Below, in pieces: positions 1-64,000 of a DNA stretch of 64,000 nucleotides. The notes under the pieces were generated by a model. It searched no databases. It had not been told where the DNA came from and was given only the letters and a program-made list of their open reading frames with translations. The translations under genes were made by a program, and so were the position numbers. Numbering within the stretch: the first letter of the stretch is position 1; the number at the start of each line of letters is the position of its first letter. The stretch comes from a virus. The stretch lies in IMG/VR virus record IMGVR_UViG_3300026557_000003, positions 2,527 to 66,526 of that record; one strand, given 5' to 3'.

Positions 1-2
1 AG

Positions 3-341
3 GCCGCTGAGGGTGATCCGCAATCGCCGTTTCTAGTGCGCGACCAAATCATCAACGAGATGCTGCGACTGGCTCTTCACAGCAACGACGACCGTGTAAG
101 GTTTGCTGCCATTAAAGAGATATTCGACCGGACTGAAGGCAAGCCCCTTCAGCGTGTCGAGGTTATTGAAAACGATCAGCGAGATCGATACCTTTCCTGT
201 ATCCAGTTCGTCCGAGACTCGCTTATTAAATCTGGCAAGGAAGTTGACGAGCGGCTGATCCTGGAAGCTGTTTGCGGAACTTACCCGGAAGCTCGGGAAG
301 TCCTGGCGGATATGTTCGCGGCTGCTGATGGCGCGGGTTAG
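3..341 (+). CDS. Terminase small subunit-like protein, 5'-truncated by window edge
   Basis: Frame is open from base 3. The motif AIKEIFDRTEGKPLQRVEV resembles C-terminal DRxxGKP motifs of TerS-like proteins. Upstream of TerL. Confidence 0.55.
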   Translation, partial: AAEGDPQSPFLVRDQIINEMLRLALHSNDDRVRFAAIKEIFDRTEGKPLQRVEVIENDQRDRYLSCIQFVRDSLIKSGKEVDERLILEAVCGTYPEAREVLADMFAAADGAG

Positions 342-592
342 GTTGCATCTTGCTTTATCTCCCAATGAACTGCCTCGTCTTTACCTACAGCAATGAGTGT
401 TAATTCGTGGCCTGCAAATAAATAGAACGTCTCAAGAATTTCGACGCCTTCACTTGTTCTTATGCGAATCATCTGATCAGGCGCGCCGTTACTGAAATTC
501 GTAATACATGTTGCGTCTGGTCGCGGCCAAAATCGCAGCAGCAAATATACTGCGACGATCAGTACCAGTGCGATGATTACGCTATTGTCCAT
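338..592 (-). CDS. Small protein with N-terminal TM segment
   Basis: MDNSVIIALVLIVAVYLLLRFW hydrophobic stretch; overlaps the upstream gene in the leftward module. Confidence 0.5.
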   Translation of the reverse strand: MDNSVIIALVLIVAVYLLLRFWPRPDATCITNFSNGAPDQMIRIRTSEGVEILETFYLFAGHELTLIAVGKDEAVHWEIKQDAT

Positions 593-911
593 CTGATTCG
601 ATCTCCTTTGCACAGTCCTCTATTTCCGCTGTGGCCTCGTCGGCACAATCACCAGCATAATTACGAATTATTGGTATCAGCTGACGCACAATCGCCGCGT
701 CTTTCTCCCGTTGCTCGCGCTGGGCCCGGGCGTTAATCTCATCAGCTAATCCAGAATCAAGTATTGAGGTTGCGATAATCGCCAAGCACTTTACGCATAG
801 GCGAGTATTCAACGCCGGATACAGCTTTGCCGGCGTGAAACAAGACTGACAGCGCGCCTCGGGTTGGCCCGTGAGATTGTCTAGATAACTTCGTTCGATC
901 ATTTTGCTCAC
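582..911 (-). CDS. Hypothetical zinc-binding protein
   Basis: CQSC...CVKC pairs; tightly packed in leftward module. Confidence 0.55.
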   Translation of the reverse strand: MSKMIERSYLDNLTGQPEARCQSCFTPAKLYPALNTRLCVKCLAIIATSILDSGLADEINARAQREQREKDAAIVRQLIPIIRNYAGDCADEATAEIEDCAKEIESDGQ

Positions 912-919
912 AATATCTC

Positions 920-1336
920 CTACGCTGGATTTCCGCTTACGACCTTGCCTTCGCGGTCCTTGAATAGGTAGTCATCTTTGCTAATCGATATGCTCCTGTC
1001 TGAAAAAACTAGCACGAGCGTCTCATCAAACGTTCTGAAGTGTGCAGCATCGGCAAACACTGATACCTGAAATCCATTATTACCAATATATTGAATGCTC
1101 TCGTATTCTGGATTCATTTCACGCCGCCCTGCTTGCTCTGGGATGTATACCACGGCGCGACGATACCCCAGATCGCGCATAATCTGCATTCCTGGTGCTC
1201 TCCGTGCCTTCAGAACATCGCTCAGGTAAGAACCGGACACCCCAATTTTTTCGGCATAGGCTTTCTGTGATCCAGCCTTCGTAACTGCCATCATCAACAA
1301 GTTGTAGAAATCCTGCTCAGTTATCTGGTTCTTCAT
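920..1336 (-). CDS. XRE/Cro-like HTH DNA-binding protein
   Basis: GSQKAYAEKIGVSGSYLSDVLKARR is a typical HTH; promoter directly upstream. Confidence 0.75.
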   Translation of the reverse strand: MKNQITEQDFYNLLMMAVTKAGSQKAYAEKIGVSGSYLSDVLKARRAPGMQIMRDLGYRRAVVYIPEQAGRREMNPEYESIQYIGNNGFQVSVFADAAHFRTFDETLVLVFSDRSISISKDDYLFKDREGKVVSGNPA

Positions 1337-1342
1337 AAATCC

Positions 1343-1371
1343 ATAATACGCATATCAGCGTATCAGGTCAA
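1343..1371 (-). promoter_or_regulatory. sigma70-like promoter, probably giving a leaderless HTH mRNA
   Basis: TTGACC-17 bp-TATTAT on the minus strand; predicted TSS about 1336 coincides with the ATG; TATCAG direct repeat in the spacer. Confidence 0.65.
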
Positions 1372-1557
1372 ATGAAAAACATTAATCAAATCCGCGCGCG
1401 CAAACCATCCGCCGCGTAAGCAAAAATTCGGTCCTGAGAATTTTTCTGAGTGGGGAAGTTGGTACGCGACAGCGTTCAACTTCTTGTGACCTTTTTGTGG
1501 CGTAAGCCACGATATGACCTTTTAAAAAACGGTACATATTAACTATAACATCTTTGT

Positions 1558-1657
1558 GGTACGTTTCGGCCCTACCCCAGGGCCAGAACGTACCTACTTA
1601 AGCAGGGCTGATTCGTACCTACCCTGCGCCGAAAGTAGGGCCAGAACGTACCTACTT
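1558..1657. repeat. Iteron-like cluster (putative origin)
   Basis: AGGGC-N5-CGTACC at 1579, 1604 and 1637, plus an inverted copy at 1558-1573; AT-rich tract at about 1520-1555. Confidence 0.7.
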
Positions 1658-2083
1658 TTTGCGCGCTTTCCGTGCCTGAAATGGGGAAACCTTGCCATCC
1701 TTCGCGTCGATTTCGGGGAATTCTTTCTTGCAAAGGTCCCCCGTTTCTTCCGAGTACCTTTTAATTGCCTCAAGCACAGTCGTAACGCCCACGATAAATC
1801 GACGGGGTTTCCCTCTGGTAACTGTTGGCTCGGTGATGAATTCAAGATCGAGTAAAATAGACCGTGCCATTTCCTGTTGTCGTCGAGTGAGTCCGGTTTC
1901 TTTCTCCCACTGACGACGGGTTTTCCAAAATTCACCGTTGGGCTGATCGCTGCATTCCCACCAAAACCACGCTTGGGATAGAAAGATTGTTGCCTCGATT
2001 GATTTTGTTAGCTTGAAGAAGATTCGACGGTAACGAACAGAAACGCGGAAATAACGGTCAAAAAACGCTGGCGTCTGATTCAT
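1652..2083 (-). CDS. Phage replication initiator-like protein (N-terminal winged-helix domain only)
   Basis: IFLSQAWFWW...WKTRRQWEKETGLTRRQQEMARSIL resembles N-termini of lambda O-like initiators; abuts the iteron cluster. Confidence 0.6.
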   Translation of the reverse strand: MNQTPAFFDRYFRVSVRYRRIFFKLTKSIEATIFLSQAWFWWECSDQPNGEFWKTRRQWEKETGLTRRQQEMARSILLDLEFITEPTVTRGKPRRFIVGVTTVLEAIKRYSEETGDLCKKEFPEIDAKDGKVSPFQARKARKK

Positions 2084-2201
2084 TGGCTACACTTCCAATG
2101 TGAATTTCGTGTGATGATTGCAGCGAGAATGTGTGTAGTTCATCCTCGCCACAACCCAAAACTCTGTGATCAGCAGAGCGACACGATTCGCTGATTATAC
2201 C

Positions 2202-2402
2202 CTACTTCGCGAACAACGCACCCGGTTTTTTGCGGACGCTCACAAGCCGGACGGTCTGCTTGCCAGTGCACCGCGATTCCTCTTCAATAACGACCTGGAT
2301 GCCAAGCAAGCCGTAGTTTTTGCGATCAAGAGTCACGGCTAGCGGCTGCCCACATTTTCCGCAGAATAAAGCATTCGATGCAGATAATTTGATATTTGGC
2401 AA
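2202..2402 (-). CDS. Hypothetical protein
   Basis: CGKC motif; same strand as the module; TTG start uncertain. Confidence 0.35.
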   Translation of the reverse strand: MPNIKLSASNALFCGKCGQPLAVTLDRKNYGLLGIQVVIEEESRCTGKQTVRLVSVRKKPGALFAK

Positions 2403-2464
2403 GTGTAGTTTCGGCTACATCGTGGTAGTATATCCACACAAGAGACTTTAAGGAGAAATAAATT

Positions 2465-2743
2465 GTGGGTTCGGGTCCCACCTTTCGCACCAAATCTATG
2501 GCTGAATACACTGTTAATCAGATAGATAAGATTGTCATCGGGGCGCTACGTGACTGTATCTATCAGCACGGGCCAATAACACACGAGTGGATTGCTTCAG
2601 CAGCCAAAAGAATTACAACGCAGCTTCGCGGAGCGATTAAGAACAAACAAATCACCGAAGAAGACGAGATTCTCGATCTATTCGACTCGGTTGATGGCAA
2701 CGGCAAGGAAACGCTACAACGCTTCGGCGAGATATGCCGCTAA
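2465..2743 (+). CDS. Hypothetical protein
   Basis: AAGGAG upstream of GTG 2465; alternative ATG at 2498. Confidence 0.45.
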   Translation: MGSGPTFRTKSMAEYTVNQIDKIVIGALRDCIYQHGPITHEWIASAAKRITTQLRGAIKNKQITEEDEILDLFDSVDGNGKETLQRFGEICR

Positions 2744-2801
2744 CGATCTTTCCCGGAAGCGCAGCCCGACACTGCACCCGAACGGTAGCGGCTAATCCTG
2801 A

Positions 2802-3470
2802 CTACCAACGACTGTAGGGACATTTTCGCGAAGGCAGCCTGGGTATCCTCGCCGCAATTTCTGGATTCCACCCGGTTCGTATTCTATTTCGAAACATTTC
2901 GAAATCTTCCTCTCTAACGTTAAAACGCTTGGCCCATTCCCGCACTCTCAGTGATTCCCCCGCGAATGTAAACGTTTTGGGCGGATTTGTTTTACGCTTG
3001 GTGTTGGTACCACTTAAAATTTCATCAAGACTCTTTCCTCGCTGAATATTCGTCGCGACAACGCTCCTCTTGAGTCCATGTCGATCACACCATTCAGCTA
3101 AACACATCTTTTCGCCATTGCATTCTACGATTCGATTACTCCGTTTATTCCGTGCGTTCTGGGTTCTTGTGGCCCATCGTAAATTCATCGGCCAACCATT
3201 TTCAAGGCACTCTGAACACTGGCCGCAACTATAGTGCCCGTCATTGTCTTTTCTGTCGATCTGCATTGAAGGGTCTGGTCGAGGACCTACCGTAGAGTAA
3301 AAAGCGCCAGCGGAAGAGAGCAAGTAACCACATATCTTGATTCCCCGACCGCCGTAATCTTTCCATTGTGGTTGGCGCGGATTCAAGCACCGCGTCTTGA
3401 TGCGGTCCCAGGTTTTAAACTCGGGCGTACCACTCAATCCGTGAATCGTGTTAAAATGAAATTCAGCCAT
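2802..3470 (-). CDS. HNH-type homing endonuclease (HNH-1)
   Basis: WDRIKTRCLNP...YGGRGIKIC...IDRKDNDGHY...NLRWATRTQNARNK; AAAGGAG RBS before ATG 3470. Confidence 0.85.
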   Translation of the reverse strand: MAEFHFNTIHGLSGTPEFKTWDRIKTRCLNPRQPQWKDYGGRGIKICGYLLSSAGAFYSTVGPRPDPSMQIDRKDNDGHYSCGQCSECLENGWPMNLRWATRTQNARNKRSNRIVECNGEKMCLAEWCDRHGLKRSVVATNIQRGKSLDEILSGTNTKRKTNPPKTFTFAGESLRVREWAKRFNVREEDFEMFRNRIRTGWNPEIAARIPRLPSRKCPYSRW

Positions 3471-3475
3471 TGAGT

Positions 3476-3555
3476 AAATCTCCTTTACAGATTTATTGAA
3501 TTGGTAGATCGGCGGAAGGTGCTCAAACACCGCCGCCGATTGTCATATTGTATCA
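3476..3555 (-). promoter_or_regulatory. HNH-1 leader: extended -10, hairpin, CTACCA, RBS-occluding hairpin
   Basis: TGaTACAAT; ATCGGCGG/CCGCCGAT stem with TGTTTGAGCA loop; AAATCT-gtaaagg-AGATTT. Confidence 0.7.
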
Positions 3556-3576
3556 CGAATTTCGTTGCCTTATAAT
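3548..3576 (+). promoter_or_regulatory. sigma70-like promoter, back-to-back with the HNH-1 promoter
   Basis: TTGTAT-17 bp-TATAAT. Confidence 0.65.
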
Positions 3577-3582
3577 AGCTTT

Positions 3583-3870
3583 TTCCTGGAGATGCGGACT
3601 GCCTAACCGCACCCAGGCTGAGGGGCGAAAGCTATCACTCTCTGGGTTCGCTGAATTGGCGAGATAATATAGCGCCGGGAATTAAACTTAACCGCAACCT
3701 ATCTATTAAGACAGCCCTCGACGTTTTCTGCAGGGACCAACGCTAATGATTGCAACGCTTAGTTATTAACGTCGAGGCTGGTCCTTCGGTGTGCTATTAT
3801 CTCTCAGGGGCGTATTCGTCGATCTTAAGTGTACCCTCTAACTATGAACGCTGATGGAGCGCCCCGCAAT
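3583..3870 (+). ncRNA. Candidate structured RNA or long 5' leader
   Basis: Multiple stems (3611-3616/3642-3647, 3661-3669/3795-3803, 3712-3725/3768-3780, 3807-3812/3860-3865), GAAA tetraloop; no ORF of 60 aa or more; follows a promoter. Confidence 0.4.
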
Positions 3871-3890
3871 CAAACCCCAGCGAGGTATCG

Positions 3891-4076
3891 ATGGCTTCAA
3901 TTTCTGTCTTGGTCCTTGATTTCATTCTGTCGGTTATCGTGTTTTTCGGCGGTGGTTGGGCTATCTATAAACGCGCTCCCGATGGCGTAACTGTAAGTGC
4001 AAGTAACGTAGCCGCACTGATCCTGATGATCCTGCTGTTTTTGCAGGTAATGAAGATAATCCAGACTTGTGGTTAG
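3891..4076 (+). CDS. Small two-TM membrane protein
   Basis: Two hydrophobic segments; GAGGT RBS. Confidence 0.6.
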   Translation: MASISVLVLDFILSVIVFFGGGWAIYKRAPDGVTVSASNVAALILMILLFLQVMKIIQTCG

Positions 4077-4123
4077 CGAATTCTATTGAAATCACGCGCC
4101 AAATCGGGCAATATGGCGGCTGT

Positions 4124-4513
4124 ATGAGTAAATTTACCATCCACGCAACTTTCGAGGGCGAACACCCAAACGAGTTGCTTCACACTTTAAGCGGTCTGAA
4201 TGCACTGATGGAAATACCCTGTGCGCTTGACCGCCTCACAACTGCAGTTAACGAGACGAAGGAGATTCTTATGGCACTGTCACCAAATATTCAGAAGTTA
4301 GTTGACGCATCGACCGCATTGTCATCGGCGGTCAGTACTTTCCTGGCCAATCAGGGTGGTGCGACTGCAACGGCCGTTCAAGCTGCAATCGACGCAGAGG
4401 ACACTGATCCGGCAGTGGTGGACGCATTGACGAAACTACAAAACGACATCAAGATTCTTACGCCGGCAGTAGCAGCGACCACGGCGGCCGTTGCTCCAGT
4501 CCAGAACGGGTAA
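4124..4513 (+). CDS. Ala-rich helical hypothetical protein
   Basis: ATG 4124; second strong RBS (AAGGAG) before MALSP near 4270; followed by a terminator. Confidence 0.6.
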   Translation: MSKFTIHATFEGEHPNELLHTLSGLNALMEIPCALDRLTTAVNETKEILMALSPNIQKLVDASTALSSAVSTFLANQGGATATAVQAAIDAEDTDPAVVDALTKLQNDIKILTPAVAATTAAVAPVQNG

Positions 4514-4542
4514 CAAGTTCGTTCGTGAGGTAACTCCTGCTC

Positions 4543-4570
4543 GCCCCGCGATTTGCGGGGCTTTTTCTTT
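4543..4570 (+). terminator. Rho-independent terminator
   Basis: GCCCCGC-gattt-GCGGGGC followed by TTTTTCTTT. Confidence 0.85.
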
Positions 4571-4576
4571 GAACTG

Positions 4577-4652
4577 TGTTATAGTGCCGTCACGCGCGCG
4601 ATTCGAGTTGCTCCTGTTGACTAACTTTGCTATGAAAATCGAGTCGCGCGCG
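4577..4652 (+). promoter_or_regulatory. Extended -10 promoter plus 14-bp inverted repeat heading the packaging operon
   Basis: TGtTATAGT at 4577-4585; CGCGCGCGATTCGA (4593-4606) / TCGAGTCGCGCGCG (4639-4652). Confidence 0.5.
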
Positions 4653-4660
4653 GAAAATCT

Positions 4661-5308
4661 ATGGCAAATCCATTCACGGTCCATCTAAACGGAAGCGGAA
4701 AAGTCGCAACCGGCGCTACGGTCGCTCAAAAGGCGTTCATCGGTGAAGATTGCGTTGTACTTGACGCCTGTGAGGTCTACGGCGAGTCCGTAATCCGCAA
4801 GGGTAGTCAACTATCCGGTGCGTGCAGGGTCTTTGGCGGCGCAGATATTCAGAAATCGCGGCTACACGGCTCAGTGATTGTGGCCGGCGAGAAGGCTGCA
4901 GTTATAAATTCCCTCTTAATTGGCGATATCCTAGTCGCTGACAGTGCCTCGGTTCATAGCTGCGATTTGCGCTGTGGACCTGGGCAAATAATCAGAATCA
5001 CTGAAAACGCGCAACTGATGGGAGTTTTGATCTATGGACCGCTGACCGTCAAGGGTGATGCAAAGGTCAGCAATTGCGAGCTGTATCCGTCGACCGATAT
5101 CGTTGAAGGCGAATGGACGAGGCCGCCAAGGGTTGTGCGATCGGTATTCCAATTTAACCTAGTCGAATCAATCAACGATAGGATTGTCATCGGCTGTCAG
5201 GTTCACTCTCTTGATGTTTGGAAGAAACTCGATCCGAACCGATGGGCGCAATTAGGATTCTCACCTGAAGAACTAGCCGAATATTCAAGACTCATCAGCG
5301 AGTGGTAG
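4661..5308 (+). CDS. Left-handed beta-helix (hexapeptide-repeat) protein
   Basis: Repeating [IV]xGxxxV hexads; C-terminal IVIGCQVH motif. Confidence 0.7.
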   Translation: MANPFTVHLNGSGKVATGATVAQKAFIGEDCVVLDACEVYGESVIRKGSQLSGACRVFGGADIQKSRLHGSVIVAGEKAAVINSLLIGDILVADSASVHSCDLRCGPGQIIRITENAQLMGVLIYGPLTVKGDAKVSNCELYPSTDIVEGEWTRPPRVVRSVFQFNLVESINDRIVIGCQVHSLDVWKKLDPNRWAQLGFSPEELAEYSRLISEW

Positions 5309-7390
5309 ATGGCAACAGACGACCTTCGCTCCATTATCGTCGGCCTGGTCGACCAATTCAAGGCTGCGGATCAGGCTGTTGATCTCTACAAAAGCCTGGA
5401 ATCCCGCGAAAAAGGCGAAACCTATCTCAGCAGATTAGACGACGCGCTCGCCCGCTGTGCCAATTGTGAGATTCTTATTGATCTGGCGCAGTCAAAGATT
5501 CAACCGCTAATCGACCGCGCAACCAATGACATCGAGCGTCAGGCCCGAGAATATCAGCGTGATTTAATTGGCTGGCAGCTTCACAGGGCGGCCGAGAGTG
5601 CTCAAGAACGCATCGCTCATCTTGCGAGAATCGTCACCCCAGAAGATCAGGCGGCCGAAAAAGAACTCTGCAGAAAAGACACAAAATACTGGTTCAGATA
5701 TTACGCATGGTCAACCGACCCAAGACCCGATGCGCCGTTGTCGGTGATGCCGACCGTTCCGTTTCCGTTTCAGGATAACTACATCGATTGGTTGGAGTGC
5801 ACGACATTCGAAGAGCACTCATCCGGACTGGTTGAGAAATCCCGCGATATGGGAGCTACGGTGATCTGGATCGAATGGAACGTGAAACACTGGCTGTTTA
5901 CCGAAGGCTTTTCCTCGTTGCTATCATCGGCGACCGAAGATCTGGTCGACTCGAAGCAGGACCCAGATACCTTATTCGAAAAGACGCGGTTTCAGATTCG
6001 GATGCTTCCAAAATGGATGCTTCCGGTTGGTTTTGATCCAAACCGACATATGCCGTATATGAATATCGCGAATCCTGAGAATGGATCAGTTATCACGGGT
6101 CAAGCTCCCACTCAGAATATCGGTCGCCAACGTCGACGAACCGTCGCGCTCTGCGATGAATTCGCAAGCTGGCCGTTTGGCGGATACACGCAACATACAG
6201 CAATGTCTCAAACCGTCCGTTGTATGTTCAAGGTCTCATCAGTCAAAGGCAGGCTCAACAAATTCGCTGAAGAGCGTCACGCTGGTGGTACAAACGTTTT
6301 TACGATGGATTGGCGAGAACACCCTTGGAAAGATGATCGATGGTTCAACTCTCTCGATCACGGATACTGCGGTCCTCGAATGACGACGCAGGAAGTTGCG
6401 CAGGAGGTTTCCCGCGATTACGATGCCTCGCAGCCCGGCAAAGTTTTCACCAAGTACAATGAACTCCTGAACGTCGTCACCTGGAAAGAATTCGCGAGCG
6501 TCGCCGTTGGCGCAGTCAATCCAGACACTAATCTTTATCGAATCCCGACTAATTGGTTTTGTGGTCGGGGCCTTGACTGGGGAGCAACTGACGAGAATCA
6601 ACACCCAGCAGTATGTATCTGGATCGCCATCGCGGCTGAGAATGCACATCCATCAATTCGAGGCTGCATATTCGTCTATCGTGAACGGATGTGGAGCGGC
6701 GGCCCGACTGTCGGAGAAGTTGCCCGCGAGATTAAAACCGTCGAAGCCGTTGATCACGAGACCGAAAGGATGGTTCAAAAACGGATCAGTCACGAGCGAT
6801 CGACGGAACAAAACACGTTTCTGCGCGAACATCGAATGCCCTGGGAAAAATGGCAGACCACCGACAATTGGGGGCTGTCTGTCATTAATGAATTCCTCGA
6901 ACCTCGAAAATGGCAGCATCCGTTCAGAGCGGAGCTGTACGGTTCACCGCGTCTGTATCTGATTGTCGCTGATGATCAGGGTCAGATGGAAAAGGATCAT
7001 TCAGGACACGGTGCCGTCGTCGCTGCTCGCGATCAGGACGGACTAAAACGATTAAGAGCCGAGATGCCCGCGTATCACTATCCGACAACCGAAGCCGGTA
7101 AACCTGTCGGAAAGATGAAGCCTGAGAAGTTCTTCGATGATGCGGTCGATGCATTGCGCGGTGTTGCTGGTCACTTCTTCGGGCCAAGCAAAAAGCTATC
7201 TGATAACGAACGGATGGAGGCATCATTCCCTGAGCCTTTACGCGCCGAAACCCTGACCCGTGAAATCCGGGATGGCACAATCGAGGACCTGAACGTCAGG
7301 ATTATGCAGCGAATCGAAGCGCGCCAGAAATACAAAGAACAGAATACGGGGCGTCGTGGTATACTCGACCGCTATAGAGGTGGAAGATGA
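5309..7390 (+). CDS. terL: Terminase large subunit
   Basis: EKSRDMGAT (Walker A-like), ALCDEFA (Walker B), GLDWG and DDAVDALRG nuclease motifs; upstream of portal. Confidence 0.9.
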   Translation: MATDDLRSIIVGLVDQFKAADQAVDLYKSLESREKGETYLSRLDDALARCANCEILIDLAQSKIQPLIDRATNDIERQAREYQRDLIGWQLHRAAESAQERIAHLARIVTPEDQAAEKELCRKDTKYWFRYYAWSTDPRPDAPLSVMPTVPFPFQDNYIDWLECTTFEEHSSGLVEKSRDMGATVIWIEWNVKHWLFTEGFSSLLSSATEDLVDSKQDPDTLFEKTRFQIRMLPKWMLPVGFDPNRHMPYMNIANPENGSVITGQAPTQNIGRQRRRTVALCDEFASWPFGGYTQHTAMSQTVRCMFKVSSVKGRLNKFAEERHAGGTNVFTMDWREHPWKDDRWFNSLDHGYCGPRMTTQEVAQEVSRDYDASQPGKVFTKYNELLNVVTWKEFASVAVGAVNPDTNLYRIPTNWFCGRGLDWGATDENQHPAVCIWIAIAAENAHPSIRGCIFVYRERMWSGGPTVGEVAREIKTVEAVDHETERMVQKRISHERSTEQNTFLREHRMPWEKWQTTDNWGLSVINEFLEPRKWQHPFRAELYGSPRLYLIVADDQGQMEKDHSGHGAVVAARDQDGLKRLRAEMPAYHYPTTEAGKPVGKMKPEKFFDDAVDALRGVAGHFFGPSKKLSDNERMEASFPEPLRAETLTREIRDGTIEDLNVRIMQRIEARQKYKEQNTGRRGILDRYRGGR

Positions 7391-7914
7391 GCCGAGAAAA
7401 GCAAATAGAGATGGCGAAGGACTTTTGCATTAGCAAAGGAGTCAATCCCGATTTAGTTGATAAGCTGTACGAGGGTCCTTTCGGTATCGCGGCCGATCAG
7501 CCGGAATCATTATTCAGTGCCGAGTTGAAATCAAAGTTTAAGCTACGATCTCAGTTGCCAAAACACGTTGAGGCCGGTATGCGAATGCTGGTCATTACCG
7601 GCGACGTGATCGACATGCACGTCAAGGGCGAGACCGTCGCGAATATGCTTGACCTAATCATTCCACAATTGCCAGCGGATGTTTTCCTCTGCGATGACCA
7701 TTACAGCGGCGGGGTCATCTATCCGTTGCCGATGTTCAACGCGGATGGGAGTAGCGGATATTGCGATGCTTACTGTCTCATTCTCGGAAGTCTTCAATGG
7801 AAGAATCCCGGCCCCGGAAAGATGATTCCGATGCTGGACGTGTTTTTCACCAAAGACCCGACAACCTGGGCCGTAACCGCGAAGGTCGTTGAACGCACTG
7901 AAAACGTGAAATAA
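7387..7914 (+). CDS. Hypothetical protein
   Basis: ATGA overlap with terL; operon packing. Confidence 0.65.
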   Translation: MSREKQIEMAKDFCISKGVNPDLVDKLYEGPFGIAADQPESLFSAELKSKFKLRSQLPKHVEAGMRMLVITGDVIDMHVKGETVANMLDLIIPQLPADVFLCDDHYSGGVIYPLPMFNADGSSGYCDAYCLILGSLQWKNPGPGKMIPMLDVFFTKDPTTWAVTAKVVERTENVK

Positions 7915-8120
7915 TGAAAGTATCAAGGCTAATCGAAATTCTCAAACAGTGCGATCAGGAATTGGAGATTTGGAGTCATTCAAATAATCACACGGCCGAT
8001 GAAGATATAAAAGTCCTTATTGTCTCGGATGGCGGCCAAGATTCTTATGTCATCATAGGCAATCCCGAGGATGCGAGACTGCACGACAACGGCCTGAGGA
8101 TTCAGAAAAGATATAAATAA
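7914..8120 (+). CDS. Hypothetical protein
   Basis: TAATG coupling on both sides. Confidence 0.6.
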   Translation: MKVSRLIEILKQCDQELEIWSHSNNHTADEDIKVLIVSDGGQDSYVIIGNPEDARLHDNGLRIQKRYK

Positions 8121-8320
8121 TGGAAGAGCGGCTTATCCCTAGTTACGAGGCTCAAATCGCGCATCTGGTCGCGCGTGGAGTGCTCTATCCGACGAAAGAG
8201 GGCAACTGGCCTGTGATGATCTTCCACGATTTCCATTGTCCGTTCTTTCGCGGAAATCAATGCGTTTGTGATGTGTTGATTGCGCCGATTGCTTATGTTC
8301 ACAGGGAGAGAATTGTATGA
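8120..8320 (+). CDS. Small His/Cys metal-binding protein
   Basis: HDFHC...CVC motif; translationally coupled. Confidence 0.55.
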   Translation: MEERLIPSYEAQIAHLVARGVLYPTKEGNWPVMIFHDFHCPFFRGNQCVCDVLIAPIAYVHRERIV

Positions 8321-8490
8321 GCCAAGCCGTTAAGATTATTCTTCCAGAACCGCCAGTGGGTGCAGATTCGTGGGATGTTTACGCAACTCAAGTACTCTAC
8401 GATTACTCGATATTCGCCAATCTGTCCGATAAAACTATCACCGCAAGTCACGAAGGCGGTTATTTCGATATTAGTCACCTTGAAGATTGA
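8317..8490 (+). CDS. 57-aa hypothetical protein (below ORF-track cutoff)
   Basis: ATGA overlap with the upstream gene; MSQAVKIILPEPPVG...HLED. Confidence 0.5.
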   Translation: MSQAVKIILPEPPVGADSWDVYATQVLYDYSIFANLSDKTITASHEGGYFDISHLED

Positions 8491-8570
8491 AACCGGTTTA
8501 ATCGGCGATTGTACGAGCATCGTAGTTTCCAGAACGCGAATCGACTATTAAACTATGCGGAGTGCGAACT

Positions 8571-9035
8571 ATGAGCGAACGGTTAGAAGCGTTAACGCAG
8601 TATCGAAACTTTCAAGCGAAAATAAACAAAATCGTCGTAGTCGGTCCAATCCCACATCCCGACTACGATAAATGCCCTGACGAATGTGATTCAAAACACG
8701 CACACGAGATGATGCGACATCGGGTTGGACAACAGAAAGAATCGATGGAAGGTAGCGCAAGAATCAAGGACCTGGAGTGCTCAACGCCCGTTGACGACGC
8801 GCCGAAACCTATACCAAATGCCGCTGCAGACTTCGGGCCACACGAGTACGGCAAGTACCCTGTCGCCGGGGGGCCGAGAAAGACACCTAGTGGCGAAATC
8901 GCGCAAGACCTGATCTGTGGTCTTGCGATTCGCGATGTCATTGAAATCATCAACTGTCTGAAATTAGCGAAAGGCGCAACGGAGCAATCGCTGGTTGAGT
9001 TCGCCGAACAGATTTTAAGGGAGAAAATATCATGA
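8571..9035 (+). CDS. Hypothetical protein
   Basis: GGAG RBS before ATG 8571; coupled to the next gene. Confidence 0.6.
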   Translation: MSERLEALTQYRNFQAKINKIVVVGPIPHPDYDKCPDECDSKHAHEMMRHRVGQQKESMEGSARIKDLECSTPVDDAPKPIPNAAADFGPHEYGKYPVAGGPRKTPSGEIAQDLICGLAIRDVIEIINCLKLAKGATEQSLVEFAEQILREKIS

Positions 9036-9448
9036 ATCTTCAGGACATTATCAACAGCGTTCGATCTGAGGCGCGTAAACTCCGCAGCACAATCACAAAT
9101 GGCGCTCATCCTGAGACACTGAAACAGCATTTCGACACCATTGAATCGCATTTGCAGGAAATGGAGCATCCCGGCCCGGCCATCGTGGGAATCACACTGG
9201 AACGCGCTGTAGAGATACTCAACGAGCGTCAGTATGAAAACTGCGAGTGGGAACGAAGCACAGGTGGTGTCGTGGGCACTCGATTGAGCGCGGGAGTGTT
9301 TGATGAGTTGAGTGTGTTTGCGGCCATTGCTGTTGCTGAAAAACTCGAACGCGAAAACGAGCCGATTCCTGAAACGGCAATTCCAGTAGAAAAACCTGTC
9401 GTGGTTGAACCTGTTCCCGTCACCGAAAAACTCTCAGGGGAATCATAA
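9032..9448 (+). CDS. Hypothetical protein
   Basis: ATGA overlap. Confidence 0.6.
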   Translation: MNLQDIINSVRSEARKLRSTITNGAHPETLKQHFDTIESHLQEMEHPGPAIVGITLERAVEILNERQYENCEWERSTGGVVGTRLSAGVFDELSVFAAIAVAEKLERENEPIPETAIPVEKPVVVEPVPVTEKLSGES

Positions 9449-9630
9449 TGGCATCTGGGAAATCGCTAATTAAAACCGAACCGTCACGTGCTCGAAGACC
9501 TCTTGTGATGCGAGTCATTAGACCATCCCTGGAGGATCCAAAGAAATCCGTGGCCGTCTCGACCGTTTATAATCCCGAATATGTGATGTTGAAAACCGGA
9601 TCGATTCAAAGGAATCCTAACAAGCAATGA
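9448..9630 (+). CDS. Hypothetical protein
   Basis: TAATG and ATGA overlaps. Confidence 0.5.
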   Translation: MASGKSLIKTEPSRARRPLVMRVIRPSLEDPKKSVAVSTVYNPEYVMLKTGSIQRNPNKQ

Positions 9631-9998
9631 AATACTACGAATCCCTCGGTTTCCTTGCCATATTCGGTCTCGCCCGCTCAAAACAAGACAGGATACTTGC
9701 ACTTGAAGATGAACTGCGGGCCGAGCGTGTTGGCCGCGGACTTGACCGCCAGGAATGGACAAAAGAGCGGAATTCGCTTATAGATGTGATCTTGCGGAAG
9801 AACGGAGCGGCGCCGATTCACACAAAACCAGTGATTCAGCCCGAGGTAAAGCAGCACGGCCGGGGTCTGAGCATTGTCGAAGAGCGGCGGCTGGATTTAC
9901 AGAACCAGATGCGACAGGCTTCGGTTGAACAAGAGAAATCAGATTTAGAAAGTTACGGTAGCAAGATTCAAGAGATTCTAGCGGAGGAGTTTCAATAA
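9627..9998 (+). CDS. Coiled-coil protein with hydrophobic N-terminus
   Basis: SLGFLAIFGLA followed by a coiled coil; pre-portal position. Confidence 0.6.
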   Translation: MKYYESLGFLAIFGLARSKQDRILALEDELRAERVGRGLDRQEWTKERNSLIDVILRKNGAAPIHTKPVIQPEVKQHGRGLSIVEERRLDLQNQMRQASVEQEKSDLESYGSKIQEILAEEFQ

Positions 9999-10183
9999 TG
10001 AGTGAAAAACTACTTGATGAGAATCTAGCCGGACGGTCATTTGATCGTGACGGACAACGCCAATTATTCTCGGAAATCTTCGCGGCCGGCATTCCCGCAT
10101 TCAATGAGAACGGCGAAGGCGTCATTTTACCGGGAATCCTGGTAAAACCGGAAGAAATCGATCCGGACCCAATGTTTGACTAA
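9998..10183 (+). CDS. Hypothetical protein
   Basis: TAATG coupling, GGAGG RBS. Confidence 0.55.
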   Translation: MSEKLLDENLAGRSFDRDGQRQLFSEIFAAGIPAFNENGEGVILPGILVKPEEIDPDPMFD

Positions 10184-10207
10184 AACCTGATTCGGAGTTA
10201 GACAAGG

Positions 10208-12955
10208 ATGTCGACACCGCCCAATAATTTGCCAAAGGACGGCGCGCACGGTGCAGAACTGCTGCCGTCCGATGAATATACGCGCCACACGCAGCGACAA
10301 CTCGTAAAGAAGACAAAGAACCGTCGTAACCCCAAAAATTGGGCGATGGAGTTATTCGCAGCCGTCAATAACAACTACATCGGCGAGCGCTGGCCGCGCG
10401 TCCTGAAGATGCAGGAATCCCGGAGATTCACTCGTGGCGAACAGCAACTGGCGATCGATCGCCAATCTGGAATCTGCGAAAACATCCTTACGACTCCGAA
10501 TAGTGAAGGCAAGTTTATTAGTGCCGACGAAGAATCGGCGTTGCTCACAACTGACCACGTAAGTCCGGCTGTGCGCGCGGGATTAAAGGAAATTACGGCC
10601 AGCAATCCCGAATTCAAAGCTGGAGCGCGCGCAAAGAACCCAAAACCTGAACAGCGAGCACGGGCGCGGGTTGCCCAAGCTTACATGGATTTCGACGCCG
10701 CGATTCATTCCAAACCGTCTGTCCGGCAGGACGAAGCTCTGTTTCAGTTGGTCTGTGGCGAATGGTATAAAGAAACCTATTACGACCAGAATGCCGGCGG
10801 TCTGATGGACATTACGGATTACGCGATTGTTCCTGGCGTGCCCGAATCCTGGCAGTACCAATGTACAAACTGTCCGCAAGCAGGCGATGTCAGTGACCTG
10901 GTGGACCAAAGTGGAGCGCCTCCAGCCGTTCAATCGCAATACGGGCAACCAGTGGTCAATTCCCAATGTCCCCAGTGCGGTTCAACGCAATTGGCGGCCT
11001 CAAACACACCCGCAACGCCGCCGATGAAGATTCCGAATGGTAGCCACAAAGAACAGGTCGGTCAGCCAGTAAGTCGATTATTTCCACCTGAAGGCGTTGT
11101 TCTCGAATTCACGGCTCGAACGGTTCCGGAGAGTACGTTTTTTTACACTGAAGACCTGATGAGCCGAGCAGTTCTCGAAGCAATGTATCCGTGGGCTGAC
11201 ATTCCAAGTTCGCCACCATCACCTGTTCTCGTTTTGCAGTATCAACTCGCCCGCGCAACTGGCTCGAACAGCATTCCGGGTTATCAAGGCTATGGGGCAT
11301 CTGGGTATTCTGGACCGTTCGAAAAACTCAGACGCGAACGCCTCTGGCTTGACCCGCCGATGTTTCAGGACATCGAGATTGATCAGGATATAATTCTCGG
11401 TGATCCGCAAAACCCGACCGATACGATTCCCGCGGGCACGAAACTCGGTGACAAGTTTAAAAAGGGATTGCGACTCTATAAAGTCGGTGATTGTATCCTC
11501 CAATGGTTTGACGAATCGAAGAACGGTCGTTGGGTTTCCTGTGGGTACACCAAAAACATTGACGGTTTCCACTGTGACGGAATGGTTGAGCGAATAGTTC
11601 AGCCTCAGAAACGTTACAACGCGCTGGATACCTTGTCGATGAACAGTGATATGACGTGCAGCGTGCCAATAATCCTTGGCAAACGAAGCTCGTTCGATAT
11701 GTCGAAGATGGAAAATCAGCCGGGCTTCAATGCGGTTTACGTTGAAGAGGCTTTCACGGGCGAGGATGTCAATAAGGCGTTCGTCGTTATTCCGGCCTTG
11801 GACGTGTCGGAGCGGGTAAATGAAGACAAGCGAGGAATCGCTGCTGAAATAGAATACATCTCTGGAATGAAAGCTCAGATTCAGGGAACACACGATCCAT
11901 CGGTAAAGACATTTGGCGAGGCTGCGATGGAGCGCCAGCAACAGGTCGGATTACTCGCTCCGCCGTGTGACCTGCGAGCCGAGGCAGAGTCGACGCGAAT
12001 GTATCAGATGCTTGAACTGCGAAGAAAATATTACGTCAAAGGACAAGACGATTTTCTGGGTGAGTTTGAGGACTTCGAAATCAAGGCGTTTACTGATCTG
12101 AACTATGATATGGCGAAGGAAATCGAGATAACCTATGCGCCTGGCTCGCATATTCCGCGCACGCAACAAGACGTAAAGATGGACCTGATGACGCTCGCTG
12201 GCTTTGGTGGCGTTGCCGGTGGTGCGTTCAATAGTCAGGTCTGGGGTCCAAAGATTCAGGAAATCATCTTCGAAGCGTTCAATAATCCATACAATGTCGA
12301 TCAGATTGAGCCGACGAAGCGCAATGCCGAAAAGCGGTTGCAGAAACTTCAGCAGTTTATATTCACGGTCCTGGCGCGGTCGTTTGACATTACTCAGCCA
12401 GTTCCTGATCCACAAATGCAACCAGTCGGCCCACCCGATCAGAACGGACAACCGACAACAGCCCCGACTAATAAAAAGTACGCAGCTTATCAGGCATTGG
12501 TTCAGGAAACGGTTGCCAGAATCAATTTCCAAGGCGACACCGACAACCACGCGGTTTATGTTGCGACCTACACCGATTGGATGCAAACTGATGACGGGGA
12601 ATCTGGCCCGATCTTCATTCAGCAATGTGTTTTAGGTCTGAGACAGCGACACGTTGACGCGATTACACAGGCACAGGATCAGGCACAGCAGAAACAAATG
12701 CAACAGCAGGTTCAACAGGGAATGATCGAAAAAGCTGGCGATGTGATGGATCAGGCAATGAAATCTGACACTGAGCTTGAAAAAGCCAAACTCGATCACG
12801 GTCACGGTGCCGCCAGCCAGGCGGCCGAACAGGCACATGCCGAAACGATGGCGGCGATGCAGCACGGTCACGATCAAGCAATGGCCAGCCAGCAACAAGG
12901 GCACGAACAACAGATGGCTGAGGCCGAACCCGATGCAGACGATTCAGGTGGCTAG
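10208..12955 (+). CDS. Portal protein (P22-like) with CxxC/CxxC insertion and Gln/His-rich tail
   Basis: 915 aa between TerL and scaffold; helical C-terminal barrel-like Gln-rich region; CTNC and CPQC pairs. Confidence 0.8.
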   Translation: MSTPPNNLPKDGAHGAELLPSDEYTRHTQRQLVKKTKNRRNPKNWAMELFAAVNNNYIGERWPRVLKMQESRRFTRGEQQLAIDRQSGICENILTTPNSEGKFISADEESALLTTDHVSPAVRAGLKEITASNPEFKAGARAKNPKPEQRARARVAQAYMDFDAAIHSKPSVRQDEALFQLVCGEWYKETYYDQNAGGLMDITDYAIVPGVPESWQYQCTNCPQAGDVSDLVDQSGAPPAVQSQYGQPVVNSQCPQCGSTQLAASNTPATPPMKIPNGSHKEQVGQPVSRLFPPEGVVLEFTARTVPESTFFYTEDLMSRAVLEAMYPWADIPSSPPSPVLVLQYQLARATGSNSIPGYQGYGASGYSGPFEKLRRERLWLDPPMFQDIEIDQDIILGDPQNPTDTIPAGTKLGDKFKKGLRLYKVGDCILQWFDESKNGRWVSCGYTKNIDGFHCDGMVERIVQPQKRYNALDTLSMNSDMTCSVPIILGKRSSFDMSKMENQPGFNAVYVEEAFTGEDVNKAFVVIPALDVSERVNEDKRGIAAEIEYISGMKAQIQGTHDPSVKTFGEAAMERQQQVGLLAPPCDLRAEAESTRMYQMLELRRKYYVKGQDDFLGEFEDFEIKAFTDLNYDMAKEIEITYAPGSHIPRTQQDVKMDLMTLAGFGGVAGGAFNSQVWGPKIQEIIFEAFNNPYNVDQIEPTKRNAEKRLQKLQQFIFTVLARSFDITQPVPDPQMQPVGPPDQNGQPTTAPTNKKYAAYQALVQETVARINFQGDTDNHAVYVATYTDWMQTDDGESGPIFIQQCVLGLRQRHVDAITQAQDQAQQKQMQQQVQQGMIEKAGDVMDQAMKSDTELEKAKLDHGHGAASQAAEQAHAETMAAMQHGHDQAMASQQQGHEQQMAEAEPDADDSGG

Positions 12956-12989
12956 ATGTCCCCTTTCGCCCCACTCTTATAAAAATCTG

Positions 12990-13018
12990 TTGACTTAACG
13001 GTTTAACTGTACGATTAT
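12990..13018 (+). promoter_or_regulatory. Possible sigma70-like promoter for scaffold/capsid
   Basis: TTGACT-17 bp-GATTAT in the intergenic gap. Confidence 0.4.
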
Positions 13019-13119
13019 CCCTCACATAGCAAGGTCTCAACCAATTCCAATCGTCTTACGGTGTTTCGAGAGCCAACTCTGTAACAATGGACGCCGCAGA
13101 CGAGCCAAGATGAGACTGA

Positions 13120-14493
13120 ATGAACCTTGATGAAACTACAGCCGTAGCGAACCGTGATTCGCAGGCGCTTACAACGCCGGCCTCGACTAGCCAAGCCTTA
13201 AGTACCCCTGACAGTGGGTCATCTGTCATCACCGCCGATCAAGCAGCTATCAACCTATCACCCGAAGAGATTCAAAAACTTCCGGTTCCACAATTCAGGA
13301 AGCAATACGATCTTGTCAAAGGTGAGGCAGCTCAGTGGAAAGCAAAGCACGATGAACTAGCTATTCAACTTGGCGAGTTTACCGAGATTGCCGAATGGGT
13401 TGACGAAGCCGGGGGTAAACCTTACCTTCAGCAAGCGGCGGAAGTATCGAACCTGATGACCAATTCGGACGCCTGGCAGCAACGCGCGGGTGAACCCGAT
13501 GATGTCTATGGACGGCGCAGATATGCGTCACTCCAAAAACTGTTCGATCAAATGTACGCGATCAGTCCGACTAACGCGCCAACAATGGTAGCCGCCACAA
13601 GCGACTATTATGGGCAGGCGAGTTATAAAATCTTCATTGATACCTTCTTTGGTGCTCCACCAACCGATGCGCAACTGGAAGCCCATCACGCTTTTGTTGC
13701 CAACGGTTATCAACTTCAGGCCGCTCCGACGACCGACTCCGATGTCCTTCCGCCGTATTGCTATGCAATGGATGAGTACGGACAGAAGGTCGAAATCCCG
13801 GAAAACGTTGCGTATTTCCGCTCAGAAAAACGCAGGGAACAACGGGAGAAACAAAAGGAACAGCAGGAAAAGCAGGCGCTGAAAAAGCAGGTGGAGAGCC
13901 TGTCTAACGGTCAGGTCAAAAAGACTGAAGTTGACAAGCAGGCCGAAGGTGCTGGTCGCGAACAGAAGTTTAGAGAGCAGGTCTTGTCACCGGTTGACGA
14001 GATAGTGTCGAAAATCTATCCGACTAAAACGCTGCAGACCGAAGGTAAGATGCGGCAGTTACGGTCGTGGATTGATTCACACATTAAAGAAACCGTCGGT
14101 GACGAACTGGATAAGCAATTGGCAAACGCGCGCGCTGGCGGCGGACAGGCGCTTATCGCAGAAGGCAAACTCTCAAGGCTTCAAGCAAAAATAAGGCTTG
14201 GGGCTGGTGAAATCGCTGCTAAATGGTGCAATATCGAAAACATCGATAGCGACGTGATCCAGGCTCAATTAACCACGGTCAAAACGGCAAACGCGGAACC
14301 GTCAACCCAGGCGGGGCTTTCCAATACCGTTCCATCGCGACCGGATCGAAAGGCGGTCGATGCGAGCGGAAAACGTCTTTATGAGGATGGATATAGTAAG
14401 AAATGGGTCGAGGATGCCTCTGCTCATCGACAGAAGTATATGCACCTGTATCCGAACGAGAAAGCCTATATGGACGCGACAACCCAGCGTTAG
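13120..14493 (+). CDS. Scaffolding protein (putative)
   Basis: Low-complexity N-terminus, charged coiled coils, position between portal and capsid. Confidence 0.7.
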   Translation: MNLDETTAVANRDSQALTTPASTSQALSTPDSGSSVITADQAAINLSPEEIQKLPVPQFRKQYDLVKGEAAQWKAKHDELAIQLGEFTEIAEWVDEAGGKPYLQQAAEVSNLMTNSDAWQQRAGEPDDVYGRRRYASLQKLFDQMYAISPTNAPTMVAATSDYYGQASYKIFIDTFFGAPPTDAQLEAHHAFVANGYQLQAAPTTDSDVLPPYCYAMDEYGQKVEIPENVAYFRSEKRREQREKQKEQQEKQALKKQVESLSNGQVKKTEVDKQAEGAGREQKFREQVLSPVDEIVSKIYPTKTLQTEGKMRQLRSWIDSHIKETVGDELDKQLANARAGGGQALIAEGKLSRLQAKIRLGAGEIAAKWCNIENIDSDVIQAQLTTVKTANAEPSTQAGLSNTVPSRPDRKAVDASGKRLYEDGYSKKWVEDASAHRQKYMHLYPNEKAYMDATTQR

Positions 14494-14545
14494 CGTAGAC
14501 GGTCGGACACGGAAGTCCGGGCGGCGATAACAAGGATGTTTCATT

Positions 14546-15814
14546 ATGGCAGTTGACTCAACGGCGATTACGCCGATAACCCTCGAAGAGGTTCAGATGG
14601 AGGTTCGCAATCAGGCGAACGAATCCAGCCACACCTATCCAAAGTTCAAAGACTCAGACCGTAGACCTGTAAACGTCCGCGGCACGTTCATCCCAATGCT
14701 GATGAGACTCAACGGCACTCTTGGCGGCGGCGCTGAAGGTGGCCAATACGCTGACCCTGGTGGAAGTGAATGGGCGCGCGCCACAGCGACCTACAAACGG
14801 TTCTGGATGGCATCGCTGTTCACAAATGACGCGCTCGAATCGACCGATATGATGGTCCAGCAGACACTCCAGAACTCGATGATCAACGATGCCGCAGCAA
14901 TTGCGGTCCAGCGCGACATTATGATTTTTGGTGATGGCACGGGCACGAGAGCCACGGTTCTGAGCGTCTCTGGCGCTTCTGTGACGTTCACTGATCCGAT
15001 GGGCAATTCGCTATTCCTGAAGGGCGGCAAGTTTGAATTCCGTTCGCCTTCTGGAACTCTGCGAGTCGGTGTCACCTATTACAAATGCACAAGCACGACC
15101 GCCGGCAACGTCGCGGGATTTGACAACAACATCGACGGTTCGGTCATCGCTGGCGATATAATGATCTACAAAGGGATGTATAACCTGGAGTATTTCGGGC
15201 TTGCTTATCACGTCAACAGTTCGACGGCCCGCACCTATCAGGGAATCGACACCTCGACTGTTCCGGCGAGTTATCTGCCGCGAACCGAAGATGCGCTCGG
15301 CAAAATGCTCAATATCTCGTTGATGCAGCGCAACAAGAAAGCGCTGACCTACAAGAAGGGTGTCGACGCAAAAGTGCCGCCGTGCTATTGGTTCTTCCCG
15401 ACCGCCCAGTGTGATGCTTACCTGGCGCTTGGTCAGACCCTTGGTGCAAACGTCTCGTCGTTGAAACGATTTGGCGCTGGTGATGCCAATTTCGATCCTC
15501 AATTTCAGACGATTTCCTATGCCGGTGAACTGATCGACGAAGACGAGAAACAGCCAGCCGATACTGTTTACTACACTCACGAGGGGCTGTTACAGCGGTA
15601 TCCCCTACGCGAGTTGGGACTGCAAAGACGTGGCGCTGACGCCGAAGGTCTGATGCTGATCCCCGGTTTCGACAATACCGGCGCTGGTAACTGGTTCGAC
15701 AAGTCACAGTACGTCAATATCTGGAAGGAAGACTTCGGATCGGCCGCGCCTTCGCGAGCCGTGAAGATTTTCAATCTCGGATTTGCAGGACTGCCGATTC
15801 CTTCACAGGTATAA
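14546..15814 (+). CDS. Major capsid protein
   Basis: 422 aa after scaffold; internal beta insertion and terminal strand pattern typical of HK97-fold podovirus coats; synteny. Confidence 0.8.
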   Translation: MAVDSTAITPITLEEVQMEVRNQANESSHTYPKFKDSDRRPVNVRGTFIPMLMRLNGTLGGGAEGGQYADPGGSEWARATATYKRFWMASLFTNDALESTDMMVQQTLQNSMINDAAAIAVQRDIMIFGDGTGTRATVLSVSGASVTFTDPMGNSLFLKGGKFEFRSPSGTLRVGVTYYKCTSTTAGNVAGFDNNIDGSVIAGDIMIYKGMYNLEYFGLAYHVNSSTARTYQGIDTSTVPASYLPRTEDALGKMLNISLMQRNKKALTYKKGVDAKVPPCYWFFPTAQCDAYLALGQTLGANVSSLKRFGAGDANFDPQFQTISYAGELIDEDEKQPADTVYYTHEGLLQRYPLRELGLQRRGADAEGLMLIPGFDNTGAGNWFDKSQYVNIWKEDFGSAAPSRAVKIFNLGFAGLPIPSQV

Positions 15815-16624
15815 ATGGTCAACGCGATCGCACAATACGAGGCAGAGCTCCACCGGTTACGGAATCAACCGCGACCGTATCTGCCTCCGTGGTTTCAACC
15901 TGAGTTAACCCGGATCGGAGGGATTGACAGTCTCTCCGGTCAGCCTTTACGCAAAATAGTCTGGGGTCAATCTGTCGAAGCTATGAAAATGGCGCTCAAA
16001 GACAAACACGTAAACGACCTGATTGTCGATCTCGATAACCAAAAAGAGGGATTGTTCGCGTTCAAACAAGCGCCAGTTGAGATCGAATGGCGACCAAAAT
16101 ATCCCGGCTACCTAGCGGAACAGACTTTCAGAGTTACCGATGACGAGTTATTGATCGAACAGGTGGTCCATCGGGCCGAGATGATTCCGCGTGATCGATA
16201 CTATATCGAGAAATTCATTCCGGTGTCGAAGATACCGCGGGATGTCTGGGAAATCGAATGGCGGTTCTATGTCGATCCTGAAACTGGTATCAAGGAAGAT
16301 GTGATGGGGCCGTTTCCGATAGATGGGCAGTACGTCGAATGGATGTGCCTGGAAAATCCACAGACCAAAGAGATGTGGGAGCCAAACCGGCTCGTCCTTG
16401 AAGAAGTGGCGCGTAAGTTAGACTGGGAGCACCGATTCGATTCAATGTCGCCGCGTCAGTTATTGAAACTGAAACACAGTATTGAGAAATCTCAGCAAGA
16501 ACAGCGAGACCTGCGTTGCATTGAAAGATTGTCCCGGATTATGAAAGAGCATCATCGCAGACGAACAACGACGACTGTTAACGTCCTGACCGACCGCTGC
16601 GCATCGTCAATAGTCACCCTATAA
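15815..16624 (+). CDS. Hypothetical protein (post-capsid)
   Basis: Starts immediately after the capsid stop. Confidence 0.7.
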   Translation: MVNAIAQYEAELHRLRNQPRPYLPPWFQPELTRIGGIDSLSGQPLRKIVWGQSVEAMKMALKDKHVNDLIVDLDNQKEGLFAFKQAPVEIEWRPKYPGYLAEQTFRVTDDELLIEQVVHRAEMIPRDRYYIEKFIPVSKIPRDVWEIEWRFYVDPETGIKEDVMGPFPIDGQYVEWMCLENPQTKEMWEPNRLVLEEVARKLDWEHRFDSMSPRQLLKLKHSIEKSQQEQRDLRCIERLSRIMKEHHRRRTTTTVNVLTDRCASSIVTL

Positions 16625-16633
16625 AGGAAAAAT

Positions 16634-17695
16634 ATGAGTTCACAGTTGTTAGATTTCACACCGAAGCCCCGACCGGGAGTCTACTCGGACACTCAGCAAG
16701 TGGTTATCGAGGATGCCCGCACACGCTATCTATACCTTGCGTTTAATCCGCAGGTTGGCGGCGTACTCGACATTCGGGAATTGAAGTGTTACGCGACGAA
16801 AATACCCCAGCGATTCATAACGCTGATCGCCCGGCATTCGTATCCTGATTATTCGCTGAGACCGGAAGAGCTCGAAAGCTATATGGCGGCTTCCGAGATG
16901 GATCCAGTCGGTTTCCACTGGCGGCCAAAGGCGATCCTACCCCAGGTGCAGGACATACTCAGACAGTACCGGACACTAAAGATGGTGGAACTTCAGACGC
17001 CGCTCAAATACGGTGTTCAGCATCTTCCGATGGGCTGGACGATGGAGCATTCAGTTAGTCTGATCAACGAGATTATCCATTTTCCTGTCAACGGCGAATC
17101 GGTTGATGAACTTCCCTACGAAGAATTTGGTCGTCATTTGTCGGCCGAAGTGCCGCGCCGTCTAAATCTAGCCGTCAGCCGTGAGTGCGTACCCGATCCG
17201 CAAGGTGAGAAGACGCGATTGCCGGAGAAGCTGAAAACAATTGGTTTGGAAATCATTGAAGAGTTGATTAACGCTCTTGACGGTTCTCGTGCATACGCTG
17301 AGAGCGAAATCAAAGCAGCGATAAAAGAGATTGATGGAAGGGGCAAGGATCAGCAGGGTCAGGGTGCAATAGATGACACCCAGGCGCGGTGTTTCTGGTT
17401 TCTGGGCAAACCGACACCGGTTGAACGTCAAATGGAATTTGGCCGCGAAGATAAAGGCTCAATGTTTCAGGATGTTATCGGAACGATACGTGATGGTTTT
17501 AGCAACCTGAGAGGCAATGCACCGGTCGTTGAGGTCGTCGAGGATGAAGAGAAGAAGCAAAAGGACGCTATGGAGATGGCTCGTCAGATGGCAAAAATGG
17601 CAATGGAAGAGCTTTTGGCGAGCGGTGAATACGTCAAGGCTCAGCCAAAACCGGCAGCGCCGACACAGCCAAATAAACCGCAGTCAGGTAAATAA
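16634..17695 (+). CDS. Hypothetical protein
   Basis: AAGGA RBS; 353 aa in the virion operon. Confidence 0.7.
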   Translation: MSSQLLDFTPKPRPGVYSDTQQVVIEDARTRYLYLAFNPQVGGVLDIRELKCYATKIPQRFITLIARHSYPDYSLRPEELESYMAASEMDPVGFHWRPKAILPQVQDILRQYRTLKMVELQTPLKYGVQHLPMGWTMEHSVSLINEIIHFPVNGESVDELPYEEFGRHLSAEVPRRLNLAVSRECVPDPQGEKTRLPEKLKTIGLEIIEELINALDGSRAYAESEIKAAIKEIDGRGKDQQGQGAIDDTQARCFWFLGKPTPVERQMEFGREDKGSMFQDVIGTIRDGFSNLRGNAPVVEVVEDEEKKQKDAMEMARQMAKMAMEELLASGEYVKAQPKPAAPTQPNKPQSGK

Positions 17696-18405
17696 TGGGT
17701 ACAGTTCCGCAATCAGCAATTGATAGTCGTGTCAGGCTGTGGCTTGGTAACATAACCGAAGTCCAGCTTCAGTCGACGATTTTGCACATGCATCGTGAAG
17801 ACGTGATGGCTTTTCACGTTGCGGAACTAGACCTATCTCATCAGAACCATCGGACTCAGAAGACAACCGTTAATCTGCAGATATGGAAACGCGATTATAC
17901 AATGCCTACGGCGTTTGCAAACCCGGTATTGGCCCGTATTAGATTTCCACAGTTCGGTCGGCGGAAATGTAACTGGATGCCCGTCGATATCGTCAATTTC
18001 GATATGATTCCGGAGCGTGAGAACTCAAACTATATGTCTTGCGGGTTTTTTGGGGCCGACAATCAGATGCGGCTCTCGTGGTCCCCGGAAACGATTGCCG
18101 AGATGGAGATTTACTATCAGAATCTGATGTTGCCAGATAAGCTAGCGACTTCGGCGATTCCGATAGCCGATGTTTTCGCCGGGATGACCACCGCCGAGAT
18201 TGCATTTAGATGCTTGCCGGCCGCAAAGATTCCAGATAGCGAGAAAGAGCAGTACAAAGAGGTCATAGTCGAGGCCCTTGAAGAGTGGAAACCGATCTTT
18301 AGCAAATTAATGAATCGTGCGCCTAACCAGTCGAGCCCAAGGCGCACCGCATTTGGGCGTGGTCGTTTTAACTTTGGGCCAGGAAGCGTAGGCTATTATG
18401 ACTAA
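17695..18405 (+). CDS. Head-tail adaptor-like virion protein
   Basis: N-terminal helix pair (IDSRVRLWLG), beta middle, C-terminal helices; synteny. Confidence 0.55.
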   Translation: MGTVPQSAIDSRVRLWLGNITEVQLQSTILHMHREDVMAFHVAELDLSHQNHRTQKTTVNLQIWKRDYTMPTAFANPVLARIRFPQFGRRKCNWMPVDIVNFDMIPERENSNYMSCGFFGADNQMRLSWSPETIAEMEIYYQNLMLPDKLATSAIPIADVFAGMTTAEIAFRCLPAAKIPDSEKEQYKEVIVEALEEWKPIFSKLMNRAPNQSSPRRTAFGRGRFNFGPGSVGYYD

Positions 18406-18425
18406 CGCTTTACTGGAGGTGACCC

Positions 18426-19115
18426 ATGCCTAACCCGACGGCAGACTTCACCGTTGCCCGTAATCTGGTTTATGAGCAGTTGAATACTGCGTCTGTCACT
18501 GCTGGTGTCTGGAATGAAAATGATGCGGCCGACCCAAGATGGCAGCAAGCCTCGATTGATGCCGGAATTGTGAACGCAGATTTCAGAGTCGCAACGATGA
18601 TCTGCAACACCGCTGGTCATCCGAAAGAGAACTACTACCAGGCGACTTCCGGAAATCTCAATTACGGCGATCCGACGCCAGTCGATATGATCGGTCCTGT
18701 TCGTGCGGTCAATATCAAAGGCGCTGATAACGTCACACGCCTTGGTCGCCCGACTGAGACCGACTGGATTGACTTCTTCAACGCAGACGCGGCAAAGACC
18801 TTTGGTGGTCCGGCTTTCACCGACAGGTATTATCAGTTGATCGACGGTCACGTGTACTTTAGCGGAACGTCTGCGCAACTCAAATACTGCACCGTTTCAC
18901 GTGGAACAGCTGCGGTTAATGGATTAATTTCACCCCCAGAGTTTATCGACACGATTATCCTTCTGGCGCTGTTATCGCCGCTGATGAAGGAACAGGATTT
19001 CATGGAAGCCGCCACGTTTTTCCAGAAACAGGCGGAGCTACACATTCAGATTATCACTGGCGGTGGCTCAATTGTGCCGCCTATCACTTTATTGCAACAA
19101 AGACAGGCAGCTTGA
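18426..19115 (+). CDS. Head-tail adaptor-like virion protein
   Basis: Same layout; ISPPEFIDTIILLA motif; GGAGG RBS. Confidence 0.55.
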   Translation: MPNPTADFTVARNLVYEQLNTASVTAGVWNENDAADPRWQQASIDAGIVNADFRVATMICNTAGHPKENYYQATSGNLNYGDPTPVDMIGPVRAVNIKGADNVTRLGRPTETDWIDFFNADAAKTFGGPAFTDRYYQLIDGHVYFSGTSAQLKYCTVSRGTAAVNGLISPPEFIDTIILLALLSPLMKEQDFMEAATFFQKQAELHIQIITGGGSIVPPITLLQQRQAA

Positions 19116-19128
19116 TAAGGAGTAGAAG

Positions 19129-19434
19129 ATGGGAATCACAGCGGGGGCTTTTGGAGAGCAAGATACAGTTACCGTCGCTCGGGTAGGTCAGACTGGGGGT
19201 ACGCCAGTTGCGCTTTGCACGGCGAAACCCAATCGCAAAATCCTGACTTTTAAAAATGAGGGTAGTGTAAAGGCGTGGATCGGCAAGGCCAGCACGATAA
19301 CCACCGCAGCGGGATCGTTCTCCATCGCAGTTGGAGCGGTGCAGAACTTCACGGGTGAGGACGCACAGGGAGCGTGGTGGCTTATCACCGATAGCGGCAC
19401 CTGTGATATTGCCGTAATCGAAGGTGTAGCTTAA
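19129..19434 (+). CDS. Small beta-rich virion/decoration protein
   Basis: RKILTFKNEG...WIG...GSFSIAVG pattern; TAAGGAG RBS. Confidence 0.6.
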   Translation: MGITAGAFGEQDTVTVARVGQTGGTPVALCTAKPNRKILTFKNEGSVKAWIGKASTITTAAGSFSIAVGAVQNFTGEDAQGAWWLITDSGTCDIAVIEGVA

Positions 19435-19463
19435 TTCGCGGTCAGAAAAGGGAGTGAAACAAA

Positions 19464-20045
19464 ATGGGAATCTCAACAGCGCCGTCAGTATCGGCAAGCG
19501 TCACTAGTACATTACAGTCCGGGTCGGCAGTTGCTGGTAAATTTGGCATCGATCAAACTACTCCGGGAAGTACAAACCTAGTCGAAGCGGCAAACATCCC
19601 CGCAAATATCGCTGTCACGCCGACCGTCAGTACGAGTCCGGCATATTCGTCAGGTGATGCCGTGGGCGGTCTTCAGGTATTAACCGGTGCTATTCGTCTC
19701 AACGCCGGAACATCGCTTCTTCGTTCGATAACCATCACCGATAAGGGCAATCAGAAGGTCGCCTTTGACATCATTTTCTTCAACGCTGCCCCGACAGCCC
19801 CGACTGATAATGCGGCATACGCGACACTGGGGACGGATATCGCCAAAGTTGTTGGCCGGGTCCGAATCCTGACAACCGACTATGATACGGTCAACTCCAT
19901 CGGGCTCGCGAGTCAGTTGAATATCGGATTGGTGATGGCATCGGGCGCGACTCAAAATCTGTGGGCGATTGTGGTCACAACCGGAACGCCGACTTACGCG
20001 AGCACGACCGACCTGACATTTACTTACAACTTCGAACAGAATTAA
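19464..20045 (+). CDS. Beta-rich virion protein
   Basis: Thr/Ser-rich; GGGAG RBS. Confidence 0.65.
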   Translation: MGISTAPSVSASVTSTLQSGSAVAGKFGIDQTTPGSTNLVEAANIPANIAVTPTVSTSPAYSSGDAVGGLQVLTGAIRLNAGTSLLRSITITDKGNQKVAFDIIFFNAAPTAPTDNAAYATLGTDIAKVVGRVRILTTDYDTVNSIGLASQLNIGLVMASGATQNLWAIVVTTGTPTYASTTDLTFTYNFEQN

Positions 20046-20053
20046 GAGGCGCA

Positions 20054-20434
20054 ATGCCCTACGTTTATTTCACTATCGACATCGCCGCAGATGGGCCGTT
20101 CAATCTCGGTAAGATTTTGACGGCCGCTGCGTCCAATTCAATCACCGGTTTGACGATCCGGAACGCGCCACAAAAGGACATATCGAATCAGTATATTACT
20201 GTTCAGCATAGTCCTCGTAGCGCGGCGAATGTGATCGGCCTGGCCGACAACAACTCGCTCGTGGTTAATGCGGACGGCGGTAATTACGCGACTGATTTCT
20301 ACGCGCGGTTGCTCCGTCGTGGCGAAGTCGAGCCACTTTTCCCGACAATGGGCAACTCGATTCACCCGCAGGACTGGTGGATCAACTCGGACATCAACGG
20401 GGCGATTATCTGTCTATTCTGGCAACTCTATTAG
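20054..20434 (+). CDS. Beta-rich virion protein
   Basis: GAGG RBS before ATG 20054. Confidence 0.6.
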   Translation: MPYVYFTIDIAADGPFNLGKILTAAASNSITGLTIRNAPQKDISNQYITVQHSPRSAANVIGLADNNSLVVNADGGNYATDFYARLLRRGEVEPLFPTMGNSIHPQDWWINSDINGAIICLFWQLY

Positions 20435-20446
20435 TTATGGTGACCT

Positions 20447-21958
20447 GTGAAAAGACTCTTCCTGCTACTGCTTTTCTCGCTTATCCTCGGTGGGGCCGTC
20501 GATGCTCAGACGGCCTCCATCTTGTTTGGTGGACCAACTGCCGGTAAACCTTCCAGTTGTAGTATCTCAGGTGGCCCTGATATCTATGTTGACACAACAA
20601 CCCACACAGTATTTGTATGCAAAAGCTCGGGCGTTTGGGGGAATGGGTTTTCAATCGATGGCGCCAGCGGCGGAATAACAAACTCCGCGGGAAATAATGT
20701 CATCACCAAATCGGATGGCACAAATATCGTGGCGTCTGGTTTAAGCGACAATGGTACGACGATAACCGCGGCTGAAACCCTAGCCCTGGGAACAAATAGC
20801 TTGACGATGACCGGTTCGCTGGGTGCTACTGGCGCGCGATTAACCAAGGGCTGGTTTACTGATCTTCAGGTCACTAATGCAATCGCCGGGAGCGTCACGG
20901 GAAACGCTGCGAATATCACTGGAAATCTCGCGGTTGCCAATCTCAACTCCGGTACATCTGCATCATCGTCGACGTTCTGGCGTGGTGACGGCACGTGGGC
21001 TACACCGACTGCCGGTTCTCCCGGTGGCTCAAATACGCAGCTTCAATATAACAATTCCTCGGCCTTTGGTGGCATCTCAGGTGCGACCACGGACGGGACG
21101 ACGTTAACTGCCGTTAGTCCGATTATCCTGAACATTGCCCCGGCTGCAGACTTCACCATCACCCAGAACACCAATAAGACGCCATTTAAGTCCGTCAATA
21201 CGGCAGCGGCCAATAACACCTTAACTCTGAGTGGTGGCCAAACTTGGCTAGGAACGGCAACAGGCGGTTACAAGCTCGATGTTCGAGATACGACCGCAAC
21301 GTCTATTGTTCATTTTTCACAGGGTAACGCCGATTCCGGTGGTTATCTCGTCAATAATGCCGCGGACAACGCCTATATGACCGCTGGAGCGAATCTAAAC
21401 GCGGCGGGGTCAAGCTGGGTTGCGAAGTCCACGACGGCCGTTCTCTTTGGGGCAAATGGTGGAGTCACCACAATTTATCAGGACACAGGATTGACTGCTG
21501 GAAATAACTATACCCCAACCGCCAGATTTTCGATTGGAACGACCGGTATCATCACATTCAATACTACAAATTATGCGAGTTGTACGGCTCTTACAACCAC
21601 GGCCGGCGGAGTAGTTAGCTGCACCGCATCTGATGCCCGCCTGAAACAGGATTTCCAGCGATTCAACAACGGTCTTGATTCAATCCGAAAAGTCAATCCG
21701 ACGATATACAAATGGCGCGAAGGCACGATGTATTCTGACGGCGGCAAGGTCCACCTTGGATTAGTAGCGCAAAATGCAAGGGCCGCAAATCCATTATTTG
21801 TATCCGAGCAGGGTAATGGAACTCTACAACTTGAACCGACAGCGATTCAGGCAGCGTCCATCTCAGCAATCCAAGAACTAGACAAGAAGATCACGGCATT
21901 AACTGCGCTGATCGAGGCGCAGCAAAAGGAAATCAACAAACTGCGCCACAGGAAATAA
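20447..21958 (+). CDS. Tail fibre with C-terminal peptidase S74 intramolecular chaperone and N-terminal signal-peptide-like sequence
   Basis: SDARLKQ...IRKVNPTIYKW...GLVAQ plus terminal coiled coil; Gly/Thr-rich shaft; MKRLFLLLLFSLILGGAVDA|Q. Confidence 0.85.
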   Translation: MKRLFLLLLFSLILGGAVDAQTASILFGGPTAGKPSSCSISGGPDIYVDTTTHTVFVCKSSGVWGNGFSIDGASGGITNSAGNNVITKSDGTNIVASGLSDNGTTITAAETLALGTNSLTMTGSLGATGARLTKGWFTDLQVTNAIAGSVTGNAANITGNLAVANLNSGTSASSSTFWRGDGTWATPTAGSPGGSNTQLQYNNSSAFGGISGATTDGTTLTAVSPIILNIAPAADFTITQNTNKTPFKSVNTAAANNTLTLSGGQTWLGTATGGYKLDVRDTTATSIVHFSQGNADSGGYLVNNAADNAYMTAGANLNAAGSSWVAKSTTAVLFGANGGVTTIYQDTGLTAGNNYTPTARFSIGTTGIITFNTTNYASCTALTTTAGGVVSCTASDARLKQDFQRFNNGLDSIRKVNPTIYKWREGTMYSDGGKVHLGLVAQNARAANPLFVSEQGNGTLQLEPTAIQAASISAIQELDKKITALTALIEAQQKEINKLRHRK

Positions 21959-22539
21959 TGACGACGACCTTAACAACTGAATCAATCTGCTTAATCGCGC
22001 TTTCGCGAATCAGCCCTAGCGGTCAAAAGGGTGATCCGCTACACGCGTTATTGCGTGGAAACCTACCTGCGGCTCTGAATACACTTGCCACGCGGGTTTC
22101 GATGGATGGCCGTCGTCGTCTGCTTTCGCGTGAGTTTGACTTTACGATTGATGGCCCGACCCAGAGCGTTGACCTGTCGCCTGCAACATCAGCGAACGAA
22201 CCGTTGTTGTTGCCATACGATCCGAGCAACGGAAACTATCTACCGTTTACGGCCTGTCGAATAGCCGGAATCGACGCCTATATGATTGCTGATCGACAAG
22301 GACTCGCAATCAAAGAACTGGACGATGGCTATCTCTATTACGCGATTGAGTCACAGAAACTTTATCTTAATTCGCAGACGCCTTTGACCGGTCAAGTGGT
22401 AGTCACCGGTAGTTTTATTCCGGCAATCGACCTGACAACCGAGACGATGCCGACGCTACCGCCAGAATTCGAGGATGACATTGTTGCATTACTAGTTGAA
22501 ACGTTTATGAGTGCCCAACAAGGGCAACAGGCGGCATAA
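21958..22539 (+). CDS. Adaptor-like virion protein
   Basis: PTLPPEFEDDIVALLVE motif similar to 18426-19115. Confidence 0.5.
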   Translation: MTTTLTTESICLIALSRISPSGQKGDPLHALLRGNLPAALNTLATRVSMDGRRRLLSREFDFTIDGPTQSVDLSPATSANEPLLLPYDPSNGNYLPFTACRIAGIDAYMIADRQGLAIKELDDGYLYYAIESQKLYLNSQTPLTGQVVVTGSFIPAIDLTTETMPTLPPEFEDDIVALLVETFMSAQQGQQAA

Positions 22540-22568
22540 GATCATAAGGACGTGATTGGAGGACATGG

Positions 22569-23144
22569 ATGTCCGAAGATTCGCAATTCGATATTCCGGA
22601 ATACATCAAGAAACGCTTTGAAGGCGACGAACTGAAGGCCGTGCAAGAGGAACAGGCGCGGTTGCGGTCGAGATATGGCTACGACGCCAATAGAATCCGG
22701 ACAATGAGCCGGGTTCAACGAGATTTTGAACACAATGAGCGGGAGGTCTTGCTTGCGTCGGAGATGCTTGGCGTTCTATTAAAGGAATCGCCTTTGCCAG
22801 AAGCTGAGATTACTTTTCAGCGACGCCGATTGTCGGAGGCGCTCTGGCGAACGGGAAAACTCGAAGAAGCTCTGATCGCCGCTGCGGACAAAGCGCAATT
22901 CGACAAGGTTCTAGCAATTAAGGCGGCGGTTGAATCGGACGATCTCGAAGTCTGCAACTGTGAGGACGCTAAACACAAGGGTCTAAATATCACACGATAC
23001 GCGACAAAGACCCATATCTTTTCACCGAAACACGGCAAGATAATGCCGATGAAGCAGTGCTCGATATGCGGCCATTTGAATTGCTGTGGGAATATTCCGG
23101 CTAGGCCAAAAGACTCAATCCTTCGCCAAGGAGTCGTTAGATAA
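22569..23144 (+). CDS. Hypothetical helical protein with C-terminal Cys cluster
   Basis: GGAGG RBS; CNC...CSICGHLNC. Confidence 0.65.
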
Positions 23145-23670
23145 CATGAGCCCAAGCCAATCTTCTTATAACTCTACTGATCACGCTGGCGTCCATTCCG
23201 ACTATGCCCGCGATGTCCACACATTTCATTCCGGTTGCCGCCATAGCTCTAACTTCTCGGACTTTTTCCGGACACAGTTTCGCCTGTGGAAGTGCGGTAC
23301 CCATGCCGCGTTTATGTCCCGGGAGGTCAAATGCCCCGCGTTTTTTCTTGGCGCAATCGACAGAATTATCTCTGGGCGTACCAAGAAAGAGATGCGCCGG
23401 GTTCACGCATCTAGGCACATCGCATCGGTGAAGAACGCAAAGAGAAGGCCAGCACTGATGTTCCAGAAAATACGAGAGACGACTTGCGATAACGCCTCGC
23501 CTACCAATCATCATGCCTCCGTATTCCATTCGACCAGAAATGCGTTTGGCACCGGTCCATCGCCAACAGTCGCCTTGCGGGCCATAGCCGGGTGTTTTGT
23601 CAACCTTTGCCCAAAATCTATCAATATGCTTTTCGGTTACGATGGGTTGTTGTATGTTAACAGCGGTCAT
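23137..23670 (-). CDS. HNH homing endonuclease (HNH-2)
   Basis: RFWAKVDK...CWRWTG...[28 protein letters not shown]-terminal HTH. Confidence 0.92.
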
Positions 23671-23793
23671 AGTGCGAATCTCCTTATTAGATTCCTGCCT
23701 TGGCTAGGACTGTTGAGGTATTTCCGTATCTCGGCAGTCCGTTTCTATTATAGACATTATCGTATTACCGTCAATCATTTAAGTGAGGTGTAA
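23146..23793 (+). CDS. Antisense bridging ORF spanning the HNH-2 cassette (candidate)
   Basis: AAGGAG RBS; ATG 2 nt after the upstream stop; its TAA abuts the TTG of the next gene. Confidence 0.4.
23671..23774 (-). promoter_or_regulatory. HNH-2 promoter and leader
   Basis: TTGACG-16-TATAAT; GGACTG/CAGTCC stem; CTAGCCA; GAATCT-aataagg-AGATTC. Confidence 0.7.
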
Positions 23794-25836
23794 TTGGGCG
23801 CACCGTGGAGCATTCCAATCAATTTCGAAGGCGGCTTTATCGGGCAGGAGATAACACCTGACGCCGTCAGTTCGAATCATCTGATCTCGCCTAGTCAGAA
23901 CCTTCTCTATAGCGTCCTCGGTCAACTGGAAAGCTTTCAGGGCTGCATCGCTGGTCTTACGAATGTCGGTGGTCCCCAGATTCAGACCGTCGGCGATACC
24001 TGGGTAACTCTCAATGGTGGAACGGCTGCATACTATACCGGTAAGTCAATCTGGTTCAACGGCGGCTCTGGTCCGGTAAAAACTCCCAATCCATCAAACC
24101 CGGCGGCAATCGTCACCCTTGGGACGAATAGCAGTATCCTGCAAGTTGCGGTCTTAAAGAACGGTGTCTATCAAACGGCATTACAGGCCGGATTAAGTGC
24201 TCCTGATGCGCCGGTTCTTGCTGGCCTCGCAACTCCTGGCGTCGGGTTCACCGGAAAGAATACCGGTACATTTGCGGCCGAGATAAGCAAGATCAGAATC
24301 ACTACTGGCGCTGAGAGTAATCCAAGCCCACCATCGAATGTGGTCGCTGTCACCGCGCAATCGATCAGTATCCAAATTGACGGCCCACCGGTTGACGGAA
24401 CGACCGGTTACAACGTCTATGTGACTGCCAATGGATTTGCCGAGAGTGGTCCTTTTTTGATTCTGCTGCAAATTCAGGAGGTCGATCTGACTGATAATGG
24501 AACAGGATCGATCACGATTGCGACAAAAAACTACACGGCATTAACCGGTCACGTTTACACCGCAAATGATGTTGGCAAACAGATTATTATCGGTGGGACG
24601 TTCACAACCGTAATCGATACCGTTACCGATGCGACCCATATTATTGTTCACGACAATGCACCTGGAACGGTCGTAGGCGCGGCGACGGTCATCAATGCTT
24701 TTCTGAATGGTGTCCCACGTGCTATCGAGATTGAATGGTCGGATGGTGAATTGATCCTGAGCCAGACTCCACCGATAGACCACGATCCGCCGCCGTCTGG
24801 CACTTCCTGCGCGGCCATCGGTAACGTGATGAATGTCGGTGGTTGCTACTCTGGTGTCGGTTGGGCCTGCTCGGATGCCGGGCAACCTGAAGCCTTTAAC
24901 CCCGACAACGTTTCGTTTCTATCAGAGCCTTTACAGTTTCCGTTAGGACGCCCACAAGACGGATTTATATATCTCGTCTGTGCGAATTCGATAAGTGCTG
25001 CTGTCTATACTGGTGCTGTCAATGGTCCGCCTGTGATGGTGAGGCAGATTTGGGACCGGGTAGGTTGTGCCGGGTTTGCATCGGCCGCAATATTTGCGAA
25101 GACCCTTTATCTGTTTACGAATGGCAAGAAGATCGCGCGAATCGATCCAAATGGAAATCTTGATTACGAATTCTCAAAACCGATCAATGCCGAGATCGCA
25201 AGTTGGGATGCATCGAAAGTTGTCGTCGGCTATAGCGATGAGCGACAGGCAATGTGTTTTATTCATAATCAGGAAATACTCTGTTTCCATATGAACCTAC
25301 CAAACGGTCGCGGCGGGATGGGCAGATGGTCAACACCATTAAATCTTGCGGCTGTCACCGGTTCGGGGAACCCGACTGGTAATATCACAGGTGCGTACAC
25401 GAACGCCGGAAAACTCTATTTGCTGGCTTTTGAATCCGCCAATTACAATATTTATAAGTTCGATGAATCGGGGGCAGGTGTCAGTACCTGGTTCTTTACA
25501 ACCGGTTGGCAAACAGCCTCAGGCGGTCTTGCGCCCGCTGAAGGTTTTCGCGGAACTAGAATCAGTCAGGACCTAAAGACGACAAAGAAGATTCTCTTGG
25601 ATTACTCGAGCTCGACTGATATTGCGCTGGCTGGTGGTATCTATAATTTCAATCTCGGGACGGGCGCGTTTGTGCGCCCGATTTCAACGACCCTGCCGCA
25701 CGCCAAGAGAATATCAAAATGGATGCGGGCAAACATTAAAGCCGGTCGGATATTCGCGGTCAATTTTGGAGGTACTGGCGCGGGTCAAAAGTTTTATGCA
25801 CTCGAAGTGGAAGGGGTAAGCAGTCGGATTCACTGA
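23794..25836 (+). CDS. Tail nozzle/DNA-stabilisation-like protein (P22 gp10-like beta-propeller)
   Basis: 680 aa beta-rich with internal Ig/fibre-like insert; synteny. Confidence 0.6.
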   Translation: MGAPWSIPINFEGGFIGQEITPDAVSSNHLISPSQNLLYSVLGQLESFQGCIAGLTNVGGPQIQTVGDTWVTLNGGTAAYYTGKSIWFNGGSGPVKTPNPSNPAAIVTLGTNSSILQVAVLKNGVYQTALQAGLSAPDAPVLAGLATPGVGFTGKNTGTFAAEISKIRITTGAESNPSPPSNVVAVTAQSISIQIDGPPVDGTTGYNVYVTANGFAESGPFLILLQIQEVDLTDNGTGSITIATKNYTALTGHVYTANDVGKQIIIGGTFTTVIDTVTDATHIIVHDNAPGTVVGAATVINAFLNGVPRAIEIEWSDGELILSQTPPIDHDPPPSGTSCAAIGNVMNVGGCYSGVGWACSDAGQPEAFNPDNVSFLSEPLQFPLGRPQDGFIYLVCANSISAAVYTGAVNGPPVMVRQIWDRVGCAGFASAAIFAKTLYLFTNGKKIARIDPNGNLDYEFSKPINAEIASWDASKVVVGYSDERQAMCFIHNQEILCFHMNLPNGRGGMGRWSTPLNLAAVTGSGNPTGNITGAYTNAGKLYLLAFESANYNIYKFDESGAGVSTWFFTTGWQTASGGLAPAEGFRGTRISQDLKTTKKILLDYSSSTDIALAGGIYNFNLGTGAFVRPISTTLPHAKRISKWMRANIKAGRIFAVNFGGTGAGQKFYALEVEGVSSRIH

Positions 25837-27347
25837 TGTCCAGTTTTGCAATACCATTAGGTGATAACTTCGCACAGACGCTACAGGAAAGGGCGCTGCT
25901 CGACCACCTGACGACCGCACTTGCCTCGGGCAATATTCAGGCGTTTGCTCAGGCTGTAGCTGCGGCGCTGACCTCTGGTGTAATCGTCAACCTGCTACGT
26001 AATAGCGATCTGAATACCTCGGACGCCGGTCGTCGTGGATTTACTTATTCAATCGGTGGTGGTGCGGTAAACGATGCTGCGAACGTCTGCGCATTTTGGT
26101 ATGCGCCTGGAAGCGCGGCGGCCGGTCCTTTTGTTGACAGCGTGACGGCAACAGAGAGTCCTGATGCCATCGCGGCCGTCAAGTACGTTTCTGACGGCGC
26201 AATCAGTACTGGAAGCCCTCACGCGCTTTCGATGGTGACCGCAACTTTTCTCGCCTCGGATGTCGGTAGGGCTGTCTGGATTGATGGCGCATTGGGGGGC
26301 GCGCCACTTATAACAACCATTTCAGCCTTTACCGATAGCACGCATGTAACTGTTACAGCGGCGGCGACCTCGACTGTTTCAGGAAAACTTGTGCGCATCT
26401 ACAACGCAGGGGCCAGCACCGTCTGGAATTTACCAAAAGGCTACGTCGAATGGGGTGGCGCTTTTACACTAATGAGTCCGCTGGAAAAGAACTTCGTCAG
26501 GCCCGGCGTGGCAAACAGTATTTTTATCATTGGTAGCGTCAGGCTCAATCCGGACACAGGCGCGTTACCGCTCACCGACGGCTACCGAGTTCGAGTTTCC
26601 TGCTGGGATAACACCGCAGGACAGGTGAAGATAATCGAAGGCGCGCCAATTCCGATTTCAGCGGCTCTTATTCGTGGTGCTGGCGCGGTCACACGAAAGT
26701 ATATTGTTAAATACTTTACGGCCGCCGGGGATTTCTGGTTTTCGGATGCGGTGTCACCTGTGGCTGTTACGTCGACTCCTGACCCTACGGCGGTCGATCC
26801 GGGACAAGTGGAAGTTACATTTCCGACCTATCCAGGGGTACGGACATATGAGGTTTATCGGTCTGATTCAGTTGCCGGTTTCAGTAACTTCTACCGGATC
26901 GCCACTGAGTCGACCGGGATAAGCAGCGCTCAGGATGTTGGTGGCAGATTTGAAGGACCGTATACTATCGCGGCAAAGAACTGGCGAGCGCAGGCGTTTG
27001 CGGCCGGGGTCATCGGCTCTGGCTGGTCACCGATAAGCTTCCATATCTTAACACCGGCGACATACAACCTGGGCATAACGGCAGCAAATTCACAATGGCT
27101 ACGATTCGATATTGTGGATGCGAGCGGTGCTGTTGTTTCGATACCACCGTGGACGCTTAATTTCGACTTCGCCGGGTTTAGTTATGCGTCAGGAAAATGG
27201 CAGATGTCGGCCTCGGATCAACAGGCGGCCGGGGACTTCGAATCGAAAAGTCCCTCGCCTTCCGGGGGTATTCCGTCTGGCGGCGGTGGCGATCCGGGCG
27301 GTGGTGGATCGATCGGGCGTGGCGGCAATCAAGACCTTGGGTTCTAA
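25836..27347 (+). CDS. Virion tail protein
   Basis: TGATG coupling; beta-rich; contains a segment resembling the insert in the previous gene. Confidence 0.6.
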   Translation: MSSFAIPLGDNFAQTLQERALLDHLTTALASGNIQAFAQAVAAALTSGVIVNLLRNSDLNTSDAGRRGFTYSIGGGAVNDAANVCAFWYAPGSAAAGPFVDSVTATESPDAIAAVKYVSDGAISTGSPHALSMVTATFLASDVGRAVWIDGALGGAPLITTISAFTDSTHVTVTAAATSTVSGKLVRIYNAGASTVWNLPKGYVEWGGAFTLMSPLEKNFVRPGVANSIFIIGSVRLNPDTGALPLTDGYRVRVSCWDNTAGQVKIIEGAPIPISAALIRGAGAVTRKYIVKYFTAAGDFWFSDAVSPVAVTSTPDPTAVDPGQVEVTFPTYPGVRTYEVYRSDSVAGFSNFYRIATESTGISSAQDVGGRFEGPYTIAAKNWRAQAFAAGVIGSGWSPISFHILTPATYNLGITAANSQWLRFDIVDASGAVVSIPPWTLNFDFAGFSYASGKWQMSASDQQAAGDFESKSPSPSGGIPSGGGGDPGGGGSIGRGGNQDLGF

Positions 27348-27351
27348 AGGA

Positions 27352-27861
27352 TTAAATATGCGTCCAGTTTTCTCCGCGAAGAATATGTGCAATCTCACTT
27401 CTACTCAAATTGAATTTGATCGCAAGCTGGCGTCTCGACAGCAGGCCTCCAAGGCTACGTATTTCGCGCACCGCCTCTTCTGTTGTCTTTGCCATTCCAT
27501 GATTAGAACCTCTACGAAGTCTATTTCTAACTCTCGCGTCTTCTGCGTTCTCAGCCGCCGTTCCTTCGCGAAGATGATCTGGATTAACGCAATTTTTAAT
27601 ATCACAGCCATGGAGCACGTACAATTCAGGCCATTTATTGTAAGCAATGCGATAAGAAGCTACGTGCGCTCCTACCTGGACTTTTCGAAATTGAATCTTG
27701 CCGGGTTGAATCCCGGCCTTCATTTTTGGACGGCGATTGCCAGTTTTCCATTTCCAGCAAGTGCCCCACGGGCCGTATCCGGTGGACTTATCAACCTTTG
27801 TCCAGAAATAGTTAATATCCTTGTCGGTGAGTTGAAGGCGGTTTATATTATCAGTAGCCAT
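27352..27861 (-). CDS. HNH homing endonuclease (HNH-3)
   Basis: FWTKVDK...CWKW...VLHGCDIKNCVNPDHLREGTAAENAED. Confidence 0.92.
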   Translation of the reverse strand: MATDNINRLQLTDKDINYFWTKVDKSTGYGPWGTCWKWKTGNRRPKMKAGIQPGKIQFRKVQVGAHVASYRIAYNKWPELYVLHGCDIKNCVNPDHLREGTAAENAEDARVRNRLRRGSNHGMAKTTEEAVREIRSLGGLLSRRQLAIKFNLSRSEIAHILRGENWTHI

Positions 27862-27939
27862 TTCTTGAAATCTACCTTTCAATTTTGGTTAGAGGCTTCG
27901 GGTTGCAGAAACAACTCGGGGCCTCATCGTGCATTATAG
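27358..27939 (+). CDS. Antisense bridging ORF spanning the HNH-3 cassette (candidate)
   Basis: AAGGA RBS; ATG 11 nt after the upstream stop; TAG 18 nt before the next start. Confidence 0.4.
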   Translation: MRPVFSAKNMCNLTSTQIEFDRKLASRQQASKATYFAHRLFCCLCHSMIRTSTKSISNSRVFCVLSRRSFAKMIWINAIFNITAMEHVQFRPFIVSNAIRSYVRSYLDFSKLNLAGLNPGLHFWTAIASFPFPASAPRAVSGGLINLCPEIVNILVGELKAVYIISSHFLKSTFQFWLEASGCRNNSGPHRAL

Positions 27940-27941
27940 CA
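27865..27941 (-). promoter_or_regulatory. HNH-3 promoter and leader
   Basis: TGcTATAAT; GAGGC/GCCTC stem with TGTTTCTGCA loop; CTAACCA; TTGAAA-ggtaga-TTTCAA. Confidence 0.7.
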
Positions 27942-27956
27942 CGGAAGGAGTGTATT

Positions 27957-28550
27957 TTGGGCTCGGGCAATGATCAAGCAAAACAATTAGCGAACAAAGC
28001 CGATACTTCATCGGTAACGACGCTTGACAACTCGACCTTTAATCCGCTTGCCAAAGCTGGAATTGACAGGGCTGGCACTGATCTTCAGAATATTCAGGCC
28101 GGTAAGTTCGGGAGCCTGCCACTTGTTCAGGCGGTCAATCAGGCGGCGAACAGGTTGAAATCGTGGAATCCGGCCCCAATGGGTGATGCTGCGCTGGCCG
28201 CCGGTGCGAGCGGGCAAGGTGGGTATGCGACCGCAGAGGACTCCTATCGTCGGAGATTACAGGACCGGGCCGTTAGCGACCTGATGCCACAGGCGGTGGA
28301 GGCTGAGCGGAATTATTCGAGTTCCATATTATACCCTGGGGCGCAGGGTGAATCGGCTTATGATTTAGCCAAGGCTGCTGGCTACGCGGGCGCGGGAGGC
28401 CAAGCTGCAAATTTGTACAATCTGGAATCGAATAACGGGTTCTGGAATCATCTGACGAACTCACTTGGCCAGAGTCTCGGCCAAAGTCTTGGCGGCGTCA
28501 GTGGTAGCTACAATAGCGGAAACGGCCAGTTCACGGGTGGCTTTGGTTAA
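27957..28550 (+). CDS. Ejection/pilot-like protein (P22 gp7-like)
   Basis: GGAAGGAG RBS with TTG; Gly/Ala/Asn-rich, GQSLGQSLGG C-terminus. Confidence 0.6.
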   Translation: MGSGNDQAKQLANKADTSSVTTLDNSTFNPLAKAGIDRAGTDLQNIQAGKFGSLPLVQAVNQAANRLKSWNPAPMGDAALAAGASGQGGYATAEDSYRRRLQDRAVSDLMPQAVEAERNYSSSILYPGAQGESAYDLAKAAGYAGAGGQAANLYNLESNNGFWNHLTNSLGQSLGQSLGGVSGSYNSGNGQFTGGFG

Positions 28551-29254
28551 AGAATATGCTTCCACGTTTCACGTCTAACAACATTTCGGATGGTGGCGGG
28601 GCTTACACCGTATCGCTTCCCCTGTGCGTAAAGAGAGCATATCGCTGCGTTCTGGCGTATCTCTCTAACATCCTTTTCAGTCAGACGCGCAAAGCAATGC
28701 AATTCGCCCCTCGCTGGCCTTTGCTGGCTTGCTGCATTGGTGGCGTCTTCGACATGTTTCCAGGTCTGACATTTAATGATCCTCTTTGCAGTACAGGCTG
28801 CAACGCTGAACCTACGACCTATTTCTTCGTAACTCAATCGCGGAAAAAGCGAACGAAGTTCTGTTATTTCGACCTCTGTAAGTGTTGTGTTGTAATTATC
28901 TTCTCCCCGTATCCCGCGGCCCTTCGCTGCCATATCAGCACTATTCTCAGCGTTCGTGCCCTTGAAAAGGTGTGCGGGATTAACGCAGGAACGGTTATCG
29001 CAGTGATGGCAAACGAGCAATTTTGGCCATTCGTGAAAATGAACCATAAAGGAGAATCGGTGGGCTCCTACTATTCTCCTTGGAATGCCTCGTTGTATGA
29101 TCGCCAGACTTCCGTATCCTTGATTGCCAATAGTGCCAGTCCACGACCAGCAATCTCCGTCAGGACCAAAACCCGGCGTTTTGTCAACTCTTTCCCAGAA
29201 CATTTTAAGATGCTTGTCGGTAAACACCGGTGGGTTTATATTAGTCGAAGCCAT
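28547..29254 (-). CDS. HNH homing endonuclease (HNH-4)
   Basis: FWERVDK...CWSWTG...[27 protein letters not shown]; duplicated C-terminal HTH. Confidence 0.92.
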   Translation of the reverse strand: MASTNINPPVFTDKHLKMFWERVDKTPGFGPDGDCWSWTGTIGNQGYGSLAIIQRGIPRRIVGAHRFSFMVHFHEWPKLLVCHHCDNRSCVNPAHLFKGTNAENSADMAAKGRGIRGEDNYNTTLTEVEITELRSLFPRLSYEEIGRRFSVAACTAKRIIKCQTWKHVEDATNAASQQRPARGELHCFARLTEKDVREIRQNAAICSLYAQGKRYGVSPATIRNVVRRETWKHIL

Positions 29255-29332
29255 ATTCTGAATCACCTTTCAGTTTGTTGGTTAGAGCCGCTGCGGACAT
29301 TTAGCGTGTCCGCGCGGCTTGCTGTATTTTAA
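28556..29332 (+). CDS. Antisense bridging ORF spanning the HNH-4 cassette (candidate)
   Basis: ATG 6 nt after the upstream stop; TAA 15 nt before the next start; weak RBS. Confidence 0.4.
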   Translation: MLPRFTSNNISDGGGAYTVSLPLCVKRAYRCVLAYLSNILFSQTRKAMQFAPRWPLLACCIGGVFDMFPGLTFNDPLCSTGCNAEPTTYFFVTQSRKKRTKFCYFDLCKCCVVIIFSPYPAALRCHISTILSVRALEKVCGINAGTVIAVMANEQFWPFVKMNHKGESVGSYYSPWNASLYDRQTSVSLIANSASPRPAISVRTKTRRFVNSFPEHFKMLVGKHRWVYISRSHILNHLSVCWLEPLRTFSVSARLAVF

Positions 29333-29334
29333 CA
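29258..29334 (-). promoter_or_regulatory. HNH-4 promoter and leader
   Basis: TGtTAAAAT; AGCCGC-GCGGACA stem with CGCTAAA loop; CTAACCA; CTGAA-aggtga-TTCAG. Confidence 0.7.
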
Positions 29335-29346
29335 CAGATTTGGAGT

Positions 29347-30033
29347 TTGATTTTGCTTATTACCATTCAGGGTGACACGATTCCAAATTGGCAGCCTCTA
29401 AATCCAACTGTGGAAATGCGGATATTTGCCAATGATGCGTTTGTAACCGACGAAGGTGTACTCATACAGCCTGGGCCATTGTTCTACCAAGCCGTGGAAT
29501 GCACTCCGAATCTAACGCTCAAAACATTAGCCTATCCGACCTTTACAATTGAGGCAACTACTAACGGCACACCAAACAACCAGACCTACAGTTTCCTATT
29601 TTATTCAGGCCCCGGAGTCAACGGCCGTCCAATCAACGGCGGTCAGTTCGTGGGATTCCAAAACCTGCCCGTTCCTTTCGCTCCGACGACTACGACACTC
29701 GCAGCGCTCGAAATTAGTGCCGGTCAGTTTTTCCCGCCTGGGTGGTCGATTGATGAAGCCCTAATCAGTGCGCTACAGGCCCAGCAATCATCGGTTACGT
29801 TTCCTGCGAATAATCCGACACCATCCGTATTCAATCGCGAGAACTTCATAACCGCAAATACGCAGACAACGAATTACACCAATTTTTTGAATCCGTATAA
29901 TGGCCAACGGATTGAGATTCTCGTTAATGATATTTTCACGTCCATTTTCGGGACGCAGTTTAATCAAGGGACGGTCGTCGGACTCCGTTTCGATCTTGGT
30001 CAATGGTACTTCACTGGATTTCAAACCAACTAA
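29347..30033 (+). CDS. Virion protein
   Basis: TTG start with GGAG RBS; beta-rich. Confidence 0.6.
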   Translation: MILLITIQGDTIPNWQPLNPTVEMRIFANDAFVTDEGVLIQPGPLFYQAVECTPNLTLKTLAYPTFTIEATTNGTPNNQTYSFLFYSGPGVNGRPINGGQFVGFQNLPVPFAPTTTTLAALEISAGQFFPPGWSIDEALISALQAQQSSVTFPANNPTPSVFNRENFITANTQTTNYTNFLNPYNGQRIEILVNDIFTSIFGTQFNQGTVVGLRFDLGQWYFTGFQTN

Positions 30034-30035
30034 TT

Positions 30036-31280
30036 ATGAAAAAACTATTACTTTTGCTCACGTTCTTCTTTGCGTTTACAGTCTTGGCCGAGGCCCAATT
30101 CTCAACCCCTATCCAGTCTGGCCCGACGCCGATAGGTATACACTGCACTCCGAATCCCCAGTTAACTCCTTTCTTCGTCCGTACCTCGGACTGGCAAACC
30201 TTTGTCTGTACCGCGCTCGACACCTGGACGCCGACAAGTGGCGGCGGGGGAGGTGGTGGAATATCGACGATTAACGGTAGCGGCATAGCGGCTCAGATCA
30301 TTCAAGGTACGGCGGTAGGCGGTCCGAATGTATCGTCAGTCGCAGGGGTAACCACGATTAGTAATCCATCGGCTGGAGCGGCGACGGCAGGTATCGTAAC
30401 GGCTGGAACGCAGATCATCGATGGCGCAAAGACGTTAACTGGCGCTACGACCGTTACAAATGCAACGGTTAATAGTTTGAATGTTGGCCCAACTGGGGCG
30501 ACCAATCCAGCGTTTTCGGTAGACTCCAGTCCAACGGTAGGATTTGGCCTGGGTGGCATTCAAGTCATAGGTGGCACAAACGGCTCAAACCCGACCATTC
30601 AGGTAGTTTCCCCACTGTCGCCGACCGGACTTAATATAAACACCCTTGGAGCATCTGGAATTACTTTTCAGGTTAACGGGGTAAACACTTTTACCGTTGG
30701 CCCTGCCGCAATTTCAACCCACGGCTCGATGACGATGTTCGCTCCGAATGCTTCGATTCTAATGCAGGGCTCGACCTCTGGAAGCTCAACGATCATCCCG
30801 CAGGCAATTGCCGGAAATTATACGTTTCAGCTTCCGAATGCTAATCCGGCCGTCGGTCAGAATGTATACGTGGCTGGATTTTCCGCTGGCATAGTAACGC
30901 TTGGCTATCAGAACTCCGGTGGGGTAACGGCATCACCTTATGATCTTGGCGCGGAATGGGACGCCATACCGACGGCCTCACAGGAGATGCTTCATTTTGT
31001 AGCCAACCGGTCATTTACGTTGGCTGTCACCGGCTCAACCTGCCACTCGAACTTTGCGGCAACCGCTCAGGCGGATTTTGTCGTTCAGTATTGTCCGTCA
31101 GGTGTGTCATGTATAAGCAAGGGTACTTTACGGTTTGCGGCTACCGGTGTCTTTTGCTCCGTAGTTAGTCCGGTATCGGTTACCGTGTCATCGGGTGATG
31201 TTGTAAAGATCATCGCACCGGCCAGCCCAGACGGGACTCTATCTAATGTAACTTTTACCTTGAAAGGAACAGTGCCTTAA
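30036..31280 (+). CDS. Tail fibre/spike-like protein with signal-peptide-like N-terminus
   Basis: MKKLLLLLTFFFAFTVLAEA|Q; Gly/Thr-rich shaft; C-terminal jelly-roll-like domain with paired Cys. Confidence 0.7.
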   Translation: MKKLLLLLTFFFAFTVLAEAQFSTPIQSGPTPIGIHCTPNPQLTPFFVRTSDWQTFVCTALDTWTPTSGGGGGGGISTINGSGIAAQIIQGTAVGGPNVSSVAGVTTISNPSAGAATAGIVTAGTQIIDGAKTLTGATTVTNATVNSLNVGPTGATNPAFSVDSSPTVGFGLGGIQVIGGTNGSNPTIQVVSPLSPTGLNINTLGASGITFQVNGVNTFTVGPAAISTHGSMTMFAPNASILMQGSTSGSSTIIPQAIAGNYTFQLPNANPAVGQNVYVAGFSAGIVTLGYQNSGGVTASPYDLGAEWDAIPTASQEMLHFVANRSFTLAVTGSTCHSNFAATAQADFVVQYCPSGVSCISKGTLRFAATGVFCSVVSPVSVTVSSGDVVKIIAPASPDGTLSNVTFTLKGTVP

Positions 31281-33385
31281 TGCGTTTTGCAAGTTTAATT
31301 CTCAAGCGAATCATATTTCTATCTATTCTCCTTTTCGTCGCATCTATTCTTGCGATGGCGCAGCCATATAATGGAACACTTCATGGGACGCCGGTTTTTG
31401 GCCCGGCCAAGTTTAGCAACGGTCTAACATCTGTCACCGATGCGAATTACCTATCGCTGCCATCTGGCGTATTCAATTTCAGTTCGTCCAGTAGTTGGGC
31501 GCTTGAGGCATGGTTAAAAACAACGGGTTCGTCCACTGGCGTAGCTATAGCGTCTGGCTCACTTGGCGATATTGCACCGGGCCAGCCGTCTTTTTGGTTC
31601 GGTACTTCGGGCGGTAATTTCGTTTTAAATATCACCGGAAGCGGGGCATTTACAGGGACTCTTGACAGTGGAATCGCCATCAACGATGGGGCTTTCCATC
31701 ATTGTGCAATATCGGTGAACGGGGGAACGACTATCAAATTGTACGTCGACGGGGTCCTGGGAAATACTTTCACCGGCGTAGTGACCACTATGGTTCACAC
31801 AAATGGATTGATTGGACGGTATACAGTGACTTCATTCGCCTGGAATAGCGCGATAGATGAAATCGCTGTCTGGGGTTCAAATAAATATCCCGTGGCCTTC
31901 ACTCCACCATCAAGTCCATACGTCGGAACAGAATCTAATCTGATCGCACTTTATCATCTTCAGGCAAATGGGGTTGATTCGTCTACGCCTCCTGGGATTT
32001 CCGCGTCACCAAATCAGATCGTTATCAGTACCACAGGAAATTCTGTGGTTTTGACCGGTATTACGACTACATGGACGCCTGGCACACCGGGGACACCTAC
32101 GTTTACATTGTCTGGTGGTACAGGTGCGTCCATTACAGCCCAGACAATAGCGAGCGGAACCAGTGCCACATTAACAATAACGGCCGGAAGTGCGCTCGGA
32201 GTTTTGACGATTACAGACCCAAGCACCGGATTTACCACAACCGTTACGGTTGTTTCAACTCCGTCAACCTCCACAATTCCAATGAGCGATCCCGGAATCA
32301 TATTTAGTCCGTACAACTGGAATGTCACGGGTGGAACTGCGAATACAGTCAATCCAGGTGCGTATTTTAGGACGATATTCAACGGTACGCAGGTATCGCT
32401 AAACTTCACGACCAGTGCGGATTCGTCACCTTATCCTCAATTATGGGCACGGGTCGATAACCAATATTGGCAACAGATCGTACTGACGGCCGGTAATCCA
32501 CAAGTCCTGATAACGTCAAGTCTTCAGAACCGGAAGCATCTCGTGGAAGTTGTGGTCAAATCAACTTCCTATAGTGGCGTTGACAGGTGGAGTGGACCGC
32601 AAACCATAGTTACGGTCACGGGAATCGTCGTTGATTATCTTACAACTCTCTCGCTACCGATTCGCAAAACCAAGAATATTCTGATATACGGAGATTCCAT
32701 TACCGAAGGATTGTTGAGCAAGAATAACACTGCCTCGGGTCAGCCAGATCAAAGCGATATCCTTGGTTGCTATTCCTATGCGCTATCGACTGCCGTGGAC
32801 GCTGAGGTTGGCATTGTGGCATTCGGGGGAACGGGGCTGCTTACCAGTTTTGCAGGCGTGCCAGCCCTGACATCTTCTTACAATCTAATTTACAACGGGG
32901 CATCGAGAGTTTTTACGCCCGCGCCTGATTTGGTGATTTACAATGAGGGCACAAATGACGGCTCAAGTATCGTCACTGCTTACGGCACGGTTGTTAGTGC
33001 GATTCTCGCTGCGGCTCCGAACGCGAAACAGTTACTTCTTATTCCATTCAACAATAGCCACGCCTCTGACATTGCGACCGTTGTAACCAATGCGGGAAAT
33101 CCAAAGGTCACATCACAGTCGACCGTGGGCTGGTTTAACTCGTCAGATTCAAGCGACGGTTTGCACCCCTACGATTATTCGCACGTCGGCCTAATTGCTC
33201 CGAAACTGTTTCCGGTTGTGATGGCGCTTCTTTATCCGTCGACCTGTTTAAACCGCGTGCGAACAATTAGGATTATCGCCGAATTGACGCTACCAAGAGG
33301 GCACGGCCGTGTTTTTCAGGGTAACCCACGAATCCCAGACTGCCAATGCTTTATCGTTGGCACGGTGGATCCGGTTACGTGGTAG
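31280..33385 (+). CDS. LamG/concanavalin-like plus SGNH (GDSL) hydrolase protein with signal-peptide-like N-terminus
   Basis: ALEAWLK...DGAFHHCA...LYVDG...IDEIAVW (LamG); GDSITEG, GGTG, EGTND, DGLHP (SGNH blocks). Confidence 0.85.
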   Translation: MRFASLILKRIIFLSILLFVASILAMAQPYNGTLHGTPVFGPAKFSNGLTSVTDANYLSLPSGVFNFSSSSSWALEAWLKTTGSSTGVAIASGSLGDIAPGQPSFWFGTSGGNFVLNITGSGAFTGTLDSGIAINDGAFHHCAISVNGGTTIKLYVDGVLGNTFTGVVTTMVHTNGLIGRYTVTSFAWNSAIDEIAVWGSNKYPVAFTPPSSPYVGTESNLIALYHLQANGVDSSTPPGISASPNQIVISTTGNSVVLTGITTTWTPGTPGTPTFTLSGGTGASITAQTIASGTSATLTITAGSALGVLTITDPSTGFTTTVTVVSTPSTSTIPMSDPGIIFSPYNWNVTGGTANTVNPGAYFRTIFNGTQVSLNFTTSADSSPYPQLWARVDNQYWQQIVLTAGNPQVLITSSLQNRKHLVEVVVKSTSYSGVDRWSGPQTIVTVTGIVVDYLTTLSLPIRKTKNILIYGDSITEGLLSKNNTASGQPDQSDILGCYSYALSTAVDAEVGIVAFGGTGLLTSFAGVPALTSSYNLIYNGASRVFTPAPDLVIYNEGTNDGSSIVTAYGTVVSAILAAAPNAKQLLLIPFNNSHASDIATVVTNAGNPKVTSQSTVGWFNSSDSSDGLHPYDYSHVGLIAPKLFPVVMALLYPSTCLNRVRTIRIIAELTLPRGHGRVFQGNPRIPDCQCFIVGTVDPVTW

Positions 33386-33419
33386 AATCTGGCGTCCGAA
33401 CTCAACCAAGGGAGTATCT

Positions 33420-33791
33420 ATGAAACGATTGATTGGGATGATAATCCTCTGTGTGATGGCGGGAATACCACTGTGTTTCTTACAGAATCATCTTGTGAAG
33501 GCGCAAGCACAGACAAAGGACATTGCGACCGATAAAAAACCGGCCGCCGTGACGCCGTTCACAATAGAGGAAAGCTATGTGTTGACCGACTCTGAGAAAA
33601 CGAAACTCGCACAGGACAGGATCATCGATGAACTGAACGACAAATTGGCAGTCGCAGTGTTCACGAGGAAGGCCGCAATTAATCAGTTCAACGAGATCGC
33701 TGCGAAATATCCTGGCGAGGTATTTACCAAATCGAAGAACGGTTTATACGAAGGCCACCGCCCGCCGACAGAAGCCGAAAAAGGTAAGTAA
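33420..33791 (+). CDS. Secreted/membrane-anchored coiled-coil protein
   Basis: AAGGGAG RBS; MKRLIGMIILCVMAG...VKA|Q. Confidence 0.65.
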   Translation: MKRLIGMIILCVMAGIPLCFLQNHLVKAQAQTKDIATDKKPAAVTPFTIEESYVLTDSEKTKLAQDRIIDELNDKLAVAVFTRKAAINQFNEIAAKYPGEVFTKSKNGLYEGHRPPTEAEKGK

Positions 33792-35344
33792 TGTCAAGTT
33801 ACGCAATGCCGCCGAGTGTCACAGCCGCGCTACAGGCAGGACTAGCCGCGCGAAAACAGCAGTCGAGCGAGAGCGACGGTGATATTCCGCCGTCTGAGAT
33901 TCAGGACTACTCAGCGCCGGAACAACCGGTTAACTTCCCTTTTAATGGACGCTCGGTCTCTGGTCCGCCACAGCAAATGCAGCCCGGTCCGATGGCTGAT
34001 CAACCTGCGTACTCAGGGCCGCCGGTCAACAGGCAGGCAATTGCTGCGCTCGCACAACCTTCAACGTCGGCGGTAGCAAGACCGATGGGCGAGAACTTGT
34101 CAGATGGCACTGACGCTCCGGCGAATGCTCCGCAACAGGCAGGGCCGCCTCCACCGAATATGGCTGTCCCGACACTCAACGACCCTAATTTGCCACACAC
34201 GTCGTTAAATACTTTAAACAATGGTACGCCAAAACCGAACCTACAGGACGACAAGTATCAGCAAATGGGCCGGGGCGCATCGATGAAAAGCATCTTCCTG
34301 AACTCGGTAATGAATCACGGGCTGGCTGGTCTTGTGCCTGGCGCGATCGGTGCAGTCGTTGGGGCGCTTGATCCAAGTATGGGGCGACAGAATGCCTACA
34401 ATATCGACAATCAACGCTGGCTCAATAGCAAGATGGCGGAAGAGAAGGTTAAACAGGAAGACCCGTACTACCAGTCACAGTTGAAAGTAGCTACGCAAGG
34501 AAGTGAGATTCCCAGTCAGGTTGAAAAGTATAATCTTGAACAGAAGATCAATTATGGATTGCGCGGTGATTATCTAAAACAGCAGGGGCAGCAACGCCTG
34601 AACGAAATTGCGGCTCGCGGTCTAAATCAAAAGACAGCGATAGAAACGCGGCAGTCCCTTAAGAATACCGGCGATCTTGATGGACTTACCGCCCTTTATA
34701 CCGGAATGATCGATCCTGACACCGGCCAAAAGTTCACAGCCGACGAAGCGGCTCAGCAGGCGAAAGCGGATATTTTGGATCAGAAGACAGCAAAGACCGA
34801 AAAACTTTGGTCGCAGCAAAATCTTGCGGATAGTCGCGCGGCACAGGTAGATGCGATAACAAAGAATCTGCCGCAGAAGTTCAAGGACCTCCACGACAGG
34901 CTTACCGGGTTTCTGCAAAATGTTCAGACGAATAAGGAACGCTTGGAACTCCAAAAAGGTAACGCTGCCGACCGTGCCGAGAATCAGCGCCAATTGCGAC
35001 AGGGGACGGCGCTCCAAAGCGAAGTGAATATCCTTGAGAACGACCACAAGGCGCAAAACGCGATTGTTAACAATCCGTATAACCAGACACCCGACAAGAA
35101 ACCTTTGGTTGACGCTGCCAATAAGCGAATTCAGGAAATCAATTCTCGCCTCGACGAGATAACCCAACAGCGACTCGAAACCGCAGGCGCTCCCGGCAAA
35201 GGACAGAAGGCGACGAAACCCGGCGGTCCCACGCTCTCTACTGGTCACAAAGCGGGTGACACCGTGAAAGTCGGTGGCAAAGATGTTAGAATCACAAAGG
35301 TTCATCCAGACGGAAAAACATTTGACTACGAAGCAATTCCATAA
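33791..35344 (+). CDS. Ejection protein (P22 gp20-like position)
   Basis: Pro/Gln-rich N-terminus, hydrophobic GLAGLVPGAIGAVVG segment, long coiled coils, KOW-like C-terminus. Confidence 0.6.
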   Translation: MSSYAMPPSVTAALQAGLAARKQQSSESDGDIPPSEIQDYSAPEQPVNFPFNGRSVSGPPQQMQPGPMADQPAYSGPPVNRQAIAALAQPSTSAVARPMGENLSDGTDAPANAPQQAGPPPPNMAVPTLNDPNLPHTSLNTLNNGTPKPNLQDDKYQQMGRGASMKSIFLNSVMNHGLAGLVPGAIGAVVGALDPSMGRQNAYNIDNQRWLNSKMAEEKVKQEDPYYQSQLKVATQGSEIPSQVEKYNLEQKINYGLRGDYLKQQGQQRLNEIAARGLNQKTAIETRQSLKNTGDLDGLTALYTGMIDPDTGQKFTADEAAQQAKADILDQKTAKTEKLWSQQNLADSRAAQVDAITKNLPQKFKDLHDRLTGFLQNVQTNKERLELQKGNAADRAENQRQLRQGTALQSEVNILENDHKAQNAIVNNPYNQTPDKKPLVDAANKRIQEINSRLDEITQQRLETAGAPGKGQKATKPGGPTLSTGHKAGDTVKVGGKDVRITKVHPDGKTFDYEAIP

Positions 35345-38300
35345 TGCTGACAGGCACGGCCGATATTTCAGAGATTGACGATCCGCAATCGGCTACCCCT
35401 CCGTCTGCACCGAAAACCCAGACTGCGACAGTTGACGACATTGATACTGAATCGGTGAAAGACCCGCGAACACTTGTCCGACGATATGCGCCTGACTATG
35501 GACTAGACCCCGACTTTGCTGAAAAGGTAGCCGATAGAGAATCGATTCACTTCAAACCAAGTGTCACGTCTGGAAAGGAATTATCACCCGCGAATGCCAT
35601 CGGGACGATGCAGTTACTCAGCGATACCGCGAAAACGGAAGGCGTCAATCCCTATAATCTTCACGACAATATCAAAGGTGGATTGTCTTACCTGAAAAAG
35701 CAGATTGACGAATTCGGCGATCAGCGATTGGCCTTGGCGGCCTACAATGCAGGGCCGGGAGTCGTGCGCGACTTCAGGGATGGTACGAATACATCGGGTA
35801 AGAATCCAAATCGTAGAGTTACTGGCGGTATCCCACCGTTCAAGGAAACACAGGATTATGTCGATGCGATCTCTCCTGTTCAAAGGGGCACAGCGACCGT
35901 TGACCAGATCGACAGTCAAACCCCGACATCGGGAACGGCAACAGTCGATCAGATAAGCACAGAAGCCCCGACGGTCAACGTAGGCGCTCCTAGTCGTCCA
36001 GTAGTGAATGCACCGACTGACAGCTTTGACATTCGCCGTAATTTGCCAAAGGATAAACCCGTCGCTGATTCGTTTGATATTCGGAAGAACCTGCCGCGTG
36101 ATAGGCAGATTACATCGACAGTTCCAACGACCGCACAGACATTCGATGCTCTCAACAATCCAGGTCCAGGACAGGAAGTATCGAATATTACTGGACAGCC
36201 AATTAAATCGGTGGCTCAGCAAGCACAGTCTGCGCGTGATTTCACAACGAATCAGATACTCCGTCATCGGCAAGCTGACATTGGCGCTCCAGTCGAAAAA
36301 CAGCGGCTGCAAATGCTGGCCGCACTATCGCCAGAAGACAAATTGAAAACCGCCAATCAAATCGCGAGCCAGCGACCATTGACGACCGAAGAACAGGCGG
36401 CCCTTGGTATTAGTCCGCATTATGCATCAACGCTTTTCAGCGCGGGTGCGCGAGAGATCGATTATGGACTGGCCGGTGCTGCGAGACTGGCACAAGCGCC
36501 GTTCGGTGGAGCGAAGCCCGGTGAATCCCCGTCTTTGCTTGAAGAATTCCAGTCTGGCGCAACGCACGCCGCAGAGCAAATGCAGCGACAGATTAACCGT
36601 GAAGGCGTTCGCGGCCTGAGCGGTGAATTGACTGAGGATGTCGGCGCGCTCGCCCCTGACATCGCCGGAACGGTCGCCTTACCGGAAAGCAAAATCGCAC
36701 AGGTTCTATACTGGGGCGCGGTGGGTGGACTTAAGACCGCTGGCCGTGGAGGAAGTGCGACCGACATAGCGACAAGCGCAGCCACAAATGCCGCATTACC
36801 GTCGATTCTACATGGCACAGCCGAATTACCGATTGTTCAGCGTGTTCTTGGCAGTGGCGGCTTGATGTCGACAATTACACTCGCGCAAGGTGGTGACCTA
36901 AACGCTATCGGTAAATCCTTCATCCTTGGTGGGTTGATGGGTATTCCGGGCGGCGAACGGCCACCGGATGATATATTGGCGAAAGCAACCAATTCACCCG
37001 AGCTTCAGGAAGCCGTAATCGAGCACGCGAAAAACCCGTCCGCTGAAACCTTTGATAACGTAGCCAAAACCGCAGAGAAAGCCGGACTTGATGCTTACGA
37101 GGCTCAAAAGTTCGCGACCAATGTTGACAGCTTGAAATCGGCGTCGTCTCCCACTCCTGAAGGTGCAAAGCCTGCTCCACTGGAGAATACCACGACGCCA
37201 ATAAGCCCAAAACCTACGGAGGAAACCAATGCCGAAAATCTACGGGGAAGCCAAAAAATATTACCAGAAGAAGGGCAAATCGGAGCAGGAAGCGAAATCA
37301 ATCGCAGCGGCGATAACGCAGAAATACGGCAGCCCAGCGGACAGGGCCGAACTGGAGAAGGACGCCCAGGCAGCACGGAAGAAGAAATAAAGCCGCCAGG
37401 GATTGGGCAGATTTTCGACTATCGCAATCAGCGATACCGCGTCGATAGTGTTGATGACGAGCATATTCGCGCAACTGACCTCTCCGGCAAAGAGGGAATG
37501 CGAGTGTTCACGCGCGAGGATTTTGATCGAGTAACGAACATACCCGGAAAGAAGATACCGACAGGGGAAGAGCAACGACAATCAGAGGTAAAATCCAATG
37601 AACAAGCTACCGAACGGCTATCAAGTGCGCCCAATTTCGACCACGAAGTTAAAACCGTATCCGATGCCCTCAACGATGACAACCATCCCTTCAGCCAGGC
37701 CCTTGACCGCATCGCCGGGGGTGACACGTCCGATGGAGCAATCAATGCCGCTCGCACAGCCGCAACGGGACTCGACGAATCAAGCGTCAACGATGCAATC
37801 GACGGAGCAACCCGCCTCGCCAATAAACAACCGACAGAAAATCCTGAACCACGTACTAGCGAGAATCCAGCAGCGCAAGAAGGCGTGGGGAAATCCAGTG
37901 GGCCAGTAGGTATCAAGAATCGCATAACTGATGCTGAACGCGAAGCACAAGGCCAGCCGCCTGTCGATACTTCCGATCAGAAACGGTCATTCGATCAGGT
38001 TGTCGAAGCTGGCAAGGCCGCCGTCGATGATGGTCGCATCAATCCCGGTCAACTCGCGGAACGGATAGCAGCTAAGCCGCGGCCGTTAACGCCGGAAGAG
38101 ACGGCATCGCTCCTTTACCACAAAACGCAGTTGCTCAACCACGAAGATTCGATAATGAAGGAATTGCGCGAAAACCGTAATAGCGACAATCCCGATATCG
38201 ATAAAGAAATCGACGCTCGCGGACGGCTACAGGCGGCTCAAGAACAACTCGACACGGCCCGGGTGGCCAGTCGCAAATCAGGATACGAACAAGGTCTGGG

Positions 38301-41130
38301 GCTGGCAATCCGTCGCATAATGATGAAGCGCGATTACTCATTGTCACGGATGATCGAGCGCGCCGAAGCTGCAAATAAAGGAAAACCGATTTCGGCACAG
38401 GATAAAATTGACCTCGAAAAACTGCGCGACACAATAATTAAGCGCGAAGAACAATATAAAGAATATGACGAGCGCAAGTCTAAAGGTGAGGCTGGCAAGA
38501 CCATAACCGAGATTCGCAGGGAAGCATCGGCAGAACGAAAGGCCGGACGGACGGTAAAACGCTCAACTCTCGACGGTGAATTCGCGTCACAGAAAAACGC
38601 ACTCGCGAAACTATTCAAAATGGATAGCGGCGGGTCACGTAAAGGACTTGGCGGTCCTGAGGCTGGTGCCGTTGATCCTGAGTTGCTGACACTCCCGGTT
38701 GAAGCATTGAACATCTTGCGTCAGATGGCGCGCAACCGACTAGAGGCCGGATTGACAACCGTTGATGGTGTTGTCGATTCAATCCACGAGGCTGTTGTCG
38801 ATGTGATGGGCGGCGTTACCAAGCGACAAATCCGCGATTTAATCTCCGGCTATGGGAAGACCTCGAAACCGAACCCTGAAGCCCTGGCAGTGGCAATGCG
38901 CGAACTCACAGCCGGGATGCGCGACGTTTCAGCCGAAGAGGATATATTGAGCGGCAAAGCACCGGAGCGGTCAGGTTATCAGCGCGGACCAATGACACCA
39001 GAAGCCCGAGCGCGAAGACAGCGAATTAATCAGTTGATGCGCGAACACGGTATTGAAATTGAGCGTTCTGGCCGTAGCCCCGAAGAACAGCAGAAATCGG
39101 CATTGGATGGTGTAAAGACTAGGTTAAAAAACGCGATTGATGACTTACAGCGACAAATCGACGCTGGCGAGAAACCGTCGAAACGGACACCCGTACCGCG
39201 CGACGAAGAGGCAAAAGCGTTACAGGCAAAACGCGATGACCTGGCGCAAACTCTTCAGGATATAAATGGTCCTCGAAAGATGACAGACGCCCAACGCCTC
39301 GATATGGCAAAGGGCGCGGCCAAGAAAGCAATCGACGAATATCAGCGCCGTATCGATCAGAAAGACTTTGCAGCTAAACAATCCGGCAAGGTTTCCGACC
39401 CCGAACTGGACGCCCTGAAAGCCAAGCGGGATGCGCTGAAAACCGATTATCAAAAGCTCGCCGATGCTGACCCGGCCGTACAGGCGAAACGTGATTCCGC
39501 GAAACTTGACCAATTAAAAACCCGGATGCAGCAACGGCTCGATAGCCTGAAACAGCAAACAGCAACCGGAAACTTCTACCGCAACGCCCAGGGAAAACTG
39601 ACGACCTCAAAACCGCGTGTGCCTTTTGCCGGACTGGATCCCGAAGCGCAGGAAATCAAGGCGAACGTTGAAAAAGCGCAAGACGCAGCGGACGCGAAAA
39701 TTAAATCTATCGAACTGGCGAACCGTTCAATACCCGAAAAGATAATGGATTCGGCCGCGAAGATTCGCCGGTTTATTGTCCTGTCATCGGCAACGGCGGT
39801 TGAGAAACTAACGGCTGCCGGCGCAGCCCGACAGATCAGCGACCCGATAGAATCAGCAATCGGTGGCGCAATCAGTAAGACACCGGGATTACGTGACATA
39901 GCTGCAAAAGCACCACGAGAGGGCGCGTTCAAGCCATCGGTTGAAGCTCAAGCATCGGCTCTCTATATCAAAAAGATGCTCGACCTTTCGCGGTTCAAAG
40001 AGACGCTGAAAACTGGCAAAGGTAAACTCGACCTGATTCACGGCGGCAAAGAATATTTCGACAGCGACAGCAAAACCGACCGAATACTAGGTTTCTACAA
40101 TCGATTGCACGCGGCGTTAAAAGAGCCGGTAAAGGAAGCTGAATTCTTTAGATCGACGCAGTACAGGACCGATCAGGCGATTCGACAGGGACTTGATGTT
40201 ACCGATGCGAAAGTCCGGGACAGCATCGCGGCTCAGGCGTATCTGGACGCCAACCGCAAGGTGTTTATGAATCCGAACTTTGTCACCGATGCCTATACCG
40301 GGGCAATCAACAAACTCCAAAGCAGCGACCGCCTGGACGCGAAAGCAATGGCAACCGTGATGAAAGTCCTGTTCCCGGTTGTTCGCGTTCCGACTAATTA
40401 CCTGGCTGAAACTTCGAGTTATTCACCTATTGGATTCGCGAAGGCCGCAACGACCTTACTTCGCAAAGGCATCAAAGACCTATCGCCCGAAGATGCCGAT
40501 TATGTGATGCGAAACCTCAAAAAGGGATTGATCGGCACGGCAGCAATGGGCATTGGCGCTGGGCTCTCGCATAACTTCGGTGGTTTCTACACTCAGGGAA
40601 ACTACAGCACGCCGCAGGATATGAAGGCCGGGGAAATTAAAGTATTCGGTGTCAACGTCCCGCGATTGTTCCTGCATCATCCATTAATCGAAGCTATGCA
40701 GGCTGGCGCGACATTTGCCCACCTGCATAATGAAAGACAGGAAGGCAAGCTATCATCGTTGTTTGATACTTCAATCGCGTTGTCAGAGGAACAGCCTTTC
40801 ATCGGTGAGACAATAAGAAACGTTCACGCACTCGAAAAGGATAAGCGAGCGCCCGCAGCCGGGCAATTGGTAGGTGGACTGGTAACACCACCAGGCCTGC
40901 GCAGAATCGCCAACATTCTCGACCCGAAGACACCGACCAGCGTAATGATGAAGTTACTGCAAACCGGCGGACTGCAATCAGCCGACCCGATGTACCGACC
41001 ACCCAAGACGTTTGGCGAAGGGTTTGAGTCGGGCCTGCCGTCGTTCATTCCATACATCAATCGCAAGAATATCCCGGCGAAGGCAATCCCGCCAAGCAGG
41101 CCCCCGCGACCCGAGAAACCGGCGCGGTAA
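35344..41130 (+). CDS. Giant ejection protein with N-terminal lytic transglycosylase (SLT) domain
   Basis: DRES catalytic Glu, AIGTMQL, NIKGGLSYL, ALAAYNAGPG, ETQDYV; long helical repeats. Confidence 0.85.
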   Translation: MLTGTADISEIDDPQSATPPSAPKTQTATVDDIDTESVKDPRTLVRRYAPDYGLDPDFAEKVADRESIHFKPSVTSGKELSPANAIGTMQLLSDTAKTEGVNPYNLHDNIKGGLSYLKKQIDEFGDQRLALAAYNAGPGVVRDFRDGTNTSGKNPNRRVTGGIPPFKETQDYVDAISPVQRGTATVDQIDSQTPTSGTATVDQISTEAPTVNVGAPSRPVVNAPTDSFDIRRNLPKDKPVADSFDIRKNLPRDRQITSTVPTTAQTFDALNNPGPGQEVSNITGQPIKSVAQQAQSARDFTTNQILRHRQADIGAPVEKQRLQMLAALSPEDKLKTANQIASQRPLTTEEQAALGISPHYASTLFSAGAREIDYGLAGAARLAQAPFGGAKPGESPSLLEEFQSGATHAAEQMQRQINREGVRGLSGELTEDVGALAPDIAGTVALPESKIAQVLYWGAVGGLKTAGRGGSATDIATSAATNAALPSILHGTAELPIVQRVLGSGGLMSTITLAQGGDLNAIGKSFILGGLMGIPGGERPPDDILAKATNSPELQEAVIEHAKNPSAETFDNVAKTAEKAGLDAYEAQKFATNVDSLKSASSPTPEGAKPAPLENTTTPISPKPTEETNAENLRGSQKILPEEGQIGAGSEINRSGDNAEIRQPSGQGRTGEGRPGSTEEEIKPPGIGQIFDYRNQRYRVDSVDDEHIRATDLSGKEGMRVFTREDFDRVTNIPGKKIPTGEEQRQSEVKSNEQATERLSSAPNFDHEVKTVSDALNDDNHPFSQALDRIAGGDTSDGAINAARTAATGLDESSVNDAIDGATRLANKQPTENPEPRTSENPAAQEGVGKSSGPVGIKNRITDAEREAQGQPPVDTSDQKRSFDQVVEAGKAAVDDGRINPGQLAERIAAKPRPLTPEETASLLYHKTQLLNHEDSIMKELRENRNSDNPDIDKEIDARGRLQAAQEQLDTARVASRKSGYEQGLGLAIRRIMMKRDYSLSRMIERAEAANKGKPISAQDKIDLEKLRDTIIKREEQYKEYDERKSKGEAGKTITEIRREASAERKAGRTVKRSTLDGEFASQKNALAKLFKMDSGGSRKGLGGPEAGAVDPELLTLPVEALNILRQMARNRLEAGLTTVDGVVDSIHEAVVDVMGGVTKRQIRDLISGYGKTSKPNPEALAVAMRELTAGMRDVSAEEDILSGKAPERSGYQRGPMTPEARARRQRINQLMREHGIEIERSGRSPEEQQKSALDGVKTRLKNAIDDLQRQIDAGEKPSKRTPVPRDEEAKALQAKRDDLAQTLQDINGPRKMTDAQRLDMAKGAAKKAIDEYQRRIDQKDFAAKQSGKVSDPELDALKAKRDALKTDYQKLADADPAVQAKRDSAKLDQLKTRMQQRLDSLKQQTATGNFYRNAQGKLTTSKPRVPFAGLDPEAQEIKANVEKAQDAADAKIKSIELANRSIPEKIMDSAAKIRRFIVLSSATAVEKLTAAGAARQISDPIESAIGGAISKTPGLRDIAAKAPREGAFKPSVEAQASALYIKKMLDLSRFKETLKTGKGKLDLIHGGKEYFDSDSKTDRILGFYNRLHAALKEPVKEAEFFRSTQYRTDQAIRQGLDVTDAKVRDSIAAQAYLDANRKVFMNPNFVTDAYTGAINKLQSSDRLDAKAMATVMKVLFPVVRVPTNYLAETSSYSPIGFAKAATTLLRKGIKDLSPEDADYVMRNLKKGLIGTAAMGIGAGLSHNFGGFYTQGNYSTPQDMKAGEIKVFGVNVPRLFLHHPLIEAMQAGATFAHLHNERQEGKLSSLFDTSIALSEEQPFIGETIRNVHALEKDKRAPAAGQLVGGLVTPPGLRRIANILDPKTPTSVMMKLLQTGGLQSADPMYRPPKTFGEGFESGLPSFIPYINRKNIPAKAIPPSRPPRPEKPAR

Positions 41131-41189
41131 TTCATTGAACCGCTTTTGATTTCCCGCCGAATAATTTCACGATTATTTTAATTTGGTGC

Positions 41190-41220
41190 TTGACATACAA
41201 GTCCTATATAGCGTACAAGT
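41190..41220 (+). promoter_or_regulatory. Early-region promoter/operator candidate
   Basis: TTGACA at 41190; TACAAGT direct repeats at 41196 and 41214; -10 not convincing. Confidence 0.4.
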
Positions 41221-41226
41221 ACGCCT

Positions 41227-41430
41227 ATGGAAAAAGACATAAGAAAAACCATAAAGGTATCTGAGGGCGCGCACGTCGCTATAAAACTCGCGGCTGCGTA
41301 CTCACAGGAAACGATTAGCGATATGCTATTTCGGCTGTCAAAGGCTGAGATCGTGGTGCGGTCACGGGAGCGTGTGGCGAACGGCAAGCCAGCAAAGAAA
41401 GCGAAGGTGGCAAATGGACGCAAGGGTTAG
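41227..41430 (+). CDS. Ribbon-helix-helix (Arc-like) regulator
   Basis: KTIKVS strand followed by two helices. Confidence 0.65.
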   Translation: MEKDIRKTIKVSEGAHVAIKLAAAYSQETISDMLFRLSKAEIVVRSRERVANGKPAKKAKVANGRKG

Positions 41431-41836
41431 GCGAGCAGTCGCTGCGGCTGAGCCGGGCAAGATCAACGTCAAGCTGTGGGCGCTGGTGATCGCAACGATA
41501 GAGGCGAATGGAAAGAAGTACGATCAGGATAAGATTGGTGACGAAAAGCCGCTATGTAAATCGCCTGCGTGCCAGGCCGGGTGGTGTCAGTATCTCGTGG
41601 ATGGTTTTATTGCGGGGGATACGTTGGGTCGCGCACAGGATTTATTGCGACTTGAAGACCGTATTCCGTTTGGTATATTTTTTGGCGGACAGTACGATGC
41701 GGTGAAAAACTGTCTTGTTGACGTGACCGCCAAAACAATCCGGGCTGAAGTAAATCGCTATTTGGGAAACAGGGGATATAGCAGGCTAGGCAAGGTCAGA
41801 CCAGTCCAGTTAGCCGCAAGAAGAGGAAATAGATGA
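41414..41836 (+). CDS. Hypothetical protein
   Basis: Overlapping operon packing. Confidence 0.55.
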   Translation: MDARVRRAVAAAEPGKINVKLWALVIATIEANGKKYDQDKIGDEKPLCKSPACQAGWCQYLVDGFIAGDTLGRAQDLLRLEDRIPFGIFFGGQYDAVKNCLVDVTAKTIRAEVNRYLGNRGYSRLGKVRPVQLAARRGNR

Positions 41837-41928
41837 GCAAGCGCAAAGGCATCTCACCCGAGTGCATCAGGAAAATCATCGCGGCGTGAGTAAAGCGGGC
41901 GGCGAAGATTAGGAGCGGGAAATGTTAA
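41833..41928 (+). pseudogene. Small ORF interrupted by an in-frame TGA
   Basis: MSKRKGISPECIRKIIAA*VKRAAKIRSGKC; AGAGGA RBS; ATGA coupling. Confidence 0.3.
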
Positions 41929-42209
41929 AGCATTATGTCGAACTGGATTATCCGGGAACATTCTTTCCCGAAACCAAAGTGAAGGAAATCGCATCGCGCG
42001 AAGATTTCCAGCCGCCATTCGGTAAGGGGCTGTACGCCTTCGCATTCTTTGATCGTGAAGAGGTCGAGTTGAACGGCGAAAAGCTAACCAGCGCAGCAAA
42101 GAATCGCCTGCTGGATAATGCCCGTATCAATGGATGGGACATACTGGTTCTCTGCCCTGCTGGCAATTGGCAGCCCCTTCAAGAGGGCGAATCGTTAATT
42201 GAGACATAG
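41922..42209 (+). CDS. Hypothetical protein
   Basis: AGGAG RBS. Confidence 0.6.
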   Translation: MLKHYVELDYPGTFFPETKVKEIASREDFQPPFGKGLYAFAFFDREEVELNGEKLTSAAKNRLLDNARINGWDILVLCPAGNWQPLQEGESLIET

Positions 42210-42296
42210 AGATTCCCGGCACCCAACGCGCTTCTCGTCTTGGGAGAGCGGGATTCGCCGGACCAGGGTGTCGGGAAAGATTGGAGAGGTAGCACG

Positions 42297-42557
42297 ATGG
42301 GCGAATATACCGGTATCTACGAGTTGACCTCTTTGAACTTGACCGGCCTTGGCGGCCCGATGGGCACCGAACGCGTTACGGCAAACTGGCGGCGATTCTA
42401 TGGCAGCTTTGAAGACGCAAAGTCAGCGGCCCAAAAAGATTATGTGCGCGGCGAAATTCACTGGCACTATAAGGCCGGCGGCTGTTCCTCGGGTGATTTA
42501 GGATATGTTGCATACGCAATTAGCGAGATTTGCACGGAGAAATCAGATGAAAAATAG
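42297..42557 (+). CDS. Hypothetical protein
   Basis: GGAGAGG RBS before ATG 42297. Confidence 0.55.
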   Translation: MGEYTGIYELTSLNLTGLGGPMGTERVTANWRRFYGSFEDAKSAAQKDYVRGEIHWHYKAGGCSSGDLGYVAYAISEICTEKSDEK

Positions 42558-42846
42558 CAACGGCGAACTCCACATCAAGAAATCATCCTCAGCGTTCGAC
42601 ACCTTGCAGTTCGCGAAGGCCGGCGATCACGAGATAGTTTTCGTTGAACCAGAGGATGGTGATCAGGTTGTAATCGCGACCGCCGACTTGGGCGACTCCT
42701 GGCAACGGTTGATCGACGACTGCGAGCGGGACCTGCAACGGATCGATAGCACCTTGGGCTTGCGGGATCAGGTTGTCGTGCTGGATAAGCGAGTCGATAA
42801 CGCGATTGAGCGCGCGGATAAGCTGGCAAAGGAAATTACTTACTGA
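42547..42846 (+). CDS. Hypothetical coiled-coil protein
   Basis: GGAG RBS; overlap with the upstream gene. Confidence 0.55.
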   Translation: MKNSNGELHIKKSSSAFDTLQFAKAGDHEIVFVEPEDGDQVVIATADLGDSWQRLIDDCERDLQRIDSTLGLRDQVVVLDKRVDNAIERADKLAKEITY

Positions 42847-42939
42847 ATTTAGCGGCGGTCCAGCACCGGAGAAAGTCGCAAGGCGTCGAGTACCCCGTCG
42901 AACGTTGGAACAAGCCGCCGCTGATTATTGGAGGATAAA

Positions 42940-43119
42940 ATGGATTATGTGCTTGCTTCGGAATTCAGCCCAAACGAATTGGCTAAAAGTGTAGAGCGTT
43001 ATTTCGAGGCCGGATTTAAGCTATACGGCAATCCGTTTGCCGTGGTCCAGACGCACCCGCATCCTCTTCAAGGGGACATGATGGTGTTTTGTCAGGCTTT
43101 AACAAGAGAAAGAAAATAA
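42940..43119 (+). CDS. Small DUF1737-like hypothetical protein
   Basis: ELAKSVERYFEAGFKLYGNPF...FCQAL pattern; GGAGG RBS. Confidence 0.55.
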   Translation: MDYVLASEFSPNELAKSVERYFEAGFKLYGNPFAVVQTHPHPLQGDMMVFCQALTRERK

Positions 43120-43128
43120 GGAGCAGCA

Positions 43129-44496
43129 ATGAAAGAACAAAAGGAACTGCGGGTAACACGGCTGTCGATTAAAAATATCCTGGGGATCCAGAGTCTTGAA
43201 ATCAGGCCGGACAGAAGCATTACCGTGATAAACGGCGAGAATGCCAGCGGTAAGACCTCGCTGATTCAGGCAATTCAGTCGATTTTCAAAGGTGGCAACG
43301 ATGGCTCGCTCTTAAAAGTCGGTGCTGATAAAGGCGAGATCGTTCTTGAGCTAAACGATGGCGTAAAGATCGAACGAACGGTTACGGCCAATAAGTCTGC
43401 GACGATGATTACGCACCCGGAATTTGGGCAAATATCGAAGCCGGCCGCGTTTCTCGAATTGCTGATCGACAAACTTGGAACGAACCCTATCGACTTCCTG
43501 ACGGCCCCAGCGAAGATGCGCGTCCAGTTGTTGCTGGAAGCAATGCCGATTAAATTGGATAACGACCTGATTGAGCCGATCATCGGGCACAAGGTTGACC
43601 CGCTGGACACAAACGCCCTAGAACTGATCGACCGCGAAAGCAAGCGGTTCTATGACGACCGGACGGGTGTCAACCGGGTAGCCAAAGAGAAGCGGGCGAC
43701 GATCCTTCAGATGAAGCAGACGCTGCCAGAAGATGCAGAGGATACCGATTGGGCGCGTATCGTCGTGGCCACCGAAGGCAGTCTTGCCCTTGTAAGCCAG
43801 AGCGTTCAGATGAAAATCGACGCCATAATTACCGATATGGACGTCGAGAAAGATACAGCGCGTGGCACCCAAGCTGTTCTTTGTGGCGAGATTGATTCGA
43901 GACTTGAGGCCGAAATCGCCAGGCTACGGCTCGACGCAGAGGCCAAAAAGGATGAAATCAGAGCCGACACAGCAACGAGTCTGGATAGGATTCATCGGTC
44001 AACGCAGGAAAGCGTTGATAAACTGCGAATGGACGCCGCGCCAGAAGTCCAGAAACTGACCGGAAAGCTGGCTGTCGCCCGTGAGAACCTTACCAATCAG
44101 TCGAAGATCAACCAAACCAAAGAGTACATCAAGACTCTCGGTGAAGAAGCGACCAAGGCCGAAGCGCAGTCCGACAAAGACACCAAGACAATCGAGGCGC
44201 TGGCCAACCTGAAAACCAAGCTTTTGAACGACCTGCCGATTAAAGGCGTCGAGGTCAAAGACGGTGAACTGTTCGTCGATTCAATCCCGTTCGATAGAGT
44301 CAATGAAGCGCGGAAGGTAGAGATTGCGATTCAGATTGCGGGACTCAGAAGCGGCAAGTTACCGCTGATTATTGTAGACGGTCTGGAACGTCTCGACAGT
44401 AAGACATTCGAGGCATTCAAGAAGCACGCGGCGAAGTCCAAGGTCCAGATGATCGTAACGCGGGTGTCAGATTCGGCGCTCGCAGTGGAGGCGTAA
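43129..44496 (+). CDS. SMC/RecN-like AAA ATPase
   Basis: Walker A GENASGKTS, long coiled coil, Walker B IIVDGLERLD. Confidence 0.88.
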   Translation: MKEQKELRVTRLSIKNILGIQSLEIRPDRSITVINGENASGKTSLIQAIQSIFKGGNDGSLLKVGADKGEIVLELNDGVKIERTVTANKSATMITHPEFGQISKPAAFLELLIDKLGTNPIDFLTAPAKMRVQLLLEAMPIKLDNDLIEPIIGHKVDPLDTNALELIDRESKRFYDDRTGVNRVAKEKRATILQMKQTLPEDAEDTDWARIVVATEGSLALVSQSVQMKIDAIITDMDVEKDTARGTQAVLCGEIDSRLEAEIARLRLDAEAKKDEIRADTATSLDRIHRSTQESVDKLRMDAAPEVQKLTGKLAVARENLTNQSKINQTKEYIKTLGEEATKAEAQSDKDTKTIEALANLKTKLLNDLPIKGVEVKDGELFVDSIPFDRVNEARKVEIAIQIAGLRSGKLPLIIVDGLERLDSKTFEAFKKHAAKSKVQMIVTRVSDSALAVEA

Positions 44497-44699
44497 TGCA
44501 GGTACAAATAACAAGCTACAAATGCGATTTACAAAATTGTCCGAATGTAACCGATGGCAAGGGACTGGACGGTTATGTTCAGTTAACTCAGTTTGCGTTT
44601 TACTACCATAATCGCGGCAATGAAGTTCGGCAGGGCGGCGAAAAACACTTTTGCTGCAAAGACCACTTTATGCAATGGATAGACCGGCAGGTCGGATAA
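44496..44699 (+). CDS. Small zinc-binding protein
   Basis: CDLQNC...FCCKDH. Confidence 0.55.
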   Translation: MQVQITSYKCDLQNCPNVTDGKGLDGYVQLTQFAFYYHNRGNEVRQGGEKHFCCKDHFMQWIDRQVG

Positions 44700-44710
44700 A
44701 AGGAGCAATC

Positions 44711-45025
44711 GTGGTTCACACAATCCAAAGACCTAGCGGCGGGTGCGAGTTTGATGACCAATCAAAGCCTACGGCAGTCGCTGAGTATTATGATGATATA
44801 AGCCTTGGTAACGATTCAGGCTTTATTATCGACTGTTCGGGCGATCACAAGGGACCGCCGATTCGTGTTATCGTAGTTAATCCCCGGCTGGAATGGGACG
44901 GTGATCGCCACAATATTGATTACGACAAGATCACATACGAGGATGGCGAAAAGATAGATGACATCGTTGACGACACCTATCACGACGCCATCATGCAGGA
45001 AGTCAAAAACTGTATAACTACATAA
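44711..45025 (+). CDS. Acidic hypothetical protein
   Basis: AAGGAG RBS with GTG 44711. Confidence 0.55.
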   Translation: MVHTIQRPSGGCEFDDQSKPTAVAEYYDDISLGNDSGFIIDCSGDHKGPPIRVIVVNPRLEWDGDRHNIDYDKITYEDGEKIDDIVDDTYHDAIMQEVKNCITT

Positions 45026-45036
45026 GGAGCAATCAA

Positions 45037-45903
45037 ATGTCGAATCCCATTCCCGACGAACAGGGAATCATTGAAAAGCCGGGGTTAAAACCTCAGTTAC
45101 ATATCTCAGCATTGAACATGTTGAATTTTTGTGGAGAGCAGTTCAGGCGTCGGTATATCCTGAAAGAGAAGCGACCGCCCGGTGTTGCGATGATCGTGGG
45201 CACGGCCGCCGATAGATCAGTCACCCGCAATCTTCAGAGCAAGCTGGATACGAATCAGTTATTGCCACTCGCTCAAGTGAAGCAAATCGCGGCTGATACT
45301 CTCAATGCTGAGTGGCAGAACTCTGTCGCGCTTGACGCTGACGAACTAGTCCAGGGAATCGAAAGAGTCAAAGGCGAAGCAATTGATAAAGCTGTCAGGC
45401 TTTCATCTCTTCACGCAACGGAATTAGCCCCAAAGCTACAGCCAACGCACGTACAACGACAATGGACACTGGATATAGTCGGCTACGATATGAGTCTTGC
45501 CGGCACGATCGATGTTCAGGAAGGCTCGGATTCAGTCAGGGACACAAAGACCAAAGGCAAAAGCCCCAGTGAAGATATCGTGCACCACGATCATCAGTTG
45601 ACCGCCTATGCGATGGCGGCAAAAGTTATTGACGGTAAAGTGCCGGAACAGGTGACGCTTGATTGCATGGTCGATAACAAGACGCCAATCTTAAAGGTCT
45701 ACAAATCAACCCGTAACGAGAAAGACTTCCAGGCGTTTTTGGCCCGCGTCGAGAATGCCATCGTTGCACTTCAGAAGGGTGTATTCGTTCCGGCAAAGCA
45801 AACAGACTTTCTTTGCAGTCCTAAATATTGCGGGTTTTTTAGTTCATGTAAATTCGTTATGCAGCCGAAATCCGTTTCAGTCCCAAGCAATTTTAACGTC
45901 TGA
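45037..45903 (+). CDS. PD-(D/E)XK (RecB/Cas4-like) exonuclease
   Basis: LAGTIDV...VRDTKT, QLTAY, Cys at both ends (FC...CSPKYCGFFSSC). Confidence 0.85.
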   Translation: MSNPIPDEQGIIEKPGLKPQLHISALNMLNFCGEQFRRRYILKEKRPPGVAMIVGTAADRSVTRNLQSKLDTNQLLPLAQVKQIAADTLNAEWQNSVALDADELVQGIERVKGEAIDKAVRLSSLHATELAPKLQPTHVQRQWTLDIVGYDMSLAGTIDVQEGSDSVRDTKTKGKSPSEDIVHHDHQLTAYAMAAKVIDGKVPEQVTLDCMVDNKTPILKVYKSTRNEKDFQAFLARVENAIVALQKGVFVPAKQTDFLCSPKYCGFFSSCKFVMQPKSVSVPSNFNV

Positions 45904-45919
45904 TTTTAAGGAGCAACCA

Positions 45920-47059
45920 GTGAGTAAACAAATAGCAACCGAAGATACCGCCCTCGTAACTCGCAATGAATTTTCCAGTGAGCTTGCGCCAACCAGTTCG
46001 GCTGCAGAAAAGCAATTCGAGATTCAATCGGCAATCATTATTGCGAATCGTTTTCCGCGCAATGAAGATGTTGCGCTAATAAAGTTGATGAAATCCTGCG
46101 ATAGACTGTCTTTCGCGGAAGACGCAGAGTATGAATTCCCGCGTGCTGGAACCCAGATAATCGGCCCGAGTGTCCACTTAGCAAGAGAAAGCGCGCGGTG
46201 CTGGGGTAATATTCGATACGGTGTTGACATCATCCGTGACGATGAAAACAGCCGTCAGATTCGCGGATGGGCGTGGGATCTGGAAACAAATATCAAGGTC
46301 ACGTCCGAAGATGATTTTGCAAAGTCAATCTACCGTAAAAATGGTGGCTGGCAGAAACCGGATGAACGCGACCTGCGGGAGTTGACCAACCGAAAGGGTG
46401 CGATACTCGAACGCAACTGCATTCTCAAGATCATCCCAAAAGACTTTATCGAGGATGCCCGAACGCGATGCAATGAGACGATTAAGAAAGGAATCAAAAA
46501 CGATCCTGAGACCGCACGTAAACGACTGATCGTATCTTTCAGCGCGATTGGTGTAACACCGGAAATGCTGGAAAACTATCTTCAACATCCGATAGCGAAT
46601 TCAAGCCCGGCTGAAATCGAGAAGTTGCGTAAGGTCTATTCGTCGATTAAGGATGGCAACTCGACGTGGCAAGAATATACGAGTCCAGCGAAGAAAGAAC
46701 CTGAAAAAGGTTCAATCAACATCACGGACCTGAAACCCGGCACGGAAGAGAATCGCGGCCACGGCAACGACAATCTCGACCAGGCGGCAAAGGAAAAGAT
46801 CATCAATAACATTCCTGATACTGGCATTGCTGAGATTGCCCGAGGGAAATCAGAGCCAGCGGCCGCCTGCTCCGACGAACTATACGCCTCAATGATCGAT
46901 ACCATCGCGGCGGCAAAGGAAGTTCTGAGCGAGAAGAAAATCACGGATACGATTAGAAACTACACTGGTCCTAATCGAAAGAAAGAGGACCTCAAGAATG
47001 ATGAGGTTCAGTTGCTCATCAAGTCGCTAAATGACGCGGTGGCGAAGGCGCAGAAGTAA
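45920..47059 (+). CDS. Putative recombination/single-strand annealing protein
   Basis: FPRNED...YEFPRAG..IIGPSVHLARESARCWGN; position after the exonuclease; function inferred from synteny. Confidence 0.55.
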   Translation: MSKQIATEDTALVTRNEFSSELAPTSSAAEKQFEIQSAIIIANRFPRNEDVALIKLMKSCDRLSFAEDAEYEFPRAGTQIIGPSVHLARESARCWGNIRYGVDIIRDDENSRQIRGWAWDLETNIKVTSEDDFAKSIYRKNGGWQKPDERDLRELTNRKGAILERNCILKIIPKDFIEDARTRCNETIKKGIKNDPETARKRLIVSFSAIGVTPEMLENYLQHPIANSSPAEIEKLRKVYSSIKDGNSTWQEYTSPAKKEPEKGSINITDLKPGTEENRGHGNDNLDQAAKEKIINNIPDTGIAEIARGKSEPAAACSDELYASMIDTIAAAKEVLSEKKITDTIRNYTGPNRKKEDLKNDEVQLLIKSLNDAVAKAQK

Positions 47060-47072
47060 CGAGATTCGTAAG

Positions 47073-47296
47073 GGCGCAGCAGTAGTCCCTGTCGCTGTGG
47101 TACGTCGCCTTTGGGCGTAGAGCAAGGCCAAAGTAGGAGTCGGGCAACCGATATACCGAGAAGGTCTCAGGGATGAACACGAGTGTGAAGCGCTGCAAGG
47201 CAAACGCCGCTGATGCCCACCATAAATGAAATGGCGTGACTTTGCCGGTGGGAGAGAAACCGGCCTAATGTTGAGGGTCAACGGAAAGGCGCAGCA
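47073..47296 (+). ncRNA. Candidate structured RNA
   Basis: 237-nt non-coding gap with nested stems, GCAA tetraloop and alternative pairing; GGCGCAGCA at both ends. Confidence 0.4.
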
Positions 47297-47977
47297 ATGA
47301 ATTTTAATCCACACGAACAAGACTCTGAAACTCAAATCGCAATGGCAGAAGCTAGAAAGACAATGCTAAAGACGAACAAAATTACTGTTTTCGATATTGA
47401 GATTATCAAAGCAATTCCTGACCGCAATCAGGAGAATGACCCGACTATTAAATATTGCGGCGGCTGGCAGGATCACGCCGGAATGGGTATCTCAGTTATC
47501 GGAGCATATTCATACGCAGATGACCGTTATCGGGTTTTCCTCAAAGACAACTTTGGGCTATTCGAGGACCTGTTGCACGAATCAGATATTGTTGTGAGCT
47601 TCAACGGTCTAGCATTCGATAACCGCGTATTGGAAGCCTGTGGCATCAACCCGCCAGACGCGACAACCTACGATCTGTTGGTCGAAACCTGGGCTGCCGC
47701 TGGACTCGCGCCGAAGTTCAATTATAAGACACACGGCGGCTTTGGTCTTGACGCCGTATGTTCTGCGAATTTCGATCTGAACAAGACTGGACACGGCGCA
47801 CTTGCCCCCGTCCAATGGCAACAAGGCAAATACGGACACGTCATTGATTACTGTCTCGAAGACGTAAGATTAACCAAAAAACTGTTCGACCTGGCCACGG
47901 CGGGGCCAATCAAGAACCCGAAATCCGCAATTGGTGGAAGTTATTTGATGTTGCGGGATCCATTTATCGTGAAATGA
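47297..47977 (+). CDS. DEDD/RNase H-like 3'-5' exonuclease
   Basis: VFDIE, SFNGLAFD, YDL, LDAV, YCLEDVRLT. Confidence 0.85.
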   Translation: MNFNPHEQDSETQIAMAEARKTMLKTNKITVFDIEIIKAIPDRNQENDPTIKYCGGWQDHAGMGISVIGAYSYADDRYRVFLKDNFGLFEDLLHESDIVVSFNGLAFDNRVLEACGINPPDATTYDLLVETWAAAGLAPKFNYKTHGGFGLDAVCSANFDLNKTGHGALAPVQWQQGKYGHVIDYCLEDVRLTKKLFDLATAGPIKNPKSAIGGSYLMLRDPFIVK

Positions 47978-47996
47978 TCGATTATATGCTTACTTA

Positions 47997-48080
47997 TGCT
48001 AGAATAAGGTCGAGTCGAAAAGACGTTACCAGCGCCCTTTCGACTCTCACCTATACCACTCGTAACATAAGGAGCACGAG
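47997..48080 (+). promoter_or_regulatory. HNH-5 promoter and leader
   Basis: TGcTAGAAT; GAGTCGAAA/TTTCGACTC stem with CGTTACCAGCG loop; CTCACC; CTCGT-aacataaggagc-ACGAG. Confidence 0.7.
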
Positions 48081-48084
48081 CAAT

Positions 48085-48657
48085 ATGGCTGTCGATAAAT
48101 ATACCATACTCGCCAATCTACCATCTTCCGTGGTTGATCGTTTCTGGAAAAAGGTCGATAAACAGAATGGACCGATCCTTATGCACTGTTCTCGTCTCGG
48201 CCGTTGCTGGCAGTGGTTCGGAGACAGGAATCAGGGCGGCTACGGTAGTATGAGGCTTGGTTCTTCTTCTTGGGCGGCACGTGCCCGTGCGCATATTATT
48301 TCATGTGCCATCGACAGAAACGGAATACCAGAAGGCTCTCTGGTCCTGCATAAATGTGATAACCCCTCATGCGTAAGGCCTAGTCATTTATGGCCCGGCT
48401 CGCAACGCGAAAACGTGGCAGACATGATGGCAAAGAAGCGGGACCGCCGCCCTGGTTCCAGATCAGGCGTTGCTGTGAATTATTCTCGCGGCGAGGATCG
48501 TCACAATGCTCATTGCACGGAAGCGATCGTGCTGGCCATGCGAGCGGATTATATTCCCGGCGTTTTTGGCTGCAACAAGATAGCAAAAAAATATAACGTA
48601 GTATGCCGAGATGTCGTTGCTCGTATTATCAGGAGAGAAATATGGAAGCATATTTAG
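48085..48657 (+). CDS. HNH homing endonuclease (HNH-5)
   Basis: RFWKKVDK...CWQW...VLHKCDNPSCVRPSHLWPGSQRENVAD; TAAGGAG RBS. Confidence 0.92.
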   Translation: MAVDKYTILANLPSSVVDRFWKKVDKQNGPILMHCSRLGRCWQWFGDRNQGGYGSMRLGSSSWAARARAHIISCAIDRNGIPEGSLVLHKCDNPSCVRPSHLWPGSQRENVADMMAKKRDRRPGSRSGVAVNYSRGEDRHNAHCTEAIVLAMRADYIPGVFGCNKIAKKYNVVCRDVVARIIRREIWKHI

Positions 48658-48813
48658 ACGCACGTCTACTACGCCGTCACCATTCCACCGGGGCACGACG
48701 CTAAGGCAGATCGAATCCGCGCGCTAGGAATGGTGCAGATATTCAGGTGCGAGCGCGTGGCGAAGGTCAGGGATGTTGACCGGGAGTTACACCGGATGGT
48801 TCGTCGAGGTTGA
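48658..48813 (+). pseudogene. Probable remnant of a 52-aa gene whose start codon (47974) was separated by the HNH-5 cassette
   Basis: Removing 47977-48657 restores ATG ACG CAC... with an ATGA overlap on the exonuclease stop. Confidence 0.4.
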
Positions 48814-48816
48814 TAT

Positions 48817-48903
48817 GGCACGGGTGGCTGTAATGTAACAGTGTCGCGGTGCACCTTAAAAACAGGAGCGGAAATCTCAGTTCGAGTCTGAGCCCGTGCC
48901 CCA
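48817..48903 (+). tRNA. tRNA-like gene with canonical acceptor, D and T arms but an aberrant enlarged anticodon arm
   Basis: GCACGGG/CCCGTGC acceptor, G-1:C73, encoded CCA, CTCAG-TTCGAGT-CTGAG T arm, GCTG/CAGT D stem. Confidence 0.7.
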
Positions 48904-48919
48904 AAAGGAACGGATAAAT

Positions 48920-49123
48920 ATGCCTGAGTCACGGCGCGAAGATGAGTACATGGAGTAGTTCGGCGACGATGAAGAACACGGCGATCCTTTCTGTTATACC
49001 TGCTACGGACGCGGATTTGTAGTTAGATGCGTCGATGATATTTGCCACGGCAGCGACGAAGGCTGCATTCACGGCGACGGAAATGTACCGTGCCCGGACT
49101 GTAGCAGGAGGGAATGGGATTAA
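48920..49123 (+). pseudogene. DnaJ-like zinc-finger mini-protein interrupted by an in-frame TAG (48956)
   Basis: MPESRREDEYME*FGDDEEHGDPFCYTCYGRG...CPDC; AAGGA RBS; TAATG coupling to the next gene. Confidence 0.5.
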
Positions 49124-49950
49124 TGGCTGAAACGAAAATCGAATGGGCGACATATACATTTAATCCGTGGTTGGGTTGTACCAAGGTGTCACCCGCCTGC
49201 ACGCATTGCTATGCCGAATCGTGGGCAAAACGGAGCGGGCTGGTTCAGTGGGGTGATAATCCAAGGCGCAAAACAACAGATCAATATTGGCGTCAGCCTT
49301 TGAAATGGAACGAGTTGGCTAAAAGTGCGACTGTGAGGCCACGTGTTTTCTGCGCATCATTAGCTGACGTATTTGAGACAAATGAAGAGGTCGCCCCTTG
49401 GCGCAAAGAGTTTTTCAATCTGATTAGTAAGACTCCGAACCTTGATTGGCTTCTACTAACAAAGCGCCCTGAAAATATTCGCGCAATGCTACCGAATGAT
49501 TGGGGTATGGGGTATCCGAATATCTGGCTTGGTGCGACAGTTGAGAATCAGGAATATGCAGATAAGCGAATTCCGAACTTATTAGAGATCGACGCAAAAG
49601 TTTACTTTGTTTCCTGTGAGCCCCTATTGGGCGAGTTGAATTTAGAGCAATATCTTTATAATCGCTACCAGATGGGTGGAGCGCGACCGATGTATAATCA
49701 GGTCAATTGGGTTATTTGTGGTGGTGAGAGCGGTCCTGGCGCACGCCCGATGCACCCGGCTTGGGCTCGGTCACTCCAAGCTCAATGCGAGGCCGCTACT
49801 GTTCCTTTCCATTTTAAGCAATGGGGCGAATTTAGCCCGAACGTCTTAGGTATTAACGATTCGGTCCCACCTTCGAGAATAGGCAAGAAAGCTGCGGGCC
49901 GAATACTCGACGGTCGAACGTGGGATGAATTGCCAGCGGTAGCCAAATGA
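49123..49950 (+). CDS. DUF5131 / phage Gp37-Gp68 family protein (radical-SAM-like)
   Basis: TKIEW...WLGCTKVSPACTHCYAE, LLTKRPEN, FVSCEPLLG, WVICGGESG. Confidence 0.9.
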   Translation: MAETKIEWATYTFNPWLGCTKVSPACTHCYAESWAKRSGLVQWGDNPRRKTTDQYWRQPLKWNELAKSATVRPRVFCASLADVFETNEEVAPWRKEFFNLISKTPNLDWLLLTKRPENIRAMLPNDWGMGYPNIWLGATVENQEYADKRIPNLLEIDAKVYFVSCEPLLGELNLEQYLYNRYQMGGARPMYNQVNWVICGGESGPGARPMHPAWARSLQAQCEAATVPFHFKQWGEFSPNVLGINDSVPPSRIGKKAAGRILDGRTWDELPAVAK

Positions 49951-50240
49951 TCACAATCCTACTCGCTCTTATCGCCATCGCCGCAATCTTCAAAATCAGG
50001 AAGGTACTTTGCCGCGATACCCGAATGAGCAGCACCACGGCCCAATGGATCGACGAAGATTGTGAGCCATTATGAATCCTGTAACGAGTCAATGGAAACC
50101 GCCACGCTGGTCGCCATTTCGTCAGATTCGCGATTGGTTTGATAGGCGAACGATCAATAAGGCGCTGTCACGCCCTAGGCCGCATCGTGATTATGGCAAC
50201 GCGCCTTTTGAAGTGCCGGTGCTAACACAGGAGAAGATCG

Positions 50241-50642
50241 ATGCCCGATAATAAACCCACAACCGAAGTCTCGATTACCAATGACGCGGCCGAATGGCTG
50301 GAGTCGAGGAACGAACTGGTGGTTAGTCAACTGGACGCTGCCGATCTTGCCGATTGTTTTTACGATTCGCAGCCTATACTTGACGGGCTAACCGCTGCAT
50401 ATAAACGTGGCCGGGATGATGCGAATGCGCTGACCGCCAAGGACGCAAAAGAGAAAGATCGGGAAGTCAGCCAGATGGCGGCTCAGGTGCAGGAACTAAA
50501 GGCCACGCTTGACACGATGAAATACTGGATGGCTATCGACAAATGCGACTGTGATACCGAGCGCAAGGACGGCCACACGGTTAGAATGGACTACCCCAAA
50601 TCGCTTGAACTGGATTGGCATCTCGAAGATTGCTATTATTAA
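50241..50642 (+). CDS. Hypothetical protein
   Basis: AGGAG RBS. Confidence 0.6.
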   Translation: MPDNKPTTEVSITNDAAEWLESRNELVVSQLDAADLADCFYDSQPILDGLTAAYKRGRDDANALTAKDAKEKDREVSQMAAQVQELKATLDTMKYWMAIDKCDCDTERKDGHTVRMDYPKSLELDWHLEDCYY

Positions 50643-50809
50643 TACCGCCTGATGCAGTTGAACGCAGGGTGAAACGATGATCAAATGGCTCATCTGCTAC
50701 TTTTTCCATCGCGAATATTGGCGATATTCTCCCCGGTGGATGGACACGGTTGACTATGGCTGCCACAAGCCCGGATGCGGGCGTAGGTGGGAAAAGAAAG
50801 TAGGCTAAA

Positions 50810-51217
50810 GTGGGCTGGACCGATCAGGAATTCGAAGATTTCCGCGCGAAGTCGAAATTGTTTGCCAGCGCCAAGCCCCCAAAGCGCGGCCATAGATCGA
50901 AGGAAAAGGAAACCCTCGGGCGATACCTAATGACCCATGGAACGACCTGGGCGCTCGAACATCGATTTCACCCCGTCCGGCTGTGGCGATTTGACTGGGC
51001 GATTACTTCGTTGAAGATCGCTGTTGAGTTTGAGGGTGGTGTATTCATTCCCAAGGGTGGCGGCCATACAAAAGGAATGGATTACTCGAAAGATTGTGAG
51101 AAATACTCAGAAGCAGCAATTCTCGGCTGGCTGGTCGTTAGATGTACAGCGCCGATGATTCGAAGCGGGCTGGCGTTTGACTTGATCGAGCGGGCTATTA
51201 AGGCCAGACAGAAGTAA
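50810..51217 (+). CDS. DUF559/Vsr-like endonuclease
   Basis: HRFHPVRLWRFDWA...IAVEFEGG...KDCEKYSEAAILGWLVVR. Confidence 0.8.
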   Translation: MGWTDQEFEDFRAKSKLFASAKPPKRGHRSKEKETLGRYLMTHGTTWALEHRFHPVRLWRFDWAITSLKIAVEFEGGVFIPKGGGHTKGMDYSKDCEKYSEAAILGWLVVRCTAPMIRSGLAFDLIERAIKARQK

Positions 51218-51307
51218 TCCCGCGTGTAGATCAACTGAGCACGGCAACCCCGCGCGGGCCGCGATCTGCTTCTGAGGGAGATAACTAATTGATTTTATGG
51301 ACATTTA

Positions 51308-51393
51308 TGTTAACATGGATGCGAATCAGGGAGATGTTTTGAGCGTCTCCCTGGCTCTAATCAAATCGACGAACCTGTAAGGAGATTCGCATC
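51308..51393 (+). promoter_or_regulatory. HNH-6 promoter and leader
   Basis: TGtTAACAT; CAGGGAGA/TCTCCCTG stem with TGTTTTGAGCG loop; CTCTAATCA; GATGCGAATC/GATTCGCATC pairing over the RBS region. Confidence 0.7.
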
Positions 51394-51394
51394 A

Positions 51395-52036
51395 ATGACT
51401 GAGAACAAATCTAACATAATTCCTGAGGAACAAGAAGAGTGGCGATGGGTCAAGGGTTTTGAAGGTAGATATGAAGTTTCGAATATGGGGCACGTCAGAT
51501 CATACGTGAAACATGGATACGGGATTGATCTTTCTCCTGTGCCGATGCGTATTCTTTGTGGTGGCCTCACTAGTGGGTATATTCAGGTTGATTTGTCAAA
51601 GGGTGATCGAGTACGTCACCCTTTTCGCATACATGTTCTAGTTGCTGCTGCTTTTCTAGGGGATTGTCCCGATAGGCATCAGGTCAATCATAAAAATTGG
51701 AATAAGACGGACAATCGCCTCGATAATCTTGAGTATCTTACATCCCAGGGCAACACCTTGCATAGTAGGCCGCGAAGAAGAGGCCAGTGTGGAACACGGA
51801 TCGGAAGCGCAAAACTAAAAGAGAGCGATATTCCGGTCATTAAGTCGCTACGTGCTCAAGGTTTTACGTATAAAATGATCGGTGATCGGTTCTTGGTATC
51901 AGAATCAGCAATTGGCCATATTGTTTTAGGCCGCCACTGGAAGCACGTACGAGAAGATGGCAAAATAGTTCTTCCCACTGGGCGTACCGTCCGGGGAGAA
52001 AGTCGCGCGAAGAAACCGGAAGCGAGGGTAGCTTGA
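51395..52036 (+). CDS. NUMOD4-HNH homing endonuclease (HNH-6)
   Basis: EEWRWVKGFEGRYEVSNMGHVRS (NUMOD4); HVLVAAAF...VNHKNWNKTDNRLDNLEY. Confidence 0.92.
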   Translation: MTENKSNIIPEEQEEWRWVKGFEGRYEVSNMGHVRSYVKHGYGIDLSPVPMRILCGGLTSGYIQVDLSKGDRVRHPFRIHVLVAAAFLGDCPDRHQVNHKNWNKTDNRLDNLEYLTSQGNTLHSRPRRRGQCGTRIGSAKLKESDIPVIKSLRAQGFTYKMIGDRFLVSESAIGHIVLGRHWKHVREDGKIVLPTGRTVRGESRAKKPEARVA

Positions 52037-52221
52037 TGGCTAATAAAAAGGTCGCGGCATCTGAAGGCGTCCAGCCTGGCCAGCGATGGAATTATAAGCA
52101 CGGTGTAATCAGAATTATGGCCGTCAGTGGTAGCTACGCAATGGTTCGTCGTCCGCGGGGAGTGCCGTTCGTGGTATTGAAAAAGGACCTTCAATCGGAG
52201 TGGTCAGTCTACGAGAGTTGA
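52033..52221 (+). CDS. Small SH3-like hypothetical protein
   Basis: VQPGQRW...IRIMAV; overlap with HNH-6. Confidence 0.5.
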   Translation: MMANKKVAASEGVQPGQRWNYKHGVIRIMAVSGSYAMVRRPRGVPFVVLKKDLQSEWSVYES

Positions 52222-52261
52222 ATAAATCGCGTAGAAATCTTCCAACGGCACAAGTTTTGAC

Positions 52262-52445
52262 TTGTAATGAATCGTTGTTTTATGCATAATCGGGGCGTCC
52301 TGAAAAGGATGCTGGTTTAGCGGCCGGCTCGGTAGAAAGAAGAAAGCAATTTAACTTCAGCGAAGCCTTATCGGGTTTGTCGTTGCCAGTGTCTTTTCTT
52401 CTTTCGGGACACCGCTAAACGGCACGACCAATCCGATAAGGCTTT
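52262..52445 (+). ncRNA. c4/CI-like antisense RNA locus with upstream target
   Basis: Promoter TTGTAA-17-CATAAT; GAAA hairpin; GTTTAGCGG (52315-23) complementary to CCGCTAAAC (52412-20); purine tract 52335-46 complementary to 52394-405; 82-nt hairpin 52363-52444. Confidence 0.6.
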
Positions 52446-52464
52446 CTTGTTTTTGGAGGTAAAG

Positions 52465-52722
52465 ATGCACAACTACAATCACAACATTTGCGGAAAGTGC
52501 GGGCACCGATATGCAGATCACGCGCCAGTTTTCCTGAATCATACCGATGTTTGTAAGTATCAAAGCTGCGGTTGCCAATCCTTTCAAGAAACCGCTGTGG
52601 TTCGAACGCTGTCACCGTTAAACCAGACCCGCCAACAGAATCGATTTTCAATTAGCAGGCAATTCTATGTCAACAAAACCTGCATTTATCACGAAGCGGA
52701 TGTTTGTTATGCCGCTGTCTGA
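52465..52722 (+). CDS. Small Cys/His zinc-binding protein
   Basis: CGKCGH...H...CKYQSCGCQSF; GGAGG RBS. Confidence 0.55.
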   Translation: MHNYNHNICGKCGHRYADHAPVFLNHTDVCKYQSCGCQSFQETAVVRTLSPLNQTRQQNRFSISRQFYVNKTCIYHEADVCYAAV

Positions 52723-53176
52723 TCACGTCGATTCCCTCTACGAACAGATCGTCCGGGGCAATGCGTGGGATCCGGCCAACGAAAAGACCGCCGAATTCCG
52801 CGACTTCCTTTACGACGAAATCAAGTCGATTGCCTGGCATCTTCAACGCGATTTAGTCAAAGGCGCCGAACGCGGGATGGAAGAGGTTTTAGGCACTATC
52901 TGTGATCCTGACTACGAAAAACTTAAACGCCAGCAACGGCGCGATGACCGCGAAAAACAGAAGCAAAAGTTTGAGCTGGAACGACTCGAACGCGAGCGGA
53001 AAGATCTGGAAGGTCCGACCGCAGAGGAAAAGCTGCAACAGGTCAAGGCCCTCAAGTCCAGTCTTGAATATCACAGGCAAAAGTTTTACGACACAAAGGC
53101 GGCAATCGAACGCCTTGAGACTGAAGGCTTGCCGGGGTTGAAACTCGTCAAACCAGCAGACGATACGATTATGTAG
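52667..53176 (+). CDS. Hypothetical coiled-coil protein
   Basis: Charged helical ORF; exact start uncertain. Confidence 0.6.
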   Translation: MSTKPAFITKRMFVMPLSDHVDSLYEQIVRGNAWDPANEKTAEFRDFLYDEIKSIAWHLQRDLVKGAERGMEEVLGTICDPDYEKLKRQQRRDDREKQKQKFELERLERERKDLEGPTAEEKLQQVKALKSSLEYHRQKFYDTKAAIERLETEGLPGLKLVKPADDTIM

Positions 53177-53257
53177 CAGGCAATTTCATTGCGCGGCTGC
53201 AAAGCGCCTTCTTTTGAAGACGGCTCAGGCGGGCAGAGAATGTGAGGAATCTCCGGT

Positions 53258-54040
53258 TTGTCACACAAGCTCAGTTCTGCCCTATGGGACTTGGATATAG
53301 ACGGGCCAGAGCGCGAAGTTCTATCAGTTCTCTGTTACTACGCTGACGACGACGGGACGAATTGTTATCCTGGAATGGTGCTTCTTATCTGGAAACTGGG
53401 TAAATCAGAAAGTCAAACACAACGGATTTTGAAGCGTCTTGAGGGTCGCGGAATCGTCACAATAGTTCAACGTGGATTAGGTCGGGGCAACGGAAGCGAG
53501 TACACTTTGGACCTATCAAAAATAAATCCCAAAGAAAATTGTCCAATAAAAAAACCCCGCATTCAGGCCATAAAACCTACTATTCAGGAAATAAAACCTA
53601 GCATCGGGGAAATAAAACCCCCTATCCAGGATACGGAAAAGGTAGCATCCAGCACTGGCACGAAAGTTGCGGATTCTAAGGAATTCTTATTACCCAAGGG
53701 AATAGACCGTAAAGAACTACCACAGGAAGAGCCTGACGCAGCGAGCACCGAAGATCTGATTTGGATTTTCCGAGACGAATTCCAGCGGCTTAAAAAACTA
53801 CCCTACCGCAATAGCGTCAACGATCAGGTTGCGATTGTCACGATGCAGCGGTTTTACAATCCCTCGATTGACGACTGGAGAAAAACCCTTAAAAACTATT
53901 TTGCCACGCCAAACGACCGGCACTGGATTGGCGATCTTTGCGACCATTACGACACGTATTTTGTCAATGCCTTGGATAAGTATCGAAAGCCTGTAGAAGC
54001 TAAAAATGCTCCTGGAAAGCCGAAGAGGGCGGCGGTATGA
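53258..54040 (+). CDS. Replication initiator (lambda O-like, N-terminal HTH)
   Basis: REVLSVLCYYADDDGTNCYPG...RILKRLEGRGIV; internal iterons; directly upstream of primase-helicase. Confidence 0.8.
   Translation: MSHKLSSALWDLDIDGPEREVLSVLCYYADDDGTNCYPGMVLLIWKLGKSESQTQRILKRLEGRGIVTIVQRGLGRGNGSEYTLDLSKINPKENCPIKKPRIQAIKPTIQEIKPSIGEIKPPIQDTEKVASSTGTKVADSKEFLLPKGIDRKELPQEEPDAASTEDLIWIFRDEFQRLKKLPYRNSVNDQVAIVTMQRFYNPSIDDWRKTLKNYFATPNDRHWIGDLCDHYDTYFVNALDKYRKPVEAKNAPGKPKRAAV
53549..53630 (+). repeat. Four 21-bp-period iterons inside the initiator gene (putative ori)
   Basis: A(T/A)AAAACC at 53549, 53570, 53591, 53612; translated as IKPTIQE/IKPSIGE/IKPPIQ. Confidence 0.75.
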
Positions 54041-55815
54041 AACTCTACGAAATCGTTAGAATCTTCGATGCTAAAAAGGCTGGCAAAGAATTTAAGGCCA
54101 AATGCCCGGCCCACAACGACAGCACGCCTTCACTGTCGATAACTCAGGGTAACGATGGTGTAGTTATGATCTGCCATGCTGGATGCGATACTGATTCCGT
54201 ACTGGCGAGCAAGGGGCTGAACGCGTCCGATCTTTTTGAATCAAACTCCACTGTTGCGATTTCCGATCATCAGCGGGCGGTGAAAAAGAAATTCAAGATG
54301 CCGGAATATAAACCTGTCGAGCTCGCACTTGACGAAAAAGTAATCGCCTGGTTTGAGACGCGCGGGATTACTGACGAGGTTTTACTGGCAAACAAGATCG
54401 AATACCGCAAAGTCTGGATGCCGCAAGTTGAGGGCGAAGTAGGCGCGATCTGTTTTCCGTACTTCCGGGACGGCGAAGTCGTGAATGTTAAATACCGCGC
54501 TCGTGGCAAACATTTCAAAATGGAAAAGGGCGCGGAACTGGTTCTCTACGGACTGGACCGGATCCAAGCGGGCGAACCGCTTTATTGGGTCGAAGGCGAA
54601 GTTGACGCGCTCTCTTTGGATGTCGCCGAATATACGAACAGGGTGTCCGTTCCAAACGGTGCTGGCGGTGGCGCATCGAAGGATTACGAACGGGGGTTGT
54701 CCTATCTTGCCAGTTCACAGGTTCAGCTTGAATCGATTGACCGTCACATAATCGCGGTCGATAACGATATTGCCGGACGTGGCCTGCAGAACGAATTGAT
54801 CAGGCGATTAGGTCCAGAAAAGTGCTTTACCGTTGCGTGGCCGAAAGACTGCAAAGACGCAAACGATGTGCTGATGACCTATGGCGTCGATATTTTGAAA
54901 GAATGCTTGGCCGACGTTCAACCAGTTCCAGTTGCTGGAATCTACAGCATTAAGGACATTGAAGACGATATTGTCGGCCTGTACTACAAACCATTGCCGG
55001 GCGGCGAGTATCCCGGAACGGACAATCTGGCGAAGTTCTACCGACCGCGTGCGGGTGAATGGACTCTCGTTACGGGAATACCATCGTCGGGCAAATCGCG
55101 CTGGGTAGGCTGGCACGTCGTCCAATTAGCAAAGAGCCTGGGTTGGCAATTCGCGATTTGCTCACCGGAGCATCAGCCACTTCAGCGACACGCAGCGGAA
55201 TTGATTTCGTGCTTTAACGGAATGCCTTTTCGTGAAGGCCCGAACGAGCGAATGTCCGCCGAGCAGCTAAACCAGGGTATCGATTGGCTCGATAAACACT
55301 TTTCTTTTTTGCTGCCAGACGACGAAATGACAATCGAAAGAATATTAGAACTTTCGCGAGTTGAGGTTTTCAGGCGTGGAATCAAGGGACTTGTGGTCGA
55401 TCCCTGGAACGAATTCGACCATACCAGACCAAAGGGAATGAGCCTGACCGAATACGTGGGAAAGACTCTAATTAAAATCCGACAGTTTGCGCGGCGTCAT
55501 CAAGTCCATGTCTGGGTCGTGGCGCATCCCCAGAAGCTACAGAAAGACAAAGACGGCGAATACCCAGTACCGACGCCATACGACGTGTCTGATAGCGCCC
55601 ACTGGTACAACAAACCAGATATGGCGCTGACGGTCCACCGGGATAAGCTGGACGATTCCAAAGCCGTCGATATTCACATTCAGAAAGTTCGCTTTGAAGA
55701 AAACGGGCACATCGGTGTTGCGGAAATGTTCTTCAACAAACTCAACGGTCAGTATTCAGACGAAGCCCCAGGGCAGAGGTTTTTACAATATGGTAGAGAC
55801 GATGAAAGCAATTGA
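54037..55815 (+). CDS. Primase-helicase (zinc finger, TOPRIM, SF4 helicase; T7 gp4/Twinkle-like)
   Basis: CPAHND...CHAGC; WVEGEVDALS; AVDND; KDAND; TGIPSSGKS; VVDPWN. Confidence 0.92.
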   Translation: MKLYEIVRIFDAKKAGKEFKAKCPAHNDSTPSLSITQGNDGVVMICHAGCDTDSVLASKGLNASDLFESNSTVAISDHQRAVKKKFKMPEYKPVELALDEKVIAWFETRGITDEVLLANKIEYRKVWMPQVEGEVGAICFPYFRDGEVVNVKYRARGKHFKMEKGAELVLYGLDRIQAGEPLYWVEGEVDALSLDVAEYTNRVSVPNGAGGGASKDYERGLSYLASSQVQLESIDRHIIAVDNDIAGRGLQNELIRRLGPEKCFTVAWPKDCKDANDVLMTYGVDILKECLADVQPVPVAGIYSIKDIEDDIVGLYYKPLPGGEYPGTDNLAKFYRPRAGEWTLVTGIPSSGKSRWVGWHVVQLAKSLGWQFAICSPEHQPLQRHAAELISCFNGMPFREGPNERMSAEQLNQGIDWLDKHFSFLLPDDEMTIERILELSRVEVFRRGIKGLVVDPWNEFDHTRPKGMSLTEYVGKTLIKIRQFARRHQVHVWVVAHPQKLQKDKDGEYPVPTPYDVSDSAHWYNKPDMALTVHRDKLDDSKAVDIHIQKVRFEENGHIGVAEMFFNKLNGQYSDEAPGQRFLQYGRDDESN

Positions 55816-56401
55816 AACCGTATACCGTGGAATCAATTTTCGGTCGCGCAACGAAGCTCGGTGGGCGGTCTTTATGGATCAACTCGGAATTCCGTTTGAA
55901 TATGAACCTGAGGGTTTTGAGTTGAACGGTTTGCGTTATCTTCCCGATTTCTATCTAACCGATCAGAAGATTTGGGCCGAAGTGAAATCCCAGTTACCGA
56001 ATGAAACCGAGAAAGAGAAAGCTGTTCGTTTGGTCAACGAAAGTGGGCTGGCGCTGGTTTTCCTGATATTCTCGCACGGCCGCGCCGAATCAATTGAACA
56101 TTCCGGCGGCCCGTTCTATCCACCAAGCTCGAAAGATCGTCACCCGCAACTGGCGGTTTGGCAAAACTGCATTGGCTGTAAAGCGTTCTCGGTCGGCCCA
56201 TATGCACCGGCAGCTGGATTTGAATGCTGGAATTGTGGACTCAAACTGACGAGCGAACAGGTTTTAGAATTGGCCGATAAGGGGCAAGAGGTTTTCGACG
56301 AGACGATCCTGGCTGACGCGTTCACAGTTGCAAGACAGGCGCGTTTTGAATTCGGGGAAACCCCACACGGATTACCGCCTGTGGATCGAGAAGGCGTTTG
56401 A
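55802..56401 (+). CDS. PD-(D/E)XK-like phage nuclease
   Basis: IETVYRGINFRSRNEARWA...YEPEG...YLPDFYL...WAEVK. Confidence 0.75.
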   Translation: MKAIETVYRGINFRSRNEARWAVFMDQLGIPFEYEPEGFELNGLRYLPDFYLTDQKIWAEVKSQLPNETEKEKAVRLVNESGLALVFLIFSHGRAESIEHSGGPFYPPSSKDRHPQLAVWQNCIGCKAFSVGPYAPAAGFECWNCGLKLTSEQVLELADKGQEVFDETILADAFTVARQARFEFGETPHGLPPVDREGV

Positions 56402-56446
56402 CGCGATCAACGCGAAGGTCGAGAAGGTGCAGGAAGGAATGCCGTT

Positions 56447-58183
56447 TTGAGTGCATACTATAACGAGTTTGATCCACAAAAGGCGGCTTGGTTACGTGAG
56501 TTGATCAAACGGAAACTAATAGCGGACGGAGAAGTTGATGAACGTTCAATCGAAGATGTCTTACCAGCCGATGTTGCTGGGTTTCGACAATGCCACTGGT
56601 TCGCCGGCGTCGGAATCTGGTCCTATGCTTTGCGAAACGCAGGTTGGGGTGATGACAGAGCCGTGTGGACTGCCAGTTGTCCTTGCCAGCCTTTCAGCAC
56701 CGCCGGGCTCGGAGAAGGAACCAGCGACGAACGGCACCTCTGGCCTGCATTCTTCAAACTCGTCGATGCCTGCCGACCGCCAGTCTTATTTGGGGAGCAG
56801 GTCGCGAGTAGTCACGTCGTCGGACGGGCATCGGGTGATTTTGATTACCTGCGGGGTTTGTCAGACCGAGAAGAGTTGCGAAGAATTTCGGACGCATGGA
56901 TCCCGGCGGAGATTTCGCGGTACGTGCAAGGACTGCCAGAACGAACAAGAGCGCAAGAGGCGATTAGTAAACGAGACGCGGACATCTGGTCAGCGCAAAG
57001 ATTGGCGGCGGAAGAATCGGGCATCGGCATTGGTCTCTTCAGCCAGATGCAGAGCGCGTACAGCCGGACTTCAATTCGATCTGGATACCGAGAACATACA
57101 AACGAGGATCGATGCTGGACGATGCGAATTAACGGGGATTCATTTCGACCTGGATGGCGATTGGAACAGCCCATCACTGGACAGGATAGACCCGAACGGC
57201 GGCTACACAGCCGACAATATCAGGGTAATTATTACAGCCCTGAATGTGATGATGAACAAGTGGGGAGCGGGGCGAGTCTTGGTTATTGCGGATGCTATGC
57301 GCCAGAAAACAGCTATTCGACAGGCGAGCGAGAACTTGACGCGCTCTTTGCAGGAGAAATTAAAACAGACGACGGACAGGCTTGGTTCGACCTTGTTTCG
57401 GCTGACCTGGAAGGAGCAGGTTACGCCCTCGGGTCGTGTATTACCCCTGCTGCGGGCGTCGGCGCTCCCCATATCCGACACCGTGTTTTCTTCATGGCCG
57501 ACTCCCAGAGCGAACGATGCGGAAAAGCATGGGAACGTAGCGGACGGCCCGTGCAACGGTTTGGTGGCAGCGGCGAATCTGACGAGTTGGCCAACACCGA
57601 CAGCGAACAATTACGAAATCAAGGACGAAGAGAAACTGAACCAGCGCCGGATTGCTTGCAAGGAACGGAATGGCAACGGGAACGGATTCGGTTACACGCT
57701 AGCCCAGGCTGCAATGTTGACGGGATGGGCAACGCCCCGGAGTCAGGAAATAGACGAGATACCGGAGAAGCGACAAGAGAGGAATGCGAGACATTTGGCA
57801 GTGGGGAAGATGAAGGGGATTGGGACCGCGAACCTTTCAACACAAGTCAAGCTGGCATCTTGGACGACTCCGGCGGAGCGAGACTACAAGGATACGCTGG
57901 GAATGGCAACGGTGGGAATCGACCCCGACGGCTCGGAGCGATCACGACTGGATCAGCTACCGAGGCAGGCCCAGTTAACGGATTCTGGCGAGACGCAGAG
58001 TGGGTTTACTGCCGACCAGAGCCAAGATACCCCGAAGGAAGTTATCGGGCAATTAGACCCGGCTCATCCCCGCTGGTTAATGGCGCTCCCGCCCGAATGG
58101 TGCGATTGCGCGGTTATGGCGATGGAATCAATGCAGAAGTCGCCAAAGAATTCATAAAGGCATATCTGGATTGTGTAGATTGA
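56447..58183 (+). CDS. C5 DNA cytosine methyltransferase, alpha frame (motifs I-VIII and X)
   Basis: FAGVG (I), SCPCQPFS (IV), GEQV (VI), GAPHIRHRVF (VIII), RLRGYGDGI (X); no motif IX in this frame. Confidence 0.88.
   Translation: MSAYYNEFDPQKAAWLRELIKRKLIADGEVDERSIEDVLPADVAGFRQCHWFAGVGIWSYALRNAGWGDDRAVWTASCPCQPFSTAGLGEGTSDERHLWPAFFKLVDACRPPVLFGEQVASSHVVGRASGDFDYLRGLSDREELRRISDAWIPAEISRYVQGLPERTRAQEAISKRDADIWSAQRLAAEESGIGIGLFSQMQSAYSRTSIRSGYREHTNEDRCWTMRINGDSFRPGWRLEQPITGQDRPERRLHSRQYQGNYYSPECDDEQVGSGASLGYCGCYAPENSYSTGERELDALFAGEIKTDDGQAWFDLVSADLEGAGYALGSCITPAAGVGAPHIRHRVFFMADSQSERCGKAWERSGRPVQRFGGSGESDELANTDSEQLRNQGRRETEPAPDCLQGTEWQRERIRLHASPGCNVDGMGNAPESGNRRDTGEATREECETFGSGEDEGDWDREPFNTSQAGILDDSGGARLQGYAGNGNGGNRPRRLGAITTGSATEAGPVNGFWRDAEWVYCRPEPRYPEGSYRAIRPGSSPLVNGAPARMVRLRGYGDGINAEVAKEFIKAYLDCVD
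56535..58157 (+). CDS. Nested +1-frame ORF (beta polypeptide): HNH domain, WxTP repeats, motif IX-like segment
   Basis: 540 open codons; CGVC/CKDC, SPSLDRIDPNGGYTADNIRV...N (HNH-like); GQLDPAHPRWLMALPPEW (motif IX-like); start uncertain. Confidence 0.75.
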   Translation: MMNVQSKMSYQPMLLGFDNATGSPASESGPMLCETQVGVMTEPCGLPVVLASLSAPPGSEKEPATNGTSGLHSSNSSMPADRQSYLGSRSRVVTSSDGHRVILITCGVCQTEKSCEEFRTHGSRRRFRGTCKDCQNEQERKRRLVNETRTSGQRKDWRRKNRASALVSSARCRARTAGLQFDLDTENIQTRIDAGRCELTGIHFDLDGDWNSPSLDRIDPNGGYTADNIRVIITALNVMMNKWGAGRVLVIADAMRQKTAIRQASENLTRSLQEKLKQTTDRLGSTLFRLTWKEQVTPSGRVLPLLRASALPISDTVFSSWPTPRANDAEKHGNVADGPCNGLVAAANLTSWPTPTANNYEIKDEEKLNQRRIACKERNGNGNGFGYTLAQAAMLTGWATPRSQEIDEIPEKRQERNARHLAVGKMKGIGTANLSTQVKLASWTTPAERDYKDTLGMATVGIDPDGSERSRLDQLPRQAQLTDSGETQSGFTADQSQDTPKEVIGQLDPAHPRWLMALPPEWCDCAVMAMESMQKSPKNS

Positions 58184-58201
58184 AATAGAAAAGGAGCACG
58201 A

Positions 58202-59131
58202 ATGAAAGACAAAATCGAGGATTACGAATATAAGCATAAGATCAAGGATTCCGAGCTTGTGGAAATCGGCGCTAACCTGGCGCACGTGTCGCAGGAAGAA
58301 TTCGATTTCTTTGAAGAACGGCGAAGTGTTTATGCCGATTTCAAAGAGCGCGCTGATAGCTTCAAAGAGCGGCGAAAACGCCTAACCGAAGAATACAACA
58401 GCGGTTATCGAAAAGAAATCATCAAGGTTCGGGCTGAACCACACCCGGAAAGTGGTGAGGCGTGGCTATACAAAGCCGGAACGAATATTAGGATGGGAAG
58501 TAGGCCGATTACCGAAGATGAACGGCAAGGCACTCTTAAATTTGACGCACTCATCGAACCGTCGAAGAATGAGGATACCAAGGCCGTCCTGAAAAAGTCG
58601 AAGAAGAGTAGTGCGGAAAACGTTGCAGGATTCTTCGCCTCAGATGAGGGAGAAAAAGAAGCAGCGGACGACGGCGACGAAAATCACTACGGGCCGAACG
58701 GTGATGGCACAACGCCTGGATTCTTCCATCAGAACGAGGAAACCGGTGTTACCGCTGAGATCGGCGAGATCGAATCTGGCGGCGAGACCTTCCCGAAAAA
58801 GTCAATCACCGAAACGAAGATCAAGTTCCCCGATGAACTTTACTTTGGCGCTGCGATCAAAGTTGTCGGACAGCCGGGCGACTTCCACTACGGCTGGCGC
58901 ATCTCATCGACCAAATCCCCAAAGGCCGGTGATGCTATCTCGGTGTACGTTGACGGCGTTATTTATACCGATTATGCCGCAATGGTCGAACAGGCCGGCC
59001 GCGCGATGATTCATGCGCTAGTGACTAACCCGCGATTCAAGACGATGGCAGGCGAGCGAGTCTCGCAGATCACCAAGATTATCGAGGACTTCTGCGCGCC
59101 TGAGCGGGCGGAGGCGGTGGCTGCGGATTAA
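58202..59131 (+). CDS. Hypothetical acidic protein
   Basis: AAGGAG RBS; 309 aa. Confidence 0.7.
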   Translation: MKDKIEDYEYKHKIKDSELVEIGANLAHVSQEEFDFFEERRSVYADFKERADSFKERRKRLTEEYNSGYRKEIIKVRAEPHPESGEAWLYKAGTNIRMGSRPITEDERQGTLKFDALIEPSKNEDTKAVLKKSKKSSAENVAGFFASDEGEKEAADDGDENHYGPNGDGTTPGFFHQNEETGVTAEIGEIESGGETFPKKSITETKIKFPDELYFGAAIKVVGQPGDFHYGWRISSTKSPKAGDAISVYVDGVIYTDYAAMVEQAGRAMIHALVTNPRFKTMAGERVSQITKIIEDFCAPERAEAVAAD

Positions 59132-59132
59132 T

Positions 59133-59648
59133 ATGAGCGCTCAACCGAAAATCCAGCTAACAGAAGCGGCTATTCAGGACCTGTTATATTTCCATTGTGT
59201 GAGCAAGGGTCATATCTTGGTCAACCCGAATAGCTGCGTCTTTGGCTGGGAGTCCGATTTCGTGTCAGTGACCAAGAATCTGATGGTCCACGAATTCGAG
59301 ATTAAAATCAGCAAGAGCGATTTCAAGGCCGACGCGAAGAAGGAGAAGTCGGCGCTGATGATCGATCCGGTCAAGATTTATTATCCAGACCTACCGCGCC
59401 ACCGTATAGAAGTGACGGTCCGACGACCAAATTACTTTTATTACGTCGTGCCGCAAGGGATGATCACGCCGGAAGAAGTCCCTGATTATGCGGGGCTGAT
59501 CTACGCCTGCCCTTGGTATGATAAAGGGAGATTGAGAATCGCGAAGAAGGTCCGGCGCATCCACGATCAACCGATTGACCAGCATCAGGTTTTACAGTTA
59601 ACCAGATCGGTGATGTACCGTTACTGGCGACAGCGATTGAAAGGTTGA
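59133..59648 (+). CDS. MmcB-like PD-(D/E)XK protein
   Basis: ESDFV...HEFEIKISKSDFKAD...PNYFYYVVP...VPDYAGLI. Confidence 0.75.
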   Translation: MSAQPKIQLTEAAIQDLLYFHCVSKGHILVNPNSCVFGWESDFVSVTKNLMVHEFEIKISKSDFKADAKKEKSALMIDPVKIYYPDLPRHRIEVTVRRPNYFYYVVPQGMITPEEVPDYAGLIYACPWYDKGRLRIAKKVRRIHDQPIDQHQVLQLTRSVMYRYWRQRLKG

Positions 59649-59652
59649 GAGA

Positions 59653-59856
59653 ATGATGCCTATCGAATTAACCGGATGCCCAAATCCTGAATGCACAGAC
59701 TCGCATCCGGTGATGTTCACCAATCCCGAGAAGCACAAGATGTGGAACTATCGCGTTGAATGCTTCCTCGGTTGTCACGCGGCTGGTCCTGGCGCTGAAA
59801 CCCCGGAAGAGGCCGCGCGGCTGTGGGCGCTGTGCAGCGAAAAGAATTGTAAATAG
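59653..59856 (+). CDS. Lar-like (restriction alleviation) zinc-finger protein
   Basis: GCPNPEC...CFLGCHAAGP...EEAARLW. Confidence 0.55.
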   Translation: MMPIELTGCPNPECTDSHPVMFTNPEKHKMWNYRVECFLGCHAAGPGAETPEEAARLWALCSEKNCK

Positions 59857-59905
59857 TTAAACCGTCGTGTTAGTATTCCCCCATCAGTCTGACCCCGGAG
59901 GCTCG

Positions 59906-60352
59906 ATGGACACGCCAAGTCAACTCACTTTGGAATCGACACTGCGATCGGCGGCCTTGGTCCTCCTCTCGGAGTTAGGCGGCTGGTATGCGAAAAAGTA
60001 TGGTGTTGAGTTATCTCCGGCAATCACAAGTCTGCTACAACACGATATGGTGCCGTTCGTGATACCGGCCTTGGCGCTCTCGCTTTCAAGCTGGTGGTCG
60101 CATCGCAAGACCAAAGAAGCGTCAATAAAAATCGACACCGGCGCTGTGTTAGCTGGGATTTCAAACAGCGATCTGAATGCTATCGCTGGACTGGCGCAAC
60201 AACTGAAGGCTGATCCGGCAGTCTCAGTCAATACCAACGCCGATGCGATCAAGTTGGCGATTCAACGGGCGCTGAGTGCCCAGGCTGCGATGCCGCAAGC
60301 TACAATCAAAGAAGCGGTCGCTGTGGTGAGCTCGAATAAGGGAGTGATTTAG
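59906..60352 (+). CDS. Holin-like two-TM protein
   Basis: Two TM helices then SWWSHRK; GGAGG RBS. Confidence 0.5.
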   Translation: MDTPSQLTLESTLRSAALVLLSELGGWYAKKYGVELSPAITSLLQHDMVPFVIPALALSLSSWWSHRKTKEASIKIDTGAVLAGISNSDLNAIAGLAQQLKADPAVSVNTNADAIKLAIQRALSAQAAMPQATIKEAVAVVSSNKGVI

Positions 60353-60354
60353 TT

Positions 60355-61128
60355 ATGTATACTCACGCGCAAAACCTTAATGAAGACCGTCTTGGGAAAA
60401 TCAAAGGTTCGATTCTGCGTCATGGTCGCTGCTGGTTTCATTTCGGCAAAGACCGTTGCGTCGGCTTCGAATGGAATCTGTTCAAATGGCGCGGACTCCG
60501 TTTTGACATCGGCTTGGCGCATTATGATTGCGCGCTGTCAATAAGCGTAGCGTTCCTTTTCTTTTCTCTCCACGCGCACCTGGATCATTATCAGCTTGAA
60601 AACTGGATACAGGACAAAACGAAGCGCAAAGACGAAACCTATGGCAGTGGCCGGGAGATTGGCTTTCACACCCACGAGTGGGCGCTGTGGTGGTTTCTCT
60701 GGTCTGATCCGATGTGTTCGGCCAGCAAAGATCCGTGGTACGTTCGCACGCACAAATTCGAGCCGCGAGAAATCCTTTTTGGCGATATTAAATGCTCGTA
60801 TGAGTTGATCGCACAGGAGCGGATTAAGATCGCGATGCCCGAATCGGTTTACGAAGGAACTTGTAAGATCGAACTCGTTACCCGTAAACGCCCGCGCTCT
60901 CCTTTTAAAGACCAATTCTATCGTGCCGACATGGATATTCCCAAAGGAATTCCGCATCCTGGTAAGGGTGAAAATTCATGGGATTGCGGCGAAGATGCAA
61001 CGTTCGGACTTTCCTGTCAGGCGTCATCGGTTGAAGAAGCAACAGCAAAACTAATTGAATCGGTTTTGAAATCGCGGCGAAGGTACGGTGGTAAAGACTG
61101 GGTGCCGCAAGAATTTAAGACCGCATAA
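60355..61128 (+). CDS. Hypothetical Trp-rich protein
   Basis: 257-aa ORF in operon. Confidence 0.65.
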   Translation: MYTHAQNLNEDRLGKIKGSILRHGRCWFHFGKDRCVGFEWNLFKWRGLRFDIGLAHYDCALSISVAFLFFSLHAHLDHYQLENWIQDKTKRKDETYGSGREIGFHTHEWALWWFLWSDPMCSASKDPWYVRTHKFEPREILFGDIKCSYELIAQERIKIAMPESVYEGTCKIELVTRKRPRSPFKDQFYRADMDIPKGIPHPGKGENSWDCGEDATFGLSCQASSVEEATAKLIESVLKSRRRYGGKDWVPQEFKTA

Positions 61129-61138
61129 AGGAAACTAT

Positions 61139-61585
61139 ATGAAACCTATTCGCAAATCTACGCTCGCCATCCTTTGCGCCGCTGTCGTGATGCAGTCGAG
61201 CTGTGGCGGCCCAAAGCCGTCAACCGGTGTCCCTGAGCCGCCCCTGGTTACGGCGGCGCGTGTCTCTGACGAAGAGGCGCATACGCTATATCAACTATCG
61301 AACCTGGTAGGCGATCTCAATAGACAGGGGTTGCTCAGCAAAGAAAAGACCCACAAAGTCGACCTATTGTTATTGAAAGCTGCCCGTGATACGAAGACGT
61401 TTAATACCAACGCCCGGCTATTCACGACTTTTGACGCGACGAACAAAAAGGCGCTGTTCGATCTCGGCAAGCAAATCGCAAACACCATCGCACAGATTGC
61501 CGGGATAAGCACCGACCCTAATTATGTTTCGCTGTACAATCTGGCGGTGGCGACGATTAATACGATTTTGGCGCTGACACAGTAA
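61139..61585 (+). CDS. Putative lipoprotein
   Basis: MKPIRKSTLAILCAAVVMQSSC: basic n-region, hydrophobic h-region, lipobox-like Cys (non-canonical). Confidence 0.55.
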   Translation: MKPIRKSTLAILCAAVVMQSSCGGPKPSTGVPEPPLVTAARVSDEEAHTLYQLSNLVGDLNRQGLLSKEKTHKVDLLLLKAARDTKTFNTNARLFTTFDATNKKALFDLGKQIANTIAQIAGISTDPNYVSLYNLAVATINTILALTQ

Positions 61586-61587
61586 CT

Positions 61588-61788
61588 ATGAAGAATATAA
61601 TACTTCTAACCCACGAATCGCACGGACTACCAGCGGGGACACGGCTCATCATTGTCGGACGGCACCCTGAATCGGGTAGCGTCGATGCGCGCACAGAGGA
61701 TGGCCTGCACGTTAAAGGAATTGACATTGACTGGTTTGAATATGCTGAAAACGCCGAAGAACGTAGAGCGTATTCGCGGCTGGATTAA
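61588..61788 (+). CDS. Small SH3-like protein
   Basis: GLPAGTRLIIVG...VDARTEDG. Confidence 0.5.
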   Translation: MKNIILLTHESHGLPAGTRLIIVGRHPESGSVDARTEDGLHVKGIDIDWFEYAENAEERRAYSRLD

Positions 61789-61799
61789 CAGGAGAATCT

Positions 61800-62033
61800 A
61801 TGTCATCACCCACACCGACAACGACCAGCCAAGTCATCACTACGATCAATCAGATAACCTTGCTCGGGGCCACATATGTTCCTATAGCGATCCTCTTATG
61901 GAAGCAGTGGCAGCAGAGCGCAGGACGCCCGTCAAGCGAGTTGTTTGATGAATCAGATGTAGAACTCGACTCGACGGTAAAAGAGATTCTCTTACGCGAG
62001 GAAGCCCTTGGGTATCCGGCGGCAACCGAGTGA
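61800..62033 (+). CDS. Hypothetical protein
   Basis: AGGAG RBS; overlap with the next gene. Confidence 0.5.
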   Translation: MSSPTPTTTSQVITTINQITLLGATYVPIAILLWKQWQQSAGRPSSELFDESDVELDSTVKEILLREEALGYPAATE

Positions 62034-62260
62034 TTATGCTCTGGCGATTTGTTCGACATTTCTTTTGTAAGCACGAATACAGATTCTTGCGTAATATTTA
62101 CGGCGATGAATGTTTTGTTTATGCGCCCGATAGAAGCATCTGGGAATGTACGAAATGTACGTGGTGGGAATTCCGCAAAGAGTTGAACAAAGATGGCCCG
62201 ATTTGTATCGGCGGCTTTCGTTGTCTTGGCGGTATTTATTGCACGTCGGATCATAAGTAG
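62030..62260 (+). CDS. Small zinc-binding protein
   Basis: FCKHEY...WECTKC. Confidence 0.55.
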   Translation: MIMLWRFVRHFFCKHEYRFLRNIYGDECFVYAPDRSIWECTKCTWWEFRKELNKDGPICIGGFRCLGGIYCTSDHK

Positions 62261-62334
62261 ATCGGCATCTGACATTAGCCCTAATAATCAGATGCCAGAC
62301 AGGATGGAAATTGAACCGATGAGGGCGGACGAAA

Positions 62335-62718
62335 GTGGCTCAAGATGAATTTCGACTGCTGCTGCACGAGATTAATAAAAAGCAGGACAGGATACTCGTA
62401 CAGCAAAGGGAGTTAAATAAGATTGTGGCAACAGCAAGCACCCAGGCTGTAGGAACTGGCGAAGCTATTCACGTGCTCGCTGGCAAATTCGAGGAAACAA
62501 TACAGCGCATGGATGGCGTCGTCGATCTTGCTGAAGATGATAGCCGAAAAACCGGGGCTAGTCAGATTCGGGTCACGGGTAAGCAGGAGCAGTTACTTGA
62601 TATTCAAATCCAAAACGCAAAACTAACCCGTATTCAAATTATCTTTGTCCTGGTCGGCCTGCTTGTAACTGGAACATTCGGCGTTCTTGGCTTCTTGAAA
62701 TGGTATGTTCACACCTAG
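62335..62718 (+). CDS. Coiled coil plus C-terminal TM protein (holin-like)
   Basis: IIFVLVGLLVTGTFGVLGFL near the C-terminus. Confidence 0.6.
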   Translation: MAQDEFRLLLHEINKKQDRILVQQRELNKIVATASTQAVGTGEAIHVLAGKFEETIQRMDGVVDLAEDDSRKTGASQIRVTGKQEQLLDIQIQNAKLTRIQIIFVLVGLLVTGTFGVLGFLKWYVHT

Positions 62719-63346
62719 CGACAAACCGCTGATCTTCGTAATCGACAACGCCCCTGATATTGCGGGCTTTTTGCCGCTGGCGTTTCAGGACCACGGCTAT
62801 GAATCGCGCTCAGTTCTCACCCCCGACGACTTCCGCGCTGAATTTCTCAAGCTCTACGTCGATCCCAAATACCGTTCGCCGATTTTCCTGATAGACATTG
62901 CGATTTCTAAACACGAGGACGGATGGGACCTGGTTGACTTCATTCGCAAATATGACCGTGACTGCCTGATCTTTATGTTCACTGGACGTGTGAATAAGAT
63001 CGTTGATCGCGTCCTACTTAAAAAACACGGCGCCAATGCCATGATCTACAAGCCGAAAGACGGCACAGAGATACTGGCACAAATTAAGCTTTACGAGAAA
63101 GAGCGAGAACAAAACGGTCGAGCGGATGGACAGGCTGGGCGGTGGATGTTTACCGATGGACAGATGGCGGCTGTGGCATTTAATATCTTATTCGTGTTGG
63201 CGCTATGCTGGTTTGTGGGACATATTGACGCGAAGGTCGATACCCTAACAAAAGAGTTCTCGACCGAGAGCGCATTTAGGATTGTCGATGACGGTAAGAT
63301 TATGAGACTTCAGGGCCAGTTAGACGGGATAACGAAAGGAAAATGA
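62705..63346 (+). CDS. Response-regulator receiver domain fused to a TM segment and short coiled coil
   Basis: IFVIDN, FLIDI (phospho-acceptor Asp), MFTG, IYKP; TM AVAFNILFVLALCWFV. Confidence 0.8.
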   Translation: MFTPSDKPLIFVIDNAPDIAGFLPLAFQDHGYESRSVLTPDDFRAEFLKLYVDPKYRSPIFLIDIAISKHEDGWDLVDFIRKYDRDCLIFMFTGRVNKIVDRVLLKKHGANAMIYKPKDGTEILAQIKLYEKEREQNGRADGQAGRWMFTDGQMAAVAFNILFVLALCWFVGHIDAKVDTLTKEFSTESAFRIVDDGKIMRLQGQLDGITKGK

Positions 63347-63347
63347 G

Positions 63348-63740
63348 ATGAGCGGAATTGAATGTAAGGTCCTTATCTGTGTCTGTAGTGCGGCGCAAGC
63401 AATTGAGCGGGGTGGTGCGTTACTCTTCTATCGTGCGATGAAGGGCGAGCCTGTTAACACCCACGCGGCTATTTTGCAGCAGATCAGAAATGAAACCGTT
63501 GAGATATACGACATTTTGCATCAGGCAACCGGGCTCGCGATCTTACCAGAAAAAATCAGCCTAGAATCGCTGCCGGTGGTGATGCGCCATGGCTATGAGG
63601 CGATCATTGCGAACGACGAGAAGTTCACACAAGAACAGTTGCTGGAGGTGATCGACCACGGCAACAAGGCTGAAGTCCTCGGGCAGCAGTGGAATGATTT
63701 GTTGCTGAAAGATGCCGGGTGGCCGATTCTTACGGGCTAG
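63348..63740 (+). CDS. Hypothetical protein
   Basis: Starts 1 nt after the receiver gene stop. Confidence 0.55.
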   Translation: MSGIECKVLICVCSAAQAIERGGALLFYRAMKGEPVNTHAAILQQIRNETVEIYDILHQATGLAILPEKISLESLPVVMRHGYEAIIANDEKFTQEQLLEVIDHGNKAEVLGQQWNDLLLKDAGWPILTG

Positions 63741-63925
63741 TCTTTGTAAAGGCGCCACACTATGACTGTTGCGGTGAAGTTGGCAGTTACATTCACAAAC
63801 ACGAGAATTGCAACCGTCCATTTCCATGGTGATTCCATTCTCTCAATTCCCACAAAGATGATTAGGAACGACCCACTCCAGATAAGAGCAATGATCGCAG
63901 TTCTTAATTTAGCGTTCTCGGTCAT
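63737..63925 (-). CDS. Small two-TM protein
   Basis: Two hydrophobic helices; GGAGGGAAG RBS on the minus strand. Confidence 0.6.
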   Translation of the reverse strand: MTENAKLRTAIIALIWSGSFLIIFVGIERMESPWKWTVAILVFVNVTANFTATVIVWRLYKD

Positions 63926-64000
63926 CTTCCCTCCGTTGGTTCTGCGGGCTATTGCAGGGCTGATAAAAGGTCCTCGTCTTTTTGAACAATCTCATATGCC

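Follow-up and report, generated by a model that had tools for sequence, protein, structure and literature searches.

A 'hidden' HNH-type cassette, probably of homing origin, inside a phage C5 methyltransferase gene coded in two frames

Introduction

How can a gene whose two protein chains are encoded in overlapping frames hold an insertion of 558 nt and keep both frames open? The question is raised by a methyltransferase gene in a 64,000-nt stretch of viral DNA, probably of a soil phage (hereafter the window). A sequence-only reading described this gene as two nested open reading frames (ORFs), alpha and beta, interrupted by an HNH insertion, and left two explanations: a homing element exploiting an overlapping gene, or a compact nuclease-plus-methylase system. 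In the nrdA gene of Aeromonas phage Aeh1, the free-standing homing endonuclease gene mobE splits a conserved host gene without an intron or intein, and the function of the host gene is kept. In such mobE-type cases the host gene becomes two separately translated pieces, whereas the host frame of the locus described here is read through the nuclease gene.

Results and Discussion

A C5 methyltransferase gene read in two frames

Both ORFs are present as claimed, and the gene has the following layout.

56447–58183, + strand: alpha ORF, 578 aa, catalytic chain of a C5 cytosine methyltransferase
56600–56614, + strand: alpha motif I, FAGVG
56681–56698, + strand: alpha motif IV, PCQPFS
56789–56803, + strand: alpha motif VI, FGEQV
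57467–57484, + strand: alpha motif VIII, PHIRHR
58112–58129, + strand: alpha motif X, GYGDGI
56535–58157, + strand: beta ORF, 540 aa, +1 frame, nested and overlapping nearly the whole of alpha
57384–58100, + strand: beta core (GSTLFRLTWK, W-x-T-P repeats, RLDQLPRQA and a motif IX-like segment)
57492, 57585, 57723 and 57858, + strand: W-x-T-P repeats of beta

Alpha starts at a TTG codon at 56447 (MSAYYNE, the same in homologues) with GGAAGGAA just 5' of it, and matches PF00145 (2.9e-10) and phrog_363 (2e-65). The AF2 model of alpha has high confidence in the core parts only, and the alpha frame of 57485–57976 is an unconserved spacer of low model confidence. The likely starts of beta are ATG 56538 and ATG 56556, each within the DERSIEDV of alpha, and GTG 56835 is a further candidate; the Asp codon is GAT in 60 of 76 loci, compared to a background of 40%. 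Beta consists of an unconserved leader, the HNH-type insert, a helix, four W-x-T-P repeats, and the motif IX-like segment QLDPAHPRWLMALPPEW (58050–58100), and matches phrog_1008 (3.8e-23). The position and pattern of QLDPAHPRWLMALPPEW suggest that it represents motif IX. Alpha carries motifs I–VIII and X while beta carries the motif IX-like segment, as in M.EcoHK31I-type enzymes.

Nearly all of approximately 80 loci of the family have one long +1 ORF for beta, whereas the third frame of the same loci contains 5–32 stops. At the N-terminus, pairwise identity is 0.69 in the alpha frame compared to 0.33 in beta and 0.34 in the third frame. No model for the beta core or the HNH domain exists in Pfam, NCBIfam, or PADLOC, and GenBank phages gave zero megablast matches to a 24-kb part of the window. 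Because gene callers annotate only one of two overlapping ORFs, public records either lack the beta chain and the nuclease or give them wrong names. Motif X of the window copy is GYGDGI, while at least 90% of relatives have GYGNAI, and the methyltransferase of the window sits on a long tree branch; this copy may therefore not be fully active as a methylase.

The insertion and its empty allele

The insertion lies directly 3' of motif VI.

56810–57367, + strand: insertion, 558 nt, alpha codons 122–307 (186 codons)

Alignment with insertion-less homologues (Rhodobacter phage RcExplorer, EBPR podovirus 2, Salmonella phage epsilon15, and 76 IMG/VR loci) bears out the proposed stop-free alpha insertion, with approximately 186 additional codons between FGEQVAS and DDGQAW. 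In silico deletion of 56810–57367 joins ...FGEQVAS to DDGQAWFDLV... in alpha and ...ADRQSYLGSRSR to VTTDRLGSTLFRLTWK... in beta, and both frames of this deletion allele are in register with the insertion-less genes, as anticipated. No part of the gene is more conserved in DNA sequence than the insertion site, which has a major-allele frequency of 0.93 (third positions 0.82, compared to 0.62 overall). Within the insert, pairwise identity is 0.43 in the beta frame compared to 0.25 in alpha and 0.27 in the third frame. The alpha frame of the insert is stop-free, unconserved, and of low pLDDT, and matches no family in Pfam, in agreement with the absence of a recognisable motif remarked on earlier. 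In the window, the HNH lacks its own start and stop, as beta is open from 56535 to 58157 through the HNH, and the same is seen in most loci.

Neither an intein nor a self-splicing intron was expected from the sequence-only reading, and both were rejected. The alpha-frame insert has no Hint/intein domain in Pfam and lacks intein-type junction residues, beginning with Ser-His and ending with Lys-Thr, followed by Asp. A search of Rfam gave zero intron matches at E up to 1 (one chance lncRNA match only).

A nuclease-type domain in the beta frame

Two features make up the domain encoded by the beta frame of the insert.

56850–56936, + strand: Cys4 zinc ribbon, beta frame, CGVC ... CKDC (Cys106, 109, 131, and 134)
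57123–57266, + strand: predicted beta-beta-alpha-metal core, beta frame, CELTG ... WNSPSLDRIDPNGGYTADNIRVIITALNVMMNKWG

The beta-frame segment 56850–57266 matches phage endonuclease families (phrog_3322, 1.3e-29; phrog_1035, 5e-21). The four Cys of the zinc ribbon are invariant in the alignment of relatives, and the ribbon compares with the zinc repeat of Hpy99I at Z 5.2 over 41 residues. The conserved residues of the core are Cys197, Trp210, Pro213-Ser-Leu-Asp216, Gly223-Tyr224, Asn228, and Asn237, a signature kept in 22–24 of 24 embedded and free relatives (Asp216, Tyr224, Asn228, and Asn237 in 23–24). No conserved His was found anywhere in the domain among these 24 relatives. The motif PSLD(R/Q)I has Arg or Gln at the usual position of the general base, with Asp-Arg where HNH enzymes have Asp-His.

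The predicted fold of the domain has a pLDDT of 82, with predicted beta strands at 122–126 and 138–142 and a helix at 143–152. Foldseek searches against solved structures identified PacI (E 3.3e-3, probability 1.00), and structure comparison gave a middling Z of 7.6 for PacI (rmsd 3.9 over 94 aa) and 6.0 for Gme HNH; values below 8 do not decide the fold. The HNH profile matched nothing significantly among the sequences of solved structures (best E 0.056, a zinc-ribbon-like stretch). There are also weak family matches to phrog_4592 (3.2e-6) and phrog_1400 (1.6e-3) (Srd, 'decoy of sigma70'), and some relatives are annotated as Srd-like anti-sigma factors. No match was found among known defence or restriction models.

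Based on the predicted fold, the domain appears to be a His-less, PacI-like, HNH-type variant. In PacI, an Asp and an Asn bind the metal and a Tyr serves as the base (PMC4081073); by analogy, Asp216 and Asn237 are candidate metal ligands, and Tyr224 is perhaps the base. The zinc-binding, HNH-like domain that had been read in the beta frame is upheld by its family match, its Cys4 site, and its fold matches, but the canonical HNH histidines are absent.

Stop codons are selected against in the alpha frame

Across the insert, the alpha frame contains 0 stops and the third frame 13. Resampling of synonymous beta codons yields a mean of 10.9 alpha-frame stops where none is seen, and 0 of 20000 resamples were open. 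The chance of approximately 1e-4 calculated earlier at equal codon use is arithmetically right, and the conditional probability is lower still according to the resampling. In the window, the codon before a stop-prone junction ends in T in 0 of 52 cases, compared to 36 of 132 at other junctions, and the 15 embedded loci of IMG/VR give 0 of 783 compared to 417 of 1994. The nested HNH of locus L018 (0/40) and four loci from metagenome-assembled genomes (MAGs; 0/223) follow the same pattern. Over the 20 loci beyond the window, none of approximately 1050 stop-prone junctions forms a stop (approximately 1100 with the window included).

The free-standing relatives serve as a control, with a stop formed at 208 of 514 stop-prone junctions, as does the free HNH copy within the L018 locus itself, which contains 14 stops. 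Alpha motifs occur both upstream and downstream of the insert in all embedded loci that have both gene ends. The open alpha frame across the insert is the result of selection against stops in 21 loci, not of chance. This supports the view that a nuclease-type domain is fused to beta while alpha carries a large loop next to motif VI. The sequence-only reading had held that missing catalytic residues together with alpha-frame stops in homologous inserts would speak against it; the canonical His is indeed absent, but no alpha-frame stop occurs in the 20 further loci.

A duplicated flank

The stretch at the insertion point occurs on both sides of the nuclease domain.

56789–56809, + strand: upstream flank copy, with FGEQVAS of alpha motif VI kept and LGSRSRV in the beta frame
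57327–57368, + strand: downstream flank copy, beta helix SENLTRSLQEKLKQ with a Leu-x3-Leu-x3-Leu pattern

In the beta frame of the upstream copy, the Leu heptad of insertion-less genes is gone. Of 76 insertion-less loci, 75, 75, and 74 have Leu in the three columns of this heptad, compared to 2, 2, and 0 of 15 HNH-bearing loci. In the alpha frame, the downstream copy reads ...LDALFAGEIKT, in which a degraded form of LFGEQVA can be recognised. The last 14 codons of the interval (57327–57368) are a relocated piece of beta outside the nuclease, so that 56810–57367 is a real insertion but not an HNH domain up to its 3' end. Judging from these residue patterns, the two copies are subfunctionalised, the upstream one for alpha (FGEQV) and the downstream one for beta (Leu-heptad helix). 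Both frames would have needed the insertion-point stretch, and it is therefore present twice now.

Predicted complex of alpha and beta

The prediction of alpha–beta binding gave a score of 0.89, while the best of three controls reached 0.00; the pass of alpha and beta may stem from resemblance to solved single-chain C5 methyltransferases. The score mark is reached by 51 of 78 solved complexes and by 2 of 108 mismatched pairs. Among the alpha–beta runs, contact agreement was at least 41% and partner pLDDT at least 51. In the predicted complex, beta docks on alpha beside the base of the loop, with QLDPAHPRWLMALPPEW of beta packing on the N-terminal helix and motif X of alpha and the downstream flank helix also touching alpha.

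Distribution and evolution

Carriers of the insert are rare (3 of the best 80 loci, among more than 586 IMG/VR relatives). Among 19 distinct loci, 17 have the HNH joined in frame to the beta core, while L018 and L020 carry it as an independent ORF, nested in the gene and equipped with its own ATG and a AGGAAAAG-type site. L018 also harbors a second, unrelated HNH nested in the same gene and has three HNH genes in total. GenBank phages carry free-standing HNH relatives, sometimes in several copies per genome, and no embedded copy in these phages is among the matches listed. The 69.2-kb genome contains a single copy of the HNH family. A soil metagenome, the probable source, is the one data set among the matches listed that covers this DNA in full, and no RNA data set is among them. 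The free and multi-copy relatives, the separate-ORF variants in L018 and L020, and the highly conserved insertion site are signs of a mobile origin.

The mean distance among HNH domains (0.55) exceeds that of the host N-terminus (0.31), and HNH and host distances correlate (Mantel r 0.34, p 0.003). The AU test does not reject a single clade for the HNH-bearing genes (p 0.177), and parsimony requires 8 changes for the insert, of which at least 2 are forced. From these comparisons, the element looks old and largely co-diverging with its host gene rather than recently mobile.

Origin and function of the cassette

We consider it reasonably probable that the insertion is an old, homing-type 'hidden' out-of-frame HNH cassette inside a dual-coded phage C5 methyltransferase gene, and rank a homing-type origin first, ahead of a compact nuclease-plus-methylase system. 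The cassette presumably began as a free-standing homing-type HNH gene of a phage. Alpha ribosomes would traverse the cassette and produce an unconserved loop of approximately 186 residues, which is probably flexible given the low model confidence, and selection has purged all stop codons from the alpha frame of the cassette. Beta ribosomes would start at an ATG within DERSIEDV of alpha and produce a single chain with the leader, the zinc ribbon and beta-beta-alpha-metal domain, and the beta core in this order. The domain may still be a working nuclease with Asp216 and Asn237 as metal ligands, as the analogy to PacI suggests, and the loop-bearing alpha together with beta may still methylate DNA.

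Alternatively, the nuclease may have been domesticated, in which case the HNH on beta would cut unmethylated DNA of the host or of rival phages at the sites of the methylase while alpha and beta shield the phage's own DNA. We regard this as possible but rather unlikely. The fusion of HNH and beta core in 17 of the 19 distinct loci, where the HNH has neither a start nor a stop codon to itself, would fit such an arm, as would the long-term purifying selection, the partial co-divergence with the host gene, a single origin that is not rejected (AU p 0.177), the predicted docking of beta beside the loop base (0.89, best control 0.00), and the nearest solved fold being that of a restriction enzyme, PacI. 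However, a small minority of loci carry the insert (3 of the best 80, among more than 586 IMG/VR relatives), the separate HNH ORF in two loci and the three HNH genes in L018 resemble repeated invasion, relatives elsewhere are free-standing and often multi-copy, and known defence and restriction models were not matched.

An inactive or non-nuclease module appears improbable. Such a module could be a DNA-binding, zinc-binding, or regulatory appendage of beta (e.g., Srd-like), in line with the absence of the conserved His, Arg or Gln at the general-base position, the weak matches to Srd or 'decoy of sigma70' with relatives so annotated, and the lack of an experimentally characterised relative in the searches made. 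Yet Asp216, Tyr224, Asn228, and Asn237, the set used by PacI, are kept in 23–24 of 24 relatives. It could also be a neutral passenger that is retained since its loss would disrupt two frames, although an identity of 43% in beta compared to 27% in the non-coding frame is not expected under neutrality.

Programmed frameshifting from alpha to beta and back to alpha, which would give a single polypeptide, is scarcely credible, as is the mimicry of two ORFs by an error of assembly or sequencing: the conserved pieces do follow the conventional single-chain order along the DNA (alpha for I–VI, beta for the HNH, the helix, the repeats, and IX, and alpha again for X), but alpha is open through the HNH and the beta repeats in all loci, an openness for which a single frameshifted chain would have no need, alpha motif VIII falls between beta-frame segments, the motif IX-like segment of beta and the conserved pre-motif-X segment of alpha share the same bases, M.EcoHK31I experimentally makes two chains from such a gene (PMC2836561), and the two-ORF layout recurs in independent metagenomes, MAGs, and GenBank phages. 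With both frames open, the double-frameshift chain was rejected.

Comparison with known systems

In actinobacteriophages, the ShiLan domain and the Pacc40 insertion are out-of-frame HNH nucleases hidden within DNA methylases (Gosselin et al. 2023, PMC9957025; Arsenault, Gosselin & Gogarten 2025, PMC11855218). The present insertion resembles both in being approximately 200 codons long at a conserved site of a phage DNA methylase, a likeness that implies no homology between the methylase families. As in these insertions, the methylase frame is stop-free and meaningless while the other frame encodes an HNH-type nuclease with zinc fingers, intein and intron features are lacking, the host-frame product is a predicted loop, and a repeat of approximately 11 codons connects an edge of the element with the flanking sequence. 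Unlike in ShiLan, the host is itself a two-ORF (alpha/beta) methyltransferase, and the nuclease is a member of another family that lacks the His (phrog_3322, PacI-like). The ShiLan HNH has its own ORF from GTG to TAA, whereas the HNH described here is fused in the beta frame without its own start or stop. Moreover, ShiLan elements are near-identical across divergent methylases and a single clade is rejected, while the element described here appears old and is more diverged than its hosts. The hidden-HNH design was already published in 2025, and what is new here is the in-frame fusion to beta.

M.EcoHK31I is a heterodimeric C5 methyltransferase whose two chains are made from one gene, the N-terminal part of its beta chain is dispensable, and internal starts are present (PMC2836561). 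In both systems a second frame of the alpha gene harbors the nested beta ORF. No nuclease is inserted in M.EcoHK31I. Beta of the window covers nearly the whole gene. The target-recognition domain of M.EcoHK31I was assigned to alpha, but the middle of alpha is unconserved here and the conserved W-x-T-P region lies in beta. PacI and other Cys4 beta-beta-alpha-metal enzymes (PDB 3m7k/3ldy, 4h9d, and 3fc3) are the best matches to the predicted fold and likewise have structural Cys4 zinc sites, and the window domain shares with PacI the candidate Asp and Asn ligands and a Tyr in place of the usual His. However, sequence similarity to PacI is undetectable, and PacI is a free, homodimeric Type IIP enzyme that is not nested in a methyltransferase gene.

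Implications

With this locus, the 'hidden HNH' known from methylases of actinophages is also seen in a large family of two-frame C5 methyltransferases, whose members occur in uncultured phages and on contigs that were binned to several bacterial phyla. The locus provides quantitative proof of selection for an open host frame, with matched free-standing controls, one of them in the same locus. It also shows how an insertion is accommodated in dual-coded DNA, as the shared stretch is doubled and the two copies each preserve the reading of a single frame. The fusion to beta raises the question of whether a selfish nuclease has been recruited as an arm of the methylase. It is unlikely, in our view, that the HNH–beta fusion is a working arm and no parasite, with the nuclease aimed at the sites that alpha and beta methylate through its attachment to the chain with the putative recognition region. 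If true, the gene would encode a phage restriction-modification-like machine, with nuclease, specificity, and catalysis in two frames of one 1.7-kb stretch.

A two-frame C5 cytosine methyltransferase

Two long ORFs share about 1.6 kb of the same strand, and both run through the insert:

56447-58183, same strand as beta: alpha ORF, 578 aa
56535-58157, same strand, frame one base downstream of alpha: beta ORF, 540 aa
56810-57367: 558-nt insert, HNH-type domain in the beta frame

Alpha matches C-5 cytosine methylases (PF00145, 2.9e-10; phrog_363, 2e-65, profile positions 10-315) and carries motifs I (FAGVG), IV (PCQPFS), VI (FGEQV), VIII (PHIRHR), and X (GYGDGI). Beta residues 111-267 match phage endonuclease families (phrog_3322, 1.3e-29; phrog_1035 'endonuclease VII', 5e-21), and residues 253-534 match phrog_1008 (3.8e-23), a family labelled DNA methyltransferase. 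The nesting of beta within the alpha gene is the layout of the two-chain enzyme M.EcoHK31I (PMC2836561) and is shared by the family: nearly all of the ~80 IMG/VR loci retrieved by the alpha N-terminus have one long +1 ORF (~250-400 codons) within alpha, while their third frame holds 5-32 stops. The +1 frame is likewise open inside the sole annotated methylase CDS of RcExplorer (355 codons), EBPR podovirus 2 (304), and epsilon15 (348). In known GenBank phages this conserved nested ORF (300-355 codons) is unannotated (L003:1556-2602, Salmonella phage epsilon15; L001:1562-2629, a Rhodobacter phage; L002:1489-2403).

The probable beta start is an ATG that lies within the DERSIEDV of alpha (56538-56567); across the family it is formed from the conserved codons for Glu-Asp-Val (GAA GAT GTC). 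Of 76 loci, 60 use GAT for this Asp, compared to 40% GAT elsewhere in these genes, which suggests selection for a start codon concealed in the other frame. A predicted complex of alpha with beta 262-540 scored 0.89 (best of three controls, 0.00), a mark that 51 of 78 solved complexes attained, as did 2 of 108 mismatched pairs, although this may only reflect likeness to single-chain C5 methyltransferases that are already solved. Model runs agreed in at least 41% of contacts with partner pLDDT of at least 51, and the model packs the beta C-terminal QLDPAHPRWLMALPPEW on motif X and the N-terminal helix of alpha. The part of alpha from motif VIII to the NGFW block (57485-57976) is unconserved, with an identity of 0.25 and pLDDT of ~33. 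A second read-through spacer seems to lie here, overlying the region of the beta W-x-T-P repeats, and alpha may consist of three folded pieces linked by two spacers.

The viral record (69.2 kb) is estimated to be 99% complete, and a soil metagenome was the only run containing the whole stretch. Directly upstream of the methyltransferase, 55793-56401 matches Holliday-junction resolvase/endonuclease families (phrog_21138, 1.6e-32; phrog_9019, 4.3e-10) and its product has a Cys-rich C-terminus; farther upstream are genes for a primase/helicase and an O-like replication initiator.

Boundaries of the insert

The sequence-only reading held that removing 558 nt rejoins both frames, and alignment with insertion-less homologues, the check it named, bears this out. 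The distance from GEQV to motif VIII is a constant 38 codons in insertion-less genes and ~213 in the window and its relatives, and deleting 56810-57367 in silico leaves alpha (...FGEQVAS|DDGQAWFDLV...) and beta (...ADRQSYLGSRSR|VTTDRLGSTLFRLTWK...) in register with the empty alleles. The extra alpha codons, described as lacking a recognisable motif, matched no Pfam family, and the AlphaFold model of alpha has pLDDT ~30 over most of the insert, with one long helix at 45-78 and parts of the catalytic core at 84-96. No Rfam intron matched the insert and its ends are unlike intein junctions, in agreement with the earlier view; together these results argue against splicing.

Within the N-terminal half, no DNA is more conserved than the insertion site (major-allele frequency 0.93; third positions 0.82 vs 0.62 overall). 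Homing elements typically aim at highly conserved sites, and dual coding produces such sites. The post-motif-VI site appears to tolerate length changes generally. Rhodobacter phages (L001:1477-2637) have an extension of ~20 codons (AEVFGKAPKRARGNAVPPPDWAW) there, compared to the usual 6.

Selection for an open alpha frame

An alpha-frame stop results from a beta codon ending in T followed by one that begins AA, AG, or GA. T precedes none of 52 such stop-prone codons in the window, and 36 of 132 other codons.

Junctions with a preceding T
Loci; junction type; count
Window; stop-prone; 0/52
15 IMG/VR embedded loci; stop-prone; 0/783
15 IMG/VR embedded loci; other; 417/1994
Nested HNH of L018; stop-prone; 0/40
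4 MAG loci; stop-prone; 0/223
Free-standing relatives; stop-prone; 208/514

Synonymous resampling of the same beta protein gave 10.9 expected alpha stops, and none of 20000 resamples had an open frame. The window insert has 13 stops in its third frame, a free member of this HNH family directly past the alpha stop of locus L018 has 14 in the equivalent frame, and some embedded loci have only 44-46% G+C. The openness of the alpha frame, including in the homologous inserts where stops were sought, is thus the result of selection, and chance is ruled out.

Frame constraint was measured as mean pairwise identity among 13 HNH-bearing loci.

Mean pairwise identity by frame
Region; alpha; beta; third frame
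N-terminus (motifs I-VI); 0.69; 0.33; 0.34
Insert; 0.25; 0.43; 0.27
C-terminus; 0.49; 0.39; 0.35

Conservation of amino-acid sequence within the insert is thus confined to beta, and alpha's sole constraint is to stay open.

A duplicated flank

The beta peptide over alpha motif VI in insertion-less genes (76 loci) reads SA.L..SL.SRL.A, with Leu in its three Leu columns in 75, 75, and 74 loci; the same columns are Leu in 2, 2, and 0 of 15 HNH-bearing loci. In HNH-bearing genes, the Leu-x3-Leu-x3-Leu helix is back at the insert's 3' end (SENLTRSLQEKLKQ, 57327-57368 of the window), where alpha reads ...ALFAGEIKT, an echo of LFGEQVA. A stretch needed by both frames is thus present twice, the upstream copy serving alpha and the downstream copy beta. 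The ShiLan element, a hidden out-of-frame HNH in an actinobacteriophage methylase, has a comparable 11-residue repeat between its edge and the flank of its site (PMC11855218).

The predicted nuclease domain

The beta frame encodes a Cys4 ribbon (Cys106, 109, 131, and 134) and a core, CELTG ... WNSPSLDRIDPNGGYTADNIRVIITALNVMMNKWG. A domain model from 16 sequences (mean pLDDT 82) has a strand-strand-helix core, and its best solved match is PacI, an HNH restriction enzyme (Foldseek E 3.3e-3 with probability 1.00; Z 7.6 and rmsd 3.9 for 94 residues). This match is middling, as are those to the Gme HNH nicking enzyme (Z 6.0), McrA (Z 4.7), and Hpy99I (Z 5.2, ribbon); a sequence search of solved structures found nothing significant. 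Of 24 embedded, nested, or free relatives, 22-24 retain Arg173, Cys197, Trp210, Pro213-Ser-Leu-Asp216, Gly223-Tyr224, Asn228, and Asn237. The ribbon, the middling fold match to PacI, and the phrog_3322 match are in keeping with the proposed zinc-binding HNH-like domain, but these 24 relatives have no conserved His in it. In PacI, the metal ligands are Asp and Asn and the general base is a Tyr (PMC4081073), and by analogy the conserved Asp/Tyr/Asn set would fit a PacI variant.

In another HNH-type gene of the window (47974-48657, 227 aa, motif ...HKCDNPSCVRPSHLW...REN...), the start codon overlaps the stop of an upstream exonuclease-like gene as ATGA.

Variants and history

The same architecture occurs in 15 IMG/VR loci (14 distinct sequences), in at least 20 beta-type metagenomic proteins (32-54% identity), and on four MAG contigs labelled Rhodospirillaceae, Terriglobia, Desulfovibrio, and Pseudomonadota; of the 80 best family loci, just 3 have the insert. 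In loci L020 and L018, alpha is open throughout and the beta frame is split into leader, HNH, and beta core. The separate HNH begins at an ATG of its own, following TAGGAAAAG or TAGGGAAAAG, and the beta core starts from an ATG that is at most one codon away from the HNH stop or directly past a second stop. One methyltransferase gene at L018:588-3100 (alpha, 642 aa) has three HNH genes:

991-1491: window's family, nested separate ORF
1972-2418: canonical-looking (HHVD ... N ... CH..H), nested near the alpha C-terminus
2507-3100: window's family, free-standing across the alpha stop

The second matches Pfam HNH only at E 0.038, and the alpha frame has no stops through either nested HNH. GenBank phage relatives of the window's HNH are free-standing (26-40% identity), sometimes at 2-3 places per genome. 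These multi-copy relatives and the split variants point to descent from an invasive endonuclease gene that was once independent.

On the alpha tree (84 genes, 14 HNH-bearing rows), HNH-bearing rows require 8 parsimony changes, at least 2 forced by starred branches, and are clustered (0 of 500 shuffles as low); a tree with all HNH-bearing genes in one clade was not rejected (AU p 0.177). The HNH is more diverged than the host N-terminus (mean distance 0.55 vs 0.31), and the two are correlated (Mantel r 0.34, p 0.003), in contrast to ShiLan, where near-identical elements sit within divergent methylases. From this history as a whole, we read the insert as an old acquisition mostly inherited along with the gene, with occasional loss or transfer possible.

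Function and significance

The anatomy as a whole (nested cassette, alpha read-through loop, beta fusion, and duplicated flank) is well supported and very probably correct. Among functional readings, we place first a homing-type nuclease, selfish or formerly selfish. A domesticated nuclease arm aimed by beta is improbable. An inactive or regulatory module is more doubtful still; some relatives of the domain are annotated as Srd-like anti-sigma factor, and its AlphaFold DB neighbours are mostly unnamed, with a few named HNH endonuclease. Frameshift or artefact readings are highly improbable. In this copy, motif X is GYGDGI (58112-58129; GYGNAI in 90% or more of relatives), the segment resembling motif IX is atypical (QLDPAHPRW vs QLNPAxSRW), and the branch on the alpha tree is long, which may reflect relaxed constraint.

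The hidden-HNH design was published in 2025 for mycobacteriophage methylases (PMC11855218). Particular to the present case are a nuclease in the frame of the nested beta chain and fused to it, its membership of a His-less, PacI-like family absent from Pfam, and clean internal controls.
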